A stretch of 64,000 nucleotides of DNA, taken from positions 753,954 to 817,953 of the forward strand of contig RDEW01000008.1 of the NCBI GenBank assembly GCA_011109175.1, in the 5' to 3' direction. Position 1 is the first letter of the stretch. Each line of letters begins with the position of its first letter. Position numbers and translations under genes: made by a program. This DNA comes from Dicyema japonicum (taxonomy: Eukaryota; Animalia; Dicyemida). This document shows positions 1-64,000 of this stretch, piece by piece. The notes below the pieces were generated by a model. It made no database searches. It was not told where the DNA came from and was given only the letters and a program-made list of their open reading frames with translations.

Positions 1-743
1 TTTCTTGAACATACTATTAGCTGGAAGTAGGCTTGCAATGAGACCCTAAAGTCATTATAAAAGTTGTTCATCTTTGTAAATATAAAATGTAACACTTGGC
101 AGATTCCAATGAAGACAAAAATCGTTTGTTTGTGTTTACATTTAACTTCTCTGTGTGATTGATATAAAAGGAAAAGCGAATTACTCTAAATTATTTCCTT
201 TTTCTTCGATGGCGTCATTGGATCCACTTTACTTGGGAGACGCCCTATGCCTGGCCAACATCAAAAGGATCCAACTAATCTTCCCCTGGGGGACATTTTC
301 GTTACCTAGAGACAAGTTCTGGGATGAGTCAGGATCAAGGAGTTAATTAGTTTGTTACCATTGGTCTTCGGAATATTTTTAATTTAGTAATAAAACTCAC
401 CACACGAATGAAGAGCTTTTGTATACTTTAGAAAACGTCAAATTGCAAGGATATTATTATTATTGCTCACTGTAGTTAATTTTTTACATTTTTAGTTGAC
501 CTCGCTTATTATCGTTGTCCGAGGAAACACAAGTACATTTATCTTCGAAAATACAAGTTTTTATTCGCCGTGATTTCCGGTTAAAATTGAATTTATTCAT
601 TAGAGCTGAAAGACTGTCTAAACGAGGACGAAAACAAGCTCCTGGAACCGATTAGCAAGATTGTGGAGGATTGGATCAATGGTTTCAGGAGGAGATCAAA
701 GGTCCAGGACACATACATAAAGCTGGAGAATAAAGATTAAAAA

Positions 744-880
744 GCTGGGAGAAACGTTCCGAAAAAGATTAATAATAAAAAAAAGGAGGAAGGGTCCAGG
801 TGTGGATTCTAAGCCTTATGGTAGGACTCAGATGTAATACCCTCCAGTAATCTCCTTAACTCTTTTGTCAATAATCGTTT
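744..880 (-). repeat. Dispersed copy of the terminal segment of the gene remnant at 45790-46700
   Basis: About 130 bp clearly similar to 45791-45912; minus strand reads LLTKELRRLLEGITSESYHKA*NPHLDPS. Confidence 0.7.
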
Positions 881-1330
881 CGTTTTTTCGTTCAGATGGG
901 CATTTTATGAGTTCCGAGATTGACGACGACGTATTTTTAAACATTGACAATTATTTTTCATTTTTCGAACAAAATGTGGTAAACAAGCCGATAGAACAAA
1001 GTTCCTTCATGTTTTGTGCGAATAATAGTGGAATGGAAGCAATATGAGTTACTCAAAGTAGATGGTATCCTTTAAGATTATAAACAAGGTTTCGAATATT
1101 GATTACCAAAATCCAACATTTCCAGATTATTGTTATGGACACGTGTATTCAATATCTAAGGAATTCATCCAATCCGAATAACTGCAAAAACCCTACTAAA
1201 CGTATCGACGATGTTTATTTTTTAAGGTTGAGAGAGTTATTAAAGATGTCTGTTGATTAGACAGCATTCCATTGCTTACACAAAATCAGTTTTTTTTCAC
1301 AACCATGAAAATTTAAAAAATATATTTCAA
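880..1330 (+). pseudogene. GT31 beta-1,3-galactosyltransferase-like pseudogene
   Basis: Across frames reads DDDVFLNIDNYF...TQSRW...SNIDYQNPTFPDYCYGHVYSISKEF...IDDVYF, matching GT31 motifs (DxD, RWY, YPxYCxG, IDDV). Has in-frame stops and frameshifts and a probable 24-nt intron (gtatcc...aacaag). Confidence 0.7.
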
Positions 1331-1439
1331 TCTACATGTGGATGGAAAATTGCTAAAAAATTATTTAACGATATAAAAAAACATGCAACGTGCGTTCGAT
1401 TCGGTGGCGTTAAAACTCTCTCGAGTTGGCAAAAATGTT

Positions 1440-4400
1440 GAAAGGAACAAAGGAGAAAGGTCACTTGCGTTACCTGATGGTATGAATGTAATTCTTGCCA
1501 TATCCGAGAGCGTTGTGGCAGCTGACCCAAAAGAATGGGCGAGGCAGGTAGTCCTGCAGGTACGTAGCAGGCTATCCTGAATGCCCTGGAATAGTTGGCC
1601 ATACTTGGCGGACCTCTGCAGTGGCAGATTCAGTACTGCTATATCTGTGAGTGAACTCAAGAAAATGGCTGTAGGCAAAGAGGGTACTGGTCTAAAGGGG
1701 CGGGGACCAGATGACCACAACTGTCAAAGAGAGCACGAGCACCAGAGCTGTGATACGTTGCAGCTCAAGCATGTTTATGAGGTCTTTGCGCGGAATCTCG
1801 CTGCAGCGGCAGATGTCCCACTTGAGGACCGTAGATTTACCCGCAAGATTCCTCATTGTAAGGTTAACGGTGTAGTGTTAACCTGCATCAATAAGGCTGT
1901 GGCTTATGCGGTGGAGGCTAAGCCAGTAGGGTCATTGGGTGACATCTCCCTAGTGCTGTATGCAGCACAGATCACCTATGAGGAATTGACGGACAAGCCC
2001 AGACCACCCAGTAAATGGAGGGAGCAGATCTGTGCCAAGATTGCTTGGAGACAGACTGAGCTGGAAGCACTGGAGGGGCACATAAGTAGTGTGGCGAGAG
2101 GGGTTAGAGGAAAAGCACCGGCTATAGTAAAGGGGCTAATTAGTAAACTCCGTGTTCCCAAATGGGACCTCAAAGAGTTGAGGAGGGCAAAGGTGGAGTT
2201 AGAGGGGGCAATAATGGTGTATAAGAGGAAACTCTATACACATGAAAGTCGGTGTAAGAGAAGGAGAGAAAATAATCTGTTTGAGTTTAATCGCAGATTG
2301 TTTTACCGTCGCCTACACGAAAATGGCCATAGTGTATGTTCCCAGCAGGACGCGGAAATGCTTTCCACATGGGGTAGTATGTGGGAGGCTAAACCACGCA
2401 GAGGAAATGCGTGGAATGTCCCGTACAGCGCCGCTCCTTTCTTGGCGGAATCTTGCGGAATTTTCGATTTTCGCAAGAAATTTGAGGCGGTAGTGAGACA
2501 TCTCCCTGATTGGAAGACGACCGGGGTCGATAAAGTTTATAATTTCTTTATCAAAAGATGCACTTCATTACACGAGTCTATGTGTCGTGTATTACAGAAA
2601 AGCATCACTAACCCGGAAACGATTCCTGATTGGGCATGCACAGGGACAACTTATTTGATCCCAAAGCTGGACAACCCCCAGTCTGCTGCAGATTATCGAC
2701 CGATAACCTGCATGCCAACCCTGTATAAGCTGATGACCAAATTGGTGGCTAATGAGGTCAGGAGCTTTGTAGAGCAAATGGGATTCTCTCCGAGAATCAG
2801 TTGGGAACTGTGCGAAATTGTCAGGGGGCAAAAGAGCAGGCTTTGATCAACAAATGCCTTTCTGTGTCTCACGGAAACTCACTTTTGTCTATGTGGGTGG
2901 ATGTGAAGAAGGCTTACGATTCAGTTGATCATTCTTACCTTGTCGAGTGCCTACACAGTCTGTGTATGCCTGTGTGGTTCATCAGCTTTGTAGTGGCTGT
3001 GATGAATAGGTGGAGTATTCATCTGAACTATAATAGGCACCGGATAGGCGAGGTAAAACTCAAGAGGGGGATCCTTCAGGGGATAGCATGTCTCCGCTAC
3101 TCTTTGTTCTCTGTTTGGAGCCATTGAGTCGCCGCCTCAATGACCGGTTTGAGCAAATACCAGTTCATTGTGAAGGGGTCTGTTTCAGTACAAATCACCT
3201 TCTTTTTATCGATGACTGAAGATGTATGCTCGAACAGCCGAGGAGCTCTACTCCATGGGGGTCTGTGCCAGGGAATTCTTTGAGAGTATAGGCTAGATTT
3301 GAATTATTCAAAGTCTGCGACTAACACGCAAGTATGTAGCGAGTTAGTAAGAGTCCTAGAGGAACACGAAGGATATAAGTATCTGGGTGTTACCGAATCT
3401 CCAAAGTCCCTTATAATGCCTGAGACAAAGCGACAAATTACTGAAGGCATCCGTAAAAGAGCAGCGTTATTGTGTAAGACGTCTCTAAATGCAAGGAATT
3501 TGTTCCTAGCATTAAATGAGTATGCTGTCTCGCTGCTAAACTACTACATAGGTGTTGTGGAGTTTGAGCCCAAAGAGTATGATGAGATGGATGTTATGAT
3601 CCGTGGAGTACTCAGAGAGAACCATGTCCATGTGTTGGCAGCCAATAAGGAGAGACTATATTTACCCCGTGATAAATTCGGCCGTGGACTGTGTGGAGTA
3701 GTCCAACTAAGTGAGCGTATCCTAATGCGAATGCACGACACCCTGATAGCTGGGTCAAGTGTGTCTGCTAGGAAGCACGCCATAATAACGACCGAGAAAA
3801 CACGGGCAACCCACCTAGGCACTATCAGACCTTTTTTGTCTGCTAAGTATGGTGTTGATGATGGTGGGCTAGTAAATGTGAAGGCGTTGATCGAATTACA
3901 ATATAATAATTTGATGGAAAAGATCAACTTAAAAAGCCTTCATAAGGTCCTCTTCAGAGCATTGGACAACCCACATGTCGACCTTAAGTCGTCGACAATA
4001 TGGCTAAAATACGGTGACAACTCACCTCGATCGGAGGCGTTGTACACGTATATGCAAGACCGCAATATTTTTTGGGGTCGATCAACAAATACATGTCCCC
4101 ACTGTAAGTCAAGGAGCATGTCGGTTGATCATTTAGCCACTCGATGTGGATCCATGCTCTGCCACGACTATGTGTGGAGGCACAACGAGGTAGTAAGGAG
4201 TCTTCATCTTCTACTATGCAATAAGTATGGTATTCGCCACACCAGAAAGTTGCGGACTCATAAGGTGCAATCTGTAGTAGAGAACACCAGGGTCCAAATT
4301 AAGGTAGACAGTGTTATCCGTACCTCGGTGCTAGTCAAGCACAATAAACCGGACATTGTGGTACACGATAAGGAGTCTGGCCAAGTCCTTATCATAGAAG

Positions 4401-4820
4401 TTGGCATCACGTCTCAAGACCGTTTGCAGACTGTGGAGGTGGAGAAAAAAAGGAAGTATGACTTTCTTGCAAACGAGATGGGGCAGATGCTTGGTTGCAA
4501 GGTCCTCGTTATTCCTATAGTAATGACGTGGGAAGGAATTGCAACAAAGTACCACAAGGGTTATCTGAAGCAGTTGGGGGTAGATAGGAAGCTCCAGGCC
4601 TATCTACAGTCCACTGTGTTAAAGCGGACCCTAGAGAGCTTGACACTGGAGTATAGGAGGCAGAGCCCTGAGATGCCATATGGGCAGAGGGTTCAATTTG
4701 ACAATGCGCTCTCGGAGTTGTTTCAGCAACCAGAATCGAACCTGCCTGAGGAGGCTGGCGAACAGGCAGGCGAGGAAGGTTGTTGATAAATATATTAACT
4801 TTTTTATTGTTTGTTAAATA
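1440..4820 (+). mobile_element. R4/Dong-like non-LTR retrotransposon (RT + CCHC + restriction-like endonuclease), frameshifted
   Basis: ORFs 1581-2846, 2801-3127 and 3299-4786 join into one protein: YRPITCMPTLYKL, VDVKKAYDSV, GILQG(DS), FIDD, YKYLG, CPHC..DHLATRC, KPDIVV..IIEVG..EKKRKY. Single-base frameshifts near 2777, 3080 and 3217; stop at 1578. Confidence 0.92.
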
Positions 4821-5829
4821 AAGATAACTTTCACATAAAAATTGTTGATTTGACGTTTTATAATAAAATTATTATTAGCAGCAAAATATAATCATCCAAA
4901 GACTTTACTTTATAGTGAACTCGTCCTCAGAGATCTAATCAGTGTCTCCCAGCCTGACGTGTAAAAACTTACCATAAACTCAGGAATTCAAATGCAATAT
5001 TCTCGGGTGGTACATCAATTCATTATTTGAAAAATCTACTCTTGAATGGTCTATTTACTTCCTATGATATCAATGCTCTAAAAATCCTCGATAATTAGTA
5101 TTTTGAAATCAAACCCGTTCATTCCGATCCCTCTTCTACCCCAACTTATTCCCTGTCAGTATTTTCAAAATTGTTGAATGAGTAGAACTGTATGACATGG
5201 AATTGCATCGTTGCTAAATTCCGCAGATGTAGAAGCCCATTCTCTACTGTTAGATCGTCCAGGAATGTCATGCAATACCACCCGAATCTCAACATTTTTA
5301 TTTTTTATAATTGGTTCTTTAAAATGGAAAATATCTCTTCCAACGTCGATTTCTGACTTGATATAAAACACGTTTATTTCCGATAGTTTTTTCCAAAAAA
5401 ATAGCGTTTTCAAATTCTTGCCACTTTCAGACTTTTATTTTCGATCTCTTAACTAACTCATCTGAATTTACACGTGCTGTCCTAATCTAGTCCACTTGGC
5501 ATAGCGCATTCACGGTTTTTATATTTCCTTTGTGTTCAAATAGTTAAAGTGACAGCGGTGTTGCTGTTGATGATTGAGTCCACTTCGATATGAAGGAGAG
5601 GTTTGATCCTCAGGGTAATAACACTCAAAACCATGCAAAAATGATTAACTTTAGTTGATCTCAACAATGTCAATCATGTTTTTGACGACCAGAAGACGAT
5701 CACCTTTTGTCTGGGTCTACCTTCGAGTTTTGCGCAGAACCCAAGACATCTGTCGGATCTCTGGGAGCGTCTCCTTTTAGCTGTGATGTCCTTGTTTACC
5801 ACCAGTTTCTTTCATTAGAAAGATCGGGG

Positions 5830-6310
5830 GTAAATAAATAAAAAACCTTAGCTTAGAGGGCAGGATTACGTGAGCGTTCCCTCTGATCATTGCTGTTTCG
5901 AACCTTTGCCTCTACCAAAATCTTCAAAGCGATCCCTCATCATATATTTGAAAGAAATGCGTCCTCTTCTCTCCCACGACACCGGAAGTCTCCAGAAAAG
6001 ATGTCCGGAAACGTGGCGTTCCAAACGAGTGATTTAACTCGGAGTATAGAAATAATGACATCCAATCGGCCTCCTACCCTCTGTCCGAGCTTAAGGCTCC
6101 AGTTGAGTTAGGAACCCTCTCTGAGGGTCCTTGAACAACTTCATTGAGAGTTTTGTGGTGCGTGACACATTCCGCACTCTGTCAGCAAGACAGGTGTCGA
6201 CGTTCCCTCCACAACGGCATCTGTGTCGCTAGATATATCCAATCCGAGTAATGGTGCCACTCCGATCCTCAGGCAATTCACGTCAAAGAGTTTTTGTGAT
6301 TCAAAGTTTT
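5830..6310 (-). mobile_element. CRE-clade non-LTR remnant (RLE region and 3' end)
   Basis: Minus strand gives CRCGGNVD, VWNAT and AMIRGNAHVIL, typical of the CRE C-terminus. Confidence 0.6.
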
Positions 6311-6532
6311 ATCGACCAAAATAAACTTAGTCTGCTACTTCTTGCTTGTGATAACTTAAATCAAGTGTCCCTATAATCATAACTCCTTCCCTAAAAAACT
6401 AAGCTACTTGATCTTCTCTCCTAAAACATCTTTAATAACACTATTGATAATTTACTTATTTAAAAAAAATAAAATAAATTTTTGATAATTTACTTGTTTT
6501 ACTCTGTTCAATCATTAATTTATGTTAATAAA

Positions 6533-6675
6533 ATATCTATGGTTTTATTCAAAATCCAAAGGATCAACTTAAACCTTTGTGTTTGCAATGTGGTGCCGAT
6601 TTTTTAACGAAGCGATGAAGCCATCTCGCTCATTGATACACGCAAAACGTAAGCATCCTCATTGGAAAAGATATT
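6533..6675 (+). mobile_element. hAT (Buster/Charlie-type) transposase N-terminal BED-finger fragment
   Basis: GFIQNPKDQLKPLCLQCGADF / NEAMKPSRSLIHAKRKHP matches the GF..P.C..C...NE.MKPS.L.RH..KHP pattern. Confidence 0.7.
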
Positions 6676-7559
6676 GAATTCTAGAACTCTAAACCAAAAC
6701 TATAGCAAAGGATAAAACTAACTTCATTATAGACCTCAAACTATTCAGGGCATGTGTATTCATATAAAGTTGCATAAATTATCGACAATACTGGTTTTTC
6801 TTATTTTAATTAATTTAGGTAATCCTCATTCTATTGCTGAGAATTGTACCTTTATTTGTAGAATTATTTATAAAACATGTTCTGCAGAGGAATCTTCCGA
6901 ATTATTAAAAATATTCCGATTTTCTAAACATCTAGAACATTCCTTAATTATTAATCTCAGAAAAACAATATTTTCTGTACAACTTATCAGAATCATAGAG
7001 GCCCGGACACCATTATTTTCCTTCCCTTTGATGGCGCACCTTACTGAGGAGACGCCGGTATCAAGAGGATCCACTATTCTTCCCCGGGGGACATTTCGTT
7101 ACCAGCAGACAAGTTCTAGAACGCTGGAACGAGTCAAGGAGTTAGTTACTCGCTGATGCGAAAAACGTCCTTTAGATACCGAAGGTTGGAATCTGGAAAA
7201 ACTTCAAATCAAGTTCGGAAGAATACGCTTACTTCGCCTTTCTATTTGTCCATTCCCTGGGAATTATTACAATTCTACGTTCATCCCCGATTTGATCTGG
7301 ATTTTGTGCTGACCACAGGTATACAATAGTGGTCTACTAACAAATTAAATGACTTGGAACAAAACCCCGTGTGAAAAAAAAAACTTAAGGGTCTAAAAAA
7401 TAATCAACACTCTCTCAAAACCATTTCTCCAAAGAACTCAGGTTATAACTTTCCCGTTCTCAGTTACAATTAACTGACAACACCTATCTTGTCTGAATGA
7501 TCCCGTGACTTTGATGTCCACTGTGAACATCGATGCGGCGAAACAGTAATATGTAAATG

Positions 7560-9545
7560 GTCTTGACTTAATGATATGTAAGCGGAGATTCCTTACGTCT
7601 TGAATGCGTTTATCAAGAAAACAATGGAAAATGCTGGATTCACTTGCCTAATCAACATATAAGTCTCGACAGAAAAAATGACAAGAGACCAGAATGGCTA
7701 ATCCCTAGGAAAGCTTTCTATAAGGTATGAGGAATTGCCCTGAAATCTAACGATTTGGTCATTCATGCTACCTGTCATCCCTCGCAAGCTGAGTGCCTTG
7801 GTCAACTAAATCTTGTGTTTTTGCTACAGATTGAGTCTGAACCCTGTGCTTGACACGGTTGTGGCAGCAGTGGACAGCAAACGGGCATGGTGTCCCGAAG
7901 AACTTTATCTCTCAATAGGACTTGAATGAAATATTTTCTGGAAAAAGCTGAATGAACTTGGAAGGTCCACAGACACTTATCGTCACATATGTCTAAATGC
8001 AGCTTCTGCTGAGAATTCGGGGTCCTGGCTCAATGCTTCCCTGTACGTGTGATCGGTACTCTCTGCTTAAATGGGAAATATAATCAGCGTCGGAGTTGCT
8101 ATTCGCTAGGCCTTTAGCTCTGTCTGGAACGATGGTTGACAGGAAAGGACCACATCCGCTGTCATTCTGACGGAGAGTCTGGAGATTTCCTCGTAGCGCA
8201 ATGTTAAACTCAATAGTCATGACGGCATTACTTCGTGTCCATTCAAAATGGCCTCCAATTAATTTTTCAAGTTTTGGATAAGTTCATCAATAAACATCAC
8301 GAGATATTAGCGAAACGACATCTTTAGGTAAAAGGTCATCTTTTTTAAATCTTATAAAAATTGATTTTACCAAGGTCCTCCGACATCTTTAGGTAAAAAA
8401 GTCATCTTTTTTAATCTTACAAAAATTGATTTAAGGGTCCTAATGGGTAAGTGGAACAATTTACCAAGGTCCTCGACATCTTTAAGTAAAAAGTCATCTT
8501 TTTTAAATCTTATAAAAAATGATTTTAACGGGTCCTATGGGTAAGTAGAACATTTTACCATGGTCCTCCGAACCCTATGATTTTAAGATTCTAAGTGACT
8601 TCAAAGTAAAAATTAATTATATTATCAAAACTAAATTTAATGAGTTATGATCTCTTTTAAATTATTTTATTATAATAAAACTTTTGAATAATTTAATTAA
8701 TCAATTGATTCACTATTGCATGGCGTTTCTCGTTAACCAAAAGGGAAATAGAAGTTTAGAAAATGATGGAACTCTGTATTATTTAAAATACAGGAAGGGA
8801 CATAGCACATATTGGAGGTGCTCAGGTCGTAGCTGTCTTGGATCTGTAAAAATCATTCAATCGTGTGATGAAGTTTGGAGTCTGAAGCAATCATCTCCAA
8901 GGAGTGAATTTGTCAAGAAGAGCTAATACGGGAAAACATAAAGCTTCTTGGAAGCAGTTATTCACAATATCGGTAATAATTAATCACGCATGTAATTCCA
9001 ATAATATTCTGTCTTTTAACATCAAAAAGTGAAAATGAAATATGACACAATGCTTCAAATTATAAGATTTAAAAAAAGATGACTTTTTCAACCTAAAGAT
9101 GTCGAGGACCTTGGTAAATTGCTCCACTTACCCATTGGACCCGTTTAAAATCAAATTTTTGTAAGATTTAAAAAAGATGACTTTTTTTACCTAAAAGATG
9201 TCAAGGACCTTGGTAAAAATATCTCGTGATGTCTATTGATGAACTTATCCAAAACTGAGAAATTTAATTGGAGGCCATTTGAATGGGAACCCATTACTTG
9301 CCATCTAGAACACGCCGGTTTTAGTAGAGGTGGTGGCAAGAGGCCGGATGGCGCAAAGACATGACATGGAGCTAAGAGAGGCGTCTTGCTTGGAATTTAA
9401 CGTGCATGGACACTTTCTATAATGGGAAGTTGCTCAAGTTATCGTTGCGCGCGGTTTCAGCAGCGAGCACTGCTGAATATCTAAAAGGAGTAAGTTCAGC
9501 GGCATCAAGGACTTGATTGTCTTCTGGACTCAAACATAAAGCAAA
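7560..9545 (+). mobile_element. CRE-clade non-LTR remnant(s), interrupted at 8234-9291 by a foldback element
   Basis: AASAENSGSWLNA...NSIVMTALL on the left continues as LEHAGFSRGGGKRPDG on the right; a second LDRKNDKRPE fragment lies near 7660. Confidence 0.7.
8234..9291 (+). mobile_element. Foldback/MULE-like non-autonomous DNA transposon with modular TIRs and a FLYWCH remnant
   Basis: Long TIRs (about 8234-8570 and 9055-9291) are built from a roughly 88-bp subrepeat. 8-bp TSD cattactt at 8226-8233 and 9292-9299. Internal ORF 8684-8926 contains LYYLKYRKGHSTYWRCSGRSC (FLYWCH). Confidence 0.85.
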
Positions 9546-9723
9546 AGATAAGAACGAAAAGTAAAGAACATTTTTAATGTCTCGGATCACCGTGAGTGTT
9601 CTTATTCCTTAAATAAAGTACGAGTTCTTCCTAAGGTGAGATAAATAACATTAAGTGTAGTATGAAATATTAAAAATTAGTGGTCCCATGGGCACGGAGG
9701 CCCCCATGGGGCACGTGCATAGA

Positions 9724-9779
9724 AAATTTTGATTTTTTTATTTATTTAACCCAAGACCACGGTAAAACCAAACTAATTA
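9724..9779 (-). mobile_element. 56-bp extremely 5'-truncated LINE 3' end with 11-bp TSD
   Basis: Flanked by acgtgcataga at 9713-9723 and 9780-9790; sequence matches the LINE 3' UTR at 14370-14420. Confidence 0.8.
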
Positions 9780-9839
9780 ACGTGCATAGAAGATAGATGA
9801 GTCAATATATAGCCAGTAAAACGTTTGTAGTACGGGATG

Positions 9840-10200
9840 ATTCCCGATTTCCCATACACAATTTTTCGCATTTGTTTAGCACATTTTAAACTTGCCGCGA
9901 GAAACAAATTTGTTTATCGAATGTTACTAACAGGATTTTTGTAGTTTAAAATGATAATGTTTTAGCATCCGTTTTAATTTCCATTGACTTGTTTTACATT
10001 TCCTAAGATGTAACTAATTTATCAGGGCTAACTGTTAGTGGTTTGTGTTTAACCCGGTAATGTATTCTGTCTGATCATGGTAAAATAATGTCATCTGCAT
10101 AAGCCAAAAGAAGATCTTTTTCCCTTCTCCGTATAAAATATCATCCAGAATATGTTTCAAACTTCGCAGTGGCATATAGCCATTGGGAACACTGTGACGG
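9840..10200 (-). mobile_element. Degenerate LINE RT fragment
   Basis: Minus strand GVPNG and LLAYADDIIL. Confidence 0.55.
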
Positions 10201-11728
10201 AAGCTGTTCAAAGTATATATACACGTGACATCCCGATCTACATGTGACTATCTGAAAGTTGATTGAAAGACAATTTATCCCCATGTAGTGATTAAGTTTT
10301 TGAGACATTTTAGAGGTTAGTTAATAAAAAACTAGACAATTTTGTGGAGTTGTCCCATTAAAGCTATAGAATCGGTATCATATTAAAGTGTGAAAGTGCT
10401 TTTATGAACACAGCAAAAATAAATATCGTTTATGAACATGATTATCATTCATTTGGGTTGTATTCATGGGAAGATTATCATAGAGCTGACGCTCCCAGAG
10501 ATCCGAAAGCTATATTTGGTTCCGTAGTTAGCAGGACACCGACAAGAGAAGAAATGACCTGCTTTCTGGTCGTCAAGAAAGAACGATGTCATAGTGGAGA
10601 GGACGATTGTCCAACACTGTACAAATATGAATGTGAATTCGAGTGATGACCACAACGTAGGCGAGCAAAGTGGACTCGAACTTCCAGCTTAGTGGATATC
10701 TAAAATGAATATAGCACCACTAAAGTAACGCATTGTGAGAAAGTACTACAAAAACCTTCATAATACGCTTGAAATGGATGATCCTACACGAGCAGATATT
10801 CAGAGCACAGTAATCGAAAGGCCTTAAAAAGCATGCGAGTACAACATAAATATGAATTGGACACGTGGGACGGCCCACGAGAAACTCATATTGATATTAG
10901 GGTGGTCGACGGAAAAGACGAGATTTGAAGATGCTGTCTGCTGGATAGTTTAAGTGAAGGCATTAACTCTCCAGGAATATAATTATTCCTTTTTACGTGT
11001 CTCTGCTTCCCGCCTTAGTGAATATTTTGGTCAAATCCTGATTTTTGAAACTTGCACAGATGGTTCTACAAAAAAACTTTCCAGATAATTTCAGGACGCA
11101 TTTCTGAGAGTTCTATTGAACACAGTTGTTTGTTCTATCCATTTCCGACTGAACATAATATTAATGTCATAGCTAAGACAACATAAATTTTTCTCTTAAA
11201 AAAATTTACATCAAAAAGTCAATTAAATTGCCTTAATAGGTACTAAAAATTGACCGACAAATGAGTTGATTTAGTTTTTTATTTGTTAAACACAAAAGGA
11301 ATCAGTTCTTAAATTCGAAAAAATCATCTTTTCCATGATATAAGGCAATTCGGAGAGCAGTTGCATCATCGGGAAACTGAAGTATCCATCGAACTGGATG
11401 AACACTATGGCAAATGGACAAAGGTACGCAAATGGTGACTTCTGTACAGCAGCATATATAAGAATGTTTTGATCAGTTGCGACAAACAATGTTATGGCGG
11501 CTTACTTCCAGAGCAGTTGTGGATATCGCAGACATCCTCGCTACTCTCTCCCTATTGCAATTTATCGAGAGTTTGTGACTGTAAAGAATAAACTCGAAAA
11601 TTTCCTTCTAACAATCGCCTTCTCAAGGAGAGCGTGGATGAATCTAACATAAATATTTTCCACGATGTTGCAGAAGCGACGAAGAAATAACATTCTTTTA
11701 GTTGCGTTTTGCAAAATAATAATAAAAC

Positions 11729-11940
11729 ACAAAATTATATAAAATGATACATTTTTGTTGAGGAATTTTTTTTATTTGTTATTATTTTTTCAAGAATTGA
11801 AAATGATTTCTCCTCTTGACTGGATGTTGCCTGGACAAAATTATATAAAATGATACATTTTTGTTGAGGAATTTTTTTTATTTGTTATTATTTTTTCAAG
11901 AATTGAAAATGATTTCTCCTCTTGACTGGATGTTGCCTGG
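11729..11940. repeat. Perfect 106-bp tandem duplication
   Basis: 11729-11834 is repeated at 11835-11940. Confidence 0.9.
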
Positions 11941-12099
11941 TGTTCCATTATAATGAATAGTCCAAGAAAAAAAGTAATATTTCAGTTGAATACAACTTAG
12001 ACTTCTCTAACCATGTTTCTAAATTATGTAACACTGATTGATACCATATCTTAGTCCGACATTGCTTCTCAGTTTCCCTTCTCACAAAAACATTTAAGA

Positions 12100-12960
12100 T
12101 TGAACAGATTTATATCAAAGAAAATTTTGTTAAAAAGAGGGGTTCCACAAGGATCTGTCTTAAGTCATCTTTTATTCAATTGCTTTATGTGTAACATCCC
12201 GAAGTTTGAACACTGAAATTCGAAAATGCTAATATATGCCGATGATATTCTTTTGCTCGGTCTTAGTAATAATAGATCGATTTCCTGGAAACGTGTTTTG
12301 ACACATGTCAAAATAATTAAATGCTGATGCCGAGATAAATGTCCTTATCTCTTGAAAAATGTACTGCTTCATGGATTGTGAATTTCAAGAACAAATCAAA
12401 GATTTTATTGATACTGGAGCGATCAAATGAATGGAACAGTTACAATTTCTTGGAGTTTGTGTAAACTCGAAGGGTTCCTTCATTAATTATATCAAGAAAA
12501 AGAAGAAAAAAGCTACGGGGATGTTGAAATCACTTCTACGTTTTCAAATGAGTCCGGAAACTTTTCTTTATGTGTATACAGCTTGTATAGAACCATTCTT
12601 GATTTATGGCTTCCAAGGATGGTTTGAAAGTGATGAGAGAAGTACTATTGTAGAGCTTCTCGATAAATCGAGGAGATATGCTATTAAACTGGCATATGGA
12701 CTTGATTTAAAGTCTAAATTACCGCCAAGTGATGAGAGACGTACTAGATCCGTTGAGGAAATATTGCACCACTTGAAAAAATAATTCTTGTTGGATGCAA
12801 GGGGTCAATAATTCAAAGAGGAGACATATGGTGTCTCGTTAAACCAGACCCCATCAACCAAGCCAAACTCGTTGGCTTCTCCCTTTTTAATTAGTTTTTG
12901 ATTAGTAACGAGTTTGTTATGTTAATAAAGTATCTATTTAAATAAGTTCAACTTGTGAGA
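12100..12960 (+). mobile_element. APE-type LINE RT 3' fragment (distinct family)
   Basis: RGVPQGSVLSHLLFN, LIYADDI, QFLGVCV, YTACIEPFLIYG; AT-rich 3' tail. Confidence 0.75.
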
Positions 12961-13162
12961 GACTATTCGTTTAANTTGTTGGATGCAAGGGGTCAATAAT
13001 TCAAAGAGGATACATATGGTGTCTCGTTAAACCAGACCCCATCAACCTTGCCAAACTCGTTGGCTTCTCTTTTTTTAATTAGTTTTTGATTAGTAACGAG
13101 TTTGTTATGTTAATAAAGTATCTATTTAAATAAGTTCGACTTGTGAGAGACTATTCGTTTAA
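12788..13162. repeat. 187-bp tandem duplication across a single N (probable assembly/haplotype artefact)
   Basis: 12788-12974 and 12976-13162, N at 12975, a few substitutions between copies. Confidence 0.85.
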
Positions 13163-13164
13163 TT

Positions 13165-14420
13165 TCGAGCAAAAAATCGATTTTGCAAGTAGCGCTCGCG
13201 GCATAATACCGTTGTTATGGAAGCAAGCCAACATCCGACCTATACTGAAACTTTGAAGACCTAAGGAAGATCCGGCATCATTTAAACCTGTGTTATTGTT
13301 ATGTTTCGTATCGAAAATCCTAGAGAGGCTTGTGTTTGGGAGAATCAAGGCTTTCTTACCAGAAAAGGATTTTCAACACAGATTCAAGAGCGATTATTCT
13401 ACATCAACGTACCTACAGAAATTAACCAATTTCATTAGAGATGGATTTTCAAACAAACCAAGGCATCTGAAGACAGTCTTATGTTCCAATGATTCTATTT
13501 CGAGAAAAATATTATCAAAGAAAATTTTCCAGTCCGAAATCAAACTTTGGATAAAAATTTCTTAAGTGGACGACGGGGACGTGTATGCCTCGGAGGACTG
13601 AAATTATTCTCGCGTCTTTTCCCAAACGGTATCCCCCGCCTTATTCAATTTATACCTGGCCGACTTCCCGACACCGGAATCCAATAACGATGTTCTACTC
13701 TCATATGCGGACGACATTGTTTGGCCTCGCGTGATCGGGATCTCCAAAATGCTACAGAAAGATTACAAATTAACCTGAACCGACTCAACGTCTGGGTAAT
13801 GAAGAACCGACTCACGATAAATTCCGGAAACTCGGTCACGTCTATGTTCACTTCGGGCAAAAGGTTGGGGAAGATGACTGTCAAGTTAAAATTGAACAAC
13901 GTTGAAATCCCCTTCACCAAATGTCAGTAGATCCTGGGCGTGACACTGGATACGCACTTATGTTTGTCACCACACGTGGCAAATATTGTTCTGAAGTGCG
14001 AGAAGAGAATCAATGTATTAAAATGTTTATCTGGAATATGGAAGACAGGTACCCACCCAGTCTTGATGACATTTACAAGCAATACATCGAACCATGCTTC
14101 TCGTACGCGTGTGCTTCGTGGAGACCTTCATTATCATGGACGAACACTAAGTAAATTGAGGAAGAAGGGTTTCAGAATGACGGAGCGTTGGTCTTGTGAG
14201 AGACACAGAACCGGACCGACTACTCTGTAGGCCTTCATTAAACAAAACTCCGGCATGCGGAAAGGTGTCCTTGCAAATACAGTCAGGCGCCCAGTACGAG
14301 CTTGTGTGGGTACGAGGGAGGAGCACCCGGAAAAATGAGGATTTTGGGTGAACGCATCGGGATCACGTGATAGTTAGTTTGGTTTTACCGTGGTCTTGGG
14401 TTTTAAATAAATAAATAAAA
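13165..14420 (+). mobile_element. I-group (Ingi/Vingi-like) LINE RT and 3' end, degenerate
   Basis: KPVLLLCFVSKILER, FQHRF, LSYADDI, ILGVTLD, YKQYIEPCFSYAC; ends in a stem-loop plus (AAAT)n. Confidence 0.8.
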
Positions 14421-15114
14421 ATAAAAGGCCATCCACTGAGATAGCAGTACAAATAGAAAAAAATTTTTCTTATGTTTCTGACTGATTTTTTCCGGAGTGA
14501 CTCCTTTCTTACAAATTTGAATCTTATAGAGCAATTCACTTCCATTTCATCAATAAAAATTAGACGTTGATTTTCAATTTATATGAGTTTTCTGTTTTTA
14601 TCGGATACACTCATTTTTTTTAATAATTGTCGTATATTATCACGTCCAGGCTGATATGTCTATTTACGTGCACCGGCCTTCTATCGNGAAAGGTGTCCTT
14701 GCAAATACAGTCAGGCGCCCAGTACGAGCTTGTGTGGGTACGAGGGAGGAGCACCCGGAAAAATGAGGATTTTGGGGGAACGCATCGGGATCACGTGATA
14801 GTTAGTTTGGTTTTACCGTGGTCTTGGGTTTTAAATAAATAAATAAAAATAAAAGGCCATCCACTGAGATAGCAGTACAAATAGAAAAAAATTTTTCTTA
14901 TGTTTCTGACTGATTTTTTCCGGAGTGACTCCTTTCTTACAAATTTGAATCTTATAGAGCAATTCACTTCCATTTCATCAATAAAAATTAGACGTTGATT
15001 TTCAATTTATATGAGTTTACTGTTTTTATCGGATACACTCATTTTTTTTAATAATTGTCGTATATTATCACGTCCAGGCTGATATGTCTATTTACGTGCA
15101 CCGGCCTTCTATCG
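14260..15114. repeat. 427-bp tandem duplication across a single N (probable assembly/haplotype artefact)
   Basis: 14260-14686 and 14688-15114, N at 14687, two substitutions seen. Confidence 0.88.
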
Positions 15115-15339
15115 CTGATTGGTAGAAGCGATCGGATCCTAGCTGCAGAGAGTGATGAAGTCGGAACCATTATTCCTTATTGCCGCGTTGTTGAGTAATG
15201 GGAGGAATAATTGAGCAGGGAATAGGTTATGCGGACCGTTGTTGCTTTTAGGAATTAAGAAGTTTGAAATTGAAATTCCGTAAGCCCGTGAGGCACGGCC
15301 ACACTGCACCGTCGGCTTCAAGAACTGGTAGTCTACAAC

Positions 15340-16000
15340 TTGTCTCCTCATTTGATTAAGTTATTATATGATTCTCTCAACCTTTGCATCGCTCATACTC
15401 TCTGGTCTCATCGCTGTCTAGCACATATGTTTGACCTTATTCTACTTATGATGTGTGGAGACATTGAGCCCAACCCTGGTCCTCGTGGTTACCTGAAGAT
15501 GATACAATTAAATGTTAATGGAATCAAAAGGAAAATCCTCGAACTTAGCATTCTTCTCTGATGAAATCACCTTGATATTGCATTTAATCAGGTATATAAG
15601 CTCTCTTCCACCCTACCAACACCTAATTTGCCCCTCCATAGTGTGATTTTTAACGACCGCCATGGTGGAGGTTTACTTATCATTCATTATATGAACGGCT
15701 TATCCTTCACAGATTTCGTGGATTTCAGAGCTTTTGAGCCCAGACTCTATCACCGGACAGATCAAAATCAACTTTCATTAATTTTCGATTATTCTGATCA
15801 ACTTATATATCCCTCTTCAGGGATCCTTCCCTTCTCCCTACAAATCACAATTATTTCGTATCCCCGAGTTGGAAAACTTATTAATATGCGGGGATCCAGA
15901 TAGAAAGCATCTACTCCAACAACAGAGGGAACACATTTCAAACATCCTCGAGAACCCAATTGTGGATGACGCATGCACATTTCCTGACTTTACCATATTC
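15340..16000 (+). mobile_element. LINE 5' part: 2A-like peptide followed by APE endonuclease, degenerate
   Basis: LILLMMCGDIEPNPGP then MIQLNVNGIKRKILEL and NDRHGGGLL. Confidence 0.8.
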
Positions 16001-17339
16001 TCACCCTCTCTAGCGGAAATTTACATAAAAATGAACTAAAAAGCTCGAGTGTTTGTGGTCCTGACAGAACCATTCTGAAGCCTGGAACCTAAAAGACATT
16101 AACGAGTTGTTGGTATCATATCATTCTGTAACTTCAACCGCCAGGTCAACATGTAACCTGTTCATATTTATCGATGGATAAAGAGGAACCCAAAATCTTA
16201 ATTGGATTTGCGTAGATACCCGTCAAAAGCTCTCCCATGATTCTAGGAGTAACCAATGGCAAGCTGATATGCATCATCACCCAAACGAATATGACTTTAA
16301 AGAAGGGGATCCAGAAACTGAAGGCCATAAGCTCTGTTAGCATGAGTATTTTCCAATTGGCCAAATTCATCATAAAACTTTATCGACAAACTAACAGACT
16401 ATGGAGTATGCCTCGCCTGGAGATTCTCACTATCCGAGTTGATGACAAAAGAAGAATATTGATTACTATCAACCAAAGCGAGAACTAAGTGATCACAAAG
16501 TGAATTTATTTTATTTAAGAAAACCTTTGGTGTGGGATGATGCTTGTGTCCCACTTTCCCCTACAACATTATCGGGAGCACGGTAGAGACATTGTATGCC
16601 GCGAAAAAAACAATGAAAGCAAAGGAGAAAAAGTATGAAGCATTGCATGATCGGTTCACTTTCCATTCCATTGTGGTCGAGAACTGGAAGAATTAGTGGA
16701 ATATCGCTTCGCTTCTTAAAGAAACTTGAACGCCTAGCTACACTAAAAAGTCATGACGTACATAAAACCCGACGGCTTCTCCAGTTGATCTCTGTTGCAA
16801 TCATGAGAGGCAACGCAACGTCGATAATGTCGGTCCACTTTGGATGGTTGGCTGTGTTAATTTAATTATTGATTTTATTTCATAATATTAATTTAAAATT
16901 TAAAAAAACCCAAAAACACAAAGAAAGCTTAAATAAACTAATTAGGTGATCCGAATCACCAATAGCTCCAAAATCTCCTTTAATGTTCCGCTAACGACTT
17001 AACTGATTTTTAGGAAGTGGCTTTTGTTGTTTCTGCATAGGAATCCTATGCTCTTCTTTATGGTCGATCGGAATTTTTCTACGTGAACCACCCTTTTCTG
17101 AGTGAGTTTCCTGGCTCCTTGCAGAAACGTAGGAAACCTCCTATGGGAGGTGACTGGCGATGGATGTTCTGTGGGATTGAATAAGTCGTATGGTTAAATT
17201 ATTATTATTAACCCCCGATACCCGAGAACAAAGTTAACAGTAAACAACTTGTTAAGTGTATCCAGTTTCCACTGTTACAGAAAAAGTACAAAAGTCCATC
17301 CGGAACCAGCATAAAAGGTAAAAGACGTCCATTCTCAGA

Positions 17340-18550
17340 CGTCTATTGATTTTGAATGCATATGGTCAAGTTGTGGACTCTACTTCACAATCAAAAAGGA
17401 CCCACTACCCTTTCCAATCCATCACGCTCAAAGGAAAATTGTCCAATGAAAGGAAAACAATATTACGGCCAGACTACAAAAATGTCAACTGGAGTTTGTT
17501 CTCACACTTCGTCGACTACAACTTGTATGGTTTTGACCCTAACAACTTCAACTCTCTCGATAACGCTTTACTCTACTTCAATAGTGTACTGCGTGAAGGC
17601 ATAAGGACTTTTATCATAATAAAGCTTGTCTACTTCACGAAAAAGCCTTCCCGCGCACCCGCTCACTTACGAAGGAAAGAAATTGCCTAAAAAGCCTACA
17701 GAAACAGTCTTGGGAAACCAGGGCGAAGATCTAGCCTTGGAGAGAGATCAGATACAAGGCTAAGATGAAACAGGAAAGAGACTGGAATAACCTTATGTAC
17801 ACCTTAAACAAACAGTCTTCCCTCACGAGGATGTGGAATACTCTTCGGGGCTTTACCAACTCTTTGAGACCGCCTCCTTGCGAAGACCTAGAGAACAAGA
17901 ACTTTTTAAACAAGATTATAAAATTTTACTCCTCCGTGAGCTTCATCCCACACAAGAAAACTGAGGGTCCTCCCACATCCTCAACAAAGCCAAAACACGA
18001 GGAAACTTCTAACAGCCTTTCAATGGACGTCGTGCGGAAAGCTATTCAAAACCAGAAATCGTCTTATGCATGTGGTCCAGATGGAATTCCCTCCATTGAA
18101 CTTAAGAAGATAGGCCTCTACACCATCTTGGCCTTAACCAGAATTTATAACTTCTCAATCAGTAGGAACTCGATTCCCACTCTATGGCAATTATCCCATA
18201 TTCGGTTCATCTTAAAACCTGAACGGCCGAAGGACTCACCAACTTCGTACAGACCAATATCCCTCCTGTGTGCCACCTCGAAAATCCTGGATTAACTCAT
18301 TTTCCTTACCTCTCAGACGTATCCTTCCACATGAATTTAAGGAGGCTCGTTTCACAACTACCCACCAACTTGCCTTACAAAATTCATCAAGGAAGGCCTT
18401 CAACGCAAACCTCGGCATCAAAAGACCATTATGTGTTCCATTGACATACAAAAGGCTTTTGGCTCAATACCGAGGAAACTGTTCACTAGGAAGATTTATG
18501 GCTCTAACATTTCAAACAACCTGAAAATTTGGCTTCCAAGAGACAGTAAC
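17340..18550 (+). mobile_element. I-group LINE EN-RT linker and RT N-terminus, degenerate
   Basis: DYKNVNWSLF, CGPDGIPSIELKK, SYRPISLLCATSKIL, IDIQKAFG; closely related to 47000-49500. Confidence 0.8.
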
Positions 18551-18809
18551 GAAAACCCTACAAAAGTTGAGTGGGGGAGAGCAAATGATCCTTTTTCGTG
18601 CCACCTGGATTACATGACGCCACTCTAGTAGGAAATGGAAGAGGAGGAAGAGACAAAACAGACAAAAATCTTAACCAATTAGCCACATGGCCTTGCAAAA
18701 ATAAGCATAAAAATGAATATATTCATGGTTTGAATGCCTAATATTTCTCGAATATTGCTTTAATAATAAATTACTAATAAATTTGAATTGTTAATTAAAT
18801 TAATTAAAT

Positions 18810-19920
18810 ATGTCTTGTGGTTTATATTTTTTATGAATATTCAACTGAATAATATTTATACTTAGAAAATGGTCACGTGGATGTAATAAACTCAATTTGT
18901 TCGAATTACAATGGTACTCGTTTATTAACAACTTCAACCGACCATACTGTGAAGGTACTAACTTTTCAGTCATTAGGGTTTGGGACTTGGTCGACGGAAC
19001 GTGGTCCTGTACCTCATCACTGCCAGTTTTATGACATGGTTATTACAGCATCACAGTGGAAAGGTCTTTTCTGGAGTTGGGCCCCAGAGAAGTACGGGAA
19101 TGTCATAGCAACCGGGGGATCCGACTGCACTGTTCATATTCTAAATGAAGATGGTATATGGTGGCAACATTTGAAGAATTCGTTTGTACGTCAACACAAA
19201 TGTGGAGCCGACGGTGGAAACGCTGTGACCTGCTAGATCTCTGGAAAAAGTCGGTTATTGCAGTAAAATTCAGCCCACGTGACCTCGTCCTGGTTGTTTG
19301 TATAATAATCGCAGGCTGTAATGACCATAAACGGAGTCGTCAGCATTTGCTGTGCAACGGAGCCGTGTTTCTTCCGTCACTGGTGCGCATCTTACACGAT
19401 TGAATTGAACCTGACCTGCAGTTGTATTTGCTGGAGTACTTCCAGGTTGTTTTTGTCGTTTTACAGTGGAAAAACCCGCGATCTTCTTGCGATAGGCCTT
19501 GACGCCTCTGAGTTGAACTCAAATTCCGTAATTCTGACGGATGTGACTGCGAAAATCAAAAAATATCTGGGGCCCAAAAAGTCAACAGTTAGTGACGTCA
19601 TTTTTGCTCCCAAAATAGGACGACGTCATCATTTATTGGGGTTGCCACCAAAGAGGTGGTCATGGTATATAAATTCAACGAGTTTTATCACAGTAGTTAT
19701 TATAGGGATGTTTTTGGGGGAGACTGTATAAGGAGACGCTTATATGCAAATTCAGTCAATTGGATGAGATAATTCCTCGTTTGGGGTGGAATGTCTTTTG
19801 GGAATATCTTGGTTGTGTATGAGAGTACGTTCAAATGTCTCGCCTATAAGAGTTCTAGTTATTCGATTATTACAGGTGAATTCGATCACGATGAATTTTT
19901 CAAATTTACTTTTTTTTAAA
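18810..19920 (+). pseudogene. SEH1: SEH1 nucleoporin/GATOR2 WD40 gene with six short introns; frameshifted (pseudogene or sequencing errors)
   Basis: Spliced reading: MSCENGHVDVINSICSNYNGTRLLTTSTDHTVK-VWDL..HHSGKV..SWAPEKYGNVIATGGSD..SVIAVKFSPR..CSCICWST..VSDVIFAPKIGRRHHLL..RLGWNVFGNIL. Introns at 18820-18865, 18955-18976, 19026-19048, 19154-19176, 19293-19314 and 19446-19466. Confidence 0.8.
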
Positions 19921-20499
19921 TTTTTACTCTTTGTTTATTGTGTAATCTTTGGTTCCTAAGTGTTCTTTTTAGTGGAGCATGTTTGTGCAGATTCTACTTT
20001 AGATCCAATGTTCCCTCAGACTTATAGAATGTGAAGAAAATACTAACCTGCCTCTTTGACAAGTCCCCATATTCATTTATTGGGCATTTATATTTGAATC
20101 CATTTATTTAATAACCCCTGGTATACCTGAAGGAGGTCTAATTAAGGTATATCCGCTCCCATGGTCGGAGTGATACACGTCCTTTCTGAGCATCACGTCA
20201 GTCCATATTCGACATTGTGGGAACCTCTCCAGTGTAGCAGGAAAGAGATGGACTCTTTTGGATGCCGGCTAGGTATTGGAAGTTTCCTGAGATAGGTGGA
20301 TCTGAAGAAGAGACAGAGCAGACGGAAACCTTTTGAGTCTCTGATTAAAAATGATAAAAATCACTGAACCGAAAGTGACTTAATAAACCATTAGTTCACT
20401 TAGTACGTCGATATGGGGAATTCCCTCATTAATTCAATAAAGACCCTTACGAACCGCATTCTTCGGGCTCAAATCTCCGATTATGCCATAGGACTCCTT

Positions 20500-21060
20500 T
20501 TTTGCATCCAAATTAATCGTCTTCAGAAAGCCTTATGGTGGGTTAAGACCCATCGCTACATAATCAGGCGCCCGACGGGGAAGAGTGTTGCCAGAACAGC
20601 AAGTAAGACTCTATCCCTATACATGCTGATATTAGGACAAAACATCATCGAATCCAAGACTGGAGTCGAACAGGTGACCCCATTGCCCCTACTATTTGCC
20701 ATGTGTATCGATTGTGAAGCTTCACCGATCAGAACCCCACAAAAGTTATGGTACCTGGATGATACGACCATCGGAGAGAATTTGGAAATTGTGGTGGCAG
20801 AGGTCGAGTTCGCCATCTTTGCTATTGCAGCACTTTGGTTGGAATCAAATCCGTAAAAATGTGAAATCATTAGCGTTGCTTGCAGAAGGACGACTTTAAC
20901 CATGTAGTGACTACGATTTCTACTTATCTCCAAGACGTCTAGTCACCCGACTCGAAAACGTGATTTTTCTCGGTTCTCATGTCTATAATATGTCAACTCT
21001 CCTTGAAGAGAAAAATGTATCCGTTCATCTATTCACATCAAACTTAAAAACCAGGTCTTT
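20500..21060 (+). mobile_element. CRE-clade RT fragment
   Basis: TGVEQVTPLPLLFAMCID..KLWYLDDTTIG..LESNP*KCEII resembles the CRE pattern GVQQGDPL..WYLDD..LNPSKCE. Confidence 0.7.
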
Positions 21061-21309
21061 ATTCTTCCTCACATGGAGCCATCGACGAGAAGATTTCGAC
21101 TGCCAGTGAAGAAACACTTAAATTTTTTTTATAAAACTGCATGGATCCAATGCAAACTACTGCTTACTACGTAGGAATCTAAATACGCTTACCAGTAGAA
21201 CTCGCCTCCTGCTTTTCTATATTCGCCATATGCTTCCAATGGTCTCATAAACAAGACCCTAGGCTATATTAAGGATCGGACGCTACACCAGTGGAATGTA
21301 CTATTCGGA

Positions 21310-23200
21310 AAGTATTATTATTATCATAACCCCGGGAATACAGGAAAGAGGAAAAAGTTATCGTCTAATTAAGTGATCCCGGTGTCAGTGGGTCTTCCTT
21401 TGTTTTGACTTTGTCTACAATCTTTTATGATCGTCCAAAAGGGGAAAGGTTTGATCTCAAATTTGCGAGCATACTTCTGGTAGGCGAGAAACTCATCTTC
21501 AAGGGGGTTACCAGAAGATCGCACTATTTTCAAGAATTTTTGTTGTTTGTCACCGAGATGTTCCATAATTTTTTGAGATCTAATGTGTTCCTCATTTCTG
21601 ACGTAGGCGTCATTCTGTCACATTTAAAAGGATCCGGAGGCATTGGTTTTGTATGACCTCTAATTTGTTCTGCGTGGATATTGACAAAGGTGTAAGCCGT
21701 ACATGCATGTTCCATTGTAGAATATACTGTTTGTATAATAATTTGAGATGAGAAAGTGAAGATATTGGAGATCTATCAAAGGTCTTGAGGGTCCCCATCT
21801 TTTTTTGAACTCTTGCAATTATTGCGTCCACATGATGTGTGAACGTCATCAACAGGTCATATGTAACTCCAAGGATTGATGGGTTCTTATTAAGCTCTCC
21901 ATTCCAAGTTAATTTAGGATCGAAGGATGTATGTTTCCTGTAAAGGAGATAACCGCAGTGCTCGACTTCCCAGGGGATATTTTCATGTGGTTCTTGAGGA
22001 GCCATGGGTTCATAATGTCGAGGGTCTCCTGAACTCTCCGCGCAGCACTGTTCGGAAAGTATAAGTTTAGATTTTTATTTAATTTACTTAACCCCAAGAC
22101 CACCGAGAAAGAAAGGTCAAAACTAATTAATTAGGTGATCCCAACAATATTCGAACTCTCTTCATCTGGTCTTCTGATGACCCAACCGCATTCCGGAAGC
22201 GCTTTCTCTTCCTTCTGCAAAGGAATTCAATCGGCGTGTACTTTTTTTATAAACGACCGAAATTCCTGTGCATGGGCCACCTTTTCCTTGAGTGGGTCTC
22301 TCAGTTCCTTGCAGAAACGTAGGAAACCTTGGCCATTCTTCAACGTCGCCTCCTATGAAAACAGACTGGGGACGTTGTAGAGTCTGATAGTATGTGCCTC
22401 ATGATCTTTCGTCTGAGAAAATTTACACGCTCCACCCTCGTAGAAGGAATGACGAATCTCCAGGCAGAACATACATATTCAATCGTCGGCGCAATAACTT
22501 GGAGATATACTTTGCTGATCCAAGCAGTAGGAGGGAAGGTGCTCTTCTTTACGATGGCTTTTAGGAAGTTCCATTTTCGAAGACTCTTGGTTAACACCTC
22601 TTCGTGTGCAAACGTCATCAGACAGTCGAAAGTTACTCCAAGGATTTTTTGGACTCGTGTATAAAGGATGGGAATGTTTCCGAGGAATATCTCAAGTCCA
22701 CCTTTAAATCTTCTGTCCGTAGTAAATAGCGTGAACTGTGACTTGGGTGCAGACACAGACAGCAAATTCATGGATAGCCAGTCACACATTGATTAGCAGT
22801 GGGGATTTGGAAATCTGTTTCCCAAGTTGACCCCAAAATTCCAGCGTCGAATGTATTCAATTTTTGTATTTCTATCACAAAAATCGTCAGCTACCAATGT
22901 CCCCAAACTACATTGTTAGTGAACCTTCCACTATGAAATTCACTCTGCGAGGAATATCTCAAGTCCACCTTTAAATCTTCTGTCCGTAGTAAAATAGCGT
23001 GAACTGTGACTTGGGTGCAGACACAGACAGCAAATTCATGGATAGCCAGTCACACATCTGGTTGAGGTGTTTGATTGAACCATCGCCACAGCCCTGGAGG
23101 GATATTTGTCCCTTGCAGTGATAATCAAGTCGTCTGGATAAGATAAAAACATGGTGTCCTGATCATTGGGAGTAGGTAAATAAGTTTAGATTGAAATTTA
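21310..23200 (-). mobile_element. Two adjacent I-group LINE 3' fragments
   Basis: ILGVTYDLLMTF and KILGVTFDCLMTF thumb motifs, YPDDL; two separate 3' hairpin-and-tail ends near 21320 and 22080. Confidence 0.75.
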
Positions 23201-23283
23201 ATCTTGCTGTATATTGTCTTTTCGTCAAAAATCAAAAATATTTTATTATTAATTAAAAATTGTAAAAAATAAATATTAACGTT

Positions 23284-23912
23284 ATGCCGATTATTCCTCT
23301 TCGTGTGGCGTCACAGTCTTTTCGTAGAAATCTCGGATATTCAATTTATTCATATAGAATAGTCGCTATTTGAGTGCTCAGAAGGGAACAGAGGGGGATG
23401 ATGAAAATAATGAGAATTTGAAAATCATCTAGGAACTGCAAAATTGCAGGACAAAAATGGAGACCGAGTTAACAGAACTAAAGGTACCAAATTCACATAT
23501 TTAGGACAAATATGAGAAGTCTGGCTGAGCAGGAGAATATGAGGGTTCGACTGATGAAACAAATTGAAGAATCCAAGATCTTTGCAATCCAGTCATTTTC
23601 CAAGGATCTCTTAGAAGTAGCCGACGTCCTAGATAAAGCCATCGTTTCTGTCTCAAAAGGAGTCACTTACCTCTGAAAATCCCCACTTAATTAATTTATT
23701 CGAAGGACTTACCATGGCTGGGGATCAGTTCAAACAGATATTGTCGCGACATGGCATAATCGCTAGTTCCCAAGGTGGGGGACAAATTCGACCAATGATT
23801 CACTTTGCGCAGTATCAGGTACCAGCACTATCAGTCTGATTTTGGTGGGACTATCGCTGATTACATACGAGGACCATAAGGGCTGCTACTGTTGGAGTAT
23901 TTAAATTAACTG
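23284..23912 (+). pseudogene. GRPE: Mitochondrial GrpE co-chaperone pseudogene retaining a 21-nt intron
   Basis: TELK|DKY.RSLAEQENMRVRLMKQIEESKIFAIQSFSKDLLEVADVLDKA..ENPHLINLFEGLTM..VGDKFD..LHTRTIRAATVGVFK. Intron at 23484-23504; several frameshifts and stops. Confidence 0.88.
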
Positions 23913-26900
23913 AGTTACTTGATTATTGGCCTTTAAATTATTTTTGAGTATTTTATTTCTTAGGAAAATCTCTTACTATAAAAAAACCCTCATGACTTTT
24001 GTCATTTTCCACGCAACACGTTATTTTATAGATTTTAGAAATTTTGATTACTGATATGATAATAAAGCACTAGAAATAATAATCTAATACTTCTTTTGTG
24101 CTGCTCATCTCAATTTCTCAAAACAACTCCATGTCCTTACTGGAAAGCCATCCAGGATTATTGTCCATAAGCCACCACCATGTCGCTCTGGGGTCACTTA
24201 GTTAGCTAGGAACTTTCTTTTCTCTTTAACCTTGTGGTCTGCATGGTTATTCCTTCTCGAAACATGATCTGATAGCAGCGGCATTTGCGGATATCGTTAT
24301 AACGCACGGAAATCTGTTTCCCAAGTTGACCCAAAAATTTCAGCGTCGAATGTATTCAATTTTTGTATTTCTACCACAAAATCGTCAGCTACCAATGTCC
24401 CCAAACTACATTGTTAGTGAACCTTCCACTATGAAATTCACTCTGCGTTATATATTCATTATTATTAGTGCCCCAGGATCACCGGGTTAAAAGGAGAAAG
24501 AAAGTTTCTAAGTGACCCCAGACCGATATGAGGGGGGTCCTATCTGACGCGGACGAGAATCCAGAAAGGAAATGTGGTTATCTCGTATCTAAAACAACTT
24601 TACCAAGAAGTCAGGAATATTTTGATGTGTCTTCTTGAAGAGGTCCATTAATATCATGCACGAAAAAGAGCCAATGTTCTTTGATCTTCTAATGTCCCAA
24701 AGGGACCTCTTCATTGCTATAAACTGGAAACCAGCCCTCGAGTTGACTCAAAAGATAATCATTTAGCGTCTTTCTGAGTGGATAACATCGTGGACACAGA
24801 TTGGCTGACTTCCCGACAAATTCAGTTGAACAAACTATTGAGATTGTATCAAAATTTGATAAGAAAATCTCACAATTTCGTCCGAGTCTGAGGTTATATA
24901 ACGTTCAAACGACGAAAACTCAGGCAAATGAATCTTTTCTTCTTCCACCTCTCACTCTCAGGTCCTCATGACCCTACCAAATGTCTCGTTGGAATTGTAT
25001 TTATAAAAAATATAATAATTTTTCATCTTGATCAGTTAGTCTAGTCGTTATTGGCCTAAAAACTGAGCTCGGCACGTATCTGTACATAGGCCCTTGTTTG
25101 CTCAACTTTTCCTTCTTCTTCTTAATGTCTCAGAAGATATCGGAAATTCCGGGTTTTGAAGATAGGTTCGATACCCACTGACCCAATTTGGAGTAACTTG
25201 GATATGTATGAGAAACAATAGACTTAACTCCTAGTTATTAAATCATGAATGTTATTAATGATTATCTCGTTGAGAAACATGCTCATTAATAGTCTAGAAG
25301 ACAATGAATGGTGGAGTACGCTGTTAACAGATTATCAAATCGGTAGACAGGCTTTATTCATTGTCAATATTCGAATTTATTAATCAAGCAATATCTTCTT
25401 TGGTGTCATCCATAATATATTTGTTATATAGTTTGGCGTAATGTCCAAAAATTACGATGACCTTGGTTTCCAAAATAAATATTTTTTTAGTTTTTTGAGG
25501 ATCTTCTTTTGTGGGGAATCGAGATTTCGCTCATTCCTTTTTTTCTCTTTCTATTGTGAATATTAATGGTACCATCGATAGCTTATTCATATCCAGCAAT
25601 TATCGCAAAAACATATTAAATGGGCATGATTATTACAAAATCAATAAAATTAAATTTATATTCGATATTCGAATTCAATTGAGGAACTTCACATTCGAGT
25701 CTCTTCAATGGTTGGAACATTGGCAAAGGCATTAATTAAAAAAGTAAAAACTCGTTTGACGGTGAATATAAGACTCGCGCAACGACGGTGATTTAAACAG
25801 CCATTGGAATGGCTATTTTTGCGGCTATGTCCACCGTCCCCTAGCAGCTGGAGCATGTTTTCTATAAACGTCTGATTCAGTTTTTGAGTAAATAATTTGA
25901 TATTAGTTTTTGGCCAGTCAAACCTTAACGTTAGTAGTATTTTAGTCAAAGTAGATATTTAATGCATAATTAATGGTCGTAACGTTTTTGATGAGAGGTT
26001 AACACTTTTCTAGTAATTTCTTTGTCAATCGTACCCTCAGTTAATATACTTTACTCTGTTTTCAATTCCAAATTTCAGCAAAAAGGAAAGCTAGCTTTAT
26101 GGTTAACCGTCAAATGGGTCTACTAAATTCCCAAGAGTTACTCGATGTCGTAGAGGTGTTTCACCTTCGGGCAATTGACATCTTGTTGACATGTGTTGAT
26201 GGTAAAATCATATATTATTGTCGAATATGTCTTCTCTTGATGCATGAGTCCTTATTTCTTTGGCAGTGAAAGATCGCGAGAAGCATAAGCTGGAGTTGCC
26301 TTCGGACATTGACTTAAACTTTTTAATTGTTTGTGAATATTTCGATAGTATTTGAAACAGGTGGGAACTCAGTAGACTGGTCGTCTTTAAGAGATTTCGC
26401 AGTAATTTTATTAAAAAATTTTTAATAGGGTGTATTTTGAGTCCTGCAAAATGATAATTATTGAACTCTCCCGTTTCAAAGATGCGGAGCGGGAAATCGA
26501 CATTCTCCACAATTATGTATAATCAATGATAATAAAAGCGAAAACCACGCTGACACCAACACTAATCACGTGATCACAGCACGCTCTATAAGGGAACTCA
26601 ACTGGCCCAATGCTCCTTCCTCACACCACACAAGCACGTATTCGCCGAATAAATGGATCTTCGTAGTCACAACGACATGTTCCTCGGTTCTCACGTATTA
26701 GGGATTCCAGAGGCATTGGAGACTGAAATTTTCCACAACAAAACACTTGTCCAAGAGATGAATGGGCCCTATATGCTACATACATAAGAAATGCATGGCT
26801 CGATGTATTGGTCGTATATTTCAACATAGGATGATTTCCGATATTCCATAAGTCAGAGACATTTTAATCATTTTAGGTTAAACCAAAATAAAATTTAAAT

Positions 26901-27069
26901 TAAATTATAAAAAAATAATCAATATTTTAAATTAACTGATTCAAATATTTTATTTTAAGGAAAAAGGAAAAAGAATAGTTAATTTTAATTTTAATTCAGC
27001 TGTTCGGAGATGCACAATTAACTTATATTAAATTATAAAATTTTAATTTTATTTAATTAATAAATTGAG

Positions 27070-27930
27070 CACATGGTTTTTGTGCAACGTATTTCTTCAT
27101 AAACTAGAAAAGGTTTGACGAGTGACGCTGTCATCAGTGAATACTCACTGCGGAACTGGATTGTCTAGAAAGGACACTCACACAAGAAAAATAAAAAAAA
27201 AGAAATGAAGATCATTCCTTGGTTCTACGATTAGTTAAAATTAACTGTTATTTACTTAAATAAAGTGTGTGTCCTGCCAATGCGGAGCTAATACCACGGC
27301 TCCGTGAAAAAGGCTGTTATTATTATTATTATTAAACTAACCTGACTACTGAACCGAAAGTACTAAGAAATTACTCAGCAATCGGTTATGGAGTCTGTCC
27401 AGCCTCAAATTAACTCTTCCGAGTTTATTTTATTTTAAAGGAACGACTAAGTCATTAATTTGAGCATTCTAGACTCACGAACTAATATCTGTTGATTATG
27501 ATGTAAAAATGAAATAAAATTTTAAATTCTTGTTACTTTTATTAATTCATTCGACAGAATTCTCGTAATAATTCAAAGAATAATAATCTTGATTTAAAGA
27601 GATTTACCATGATTCTTTCTATATTGAAAAAGTAGATTTTGAGGTTTAAATGAGATTGGATTTAGATTAAATAAATAGCCGGTCTCTGTGAGACTGCAAT
27701 TAAGGAATGGGTTGCTTGTCAGAAATCAACTATAGCACAATCACCGGCTAATCAAGTCTCTGGAAGATAGGGAATCTGAGGACCCGTCTGTATATCGTAA
27801 CTTGTTTTCATCTCTTTTGTCATCTGTAGTAATGGAGTGTTATGAATATATGGAATACCTGATTAGTAACCAGGGAGTTTACTGAGGTTTGTTAGCTAGT
27901 TATTTTTATAAATACTTCAAATAACAGAGT
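27070..27930 (+). pseudogene. Orphan multi-exon gene remnant, copy 1 (paralog of 30596-31230)
   Basis: Collinear with the 30.6-kb copy; carries stops, mutated splice donors and a 227-bp insertion. Confidence 0.6.
27107..27333 (+). mobile_element. 227-bp retroposed insertion with (TTA)n tail and 6-bp TSD
   Basis: TSD aaacta at 27101-27106 and 27334-27339; absent from the paralogous site near 30625; hairpin CGGAGC..GCTCCG before the tail. Confidence 0.75.
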
Positions 27931-30595
27931 GGAATCTTGACTCTTTACTATTTATTAATGAACCGAATTCACGACACATAAAAATGTTGACAGGCATTAT
28001 ACTCATCAAAAAATTTTCAGAACACGAAATTTTATTATCTCACCTCTGGTGGATTTAATGTCTGGTCAACTATGCTAATCATTAACGATTAACAAAGTAG
28101 ATGTGCTTATTTCAGAGAAGGTCGAAAAGGTCAATCGAAATCATAATAATTTGTTTCTCAAAGACAATCCTAAAAAGTGCTTATTTTAGGCTTATAAACG
28201 CTAATATTTATTTATTTTTTGAAAACGATTTATTTTGAGTCCCCACTTGTGTCTTGATTACATGGGTGAAGTTTAGTATTTAGAATTGCTTTTTTCGAAG
28301 TTTCTCACACATTATAAGTCACATCTAAATAAATTTTTCACTCCAGGGTATAACNTTATTAAATTTTATGACAAAGTTATTAAATAAATAGGAAAACCCT
28401 ATATTTATATTTCCGGTACAATGTTATTTTATTATTCAGCAATCTTAGGAAAGGTAGTTGAACGTTCCACTACATCTGTAAGTATATTTCTGCCAATCGG
28501 AGTCTCACGAGGGTATTATCAGTAACTTATTTTGTTCAATATCTATCTGAACGATATGGCCTCTTCAAAGATGCACTTGTCTCGTATACGCTGACGATAT
28601 GATCATCACAGCAAGAGACAAGTGTGATCACACAGGGCTGTAGCTCTAAGATATAATAGATCACCTTAGTAGTTGGTTTATGAGGAACTTATTTCTACTT
28701 CAAATAGAAGACTAACTTATTCTAGATCGCTCTTAACCTCTAATGAATATTTAATCCCTTCCAGTAACTCTGTCAAGTTATTGGATAACAAGTATGACTC
28801 CCTCATGACATTCGGTACACTCTTTAAAACGTCGTCTCGTAGCTTTTTACGCTGGCGGAATACTCAAGGAGAGTTTCAGAACTAATGGAACCTTATCACT
28901 TGTTTTAACAATCGTTGACTTAAAGAACATCTAAGTGGAGAGTGAAGTCATTTCTACAATTGGCAGTGAAAACAGGCTATCCGCTTTCACTCTCTATATC
29001 TGACTTCTAAAAAATGCGAGGAATCTATGGAGAATGAGACCGTCCCCGTTTTTACCAATTCTGTGGATCTTCGAGGACCCCAAATGAGAGTCAGAACCTA
29101 GTTAGTAGTTAACATTTAACTTTTTCTAATCCGGCGATCTTGGAGTAAAAAACTCATCGTTGACTATTCTTTAAAGCTTAGCCTCTCAGTGTCGTATTGT
29201 ACTGAGGCGATGCCTTTTTGTTTTCCGTGTATTCAATGAATTCTGTTTACATTAAATGAGCGACAAGTTTGTGATCCTGCTAATATCAATTCCGACATAT
29301 GACCTCGAATTATGCATGAGGGCCTTCTGATGCCTATTGCAGAGAATATAGATAATCTGGTTGTATATTTGTATTGGTTGCCAAATTTGTCTAGGTTTAA
29401 CTGAACGAGAAAAGTAGTCCTAAGAGCTTTTGAAATCAGATATTTTACAAACAAATCATAAAGTAAATTTCCATTAAGTTATTTAAAAATTATTTCTTGG
29501 CATTAATCAATTTTTTCGGTCATTAATTTTCTCTAATTAACTAAATTTCATTAGAAGAACTGTTACAACTCGAAAAGACACATGGTATACAGGCAGTAAC
29601 TGTCTGCTTTGATCAAGAGCCTTCGAGATAGCAGTCATATGTTTATAATCCTTCCAATATCCTAAAATTCTTAGGTAAGAGGGAATTTATTAATAACCGG
29701 TACCTTCAAATGAGCAAAAACAAGAACGACACAGTCAAAGACGTACGCTCCCAGAGATCCGACAGGGAATGCTAACTAATTTAAAAAAATGTAATTAATT
29801 AAAGCCAATAATCACCGAATAATTAAAAGAGAATGTTAGGTGATCCTGACCTCTTTATGCAGCCGTCTCATCGTTTCGAAAACCGAAGCACTTCTGGGAA
29901 TCCTTCCAATGAAGTGAAAGGATGCAAATGAACTTTTTTTCGTATTTTCCTGGTGCTAGAGAGTCACCTGAGATGGGTGGACAACATGAACAAGATACGG
30001 AACAGAAGGGGAACTGAGAGAAAGTTCTCTAATATCTCCGATGTCGAATAACTCTGGCCCAGAATCATGTCAACTGTTAACTTATAACTATGAGAAGACG
30101 AAAGAAGGTGAGATATTTGTTGAATTAGGTACATCACAACGTTCCAGTCAATTAACGACATCTGCGGCGAATAAATATTTAATCGTTTAGGAGTGGCATT
30201 CAATCCATCCCATAGAAATTTTTGGATGACTGTCAATTTTTTAATTCACGGCTTACCCTGGTTTAATAAAGACGACTGTTAATTGTTCAATCACTCAACA
30301 GCGCTAATTCTTATGACTGCTGCGAATACTCCTACAGTTCTGTTGATCGTTCCTTAATTTCCGTTAGTTCAACTATGGATGTGACAACTACTTGCATGCT
30401 GAGACCACGGACCAGATCATCAATAGCTCCCCTGCTTACGAAAGCTACCGTAGATATGGAACCGGATTCCTCCGCGTCTATGAGGAAAATGAAAACCCGC
30501 TTCGTATATACTTTTCAAAGGAAAAAGAAAACCGATTGGTTCAAAAATTCTCGATTGGTAAAAATTTAATTTTATTTAATTAATAAATTGAGCAC

Positions 30596-31760
30596 ATGGT
30601 CTTTGTGCAAAGTATTTCTTCATCAACTAACCTGACTACTGCACCGAAAGTACTAAGAAATTACTCAGCAAACGGTTATGGAGTCTGTCCAGCCTCAATT
30701 TAACTTTTTCGAGTCTATTTTATTTTACAAGGAACGAGTAAGTCATTAATTTAAACATTCTAGACTCACGAACTAATATCTGTTGTTTATGATGTAAAAA
30801 TGAAGTTAAAATTTTAAATTCTTGTTACTTTTATCAATTCATTCCACAGAATTCTCGTAAAAATTCAAAGAATGATAAACTTGATCTAAAGTGATTTACC
30901 ATGCGTCTTTCTATATCGAAATGGTAGATTCTGAGGTTTAAATTTGTTTGCATTTAGATTGAAAAAATAGCCGGTCGCTGTGAGACAGCAATTCAGGAAT
31001 GGGTTGCTTGTCAGAAATTAACGATAGCACAAATACCGGCTAATCAAGTCTCTGGAAGATAGGGAATCTGAAGACGCGCCTGTATGTCGTAACTTGTTTT
31101 CACCACTTCCGTCTTCTGTAGTAATGAAGTGTTATGAGATACGGAAGACCTGATTAGTACAACCAGGTAGTTCACTTAGGTTTGTTAGCAAATTATTTTC
31201 AGAAGTGTTTAAATTATCAGAGTGGAGTCTTGATTCGAATTTCGGTTCATGCAAGTGTGAGACTAATATTCAGATGTGGATAAGTCTGATTAATTTCTTA
31301 GAGTTGTACTTGACCTAATCGAATACTTAGAAAGAACCTGGATGCTGTTGAAACAACCGTTACCTTTGGACTCGTATTGGTGGATTACACCAAAGTTCAA
31401 TAAAAAGTCACATTTAAATAAAAAGCACTAAAAAACTGCTTGGACCATCGATGAGTACTCTACACTCAAATTGTCTTCAGTGATTTCTTCCAATTTCTAG
31501 TCTCTATTGTTGCTGTAACCTAGTACTCTTACTGGATCTGATATACCTGAATTTGTCGCCACAAATACAAATGTTCAGACTTTGAAACGACTGACTGATG
31601 AACTAAATGAGTCTATTAAAGTTATATTCTTGGTTATTTTTAGCTAGACAGAGAACGATATCGATTCCCAGATGATGGGTCTACTATGAAAACATCGAAT
31701 GGTCTGCATTCACGTACATTTGGAAGAGAAAGGACTGTGGGGACGATGAGGCTACTCATC
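30596..31760 (+). pseudogene. Orphan multi-exon gene remnant, copy 2, with mini-introns
   Basis: MVFVQSISSSTNLTTAPK|QTVMESVQPQFNFFESILFYKER|THELISVVYDVKMK reads in frame after removing introns 30650-30668 (19 nt), 30738-30763 (26 nt) and 30805-30849 (45 nt); another intron at 30936-30957. Downstream stops and frameshifts. Confidence 0.6.
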
Positions 31761-34208
31761 GAACATATTAGAAATTACTGATGAAGGTATTCTGAAAAAC
31801 CAATATCAGTAATTTTTAGTGATTGATATTAGGGCGAACAAATGGGCCCCGATGACGCTCTTGCTTTACTGTAGATCTATGAAAGTTCAACAAGGCCCTA
31901 GCTCAGGGTTGACCAACATTTTTCGCTCGCGAGCTACTTTTTATATAGCGATTTGTCTGGCGATCGACAATACATTTTTTGTATTCTAATAACAATTTTT
32001 TAATATTAGATTGTATTTAACAAAAAAAGAGAACAAGAAACAAACGCGTCAAAAATGGAGAGAATTTTTTTTTTATAATAAAAAATGTAATGCCATCTCG
32101 TTTTTAAGTATTTGTTTATGGCTTTTTAGAGAGGGTTGTTATGGAAAAACAGTTGCCCTTACCGTCTTCTATTGTCGTCCAATCGAAACTGTTTCCATAG
32201 GGACGGACATAAAGTTGCGGTCAATGTCTCTTTTGGCAGCTTATTGGATTGCGGACAGTTTCAGGAGAGAGGATCTGGAAATTCCCATTGACCACGACTC
32301 ACATCGTAGATCAATCCCGGTTGTAAAAATTGACAAAAGACATCGTAAAGGGGCGCAGCTTTTCTTTCGAAGGGTTTTGAGATTATTCTCGTAAGTGCCG
32401 CAGTCGCTCGATTCTCAACATTTTTTTGCAAAAGTAATTCCTTGGTCAAACGTCACTCCCAGTATGGTTTGTGTGGCCGTAAAAGGGATTACCACGTCGT
32501 TAATCGTGGTCTTAGGCCTCGTTGTATAATGTTGTCTACAAAATGTAAAGAAAGTCAAATTATTTTATAGGTTATACCCCCAGGCATAAGCCTTCCAACC
32601 ATTTGATTAAGGAATTGAGCATTCCCTGATTCATTTGATCTGCGACTTTGTAGTAAAATGTGTACATCAATTTAGCTGTTGGATGTTTGGACATGTCTGA
32701 GTTTGGATGAGGTCACACGACCTTATTATGGATGACATTTTCAACTAAAGTAGAATTGGAACTTTGAATGTACTTTCAGGAATTACACCTCAAATTGGCG
32801 AACAAATGAAAACAGTGGATGATCTTGATGAAATATGAAAATCTAAGTGAGGAAATGAATATGAAAAAGGAGGGAGTGCTATTAACTAAATACAGGTTTG
32901 TTAACTTATAAAGCATCAATTGTGGAGTAGTGGAAATTATTAAGCACTACAATATTAACAGGAATTATGACTCATTCATAGAAACAACATTACTCACAAT
33001 TATAAAATTAATGATTTAGTCTTTGGAACAATTCATGAGATATAGCAGATAGGAGTAGTGATAGACTTGTCGTTCTTGTCGATATTAGTGCCGTCGAATA
33101 AACTATAAGATATTTGCATTCCAAAAAATTTAAATTATAATCAAAAGAACAAAGACACTTTAAGAGATCCGAATATATTTCGACGAGTCAATACAAAACA
33201 TTGAGTTAATCCTTTTTATTTGGTGTTGACGACTTTCCCAGTGAAAATGGTGTAGATTTATTATAGATTCTATAAGAAATAAATTATTAATTTTAAGAGG
33301 TTTATGACTTATATCCATAGCTTCAGCATTCAATGTAGTATCAATTTTCTTTAAGTCTCTCTTAGTGGAAAGCATTACGCAACAAATTATGTGACATGGG
33401 CCACTGATTACCTGTGGACAACCCGTTACATTAAGCTTGAACTAAGATTAACTTGAATTATTGATTTATTAACCACAAAGAATAATTAATTTAAGTAACT
33501 ATTTTTAGTCTATCCATTCCTGCAGTCGATATTTCAACTTTCGAATTTTTATCTATTAAAATATTTAAAACTATCTCAACGCGATTTTAGAAAAAAAGTT
33601 TTCGATCTCTTTTTTATTAAAAGACAAATTACTTTGAATCTCTTAGAGTTATTATGATAGTGATAAATTATATACTGAATAAGCACAAAAATAGGATTTA
33701 TTACTTGATAATAAAAACTTACAGAAATCTTAAACTTAATTGCAAAAACGTTGGCTGAATAAAAATGATATTTTGGGTGTTAATTAGAGTTGGGAAACTT
33801 GAGATTATCCCCAAGTAAAAAAAGTGAAAGAACTAATTTCAAATGACCTGAGTTACATATCCGACTTGCGAACAAACATTAACCACTAAGAAATTGGTCA
33901 AACAGTTGATGGAACAAGGTTTTTAAAAAACGTAAGTTACAAAAATTTCATTTTCAATTTTTATCAGCTTTAGTAAGCATCTATTAAATAAATCGACAAG
34001 AGTAGTAAGCATCTATTACATAAATTTCCTAGTAAACACACACTTTATTTAAAAAGGAAAAAATAGTAAAATTTATTGCAGATGCAAAAAATTAAATAAT
34101 GCAATCTTCAACCCTTGAGAAATCGTACTTATTATTACTAAAACAGTATGCGGATAGTATGGACATATGAAATATTTTACTTCAACTTCTATTTTGATAG
34201 AGAGGCCA

Positions 34209-36150
34209 TCCAATATTAATTTTGCTTCTATACTTATTGAGACAAACAGCCCTCTCCCGAACGACAACGAAATTTCCTAAGAAACAATTGCTTATTTGGT
34301 TCCGTTCAGTTTAATTATTTAACCCAATCTCCCTAGCAAATAAGAAGCCGGAAACTTTTAGCTGGAATTGTCGAGGACTTTAATAAATCTTTCAAAAACA
34401 ATGATCCAGACATGAGAAAATCTATTAAAGGTTCGTAATAGTTCGTGAGTGATCCACGAGTCAGGATTAGTTTGCAGTTTAAAATACCTGGAGTGAATTA
34501 GAAGAGGTTTATTTTTAAGCAAGAGTATCCGAGAGACTAGATCGTCCACAGAAACGATTGACTAGATCGATCCGAGAGACTTGATCGTCCGCTTGTAGGA
34601 CAAAGATTACCGACATCTCAACAAAAAATGAGACAACCAAATGATCCTCGCAACATTATTAGCTTGATTATTTAATGTGATTAAACTGAATGTAGTTAGG
34701 CTCGATTTTTAAAGAATTTGGTGTAATACGAGCAATAGGAATGATATTTTCATTAAAATAGTTTACTCAGTTAAAGACAGATCAAATTAAGATCATCGAC
34801 AATATAAACTTTCCCAAACCTTTTTCTTGCTGAGATCCTCAAAGTTTAAAAAATTCTACATGGAGGCAATCCGATACTTTGATTTCAAATATCGGAAGCG
34901 TGACATTGGAGCTACTCGTTAGTATTCGCCGTGAATGGAATTAAGTTATGGAAAGTCTCTTTCTAAATTGAGCCAAAATTCACCGGAAACTCCAGGAGAA
35001 GTTTCAATCAAAGTAAAATGATAGCTAAGTCATTTAAGGTCTCAGTTGATTTCTACAATAATTATAATTCTCCTAGGAGTCGTTTATATTAATCACGTGC
35101 TCTGAATTAGACATTTATGTGTTTAGTTGGAATTAAAATAAATATATATTTTCGATAAAGATTAATAAATAGTCAAAATCTGTTATTTGGGAGCTGATTT
35201 ACACAAGTAGGACAATAGGAGAAACAGACATTTCCACAGTTTCTGCAGAAGGTGGATGAATTTGAAGGAAGATGCATTTCTCGAATGAGCTCTTCACATT
35301 CGGATTGCAATCTATGATGAATGTAAACAAGTCTATTTTGGTATAAACTCATATACTGAATATGATTTTGTATAAGATCACAATTCAAACACTCACATTG
35401 TTTCCACGTGGGTCATAACTACTGGGTGATTCAGGAATCATGCCAAATCCCTTTGAATTCTGATTATTGACATCACGAACAATATTTTCGTCGTTTTGGC
35501 ATGCTTTAATGATGCTATTATTTTCATATGTTGAGTCTTTTAGGAGATTTTCAATTTTAAACTTATTTTCCGTGTTTTTCCAGCCAACGGGTGGTTTCTT
35601 TTTCTTTATAAACTTTTGATGGATCTTTCGATGTCGGCACAGATTTGAGTGTTGTGTGTACTTTTTCGAGCAAAACTAACATAACAAGAATGATTTGTAC
35701 ATTACAGTAATATGGCTTGAAGGTTTTATGGACATGTGAATGCTGCTTTAGACCACTCTTTGTGTGAAAGGATTTATTGCAAAGCTCGCACATATATCTT
35801 TCTTTCTCCATGTTTTTATTTACTACCTCGACTAGAGTTTCGTGTTTTTAAAAAGCTACTTTTGTGATTCGTATGCTTTATAATGTAATTTTGCGTAGAT
35901 GCTGAGCTATGCTTGTGTTGTCGGGTTTTTCGTTGTTTGAAATAAAATAATGAAACTGATAAATTATTGTTTTTAATTTGTCCTTATTAGAATATCTCAG
36001 TAATCGCAAAATTCTTTTTGTCTTTGGGTGTATTTGAAATGATTGATAATTCTGTTTGAATGCACCATTATCAGTAATGTAGTTGATTAAAACTGATATA
36101 ATTTAAATGTTTCATAATTTGTCACGTAAAGATTTCTTATTATTGACAAA
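34209..36150 (+). repeat. Segmental duplication, copy A (partner about 59347-62580)
   Basis: Collinear, same orientation, diverged; copy B carries extra insertions at about 59600-60650 and 60784-61118. Confidence 0.85.
35173..35811 (-). CDS. 190-aa C2H2 zinc-finger protein related to PRDM3/16 (EVI1/MECOM, hamlet, egl-43) fingers
   Basis: join(35811-35701, 35675-35397, 35355-35173) is open. CELCNKSFHTKSGLKQHSHVHKTFKPYYCN|FCSKKYTQHSNLCRHRKIH parallels the EVI1 SGLKQHKHIH..KSYTQFSNLCRHKRMH motif. Introns are 25 and 41 nt. Confidence 0.8.
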
Positions 36151-36729
36151 ATTCATAGAACCATAACTATCATTATTATTATTAAAAGCAGTCGCGAGAA
36201 AACATATAATTCATGCCAGTTAATGTTTCTTGTGAGGTTGTTTAAGTCCTCTACAATTAAAAGTTCTTAGAGTGAACTAAGAAGTTGGTAAAGAGTACGA
36301 ATAATAATTATTATTACCCCCAGGATCACTGGGTCAAAGAGAAAGAAAATAAGTTCTCATCTAACTAAGTGATCCCAGACCGACAAAGGATAGGACGAGT
36401 CCGGCGAGGTCGAGAATCCTGAACAGCTCTTTTCATTGGACATGACATCGGCTTAAAATTTCTGTATGATTGTAGATATTTCGATAGTGTATGGAATAGA
36501 GGGCAGCTCGGTAAACTAGCCTCCTTTAAGAGTTTCCGTTGTAATTCAATTAAGAAATTTTCAATGGGTTGGATTTTGTGTTCTGGTCCAATTAACCTTA
36601 TTGCAGTCTCCTCGATTGCGGATAGTTTCAATGAGGAGGATCGTGAAATCTGCATTGCCCATGAAAAAACTTACATACGTCATCGTTGGTCGGATAAATT
36701 GTTCATAAATCGTGACAAGTCCACCAGTT

Positions 36730-39195
36730 TGATCTCTAAGTGTTTTTGATAGCACTTTTTAAATTCTCATTTTCTTCAGAGCAGAAGTTAGAAACTCATC
36801 TAACATACCTTACAAATTTCATCAAAGATATCCTACAGCGCAAATCTCATCAAAAGTCATTGTTATGGTTTATCGGTATAGAAAAAGCTTTCGACACTGT
36901 CCCAAGAAAAATTTTGATAAGAAAGATCTTTAAGTCTTAAATCCCAAACAACGTGAAAATCTGGATTGCTAATTTTCTAAATGAAAGAAGAGGAAGATTA
37001 ACAAATAGAAAAACTATGTCAATGACCAATTTCCATCTAAATGGGGTCTCTCAGGGATCTTCACTGTCAGCACACCTGTTCAACCTATTCCTAAATGATA
37101 TGTTCTCCCTTACCAGTGACGATACTCTGGTTCTGACATATTTAGTTGATATAATAGTAGCAGTCAAAGATCAGTGGGTTCATACTGCTGTATACCGGAT
37201 ACAAGCTTCATTGGACGATCTGAACTGTTGGCTCGTCAAGAACATTCTACAGTCAGACCCCGAATTGGGGCAGACCCCAGGGGTGGGGCACCCCCGCATT
37301 TTGGGGCATTTTTTTATTGGCCAACATTTTGGCAGAGTAAAATTGAAAATCGATAAAAAATATGGAAATTTTGGGGCACTATAAAATTGCGGGGAATGAA
37401 ATTATAAGTAAATAAAATTATATTTTATTAATAAATATATAATTTTAATTTACACATTTATTAACATTTTCTGTTGTGAATGGTTATCAACTACGAAACA
37501 AAATTAACGATTGCTAAATTGATATTGAAGAACAAATCATCTGAAAGACAGATAATTAAAAAATACAAAATTAGTAAAGGCATGATTTCGCGAATAAAAA
37601 AAACAATTGTACCTTTTCTTGAACAAGGTACTATAAACACGGATGAGGATCCTATGCCTTATTGTGAGAAATCTAAATTCGATAATCAAGTTTTTGAAAT
37701 ATTTCATAAACTACGCGAAGATAAGGTTCCAATATCAGGTCCTTTCATAAAGAAAATTGCCTTATATACGGCTTCAAAAATTGGATTTGATACTTTCAAA
37801 GCTTCAAACGGCTGGCTTGACAGATTTAAAATTCTGGATGACTGGAAATATTTTTATGAGCTGGTTGACTCGGATAAATGAAAGATTTTATACAATCAAC
37901 AGAAAAGTATTAATATTGCTTGATAATGCGGGATGTCATAAAACTATTGAATGCTCAAATATTGAGTTTTTATTTTTGCCAAAAAATACAACACCGTATT
38001 TGCAACGATTGGATATGGGAATTATCAAGACCTTTAAAAATTATTACTCAAATTATCTGATTCAGTATTTGTGTTATGAGGAGATGATGATGAATTCAAA
38101 CGGTTGATAAACAAAATAAACCTTCGTCATGTAATGCTGCTAATTTCTAAAAGCTGGGAAAAACTTGATCCAGTTTAATATTTAATTGTCGGAATCAAAT
38201 TGAAAAGATTCGTGATTCCCTAAAAATTGAAGATACCATTACAGAAGAAATGATCAACAATGCCGTAGACGAAACATTGAATGGGAAAGTGACGAATTCG
38301 TTGATAATATTTACAACGAAAAAAAAAAGATAACATGGAAACAATTCTAAGAGAAACGCAAGATTTTCTTGATCAGTTAGAGAAGAAAATTTTTTACATA
38401 TCTCCTGAAATTTCGACTTAATTTTATGAAAAATGTAAGAAGTAAAAGGATAACTAGAGATAAATTAACTGATTATTTTTCTAAAATTGATTTTTGATGT
38501 TTAAAATCTCTGTTTTATTAAACCCCTGTTTTTGGGGCACCCCCGCTTTTTGGGGCACTTGGTGCCCAATTCGGGGTCGGACTGTACATACAAGACTCGA
38601 AAAGTCTTATACAACAATTTTCACAACAAACAGAAGATTGACAAACTCCGCTCCATGTGTAACCATAAATGGAAACTCAATCCCCACGACCAACTCGGTC
38701 AAGATACTGGGCGTAACTTACGACTCACTTTTGACCTTCAGCAAACATCGACAACGTCATCTCCTCGGCACAACGAAAGCTAAATTTTGTTAAAACACTC
38801 CTTGGACAATATAAGTGGTGTTTCAACTCAAACTTGGACTCGCTCTACGTGCAGTATATTCAACCGTCTCTAACTTAAGGGTGTGCTATGGGGAGCCAAC
38901 CTATCAAACGAGAATATGGAAAAAATCAATACATTCCAAAAAATGGCAAGTAAGGCTCTGCAAAAATTTTCCGAGACACCTCTAAACCCTATACCATTTG
39001 AGAAATTAGTGAGGAAATCCGGAGCCCTACTACGCCTTAAAAAGTCAGAAACCCCCGCCCAATTCTGAAATGCGTTGGAACTCGGGAGGAACACCGAGCA
39101 AAAATGAGATGGCTAGTCGAGGCGGCCGGAATCACCTGACGGCTATGTAGTTATTTAATTTGTCGATGATTTTTGGTTTTAATAAATAAATAAAA
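36730..39195 (+). mobile_element. I-group LINE RT and 3' end, split by the Tigger insertion at 37250-38584
   Basis: IGIEKAFDTVPRK, GVSQGSSLS, YLVDI..LDDLNCWLVKNIL[TA]HTRLEKSYTTIF; homologous to the uninterrupted copy at 47000-47950. Confidence 0.85.
37250..38584 (+). mobile_element. Tigger/pogo DNA transposon 1, internally deleted
   Basis: TIRs cagtcagaccccgaattggggca and tgcccaattcggggtcggactg, TA on both sides. Psq/CENP-B HTH (FKASNGWLDRFK) and DDE remnant (LLDNAGCH, LPKNTTPYLQRLDMGII). Confidence 0.92.
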
Positions 39196-40050
39196 ATTAT
39201 TGTAATCGGGCGTAGGCTGTTTAGATTGCCTCTTTCTTTTCCAGGTTTGTAAATTGGGATCAAAGTGCCATTCCCCGCATCAAATGGACTGTGACATTTG
39301 TACGTTCTGTTCAGGACTGTGCAGATTAACTCAGCCACCCTGTCTGGCGCATATTTCAATAATTCTGCATTCACGTTGTCCAGTCCAGGGGCTCTGCCAT
39401 TCTTGAGCTTACCCAAGGCTGAAACGACTCCGTAATGCGTGATACTCTGATTCAAGTCTCTGGGAATTCCTTCGAACAGTTCCAAGTGTGTTTATTGAGA
39501 TATAGTCGCTATTGTAGAAAGCGGCAATTTTATTTGCTGATTGACACGTTCATCCTTTTACAAGAGACCAAGCTTTTTGGGTATCCACTACTTATAAATT
39601 TACCGGATTCAATGTATTGATAGTCGACGACAAGTGGAAGACTATTGACCCTCGTCAGAAAAGGTATTATGTTCGATGAACACTCTATGTTCCCCCTCCT
39701 ATGCAAAAGGGTTGTCAATGGATTTGTCTGCCCTAGATATGATGGAAAACTTAATTAACAACAATTTAGCAACAAGTTACGGAATAGGTACTATCAGTCC
39801 ACCAGTTGGCCTGGACTGTTCATCCCAGTAGCCCACTTTCCTTGCTAACCATACATCTGCTGGTCTTGGAAGTTACACATCCTGATTTGAATATCTTCCC
39901 TGACTGGCCTACAAGTTTGTTCTCTTCCTCAGTCAGGCTTTCGTACAATTTCTTTCCAAGGGATAGTTTGTTCGCCGCTCGCCTTGTTTTCTCAAGTCTA
40001 GCGAGGATCCTCTCCCTCGAGGGGCTGTAAAACCATCCCTCGCTCCCATA
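39195..40050 (-). mobile_element. RTE-group LINE RT remnant
   Basis: LKNGRAPGLDNVNAELLKY..LIPIYKPGKERGNLNSLRPITI, similar to the 55-58 kb element. Confidence 0.7.
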
Positions 40051-40079
40051 GATAAGTTATGGAAGAATCACATTCCGAA

Positions 40080-40340
40080 AAACAAAAAGCATGGTATGGA
40101 AAACTTGTTGGTGTCCAGGGATTTTAATGCCAAGCTCCCTTCGTGGTATGAGAATCAACCTCCAGACACAAGGGGGTTTCATATTATTTCCCAATTAGAA
40201 AATCTGTCCATTATGAACGACCCAAATAGGAATACACAAACCCCGTATAATAGCAAGGATTCAGTTACACCACCGGATATTACGTTATGTTCACCACGGC
40301 TTGCTCCGATTATATACTGGTCTGTAAATAAATGCAAAGA
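40080..40340 (+). mobile_element. LINE APE endonuclease fragment
   Basis: RDFNAKLPSW..IMND..TPPDITL. Confidence 0.7.
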
Positions 40341-40545
40341 AAGTTACATGAAATGCGGGTGTAAGCCAATAAGCCTGGAGATAATGGAGTCTTGCTGAGA
40401 CTATTCGGACACATTCTGATGAAGTTGCTATTCCAGCCAAACAGAAATATGGACGACTACTATGTTTGTCAAGAGGGCTGATTCCGCAGAAAGCATAAGA
40501 TAACTTTGCTAGTCGTCCTACAAAAAGACTTTGAAAAACGTAATA

Positions 40546-41659
40546 CAGTATAACCTCCATTTTGAAAAATTACCCCAAAAACAGGGGTTTCCCAAAAATG
40601 GAGATTGGAATAGCCATACTCCGAAGGAACTCGTTCGCAATCCACGCAGCAGGCTTCCTCAACTGAAATTTGTTTAATTGTTAAAAAAAATTTAAAAAAA
40701 AAAATTAAATATTCACAAAAATACTTTACTTATTAATAAAATTAATGGAAAATATGTTAAAACTGTTAAAGTTTTTATAAAAATGAAGAAAATGTGTGAA
40801 CAGTTGCATTCAGTTTGGTCATATGACTTATCATCATTTTCTTCTTCATATTCAGTAATTACATCTACAATTATGGTGTCCGAATTTTCTTTCTCACTAC
40901 AGTCGAACTCGTTTTGGAATACAAAGTGTTCCAAAAACCGAAGGTTCTGTCAAAAAATAACACCAATATAAATTTAATAATTTAATTAATGCAAGAAAGT
41001 CTTAAAAATCATTATTTATTGAAAAATAATCATAATTCTATTTCCATATCCATAGTTTTTCTTAAAACTACTAAATAAATTTTGTCTGAAACAGTAAAAA
41101 TCCTTTAACGAACTTGGAGCAATATCTAGAACTGATTCTTTCAATTCATTAATTTTTCTTAATTTTTTCCAACCAGTGATTGGACTCTTTTAACAACAAA
41201 TAATTCAACATCTTTGCTACTTTAGAAGCAATAATTTTTTTAAAAAGACCGAATTTTTTTATACGTGATACAGCCCCTAAAAAACTAAAATTACTAAAAA
41301 AAACCTTTACTAATTTTGTGTTTATTTACAATATCTCGTTCAGCACGATGTTCATTTTCACTCATTTCCTCAGCAATTTTAATCCTTAACTCACGACTAA
41401 GCTTACGAGCCATAACCACAAGAATGCAAAAATTACACAAGGTTTCAAAATAAAATTTTGTATAATTAATTTTAATATTAATAGCAAATATGTATATAAA
41501 TTAAAAATCTAGTGCCCCACTTATAGGTTCCGATAATTTCCAAATTTGGAAAATATCGCATAAAAATTATGCCATTTTCAAATTACTCCAAAAACAGAAG
41601 TTTCCCCGAAAATAGAGGTTCCCCAAGCCAGAGGTCTGCCCCAAATGGAGGTCATACTG
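40546..41659 (-). mobile_element. Tigger/pogo DNA transposon 2, internally deleted; transposase contains a 28-nt intron-like insert
   Basis: TIRs cagtat(a/g)acctccattt at both ends with TA flanks. ATG at 41413 gives MARKLSRELRIKIAEE..HKISKG|AVSRIKK; acidic C-terminal remnant. Inserted into an RTE 3' fragment (40395-40545, 41660-41790). Confidence 0.85.
40602..40704 (+). mobile_element. 5'-truncated CRE 3' end with poly(A), nested in Tigger 2
   Basis: Near-identical to 60413-60500 (IGIAILR.NSFAIHAAGFLN*). Confidence 0.85.
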
Positions 41660-42559
41660 TACTAGTATTGAAATCGGCTGACGACCTTTACGCATTAGGA
41701 ACCCTAGCTAAGGTGCGTGCTAAAAAGAGCCTAGAAAGGGGCCATAGGGGCAGCTTATCCAAGCTATAGAGTTCACGCTATTAAGCTATACTCACTTTTT
41801 TTCCTCGAAATTTTTTATCAGATGAGATCGACTGTTAGATATCACTGTGTTATATTGACAGCGTTGAAGACTTCGAGCGCACGGTTTTATTCGATGGCAG
41901 GTGCGTGTTCACTGTGAATTCGATTTCAAATCAGTCAAGTTTATCTTTAATCAGTATTAAAAAGAAATTCCTGACAAACGAGGAGAAAGAAGCTGTGTTA
42001 TAGATTTTTGTTGACAACAAAGAGCGATTGGACCTGGAGGTAAATGACTTTTTGTTTATTGTATGATAAATTTAATGATACACCTCACTTTAACTTGATC
42101 TTTATTTATTCTCATCTATGACAGAAAGTTCGTCAGTTGGGGACCACCAGCCCAAACCGTCCCATGCTGTTCTTGTTGTGAGAAAAACTTATCGAAAGAA
42201 GATCAGAAAGTGTGAGTAAAATCTCTAAGATAGGCAAAAACATGAATCACGCAAAAAGCAGAGTCATTTTGAGTTGTAAATCTGAGAGTGAGGCCGTTCG
42301 GAGAGGTTTGGCCGCTTTCAACCAATATCATCGATCGCGTAAGAGCACTCCTCTTTTGAGGAAAGAGCAGATAGAAAGCGTAAGAGTACTCCACCTTTGA
42401 AAAAAGAGCACTCTTCAGAGTTTCGTCATGAAACAAGACACGAGAAAAGACGATTCATCCACGTCCCTGATCGGATACTGGTTTTATCTAATGAAACAAG
42501 TTTTACATAATTACCCCCAAGTCGAGGTAAAAAACATACTTTTCAAGCATCACGTCCAT

Positions 42560-45090
42560 TCATTTTCGTCATTGCGTGAACTTTAGTTAGTTAGTTAAGT
42601 AACCCCAGCCTCACTAACTTGTAGGAGGCCAGCAGCTATTAAGTAGTACGCAGCAGATGTTGGTCGCTCCCATAGATCTGTCAGCTCCGGCATTGTGGAG
42701 AAATGACATTGAAATAGGTGATTTGTTGTCAGCACGTGGAGGTTGCAAAAGGAGCAGAGTACATCATAAGCTGGTAGATATGGGTGGTGCCCACATCGTA
42801 GACGAGCCAGGTTTACTCGCACGTCCCTTGAAAAAGAGGATTCTGAATGGTCTATTGGAGGAGGGGGTCGCTGTAATATTTTATTGTCTCCGAGTCTTCG
42901 GATGCTTCTCGTAGAAACAAAATCGTGTATCTGTTTCAGACGACTCCTGTCATTGTGGATGGAAGGAATGGATGATAACATTCTGACTGTGATTGTCATA
43001 ATAATTTTCCTTTTGTTTTGCGGCTTGCATAAGGATTGGCAGGGATGTTCTAGACTGTAGGTTTGGAGAGGAACTGCAGGGCTCTCATTTCCAAATGGTC
43101 TCCAATTGGAAGGATCTTTGACTCCCAATGTAGATGATCGACAGGAGTTGATCTGAGACATCCAGTAATTATCCTGAGCGCGACGTTTTGTACTTTTTGT
43201 AATTTATCAATAGAGGTAAGAGAAACAGAGGTTGACCAGCAAAAGCTTGCATAGTTAATAGTTGTTCGAATGAATTGTTTATGATGGTTAGGGCTTCTTT
43301 GCTTTGGCCAAAGGAATGGCCTGACACAGCTTTAAGTATGTTGATCTTGTGAGAGGCCTCTGTACATTGTTCCTCCACATGTTTAGAGAAAGTTAGTAGT
43401 TGGTGATAAATAACTCCAAGTATTTTGGTATGTTTCGTAACGGTGAGTGGTTGTCCATGAATTGTTAAAATTGGTTGAAAATTTAGTTGGCGGCTATAGA
43501 CGTGGAGGAATTCCAGATACAAGAATTTTGTTACTTAGCACTCGCCTTGATGTTCGATCGAAAGCGTTTGGGAGGATTATGATTGTTAAAACCATCAGCG
43601 ATATATTGAGTTAGGGTAGAGAGATGTGTTAATGTTGAGTATTGTGGACGAAAGCCATGTTGAAAATCAGGGAAGGGAAGATACTTCGATATTAGTTTCA
43701 ATGCAACACGTTCAACAATTTTCAAAACTACAGATAGTAGTGAGATTGGTCTGAAAGATCCCGGATCCGAAGGATCTTTCTTGGGCTTCAGGATTGGGAT
43801 TATTTTGGATTTTTTCCATAGTGCAGGAATTCTGCAGGTGTTGATGGACACATAAATTATGTCTGTTATTGCTTTGAGTCCTTGCGTTCCCAGGTGCTTT
43901 AAATGCAGAATTCAGATTCCATCAAGCCCTTTGGTAGGAGAGTTTTTGGCGTTTTTGATGAGTTTTTCGACATCCGACGTAGATTTCAATCGGTTTTCCT
44001 TGAGGAGTTTGAACGTTTTTCAATTTGCATGGACGAGAGCATTTGTTCATATCTATGTAACTCACTTTTGCGTAGTGGTCCATTATGACATCTGCCTGAT
44101 GAGTGAAATCACGTGTTGTTTGATTCTTGTCAATACTGGTGGCGTGGGTTGTCTCCATTCTATTTTGTTTCGACTGAATTCCTCCTAAAGTGCCGCAAAA
44201 ATTCTTTAGTTTTGTTCGGTGGTTAATTTTTGTAATGAAATTGTTCCAACGGTCCAATTTCCTCTTGTTGATTAATTCTGTAATTTCGCTATTAAGGTTG
44301 GATAGTTCGGCTGTATAAATTCTTGATTTTTTGAGTCGAAGTCTTGTATGAATCTTTTCGATAATTTCCTTAGTGAAATTCGGATTATAGTCTGCAATGA
44401 GTCCTCTTGGAATGTATTTCTTGTCGGCACTGAGGATGGTCATTAAAAAATTTCATTGCGGCGTCAAGCGATTTGAAATTCTCAACGGAAAAGTCGGATA
44501 TAAATTTTTCTGTTTCTTCTCTGAATGAATCCCATTTTGCACGTTTGTAATTCGTTATAGTTTTCCGATGTCTAACAATAGGCGAGAGTAGTTAGATTGA
44601 CAGTAGAATTGGATTACGGTCCGAGTGTAGGTCATATACAATTCTCCAAGATATCGCCGAAGATAGTGATGGAGAGGTCGGGTGATGTATTAGAGTCTCC
44701 AGGTCTGGAAGCTGTTCGAGTGTGTGATTTCCTGTCATTGAGGATAACTAATTGTTCTAGTTGAGAAAGGACCTGAAACCCCCTCTCATTACTCTTTTGG
44801 CCGATTAGCCAGAGAGAATCTTTTGCATTTAGGTCTCCGCAGATTATCACATTTTTCAATCTTTTGCAATTCGGTTAGTTTTGGGAGTAATGTTTCATAC
44901 TGGGACTTGGTGGCGGGATGTGAATATTTACAAATGTATACCTTGTGTGGTTTATTTTCACCAAGATGGAATTAAGTTCGATGTGATCGTCATCTTCAAA
45001 CAGAGCTTGTGAACTTTAGTGGGGAAAGGAAGATCCTTTTTGGATGCCGGTCAAACGCTGGCTCTCTCATGAGTTAGGTGGATCCCATAA
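42560..45090 (-). mobile_element. I-group (Ingi/Vingi-like) LINE with EN, internally deleted RT and C-terminal Cys/His domain
   Basis: GDLNAKD..SPDLSI (EN); FRPISLLSVVLKIVER, QHGFRP; KILGVIY; LARLRCG..CSFC..TNHLFQC..DLWERP. Confidence 0.8.
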
Positions 45091-45167
45091 AGTTATTGAA
45101 AATTTAATTAAATTCAGTTTATAAAAATATTAAGTATTAAAATTCAAATATATTCAAATCGTTAGTG

Positions 45168-45548
45168 ATGAACCCTGATGATGCCGAATTAACTAATCTA
45201 TTCACCGAAATGATGGAGAACAACATTAACCTCCTTAAAAAGCAACTAAACAGTATGAGTAATGCAAAGTTCTAGCATCACTGGAGGACTACAAACTCCT
45301 AGCGAAAATGAATGGCACATTGGCTACTGAATACGAAGAAATCAACCAAAAATTCTACAAAATAAACAAATTTATAATGAATGTTGAAGATAAATGTTTT
45401 AATTTTATTTTATGTAGCCAAAAATTTACTGATTCATTTTAATCAGATTGAAAATATAGAAAGGTCAATTGAGCAGTTGGAAGTGTTTGTCAAACAACTG
45501 TCCGACTACACGACTAATTTGGAAAATAAGATTAATTTAATAAAATAA
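45168..45548 (+). CDS. BLOC1S2: BLOC-1 complex subunit 2, intact, 111 aa, two mini-introns
   Basis: join(45168-45252, 45276-45395, 45418-45548) gives MNPDDAELTNLFTEMMENNINLLKKQLNTSLEDYKLLAKMN..QIENIERSIEQLEVFVKQLSDYTTNLENKINLIK*; EDYKLL..MN and the C-terminal helix match BLOC1S2. Confidence 0.9.
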
Positions 45549-45789
45549 ACATATTTTCTGTTAACTGATAGGTTCAATCGATTACAACTGTAATACTTGG
45601 TTTTTGGCTGGCAATATTACTAACAAGTAAGACCGATTAATCGCACAAAACATCTTCTAGTAACCCTTAGTTAATAAACTTAGATTAGTAGCTCAATGTC
45701 TTACATTTAAGGCAATAACAAGGGATGTCTCTGGTTTGAATTAACTAAAGAGAATTTATATAAACCAAACCAACATTAAATTAGTCATC

Positions 45790-46700
45790 AAACTGGGAGA
45801 AACGTTTTGAAAAATTTAAAAAAGAAGGGTCCAGATGTGGAGTCCAAGTCTTATGATATGACTCAGATGTAATACTTTCCAGAAAACTCCTTAACTCTTT
45901 TGTTAATAAATTGTTTTTGCTGTTAGCCATAGAGCCCACTAACTTTATTTGTTGGATTTTTTAAACAATTTTAACCTTCTATAAATTTTATAAAGTTATT
46001 TGAAAAAAACTGATAGATTCCAATGGTTAGTGGTAACAACCTCAAATTCAACAATTAAAAGAAAATGTCTCCACGAATCCCCCTAAAAAATAATGACTTA
46101 AGTGGGGACTAGAAAAACATTTTAATCCCAAGTTCTAAAATTACACGAAATATCTGAGCACATATCTTGCTCATACTTTTGGAAAAAGAAGGCATCCGTC
46201 CTTTAATAAAGGATATAATGTTGTCATCTCATCCCACTATTTAGTAAGTTTAAAAGCCAATTTGTGAGGTGAATACTACATACGTGGAAATAGGAAATTC
46301 TTACTAACTATCTATGCAAAAATACCCTCAACACTTTTTGTCATTTTCTTCCTTCACTGAGTTCGCCGTTTACTACTTTCTTGTTGAAAAAACTCATAAA
46401 TCCTTGTCCTTTTTGAGAAATAATGAATTAAATTATTCTTGTAGTCGCATGGATAGTCCCAATAAATCCCCTGGTAGACGAATTATTACATCTGGGAACC
46501 TCGACATTACTTTCACAACAACTCTGATGCATAACTTTTAAAGCCGCACACAATGTCACTATCAATACTTTCACTTTAGTATCTATTACTCATCCTAACA
46601 TAGCTATCTCCCTAAGGCGTCTTCAAATTTCTTTCCGATATTTAATGAAATATATTGGAAACTAATATTAGATTACTGCCAATAAATGAGTGATAACTTG
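45790..46700 (-). pseudogene. Unidentified multi-exon gene remnant
   Basis: LLKDGCLLFPK|IFRVILELGIKMF across a 23-nt GTATGA..CAG intron (46154-46176); last exon LLTKELRSFLESITSESYHKTWTPHLDPSFLNFSKRFSQFDD*; stops upstream. Confidence 0.45.
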
Positions 46701-46914
46701 TTTGAAATGAAATGAAAAATTCCAAAGACCACGGTAACACCAAAGAACTACTCTATTTTAAAAATTTTAGAAAATTTTGATAATAATGCACTAGAAATAA
46801 TAATCAACTAATATTCATTTGTGTTGAGTCATCTCAATTTTCTCAAGACACGAGACAACTACATGTACTTTCTGGAGAGGCAAAGTAAATTCAATTCAAA
46901 GAAAATCAATTGTA

Positions 46915-49520
46915 ATTAGTTAAATTAAAAAAACCAAAAATCACTGACAAATTAAATAACTACATAGCCGTCAGGTTATTCCGGCCGCCTCGAGTAGCCA
47001 TCTCATTCTTGCTCGGTGTTCTTTTTCCGGATTGGGCGGGGGTTTCTAATTTTTTTGGAGGGTAGTAAGGTTCCGGTTTTCCTCACTAATTCCTCAAAAG
47101 GTGTAGGGTTTAGAGATGTCCAAGAAAACCTTTGCAAAGTCTTACTGGCCATTTTTTGGAATGTATTAATTTTTTCATATTCGCGTTTGATAGTTTGGTT
47201 CCCCATGCAGCACACCCATAAGTTAGAGACGGTTAAATATACTGCACGTAGAGCGAGTTGAAACACCCATTATATTGTCCAAGGAGTGTTTTAACAAAAT
47301 TTAGCTTTCGTTGTGCCGAAGAGATGACGTCGTCGATGTGTTTGCTGAAGGTCAAGAGTGGGTCGTAAGTTACGCCCAGTATCTTGACCGAGTTGGTCGT
47401 GGGGATTGAGTTTTCATTTATGGTTACACATGTAGCGGAGTTTGTCAATCTTCTGTTTGTTGTGAAAATTGTTGTATAAGACTTTTCGGGACTTGTATGT
47501 AGAATGTTATTAACGAGCCAACAGTCCAGATCATCCAATGAAGCTTGTATCCAGTAAACATCAGTATTAACGCACTGGTCTTTGACTGCGACGATTATAT
47601 CATCCGCATATGTCAGAACCAGAGTATCGTCACTGGTAAGGAAGGCACATCATTAGAATAGGTTGAACAGGTGTGTGAAGTGGAGATCCTTGAGGACCCC
47701 ATTTGGAAGGAACTTGGTCACTGATCTAGTTTTTCCAGCAGCTACTCTTCCTCTTCTTCCATTTAGGAAATTCGCGATCCAGATTTTCAGGTTGTTTGGA
47801 ATTTTTGACGTAAAGATCTTCCTTATCAAAAGCTTTCTTGGGACAGTGTCGGAAGCTTTTCTACATCTATGGAGCATAACAAAGACTTCTGATAAGGTTT
47901 GCGCTTTAGGCCATCCTTGATGAAATTTGTAAGGCATGAAAGATGAATTTCTGTGGAGTGCCCTTTTCTGAATCCGTGCTGAAAAGGTGCATCAGAAAGG
48001 TATGGTCTGATTAGTTCAAGAATCAGCTTTTCCAAAAGTTTTGATGTAACACATAGGAGAGAGATTGGTCTGTATGAGGCTGGTGATCCCTTTGGTCGTC
48101 TGGGTTTCAGAATTGGTCGTATGTTTGATAGCTTCTATATGGAAGGATTACAATTTTCGTTGATTGAAAAATTGAAAATTTTGGTGAGGGCCATGATGGC
48201 ATAGGGGCTTATGTTTTTCAGAACTATTGCAGGGATTCAGTCCGGACCACGGGAATAAGTCGACTTTTGACCTTCGACCATATTCTGCACGTTCTCCACA
48301 GAGAGGACAATCGGGGAGGTGGCTCTTTTAGGTTTGAGGGCTAGAATGGATGGACCTTCGAATTTCTTGTGTGGGATGAAACTCGTGGAGAAGTAGTACT
48401 TCATAAGTTTGCTTAGGAAAATTTTGTTTTCCATTTCTTCACGTGCGGGCGACTTGTCAGCGTTAATAAAGCTTTTAAGTGTTTTCCACATTTTTGTAAG
48501 GGAGTTCTGCTTGTTTAGATTGGACAGTAGGTTTTTCCAAACTTTATCTTGTTTTTTTGCATTTTTTTTGATCTCTCTTTCTAATGTACGAATTCTCAAT
48601 CTTGTTTCCCAGGATTGTTTTTGGAGGCTTTTTAGGTAATTTCTTCTTTTATGAGTGGATCGGCTCTGTGAGGAGAATTCTTTTTTGAGGTCAGTGGCCT
48701 TCTTTTAATACAAATTTTCATTCCTCGCGTACCACTCTATTAAAATATTGTAGTGCTTTATCGATGGAGTTAAAATTGGATAAATGAAAGTTAAGTAGAT
48801 AATAGTCGACAAAATTTGAGAACTTTTCCCAGTCGACATTTTTGTAGTCGGTAAATAAAACAGGTTTCTTTACAATCGACACTCTTCCTTCAAACGTAAT
48901 CATAACGGGATTATGGCCACTGCTGGTCTCGTATGACACTGTCCATTTTGTTAATGTTGCGATGTTTAATGAGGCAAAAGTGAGATCGGGGGACGATGTC
49001 CTGTCATTCGCTCTGTAGGGAGTCCTTGCATTGAATGTAGGGTTGTTTAATATTATCAGGTCATCCAGATTCGATAACAATTGGTTTCCTCTGTCATCGC
49101 ATGGTTGGTTCTTGAACCATTTTGATAAGGGTAAGCAGTCCACCACCCCGCCCAGCTGGGCGGTCGCGCTTGATGACGTGATAGTTTGGGAAGACGGGAG
49201 TGAAAAAAGACGGAGTCAGTCTTGTTTCTTGGAGTAGGCAAATGTCAGTATTATACATTTTTAAGAGGTTTCTGAGTTCGAGGATTTTCCTTTTCACTCC
49301 ATTTATGTTTAGTTGAATCAAAATAATGAGTTTTTGAGGTCCAGGATTGGGGTTCACATCGCCGGAAAGCATTAGGTGGGCTTCCATCAAGGCAGGAGAG
49401 AAAGCAGTGGGAGACCGTCCAAGAAGGAAATTCCTCTTGGATTGGACGTAGAGGATGTTTCTTTTGTTTGTGAAGTATATTCCACAGTTTTCGTCACCAG
49501 AACCTGCGAACCACATGACG
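46915..49520 (-). mobile_element. Compact (about 2.6 kb) I-group LINE: 2A-like motif, APE, RT; frameshifted
   Basis: MLSGDVNPNPGP..QLNING..LLQETRLT..GGGLLTL; SPDLT; SYRPISLLC; QHGFRKG; YADDI; KILGVTYD; 3' hairpin and AT tail. Confidence 0.85.
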
Positions 49521-49529
49521 TTAAGATTT

Positions 49530-50144
49530 TTTTTTAATTGAAATTACTAATTAGTTAACACTCTGCAAGCTGAATTCTCCTCCTCTTTGGGCATTGGCCC
49601 TTTGTATCACCCTCACTGTTCCCCTCTAAATCACTAGACAAGACAGCTGTTTCTCGTGGTTCCTCTTCTACGTCACCTCCGAGTTCAGAGCTTTTTGAGA
49701 TAAGATGATTAGTCACTCTTGTAACCTCATCATCATAGTTATCAATTTTCAGCCCATGTCTATGCTCGATTATCATGCTCTCTGAAGTTTTTTAATCGTC
49801 ATTGATTGGATGTGCGCCCTTGTAGATACATCCACGTTGAGTCTTTCCACATAGGACTTGTAGTACTTTGTTACTACTCCATCCCATGTCAAAACAATCG
49901 GAATTATTGTCACCTTGGCCTTGTGAATTTGTGCTAGTTCTCCTGCCAGAAGGTCGTATTTGTGTTTTTCCACTTCAACATGTTTTAGCAAATCTTGGGA
50001 AGTGATCCCTACTTCTATTAGTATTATTTCGTTTTTGGATTTATCGTGTACGAAAATATCAGGTTTGTTATTTTTAACTTGTATATCCGTTTGTAGTGTT
50101 GCATCGACTCGTATTTCAACTTTACTGCTCGATGCATTTAACAA
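49530..50144 (-). mobile_element. 5'-truncated R4/Dong-like RLE 3' fragment with poly(A)
   Basis: NNKPDIFVHDK..IILIEVGITSQD..KYDLLA; same group as 1440-4820 but diverged. Confidence 0.85.
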
Positions 50145-51983
50145 TAGGAATGAGAATTAGTCGTTATGATTGCAAGACCAATGTTTTATAGTCAGTCATC
50201 ACTATTCTGATTTCAATCTTAAACATTCCTGATAGACCCCGGCATTATTATTTTAATAAATGTTTTTTTGTAAATTCAAAAGTATTACTTTTTTGTTTTT
50301 AATAAAAATAAATATAATATGTCTATAATTTTGACCGCTCGAATGACCATGCCGTTTCCTCTATCGAGATAGGTTCTCGAAGCCATCTTGTCTCGCCTTA
50401 ATCCTCGGTAACTTTTCAAATTATTGAATTGATCTTAAGATTAGATCGTCCGAAGTTGAAATTTAATTTTTCAATTTTATTTTACAAGGTATTAATTTAT
50501 TATAATATCTAATTTTACCTTTTCTAAATTGAGCTAATTAAAGGAAATCTGCTGGCAGTCATGGATTAAGTTTTCCTCTTCTCAATTTAATCATTTAGAC
50601 TTTCAAGCAAACATCATCCTTCAATAGCACGTTCTTCACCGATCATTCCAATATCGATATCAAAAAGATCTTTTTGGGCTTCGTGATTATTATTGATTTT
50701 TCATAAAGCTTGAATTCACAGTTATTGATAGACAGAACGAGCGAAACCACGTGGGGTTAGATTCCTGTCAATACTAATGGCATGGATTATGTCCATTTTA
50801 TTTTGTGTCGAATGAATACCACTTAGAGTCCCTCAATTTTGTCCGGTAGTCAATTTTGGTGATGAAATAATTCCCCGATCTCCTCTTGTTGATTAACTCT
50901 GTGATTTCACTACTAAGGTTGGATAGGGATTCTTGATATTTAGTTGACATTTTGTATGAATCTTTTCGATAATTTCAAAGTTGGGATTATAGTATTTAAC
51001 GAGGCCCCGTGGAATGTGATTTTTGTAGCATTGAGGATAATTTCATTGAAAAATTAACTGAGGCATCAAGCGATTTGAAATTCTCTACGGAAAATTCCGA
51101 CAGAAAGTTTTCAGTTCCAACTACTAAGATATCAGAATGAACCATCTGAATCAAACCGACCAGTGAATGCCCTTGTTTTTTAGAAAAATTAGTAATTAGA
51201 CAAAATTAATGAGGGGATTCCTTCTTGGCAACTCACTGTCCTCTCTATCCTCGTATTTGACTTCTAAATAAGCTAATGAACCTCTTGTACAATCATCGTG
51301 TAATTCTTGCTGTCCAATCGTGAGTAAATATGATTGACTGATTCCTATAAAATAATCATAATCTCCAAGCTTTTCTTGTTTTTAAATATATACGTTCTTT
51401 CACAGATATAGAATGGCATCCAAAGTAGTACTGACAGTGCAATTTGACTTTTGCATAATGTGTCAACTTGACTATTTGAAAGAAAGTCATATTCCTCAGC
51501 TTTGGGAGATTTTTAGAAACTGTCATTCTTGCTTCAAGTAGGAGTTCGATGTCAATTTTATCAAAGACTAACAAGTTCGACTTATCACTACCGTGTAGAC
51601 ATTTGATGACTTTATCATGTCTTACACAACATCTTTCACATTGGGACACAATGATCCATATTCGATCACTCCATATTAGATTATATGATCACTGTCGTCC
51701 TACACATATAATTTATGATTGATGGTCCTTTACGTTCCTTCAATTTTGAACAGGAAGAGATTCGTTCATCTTGCACTTCATCTATTCAAAACTTCGGTTT
51801 CCAATGTCTCCAGAGTTGATCACCTCGTCCAAGTTTACGAAAAATGAAGACAAAATAACTCATCCATTATGATACTGTGCAGATATTTATGCAATAGAGC
51901 CACCCCCAAGTTTATGTTCTGATATGTGGAAGTTGTAATTAAATTTATTTTCTATTAGAAATGTGATTAAATAAAAAAGTAAT

Positions 51984-52437
51984 TTATTTTTCAACAAGGC
52001 AGGTAAATATCGAAGGAAAATCAAAATCATCGACAATCATAAGATTATTGTCAAATATTTTGATTTCGACATCATCAGTTCCTGGTTTGAGGATTATATA
52101 AGTTCCTGGGCCATTCCACCCAGCAGCAATATCATCTGATGCGACATAAACATTCTGGTCTGATCCAAGAGCTTTGTACATCATCCATTTGTGATTTTTG
52201 TAGCCATTGAATTTTAAATCAACTTTATGTTGACCACCAATCTTCAAAATTCCATGAAAACAGTTTTTATTTTGCATTCTTTCAGTCAGCACATCAATTT
52301 GGGAAGGACGAACTTGAACTTTGGGGTACATGAATGGTTTGAACATTCCAACGACAGACACTAAAACATATAACAGAGATTTTTACAAATAAAGTTAATC
52401 ACAGTGTTGTGACCAAAATACCAACTGCATTCCCCAT
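51984..52437 (-). CDS. Orphan protein of about 130 aa, two exons, Met-Gly start
   Basis: ATGGGGAATGCAGTTG (52437-52422), a 61-nt GT-AG intron (52421-52361), then open to the stop at 51984: MGNAVVSVVGMFKPFMYPK...; no family recognised. Confidence 0.55.
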
Positions 52438-54971
52438 TTTAGAATTACATTTAATAATGCGCATTGCTCTTTAAAACGTCGAGTTATTTTTTATTTCCTA
52501 ATTTATACATTTTTTTCTTTGCGTAAATTTACTATTTTGGTTTTTTTATGTTAAGGAAGAGAAGATTAATAACTTTTGGAGATTCAGGTTATCTAAGACT
52601 ACGCTCCACAGACTCAATTCGATATACTGGAAAAGTATTCAATAATGGGCCCTTATATTGGATCAACAGTCAATCCCCTACTCACGGAGGAAACGAGCCA
52701 TTATCTGGGATCCAAATTCCTTCGCTTCTGTGAGGAGGATGGAAACTCGCTTCGTCTGTTCATTTCGAAGGCAAAGAAAACCGATTAGTTAAAGCTCTCC
52801 TCTCCAAACGGATTCCTGTGCAGGATTGAAAGAAGACTCCTTCGTACGGTAGTGGGAACAATGGAAGACCACAAACGTTGGAAGGCTCGATTGATTAAAG
52901 GAACTGGGATTACCTAACTGTCTGACGTTTTCAGTGTCTTTCTTTCCCGGTGATCCCGGGTTCTAAATAAATAAATTCGGATATACAGCAGATTAATAGT
53001 TAATGTTTAATTAAGGTATATTCAGTTCTTACTGTATGAGTGAGAAGCATCCTCTCCAAGCATCATGTCCATCCATATCTGCCATTGGGAACCTCAACAT
53101 TGGAGTACATCAGAGATAATTATTGGATGCCGGCAGCCAATGGGAGTCTCAAGAATCAGGTAAATCCATAACGTCTCATTTATTAACCACATGTTTACTA
53201 TTTTTAGTAATCCAGCACAAACATTCATATCTAATTAATCCAAGGAAGGAACCAAAGGGAAAATGTCTGTTTGTGTAGACCAATCCAGCTTCCGAAAAAT
53301 GGTGGAGTAGTATGTTGACTCTCATTTTCATCACACGTTCTACCCTCACAAACATCACTTCATTCTTAGACGTAATAATTTTCATAATGGTAATCTTCAT
53401 CAGTGGAGTTGGTAATAACGTCTCTTATGAATTGAAGATGTCAAAGGGCAGAAAAAATCCTTCAACCAACCAACTAGCTTTGTGAGAATCGAATAATGGC
53501 TAATCCCAACGCGAGGGATATCACTAACCACTGCTCTACTAAGAAATGCGAGTATAAATTTTCTGATGCAACCATTACTTGAAGACAGCATAATAAATAT
53601 TTATTTCTGAATTTATCAAAACATCCAGTTAGCATAACTAATTGTAGAGGGAGAACCAAGGAATAATCTTTGACAAAGAAACTGAAAATCTCTAGGATCA
53701 CCTTCAAAACACACATGTCCTTTTCCTCTCATGTAGAAGGCATCTCCGGAAGCTGCTCGAGAAAGCTAGGGATAATCAAATTATTTTTGGTGGCATTAAG
53801 ACCCCTTTTCCAGCATTGAAATTATTGTACAAACAATTCATTGAGCAATCTGTCAGCTATGCTTGTGCGTTATGGGGAATCAATCTGTCCTGGACGAACA
53901 TACAAAAAATCAGCGACATTCAGTCCTTTTTTTTGGAAGTTGTAATTAGACAACCACTACCATTAGTAATTTCGAGAAACTAAAAAAACTAATCCCCTTA
54001 TTACTTGAAAACCTTATCCGACAAAATGGAAAGGGATTTGCTTCCCTGTGCAGGCAATGGAACTCCCAACAGTACACAACCAAGGCGAGTTTTATGAGAA
54101 GGGTATAAATCACCACTCTCCAACTTCTATTCCACAAATCATCCCTCCCACAGAGAAGTTGCGTTGGATCTCAGAAGGCGCACAAGGAGAGGATGAGAAA
54201 TCGATCTGGTTCCGCAGTGAGATCTTCACTGATGACGGCGTCACTCGTCAAGACAAATAAACTTAAACAATTTTTATTATAAATATGAGTAATTCTAATT
54301 ATTATTGACGTTGTGTCTTATATGGTTGCAATTGAATTCCCTACTATATTTGAAAACCTTGACTGCTGTCCCCAAACAAGCATTTGAGGAACCAATACTT
54401 CTTGAAAAACACTGATAAGCCTAATTAGAAGCTTTGTTAAGATTCGAAACGAGTCTCGTAACGCCATGTTAAACTCGAATGTCTCGAGGGGTATAGAAGA
54501 TGGCGGGTTTACATGCCTGTAGAACCCGTCGGACATGACAGAGTCGACGGCGTAAAGACCATCCCGTGGAGCCAAGGGAGGTGTTTTGTTTTTGATACAA
54601 CGTGAACGGAAACTTTCTCTAAATCAATTATTTTCAAGACACATTTTCCGCAGCGACTACTGATGCAGATTTATAAGAAGGAAGTACATCGACATTTGGT
54701 ATCGGTTCGCTTGAGATGTCTGACGTGCTTAGCTTTAGTTAGCTAAATAATCCTTGCCTCACTAATTGTAGGAGGCCAGCAGCTATTAATCTGAGTCCTG
54801 CTTAGCCTGAGCATATGAAATGTCGCATGCCATATAGAAAATGTTTGAACATCTCACAACCAATGTGTAATCACTAAGTAAACATCGGTTTTTTAATTTT
54901 TAATAATATTCCACTTAAATGATTAATTTTTTAACTGGAATATGTATACATGAACTACGGCCCGCCCGCTA

Positions 54972-55193
54972 TAGGGTTATGGTTCAGGTTAGGAATTAGA
55001 GTCATGCTTAGGGATTAAATTCAGTGTTGTGGGTTAGGGATTTAAGTCAGGGTTAGGGTTGGTGGTTATGGTTAGTGATAAAGATAGGATTGGACTCACG
55101 CTTATGTTCGGGGATTAGAGATTAGAGTCAGGGTTAGGGATTAGGGTATGAGGTTAGGATTAGGGTAGAGGGCTATGGTTAGGATTAGAGTTA
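54972..55193 (+). repeat. Degenerate (TTAGGG)n-like hexamer array (interstitial telomere-like sequence)
   Basis: About 220 bp of 6-nt-period variants (ggttag, gattag, ggttat, gagtca, ttaggg) on one strand. Confidence 0.8.
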
Positions 55194-55239
55194 AATTTAT
55201 AAAAATATATTATTAGTCCACTTGAAAGATTTCATCTTA

Positions 55240-58200
55240 AGGAACTCTCTAAAATTTTATTTTTGACGAAGAAAAGGTTTATATTTTACATTATTATTAT
55301 TTAAAGCACTCCCGAGAAGTCATAAAATTAATTCGAGAAGTCATAAAATTAATCCTCCCTTGTGCCGTATTTCTAGCCATCCTCTCTATCAGCCTTTTCC
55401 AGGACCCTCTACTTCGTGCCAGTTCCCTTAAGGTATCTAGGTCGTCTGCGGAAGTGAGCTTCAGTCCCACAGCCGACAGGTCTCCATTCAAAATAGTTGG
55501 GAGTGTGACTCTTGGTCTTCCACGGAAACCGGCTCCCGTATGCATTAGGTAGTTTTCCATGGCGATATTCGCGGGTACTTGAGCATTTAGACGTAAGATA
55601 TGTCCAAAGAGACTCCATCTTGATCTGAAGATCTCCTCGGATAGTATACCAGATTTGCACTTCGAGTAGAGGTCATTGTTTGAGATCTTCTTAGGCCACT
55701 TGATCTTGATTACTGATTTCAATTGTGTCCTGTGGAAAGCGTCAAGACGGTCCATCTCTTGTTTAGAGATTCCCCAAGTGCCTGAATTGTAGGTCAGGAC
55801 GGGGATGACAAAAGCCTTATATATTCTGAGTTTGGTGTTTAATCCCATCCTCTTCTTATGACCCCACATATTCGATACTTTCTTTAGTGCACACATTGCG
55901 AGGATTTTCCTCCGAGAAACATCTTCTGAGTCCCCGAGAAGCGAACCCACCTTCTTTTGCTTTCTCCAAGACTCGTCCGATCTTCGATCATTGCGTGTAA
56001 GTGTTGTGAACTCTGTTTTATCGGTGTTAACGGTTAAGAACCATTTCGAGAATACGTGTGGAAGAACGTTAAGCATGTGTTGAAGTACTTGAATATCCTC
56101 AGAAACAAAGTCCAGGTCGTCCGCGTAGATTATCTCGTTATAATTGTTGCCAACCAGGGGTCTGAACTCTCTTAGTGCGGCCTCAAGGTAGACAATAAAG
56201 AGGACCGGGGATAGTGAGTCCCCCTGTGGAACTCCACGTGAGGTCGAAAAAAAGTTAGAGGTAGAGTCACCAATTTTGACGGCAAGTTGAGTGTTCCGCA
56301 TGAGTAAGTGTATTATTTTGACATCGTCAGGCAGTAGAAAACTCTCCAACACTTCCATAAGTTTTCCACGGTCCACCGAGTCGAACGCACGGGACATGTC
56401 GATACCAAGTATCTCAATAGATTTTTTGTATTTTTGGCACAGGGCACAATACCACCTGTGCCCCCATACCACGTCAGCCGTGGACCTGCCCGTCCGGAAT
56501 CCACTTTGGCCGTCCGAAAGAAATATGTTCACCCTCTCCTTTATTCGGTTTAAAGCAATGAGGGATAATGTTTTTCGTATGGAGGTTAGGAGTATAATAG
56601 GTCTGAAGTTGTGAGGGGGGCCTTTACTTTTTCCCGGTTTTTGTAGTGGAATTAGCCACCCTTTTCCCAGTTCCAGTTCATCTGCACCCTCGAGAGACCG
56701 GTTGAAAATGTTAGTAATCATTTCAATTAGCTCCTCCGGGCCGTATTGTAAAAGTTCTGCAGTAATGAAGTCTGGTCCGGCAGATCTTCCGGTATTTAAT
56801 TTTTTAATAGCTTGTTGAGTTTCGGATATGGTAATAGGGCTAGTTAGAGTGTACTTGTAAGACTTCCGAGATTTCATTGCTTGGTCAGCCGCGTCCTGTT
56901 TGTTGAACATAAGGTCAAAATGGGATGCCAGAACGTTTGCTTTGTTAATGGTCCCGATAACGTCGTGACCAAGGTTGTCATGGACAGTTAACGAAATTGG
57001 ACAGTTTTCTCTGCTAAGAAGCCGGATTGCTTTGAACATTCTTGGTCCGTTCTTGTACTTTAATATGTCTGAGATTTTCTCCTCAGCTTCATTTTTGGCA
57101 AGGAATCTTTGTATTTGTTTGATCTTCGTTAAGACTCTCCCTCTCTGGGTGCGCAGTACTTTGATATCTTCCGGAGCGTTTGTGTTTTCCATCCGGAGTC
57201 TGAGCTCTTTCTGTGTTACAGAGAGTTGTCCGATATCCGGATTACATTGTTTGTGACGAGATTTGGTGATGTGACCAAGCACACTAAAGGCTGTGTTTTG
57301 GATAGCAACCACTATTTCATCCCATAAGCTGTTTGTCGGCTGATTTTGGTTAATACTGTTGATGCTATCTCTCAGAACTGCACTATAACGACATTTGGTG
57401 GATTCTTCGTAGCGTAACCTCTCAGTGTCGAAACGTACTGAGGTAAGGCCTTTGTGTTTCCCGTGTATTCCATGGATTCTTTTAAGTACTAGCCGGGCGA
57501 CCACAAGTTTATGATCGCTACTTGTTTCAAGTCCACCGTAAGATCTCGAGTCCTGTAGGAGGGCCTTCTGATGTTGCTTGCAGATAATATAGTCGATCTG
57601 ATTGTATATATTGACTGTGTTTCCAGATTTGCCTTTTCTGGTACCAACCCACGTGGTCCTGTGTCTTGCCGGGTGCTTGAAACAAGTGTTGCATATGAGT
57701 AGGTTGAATGCCGTGCAAAATTGTATTAATGCCTCTCCGGGGATGTTACGGCGGTTTCTACCGTGGGATCCAATACACGTTTCACCAGGTCTTGCTTTTC
57801 CGGCCCTGGCGTTCCAGTCCCCGGCGATAAAAAGAAAGTAAGAGGATGAAAGTGAGTTGTACACACTTGTGAGAGTAGAGTAAAACGTATCCAGTTCTTC
57901 GATATTCGTTGATACACGTGCTCCGGTTGGGGCATATACATTTATGATGGAGATCACTGAGTTGAGTTTGTTTCCGCATTTGATTTGTAACACCGCGACA
58001 CGGTCAGATACTGCCCATACTCTTGAGACACAGTGAAACAAGTGCCGATGAACAGCAAATCCGAGCCCATAGTGCCTGCAGTCTGGTGTGAGGGTCAAAA
58101 GGTAAAAATTCTTGAAACAGTTCTGCAGATTGTTCGGTTATTTTCGTCTCTTGCAAACAACAGACAGAGATGTTGTATTTACTCAGATCACGCGCCAATT

Positions 58201-58525
58201 GTTGTTTCTTGTAGCACTGATTGAGGCCTCGGCAGTTGAGGGATCCAAGAGTGAGGGGAGAAACTGGTAAGCAATACGAAGAAGACATAGTGCAAGTAGA
58301 GGGACGTCACCACCTCAACCAGAATAAAAACTACCGTTTCCGTTTTTGTGAAGAACAACAATTAGTGTTAAAGAATAGAGGTATACCTTAAAGTCACGAT
58401 TTATTAATCGAACATAATTATAATCACTTCGGTAGAGATCGACTATTTTCAAAAATGAGACAGAAGTATTACGAGATTGGTAAAAATATGATTGTGACAG
58501 TTATTTCAAATTGTGCATTTTGTTT
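55240..58525 (+). mobile_element. KRBA2/Ginger-type integrase N-terminal fragment, split by the RTE insertion
   Basis: Joining 55289 to 58321 gives in-frame NFIFDEEKVYILQNKNYRFRFCEEQQL, followed by HNYNHFGRDRLFSKMRQKYYEIGKNMIVTVISNCAFC (integrase H2C2 zinc domain). Confidence 0.7.
55290..58320 (-). mobile_element. Near-intact full-length RTE-group non-LTR retrotransposon (APE + RT, about 1000 aa)
   Basis: ORF 58004-58288 (SLNCRGL..CLQETK) plus ORF 55297-58098 (YAPT, GDWNA, NQIDY, SDH, FRPIILL, IDMSRAFD, GVPQGDSLSP, YADD). One extra T near 58105; (TAA)3 tail. Confidence 0.93.
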
Positions 58526-60249
58526 TCCTGTTTTCCACAATGTCAGTTTTTGCTGTGTTCATTCTGGGGAACCATATGTTCATCTCAGCAGGTACCACCT
58601 CGAGCACTCGAAGTAGGACCTTTGATCTTACATAAATCCTCCATTAAGAAATTTTCCATTTCCTCGAGCATAGGAAATAATTTTGCATGTATCTAATTTT
58701 CTAAAAGTTCTTATTCTTGGTCATTAAATCAAGTCAGAGAAATCGATGGATCGCTCATATAGTAGGAAGAGGAGGTAAACGTTACTACATGACATGTGAT
58801 CTTCTATAACATGAAAGACACGTTTCTTGTCCAATAGTGTTCCCCAGGGTTCTCCACTTGTTGCCACAACCTACATAAGAAAATTCCGTCCTGATCTCAT
58901 ACGCTAATGATGTCGTCATTTCTTACTGTGAAGCCACATGGGTCGTAAAAATGGCGAACTCACTGATCCCTTGGCTTACTCAATGATTACTTGAAATAAC
59001 TCCAGTGAGGATCTCCACAATCCTATTTACTTAATATATAAGGCATTACAACATCAAGCCAACCATCCTCCTAAAGAACGAGATTATTTTCCTCAATGAC
59101 ACGGCAAATATTCTGAGTCATATTCGATTAAGGGCTTTCGTGGGAAAACTGAGTGGAGCAGAGATGATGAGAATTATATCGTTAAAAACATTTCATAAAC
59201 TCTCGGAAGCAACACTGGATGCTTTTCCACCATCTACCACCAGTTATTTAATCCAATATTGACTTTATAAAAGTACATCGTGGTCAATCGCAACTCCGTT
59301 ATTCCCTGCGCAAGTTATCTACATTACAGGAACCTGTCAACGATCAACAATCTTAATTTTGCTTCTATACTTCATGAGATATATAACCCTCTCCCGAACG
59401 ACAACGAAATTTCCTAAGAAACAATTGCTTATTTAGTTCCGCTCAATTAAATTATTTACTCCAATCTCGCTAGCAGTAAAAAGCCGGCAACTTCAGCTGG
59501 AATTGACGAGTGCTTCCATAACTATTCAAGGTTTATAATAGTTTATCGTGTGATTGTTTTTAGCTTAAAATATCCGGAGTGAATTTAGAAAGGGTAAACG
59601 TAGTTAGAGTCCTCGTGGATGGCTTTAGATTTTCCGGAAGCAGAATGGGACGAAAGAATCTTAGGGAGTTAGTTCAATTTTTAATTTTGGTGGAATTAAA
59701 AATTATGGAGAAGAGTCTTTTCCAGAAATCCACTTCTCCGTAATTTTTCTGTTTGTGTTGTCTGTTCCTCTTTCACTTTTTACTCCCACACAGTGTTCCC
59801 TAGAACATTCACGTTAGAAACTCAATACTATAAATTAGCATGGAATATTTCATTCGACTAACAAGTCCAAGTTAAATATTATTCATTAGAATTTGATTAG
59901 GAGCTATGGGGTAGCACATATCCCAATCCACCCTCCATAAGAAAGACTGTGACCACTCTTTCATATGTTGGGTCACTGCAGATTAATTGATCGGTTAGGA
60001 ACTCCAATGAAGAGTCCAAGATCTTCAAGGCATAACCCGCGTTATTTTCACTGTCCTTTATTTTCAACAAACTAAATCTATAAACCAAGTTTTAAATGGG
60101 ATTAAATGATGAAAATTACACAACAAAAATATTACAGGAAAAATTTATTCATAATTTTATCACAAATTATCACCTGCAAGACAAAAATAGTCAAAAATTA
60201 TATTTTTACAATTTTATAGCTAAAGTTCAAATTATCAAAAAAAAAAGAA

Positions 60250-60500
60250 AAAAGAAATATTCTTGCCTTGGGGATCGCTACCGATTTACTCCTGTTGCGA
60301 CCGAATCATCGGGAGCCGTTGGTCCAATGACGGCTGAGTTTTTGCGAGAACTCGAGGATTGCTTGCCAGAAAGAAAAGGGATCAACGAGAAGGGTTATGG
60401 CTAAGACAAAAGATTGGAATAGCCATACTCCGAGGAAACTCGTTCGCAATCCACGCAGCAGGTTTCCTCAACTGACATTTGTTTAATTGTTAAAAAAAAA
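60250..60500 (+). mobile_element. CRE 3' fragment with poly(A)
   Basis: KYSCLGDRYRFTPVATESSGAVGP..WLRQKIGIAILRGNSFAIH. Confidence 0.85.
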
Positions 60501-60783
60501 TTATTCTTGATGCAAAAAAAATTATCAAATAATTTTTTAATAAAGGCTTTGTGTAAACGCTATCGTAGTTCATTTTAAGCAATAGTATCTCAGAAAATAA
60601 AATTTACATTTTTTCAAGAACTTACAGTTTCATGTGACAATAATAGGAACATTAAATCGATCCGACGCACTAAATCGTCCGCTTGTGGGCTAAGGATTCC
60701 TGACATCTCAACACCACTGGGACAAACAAATGATCCTCGCAACATTATTAGCCTGATTATTTAATGTGATAAAACTGGATGTA

Positions 60784-61118
60784 AGGGTAGAAAACCAGAA
60801 AGGATCATTCAAATACGTATTAGACATATGTGCTATAGAGGGACGTCACCACCTCAACCCGATACGTCGTCATGGAAGAATACTTAGATACGTCAGGGGA
60901 GAAGTTCAGAGGTCGTCAAGAATAACTCTTCTGGAAGTCCTTAATGGTGACCTGAGATCAGTAACCAGACTACTAAAGGACGGTGAAGACCTTAGTAGTC
61001 TGCGGCACTTGGCATCGGACAGGAGGGGATGGGAAAGGCTAATTAAGAGGATTGTTCAGACGCGGCACGAATAGAATTATAGTTTATATGATTCTATGTA
61101 GTTGCTTATAATAATAAT
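60784..61118 (+). mobile_element. RTE-group insertion: inverted 5' end plus sense 3' end, 12-bp TSD
   Basis: TSD aaactggatgta at 60772-60783 and 61119-61130. 60784-60859 is antisense to the element 5' end; 60860-61118 encodes the RT C-terminus and a (TAA)n tail. Confidence 0.85.
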
Positions 61119-61624
61119 AAACTGGATGTAGTTAGGCTCAATTTTTGAATAATTTTGTGTTTAATACGAACTATTGGAATGATAATATCATCAAAATAGT
61201 TTACTCAAAGACAGATCAAATTAAGATCATGAACAGTCTAAACTAGCTTTCGTCAACCTTTTCTTGCTGGGATCCTCCAGATTTAAAATATTCTGCATAA
61301 AGGCAATCCCGATACTTTGATTTCAAATATCGGAGACGTGACATTGGAGCTACTCTTAGTATTTGCCGTGAATTAAATTAAGTTATGGTAAGTCTCTTCC
61401 TAAATTGAGCCAAAATTCGACAGGAAACTCCAAGGGAGAAGTGTCAATCTGTACGATCAAAGTAAAATGAATCTAAGTCATTTAAGGTCTCAGTTGATTT
61501 TTACGATAATTATAATTCTCTTTTCCTAGGAGTCATTTATATTAATCATGTGCCCTGAATTAGACATTTATGTGTTTAGCTGGAATTAAAATAAAATATA
61601 TATTTTCGATAAAGCTTAATAAAA

Positions 61625-62245
61625 AAATCCGCTATTTAGCTGATTTACACAAGTGGAATAATGGGAAGAGACAGACATTTCCACATTTTCTGCAGGTGGA
61701 TAAATTTGAAGGAAGATTCATTTCTCGAATAAGCTCTTCATATTCGGATTCGAACCTATGATGAATGTAAGTGAGTCTATTTTGGTATAAACTCAAAACA
61801 TGATGAATATGATTTTGTATAATATCACAATTCAAACACCCACTTTTGCTTCCACCCTGGTCATAACAACTAGGTGATTCAGGAATCATGCCAAATTCAT
61901 TTGAAATCTGATTATTGACATCACGAACAATATTTTGTCGTTTTGGTATGCTTTGCTGATGCTATTATTTTCATGTGTTGAATATTTTAAGAGATTTTCG
62001 ATTTTTAAATTATTTTCCGTGTTTTGCCAGCCAACAGTTGGTTTCATTTTCTTTGTAAAATATTGATGGATATTTCGATGTGGGCACAGATTTGAATGTT
62101 TTGTGTACTTTTTCGAAACAAAAACTAACATAACGAGAATGATTTTTACATTACAGCAATATGACTTGAAGATTTTATGGACATGTGAATGCTGGATTAG
62201 ACCACTCTTTGTGTGAAAGGATTTAACTTTCTTTCTCTATGTTTT
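61625..62245 (-). pseudogene. Pseudogene copy of the EVI1-like zinc-finger gene
   Basis: ATG mutated to ATA, CxxC of finger 1 deleted, frameshift after the retained 25-nt intron. Confidence 0.82.
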
Positions 62246-64000
62246 TATATATTACTTCGAGCTGAGTTTTGTGTACTTAATAGGCTACTTCTATGATTTG
62301 CATGTTTTATAATGTAATTTCGCGTGGATGCTGAGTTTTGATTTTGTTGTCGGGTTTTTTCGTCATTTTGAAATATAATAATGAAATTGAGAATTTATTG
62401 TTTTTTATTCGTCCAGATGAGAATATCTCAGTAATCGCAAATATTTTTAATATTGCTTTTTGTCTTGGTTTGGGTGTATTTGATAATTCTATTTTGAATG
62501 CAACATTATCAGTAATGTAGTTGATTAAAGATGATATATTTAGGTTTTTCATAATTTGTCACGTAAAGGTTGACAAATTAATAGAGAAACTGCAAATTAA
62601 TAGAGAAACTGTAAATAACAATTTTTAACAGCCAAAGTAGCATTTTTATTTCACATCTAAGATTTAAAAAATAATAAGTTTTTATAAAATTTATTTATTA
62701 AGAATGAAATAGTCATTCTATTTTATGTTTTAAAACTTCGATCTTTAGAGAGAATCTTTGATACTATCGAAATAGCTCTTTCAACAGAAACAGAACTTGC
62801 TCTCTAGTTCTTAAAGTTGCATAGACATATATGGTGGAAGACTTTTATTCGGATATTATATTATTTCCAAAATCCCAGTTATTTGAAGTTTTTGGCTAAA
62901 TTCTGAAATACTCTCAATGTAAATTCCCGACATCAAACTAATGTGATTTTTTAAAGTACAATTTTGCATTAATATGATACATATCACATGAAAAATATAA
63001 GCATAGAACAATTTAAGTGAATTTCCGGCTAAAAATAATATTATATACCACTAGTCACATATCGCAAAATAAGGAGGCCGGGATTACCCGACGGCCATGT
63101 ATTCCCTTTTAATTTGTCGGTGATTATTGATTTTAAATAAAAAAGTATTAAAGAAGGTGAATATTTTAATTTAAACAAAAAAGTTACAATCTATGTTGAC
63201 TACAAACTCTGAATATTTCTTGCATAAAAATGGCTTTATATGTTTGTGCCCAGCCATCAACCAACAAATATAATTAACACGTGTCTTGTTTTTTTATTAA
63301 CCCAAAATCACCAACAGTTAATTAAAGGAATTAATTAATTAGGTGATTCCTATAAACTCTGAAGAAACTACTTAACTTTTCCCGATGTTGGACTTTTGAT
63401 CCAGCACGGCTACGGATTGGGCGGGGAGGAACGAGTATCTGGTAAGATGTCACGAAGACACTTGTTTTTTTAATTTAATGAATCATCCCAACTTGTAGTT
63501 GGCAGAACTTGTCATTTCGGGAATGCGATAGTGGGAACATGATACACTAACCGTTTACTACCATCAATTCACTCAAACACTATAATCGAGATATGGACAT
63601 CAGCCTTCTCAGTCAAAATTCTCCAACGAAAAATAAAGCTATTAGAAACTAGAATGAGAATGATATGAAAAAAATAGTAAAAAATATTAATTATTTTAAT
63701 AATTTATTCGATTTAATATTTAAATAATAGAATTTAAATTTTAAATCCACGCTTTTAAGTGTCACTTGTACTTTCTTTAGTGGCCATTTTGAAAACATTC
63801 TGGTCAATCCGGAAAGTAACATAATATTGCCAATTTCGGATCATGGCATACATTTAAGATGAACTTAAATGTTTTATATGATGATTTGATAGGGACATAT
63901 GAGTTATAATGATTTCCCATCTTTCTGATAAACTTACTATATATTGCTATTGTGTTTAAAATTTTTCTGTTTTTTAAATAAAATATCAACATATATTGGG

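Follow-up and report, generated by a model that had tools for sequence, protein, structure and literature searches.

The EVI1 family of zinc-finger proteins (EVI1/MECOM and PRDM16, with Hamlet and EGL-43) carries 6-7 C2H2 fingers in an N-terminal array plus 3 in a C-terminal one (PMC2889900). Its members exceed 1000 aa and also possess an N-terminal PR/SET domain, at least as full-length isoforms, CtBP-binding PxDLS motifs and an acidic tail. In Tramtrack and in Drumstick (Odd-skipped family), two fingers suffice as a DNA- or partner-binding module. Repressors that act through an eh1 motif, an FxIxxIL heptad that binds the TLE WD40 domain, include Engrailed and, among the zinc-finger proteins, FEZF. 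Dicyema japonicum is a parasite of the octopus, an animal of about 30 cells. Its genome, for which Platanus and Falcon assemblies were merged, has 36.7% GC content, 49% repeats, a mean intron length of 38 bp and a heterozygosity of 1.24% (PMC6736024). Here, we describe a small C2H2 gene, copy A, in a 64,000-nucleotide stretch of contig RDEW01000008.1 from this genome, hereafter the window, which has 37% GC content and is crowded with fragments of LINE and pogo/Tc5 elements.

Like the EVI1 family proteins, the copy A product contains two adjacent classical fingers, the second of which shares K-x-YTQ-x-SNLCR, and both are predicted DNA binders. Unlike them, it has 2 fingers in all and lacks the PR/SET domain, the CtBP motif and the acidic tail, and at ~204 aa it is far shorter, with the remainder of the protein having no detectable relative. 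Tramtrack resembles it through its finger 1, which is similar to finger 2 here, and a Drumstick cluster is among its nearest neighbors in the ESM Atlas. However, copy A has no BTB domain, the order of its fingers and the linker between them differ from those of Tramtrack and Drumstick, and no significant sequence relationship emerged. With Engrailed and FEZF it has in common an F-x-I-x-x-I/L-L heptad, FKIENLL, but the heptad is located C-terminal to the fingers and its F is not retained in a paralogue located nearby. Copy A is best regarded as a modest, lineage-specific C2H2 gene. The coordinates of its features are collected in Table 1.

Table 1. Features of copy A, its paralogue copy B and the duplicated blocks that contain them (window coordinates)
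Feature	Position	Strand	Content
Copy A gene	35811-35173	minus	Small two-finger C2H2 gene
Exon 1 (37 aa)	35811-35701	minus	Start codon ATG at 35811, finger 1, KTFKP linker, first Cys of finger 2
Finger 1	35790-35728	minus	Canonical C2H2
Intron 1 (25 nt, GT..AG)	35700-35676	minus	Inside CxxC of finger 2
Exon 2, first part (93 aa)	35675-35397	minus	Rest of finger 2, KKKK, FKIENLL, variable N/S-rich stretch
Finger 2, remainder	35672-35619	minus	
KKKK basic patch	35606-35595	minus	
eh1-like FKIENLL	35561-35541	minus	
Tail frame (74 aa by reference)	35397-35176	minus	CLNC, predicted helical stretch, Cys cluster
Previously proposed intron 2 (41 nt)	35396-35356	minus	Most probably coding; window one base short at 35396/35397
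CLNC pair	35391-35380	minus	44 residues before CRNC
Cys cluster C-x2-C-x3-C-x3-C-x2-C (CRNC..C..C..CPTC)	35247-35203	minus	
Stop codon	35175-35173	minus	
Copy B, decayed paralogue	62240-61622	minus	
Duplicated block A (gene + both flanks)	34211-36134	minus	Collinear with block B, 83-86% identity
Block B	59348-62571		Interrupted by insertions at ~59521-60653 and 60783-61118, both absent from block A

Finger 2 is divided between two exons, with Y-Y-C-N encoded by exon 1 and F-C-S-K-K-Y-T-Q-H-S-N-L-C-R-H-R-K-I-H by exon 2. Excision of the 25 nt between them generates a perfect Y-x-C-x2-C-x12-H-x3-H finger, and both fingers then fit the consensus C-x2-4-C-x12-H-x3-5-H exactly. On the strength of the finger it completes, this predicted intron is convincing. 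A preliminary description of the locus had listed the two fingers, FKIENLL and the Cys cluster, all of which are present on the minus strand, and had counted just two fingers; a regular-expression scan of all six frames agrees, detecting only these two on the minus strand. Database searches were performed exon by exon. The zf-C2H2 profile of Pfam gives exon 1 a score of 22 bits. Pfam scores here fall short of the gathering threshold because no exon piece contains more than one finger. Against fingers of known structure in PDB, exon 1 reaches ~20 bits for each finger (PRDM9, ZNF568 and designed fingers), with full-sequence E-values down to 1e-17 that are summed over several fingers per chain, and the matches to finger 2 are ZFP57, ZNF347 and Tramtrack finger 1.

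The gene block is bordered on its upstream side, at 36220-36830, by a very high-copy repeat with many internal deletion joints. Contig depth over this repeat is 10^4 to 10^5, compared with ~100 at the gene, a difference of 100 to 1000 times, and the repeat overlaps a degraded reverse transcriptase fragment on the plus strand (36740-37384). Further on, a fragment of a pogo/Tc5-type DNA transposase occupies 37480-38107, also on the plus strand (HTH_Tnp_Tc5, E=3.6e-9; DDE_1, E=1.6e-18).

The gene had originally been modeled as three exons encoding 190 aa, with a second, 41-nt intron separating exon 2 from the tail. Examination of sequencing reads contradicts that model. In contigs from four public runs, all of them genomic DNA from one 2019 sample, every contig that crosses 35396 contains a 1-nt insertion there, accounting for 100% of the depth. 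The insertion occurs in three allelic forms that place N, S or C at the codon, none of which is the version in the window. The extra base is found in copy B too, together with an in-frame 3-nt indel within the supposed intron. With the extra base at 35396/7, the frame of exon 2 runs through the 41-nt stretch into the tail frame, which is open from 35412 through to the stop codon, whereas removal of the 41 nt would shift the frame and truncate every read-supported allele. Given the extra base in both the read contigs and copy B, and the truncation that splicing would cause, intron 2 is not real. The corrected product is ~204 aa in length (37 + 93 + 1 + 73), with one intron and an additional CLNC pair, and the window probably owes its missing base at 35396/7 to an error in the consensus, or else to a rare allele. 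The contigs are unbroken across both proposed introns, indicating that the runs are DNA and therefore uninformative with regard to splicing.

Small insertions relative to the window are also found in all read contigs in the flanks of the gene, at 34994, 35070, 35139-35140, 35854 and 35859. The insertion at 35070 is 5 nt long and has a counterpart of equal length in copy B, ~3 bases away (after 35073), so that bases seem apt to be missing from the copy in the window's sequence. This pattern suggests systematic small deletions in the assembled sequence, or a rare haplotype.

Searching the window by tblastn with the three pieces of the gene revealed copy B, on the same strand and 26 kb away. In contrast to copy A, its start codon has changed from ATG to ATA, finger 1 has lost its CxxC to a 20-nt deletion, and frameshifts of +2, -1 and +1 bring the frame-breaking indels to four in total, alongside substitutions at key finger residues. 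Judged by these lesions, copy B is a dead gene copy, or pseudogene. It nevertheless retains an intron of 25 nt, of equal length and with GT..AG ends, that is 92% identical to that of copy A. Retention of the intron indicates that the duplication was DNA-based, and retention of its length lends mild support to intron 1. At the positions of two CACGTG palindromes of copy A, one coding (35405) and one in the 3' flank (35094), copy B has CAGGGTG (~61865) and CACATG (~61552).

The C-terminal part of the protein is an orphan. No Pfam family matched the tail, for which only sub-threshold DUF7577 and zf-RING_6 were returned; the ESM Atlas gave it no neighbor, and an exhaustive HMMER search among 1.84 billion protein representatives yielded no true relative. 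Three HMMER matches were inspected as sequences and proved to be tandem-repeat proteins, in which weak repeated matches add up. Assignment of the tail to the RING, ZAD or zinc ribbon classes was considered and rejected, as the spacings are not those of a RING and none of the three has profile support. A single-sequence AF2 model of the tail was unusable (pLDDT 47). Going by the arrangement of its cysteines, zinc binding by CLNC together with the terminal Cys cluster is plausible. As for FKIENLL, the strict eh1 pattern F.I.N[IL]L occurs once in the 128,000 residues of the six-frame translation of the window, and that occurrence is FKIENLL itself. The motif is rare by chance, expected per 200 aa at 0.019 for the loose pattern and 0.0016 for the strict form, and was picked post hoc. 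In copy B the counterpart is L-K-I-E-N-L-L. Repression via Groucho through this heptad would be conjecture only.

What, then, is the origin of the finger pair? For human EVI1 finger 6, a mutagenesis primer encodes P-F-I-C-E-V-C-H-K and a phosphopeptide reads S-Y-T-Q-F-S-N-L-C-R (PMC3680417). Aligned with these residues, finger 2 of copy A (P-Y-Y-C-N-F-C-S-K-K-Y-T-Q-H-S-N-L-C-R) is identical at 11 of 19 positions, among them the DNA contacts Q, S, N and R at helix positions -1, 2, 3 and 6; the unusual Cys of NLCRH is also common to both. Finger 1 in turn may be like EVI1 finger 5, which we take to carry SGLKQH-x-H-x-H followed by x3-K-P, and the two fingers would then be in the same order. On this comparison, the resemblance to EVI1 appears genuine and goes beyond what is generic to C2H2 fingers, and descent from the EVI1/PRDM3/16 family is plausible. 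By architecture, copy A is not a PRDM3/16 member, as it has no SET domain, no second finger array and no CtBP motif. Neither P.DLS nor its looser variants were found in any piece of the gene. Similarly, no PR/SET domain or further finger was found in the 114 minus-strand open segments of at least 33 aa between 35812 and 50000, a scan that covers 14 kb upstream and would miss exons shorter than its threshold; the only domains detected there were RVT_1 and Exo_endo_phos, which are LINE reverse transcriptase and endonuclease pieces. The preliminary description had derived the gene from EVI1 and had reported no PR/SET domain. The latter holds across these upstream segments; of the former, the likeness of finger 2 to EVI1 finger 6 stands, but the architecture of the family is absent.

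Alternatively, copy A could be a generic C2H2 gene whose finger likeness to EVI1 is convergent, the fold family being very large. Pfam and PDB return generic fingers only, those of PRDM9, ZNF568 and designed proteins at similar bit scores, and the ESM Atlas places exon 2 with generic C2H2 clusters and the drumstick cluster, the latter a lead only. In addition, Tramtrack finger 1 and finger 2 of copy A both read C-S-x2-Y-T-x2-S-N-x-C-R-H, making Tramtrack nearly as similar as EVI1. Convergence would, however, have to account for the agreement of all four contact residues and the unusual NLCRH string with EVI1 finger 6, next to a finger that presumably corresponds to EVI1 finger 5, with the order preserved, and we consider it improbable. 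A far more remote alternative is that the exons of copy A are the last of a larger gene with PR/SET or other exons upstream, or else the cargo of a mobile element. AG acceptors do lie between the upstream in-frame stop and the ATG, the EKERY preceding finger 1 resembles the remnant of an inter-finger linker, and the block was duplicated together with its flanks. Nevertheless, introns in this genome are tiny, the upstream open segments hold LINE pieces in place of SET domains or fingers, and nothing coding-like was found upstream of copy B. Read depth over block A is single-copy, on which ground a mobile-element origin of the gene block is rejected for now.

A more substantial question is whether copy A is a functional gene or, like copy B, a decaying one. 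It could be a young pseudogene, or an open reading frame from a segmental duplication that was never expressed, with its intactness due to luck. The comparison of the two copies is compatible with this: dN/dS is 0.88 (47 nonsynonymous and 12 synonymous changes), the differences are spread evenly over the three codon positions (20/20/23), and conservation is no higher across the coding sequence than in the 3' flank. Each of the eight polymorphisms listed for the coding sequence is nonsynonymous. A search of sequencing runs for RNA at the locus recovered only the four DNA runs from the one sample and no splice joints. A word-index search of protein collections gave no candidates for exon 2, nor for exon 1 (taken as region 1-40 of the read-through ORF), an exact-sequence look-up of the 82-aa ORF found no record, and the tail and the ORFs are absent from the protein collections searched, without even a self-match. 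Moreover, the window allele is itself frameshifted, and the neighborhood is rich in transposable elements. Against decay of both copies, ~204 codons have remained open in copy A, in an AT-rich genome, and none of the read alleles contains a frameshift or stop; over the same period, copy B was deprived of its start codon and acquired four frame breaks. The single-copy read depth of the region also counts in favor of function. The three read-supported alleles at the polymorphic 35396/7 junction, which are independent, all preserve one long ORF, and indels between the copies are a multiple of three in length in 3 of 8 cases in the coding sequence compared with 1 of 16 in the flanks. Furthermore, with only 12 synonymous changes the confidence interval on dN/dS is wide, and constraint on copy A is therefore possible. 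The argument for function is one of frame integrity only. Weighing these points, we think copy A is probably functional, and that decay of both copies, although a possibility to be taken seriously, is rather unlikely.

The coding polymorphisms have an uneven distribution, six of the eight being clustered at 35473-35504 in contigs from the DNA runs. Four of them fall within 25 nt (35473-35497) and are all A-to-G on the coding strand, followed by G-to-A changes at 35500 and 35504; of these six, copy B shares just the one at 35500. A divergent haplotype or a conversion tract, among other causes, might explain the cluster.

The reading originally proposed for the locus was that of a miniaturized PRDM3/16 orthologue of 190 aa and three exons, in which CtBP-mediated repression had been exchanged for Groucho binding through FKIENLL and a new zinc site had been gained, making it a developmental regulator. 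The match of finger 2 to EVI1 finger 6, the missing CtBP motif and the uniqueness of the eh1-like heptad in the window are all in agreement with such a protein. However, the exon model on which it was based is wrong, the architecture that defines the family is absent, there is no orthologue in which the heptad is seen to be conserved, and in copy B its F is L. A developmental role is not supported, as no RNA evidence was found and sequence constraint looks weak. Taken as a whole, we regard this reading as improbable, to about the same degree as convergence.

Our preferred explanation, which we believe has roughly an even chance of being correct, is that copy A is the intact one of a lineage-specific pair of gene copies and encodes a nuclear two-finger protein of ~204 aa from two exons with one 25-nt intron. 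According to this model, the N-terminal 60 residues, consisting of the two C2H2 fingers and the KKKK patch, would together bind a short DNA site. The predicted contact residues are T, S, G and Q in finger 1 and Q, S, N and R in finger 2, for which the standard recognition rules predict a GA-rich, GATA-like half-site; two fingers would read ~6 bp of DNA, aided by the adjoining basic patch. The closest likeness of the two fingers is to fingers 5-6 in the N-terminal array of EVI1/PRDM3/16, a family from which the gene may be descended. The remaining 140 residues are orphan sequence that contains the eh1-like heptad and the CxxC...CxxCx3Cx3CxxC tail, the latter plausibly zinc-binding, and this C-terminal half might serve in partner binding or dimerization. 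The nuclear location of the protein and its binding of DNA are inferred, as are the binding of zinc by the tail and any part played in repression. The product is a new, lineage-specific C2H2 protein, for which an EVI1-type finger pair is credible but unproven.

In a bolder form of this history, a PRDM3/16-type gene would in dicyemids have been cut down to its finger 5-6 core, fused to a new zinc-binding tail and an eh1 motif to give a mini-repressor of ~200 aa, and then duplicated, leaving one live and one dead copy. We consider this distinctly unlikely, but if it were true it would represent extreme miniaturization of a transcription factor. At present, the analysis yields a corrected gene model, a probable single-base assembly error and a neighboring pseudogene that provides a built-in comparison. 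Only 13 genes with Pfam zf-C2H2 are reported for Dicyema japonicum (PMC6736024, supplementary table), and each one therefore counts in reconstructing how the bilaterian regulatory toolkit shrank. If copy A is expressed and truly derived from PRDM3/16, it would exemplify the loss of domains down to the bare DNA-reading core.
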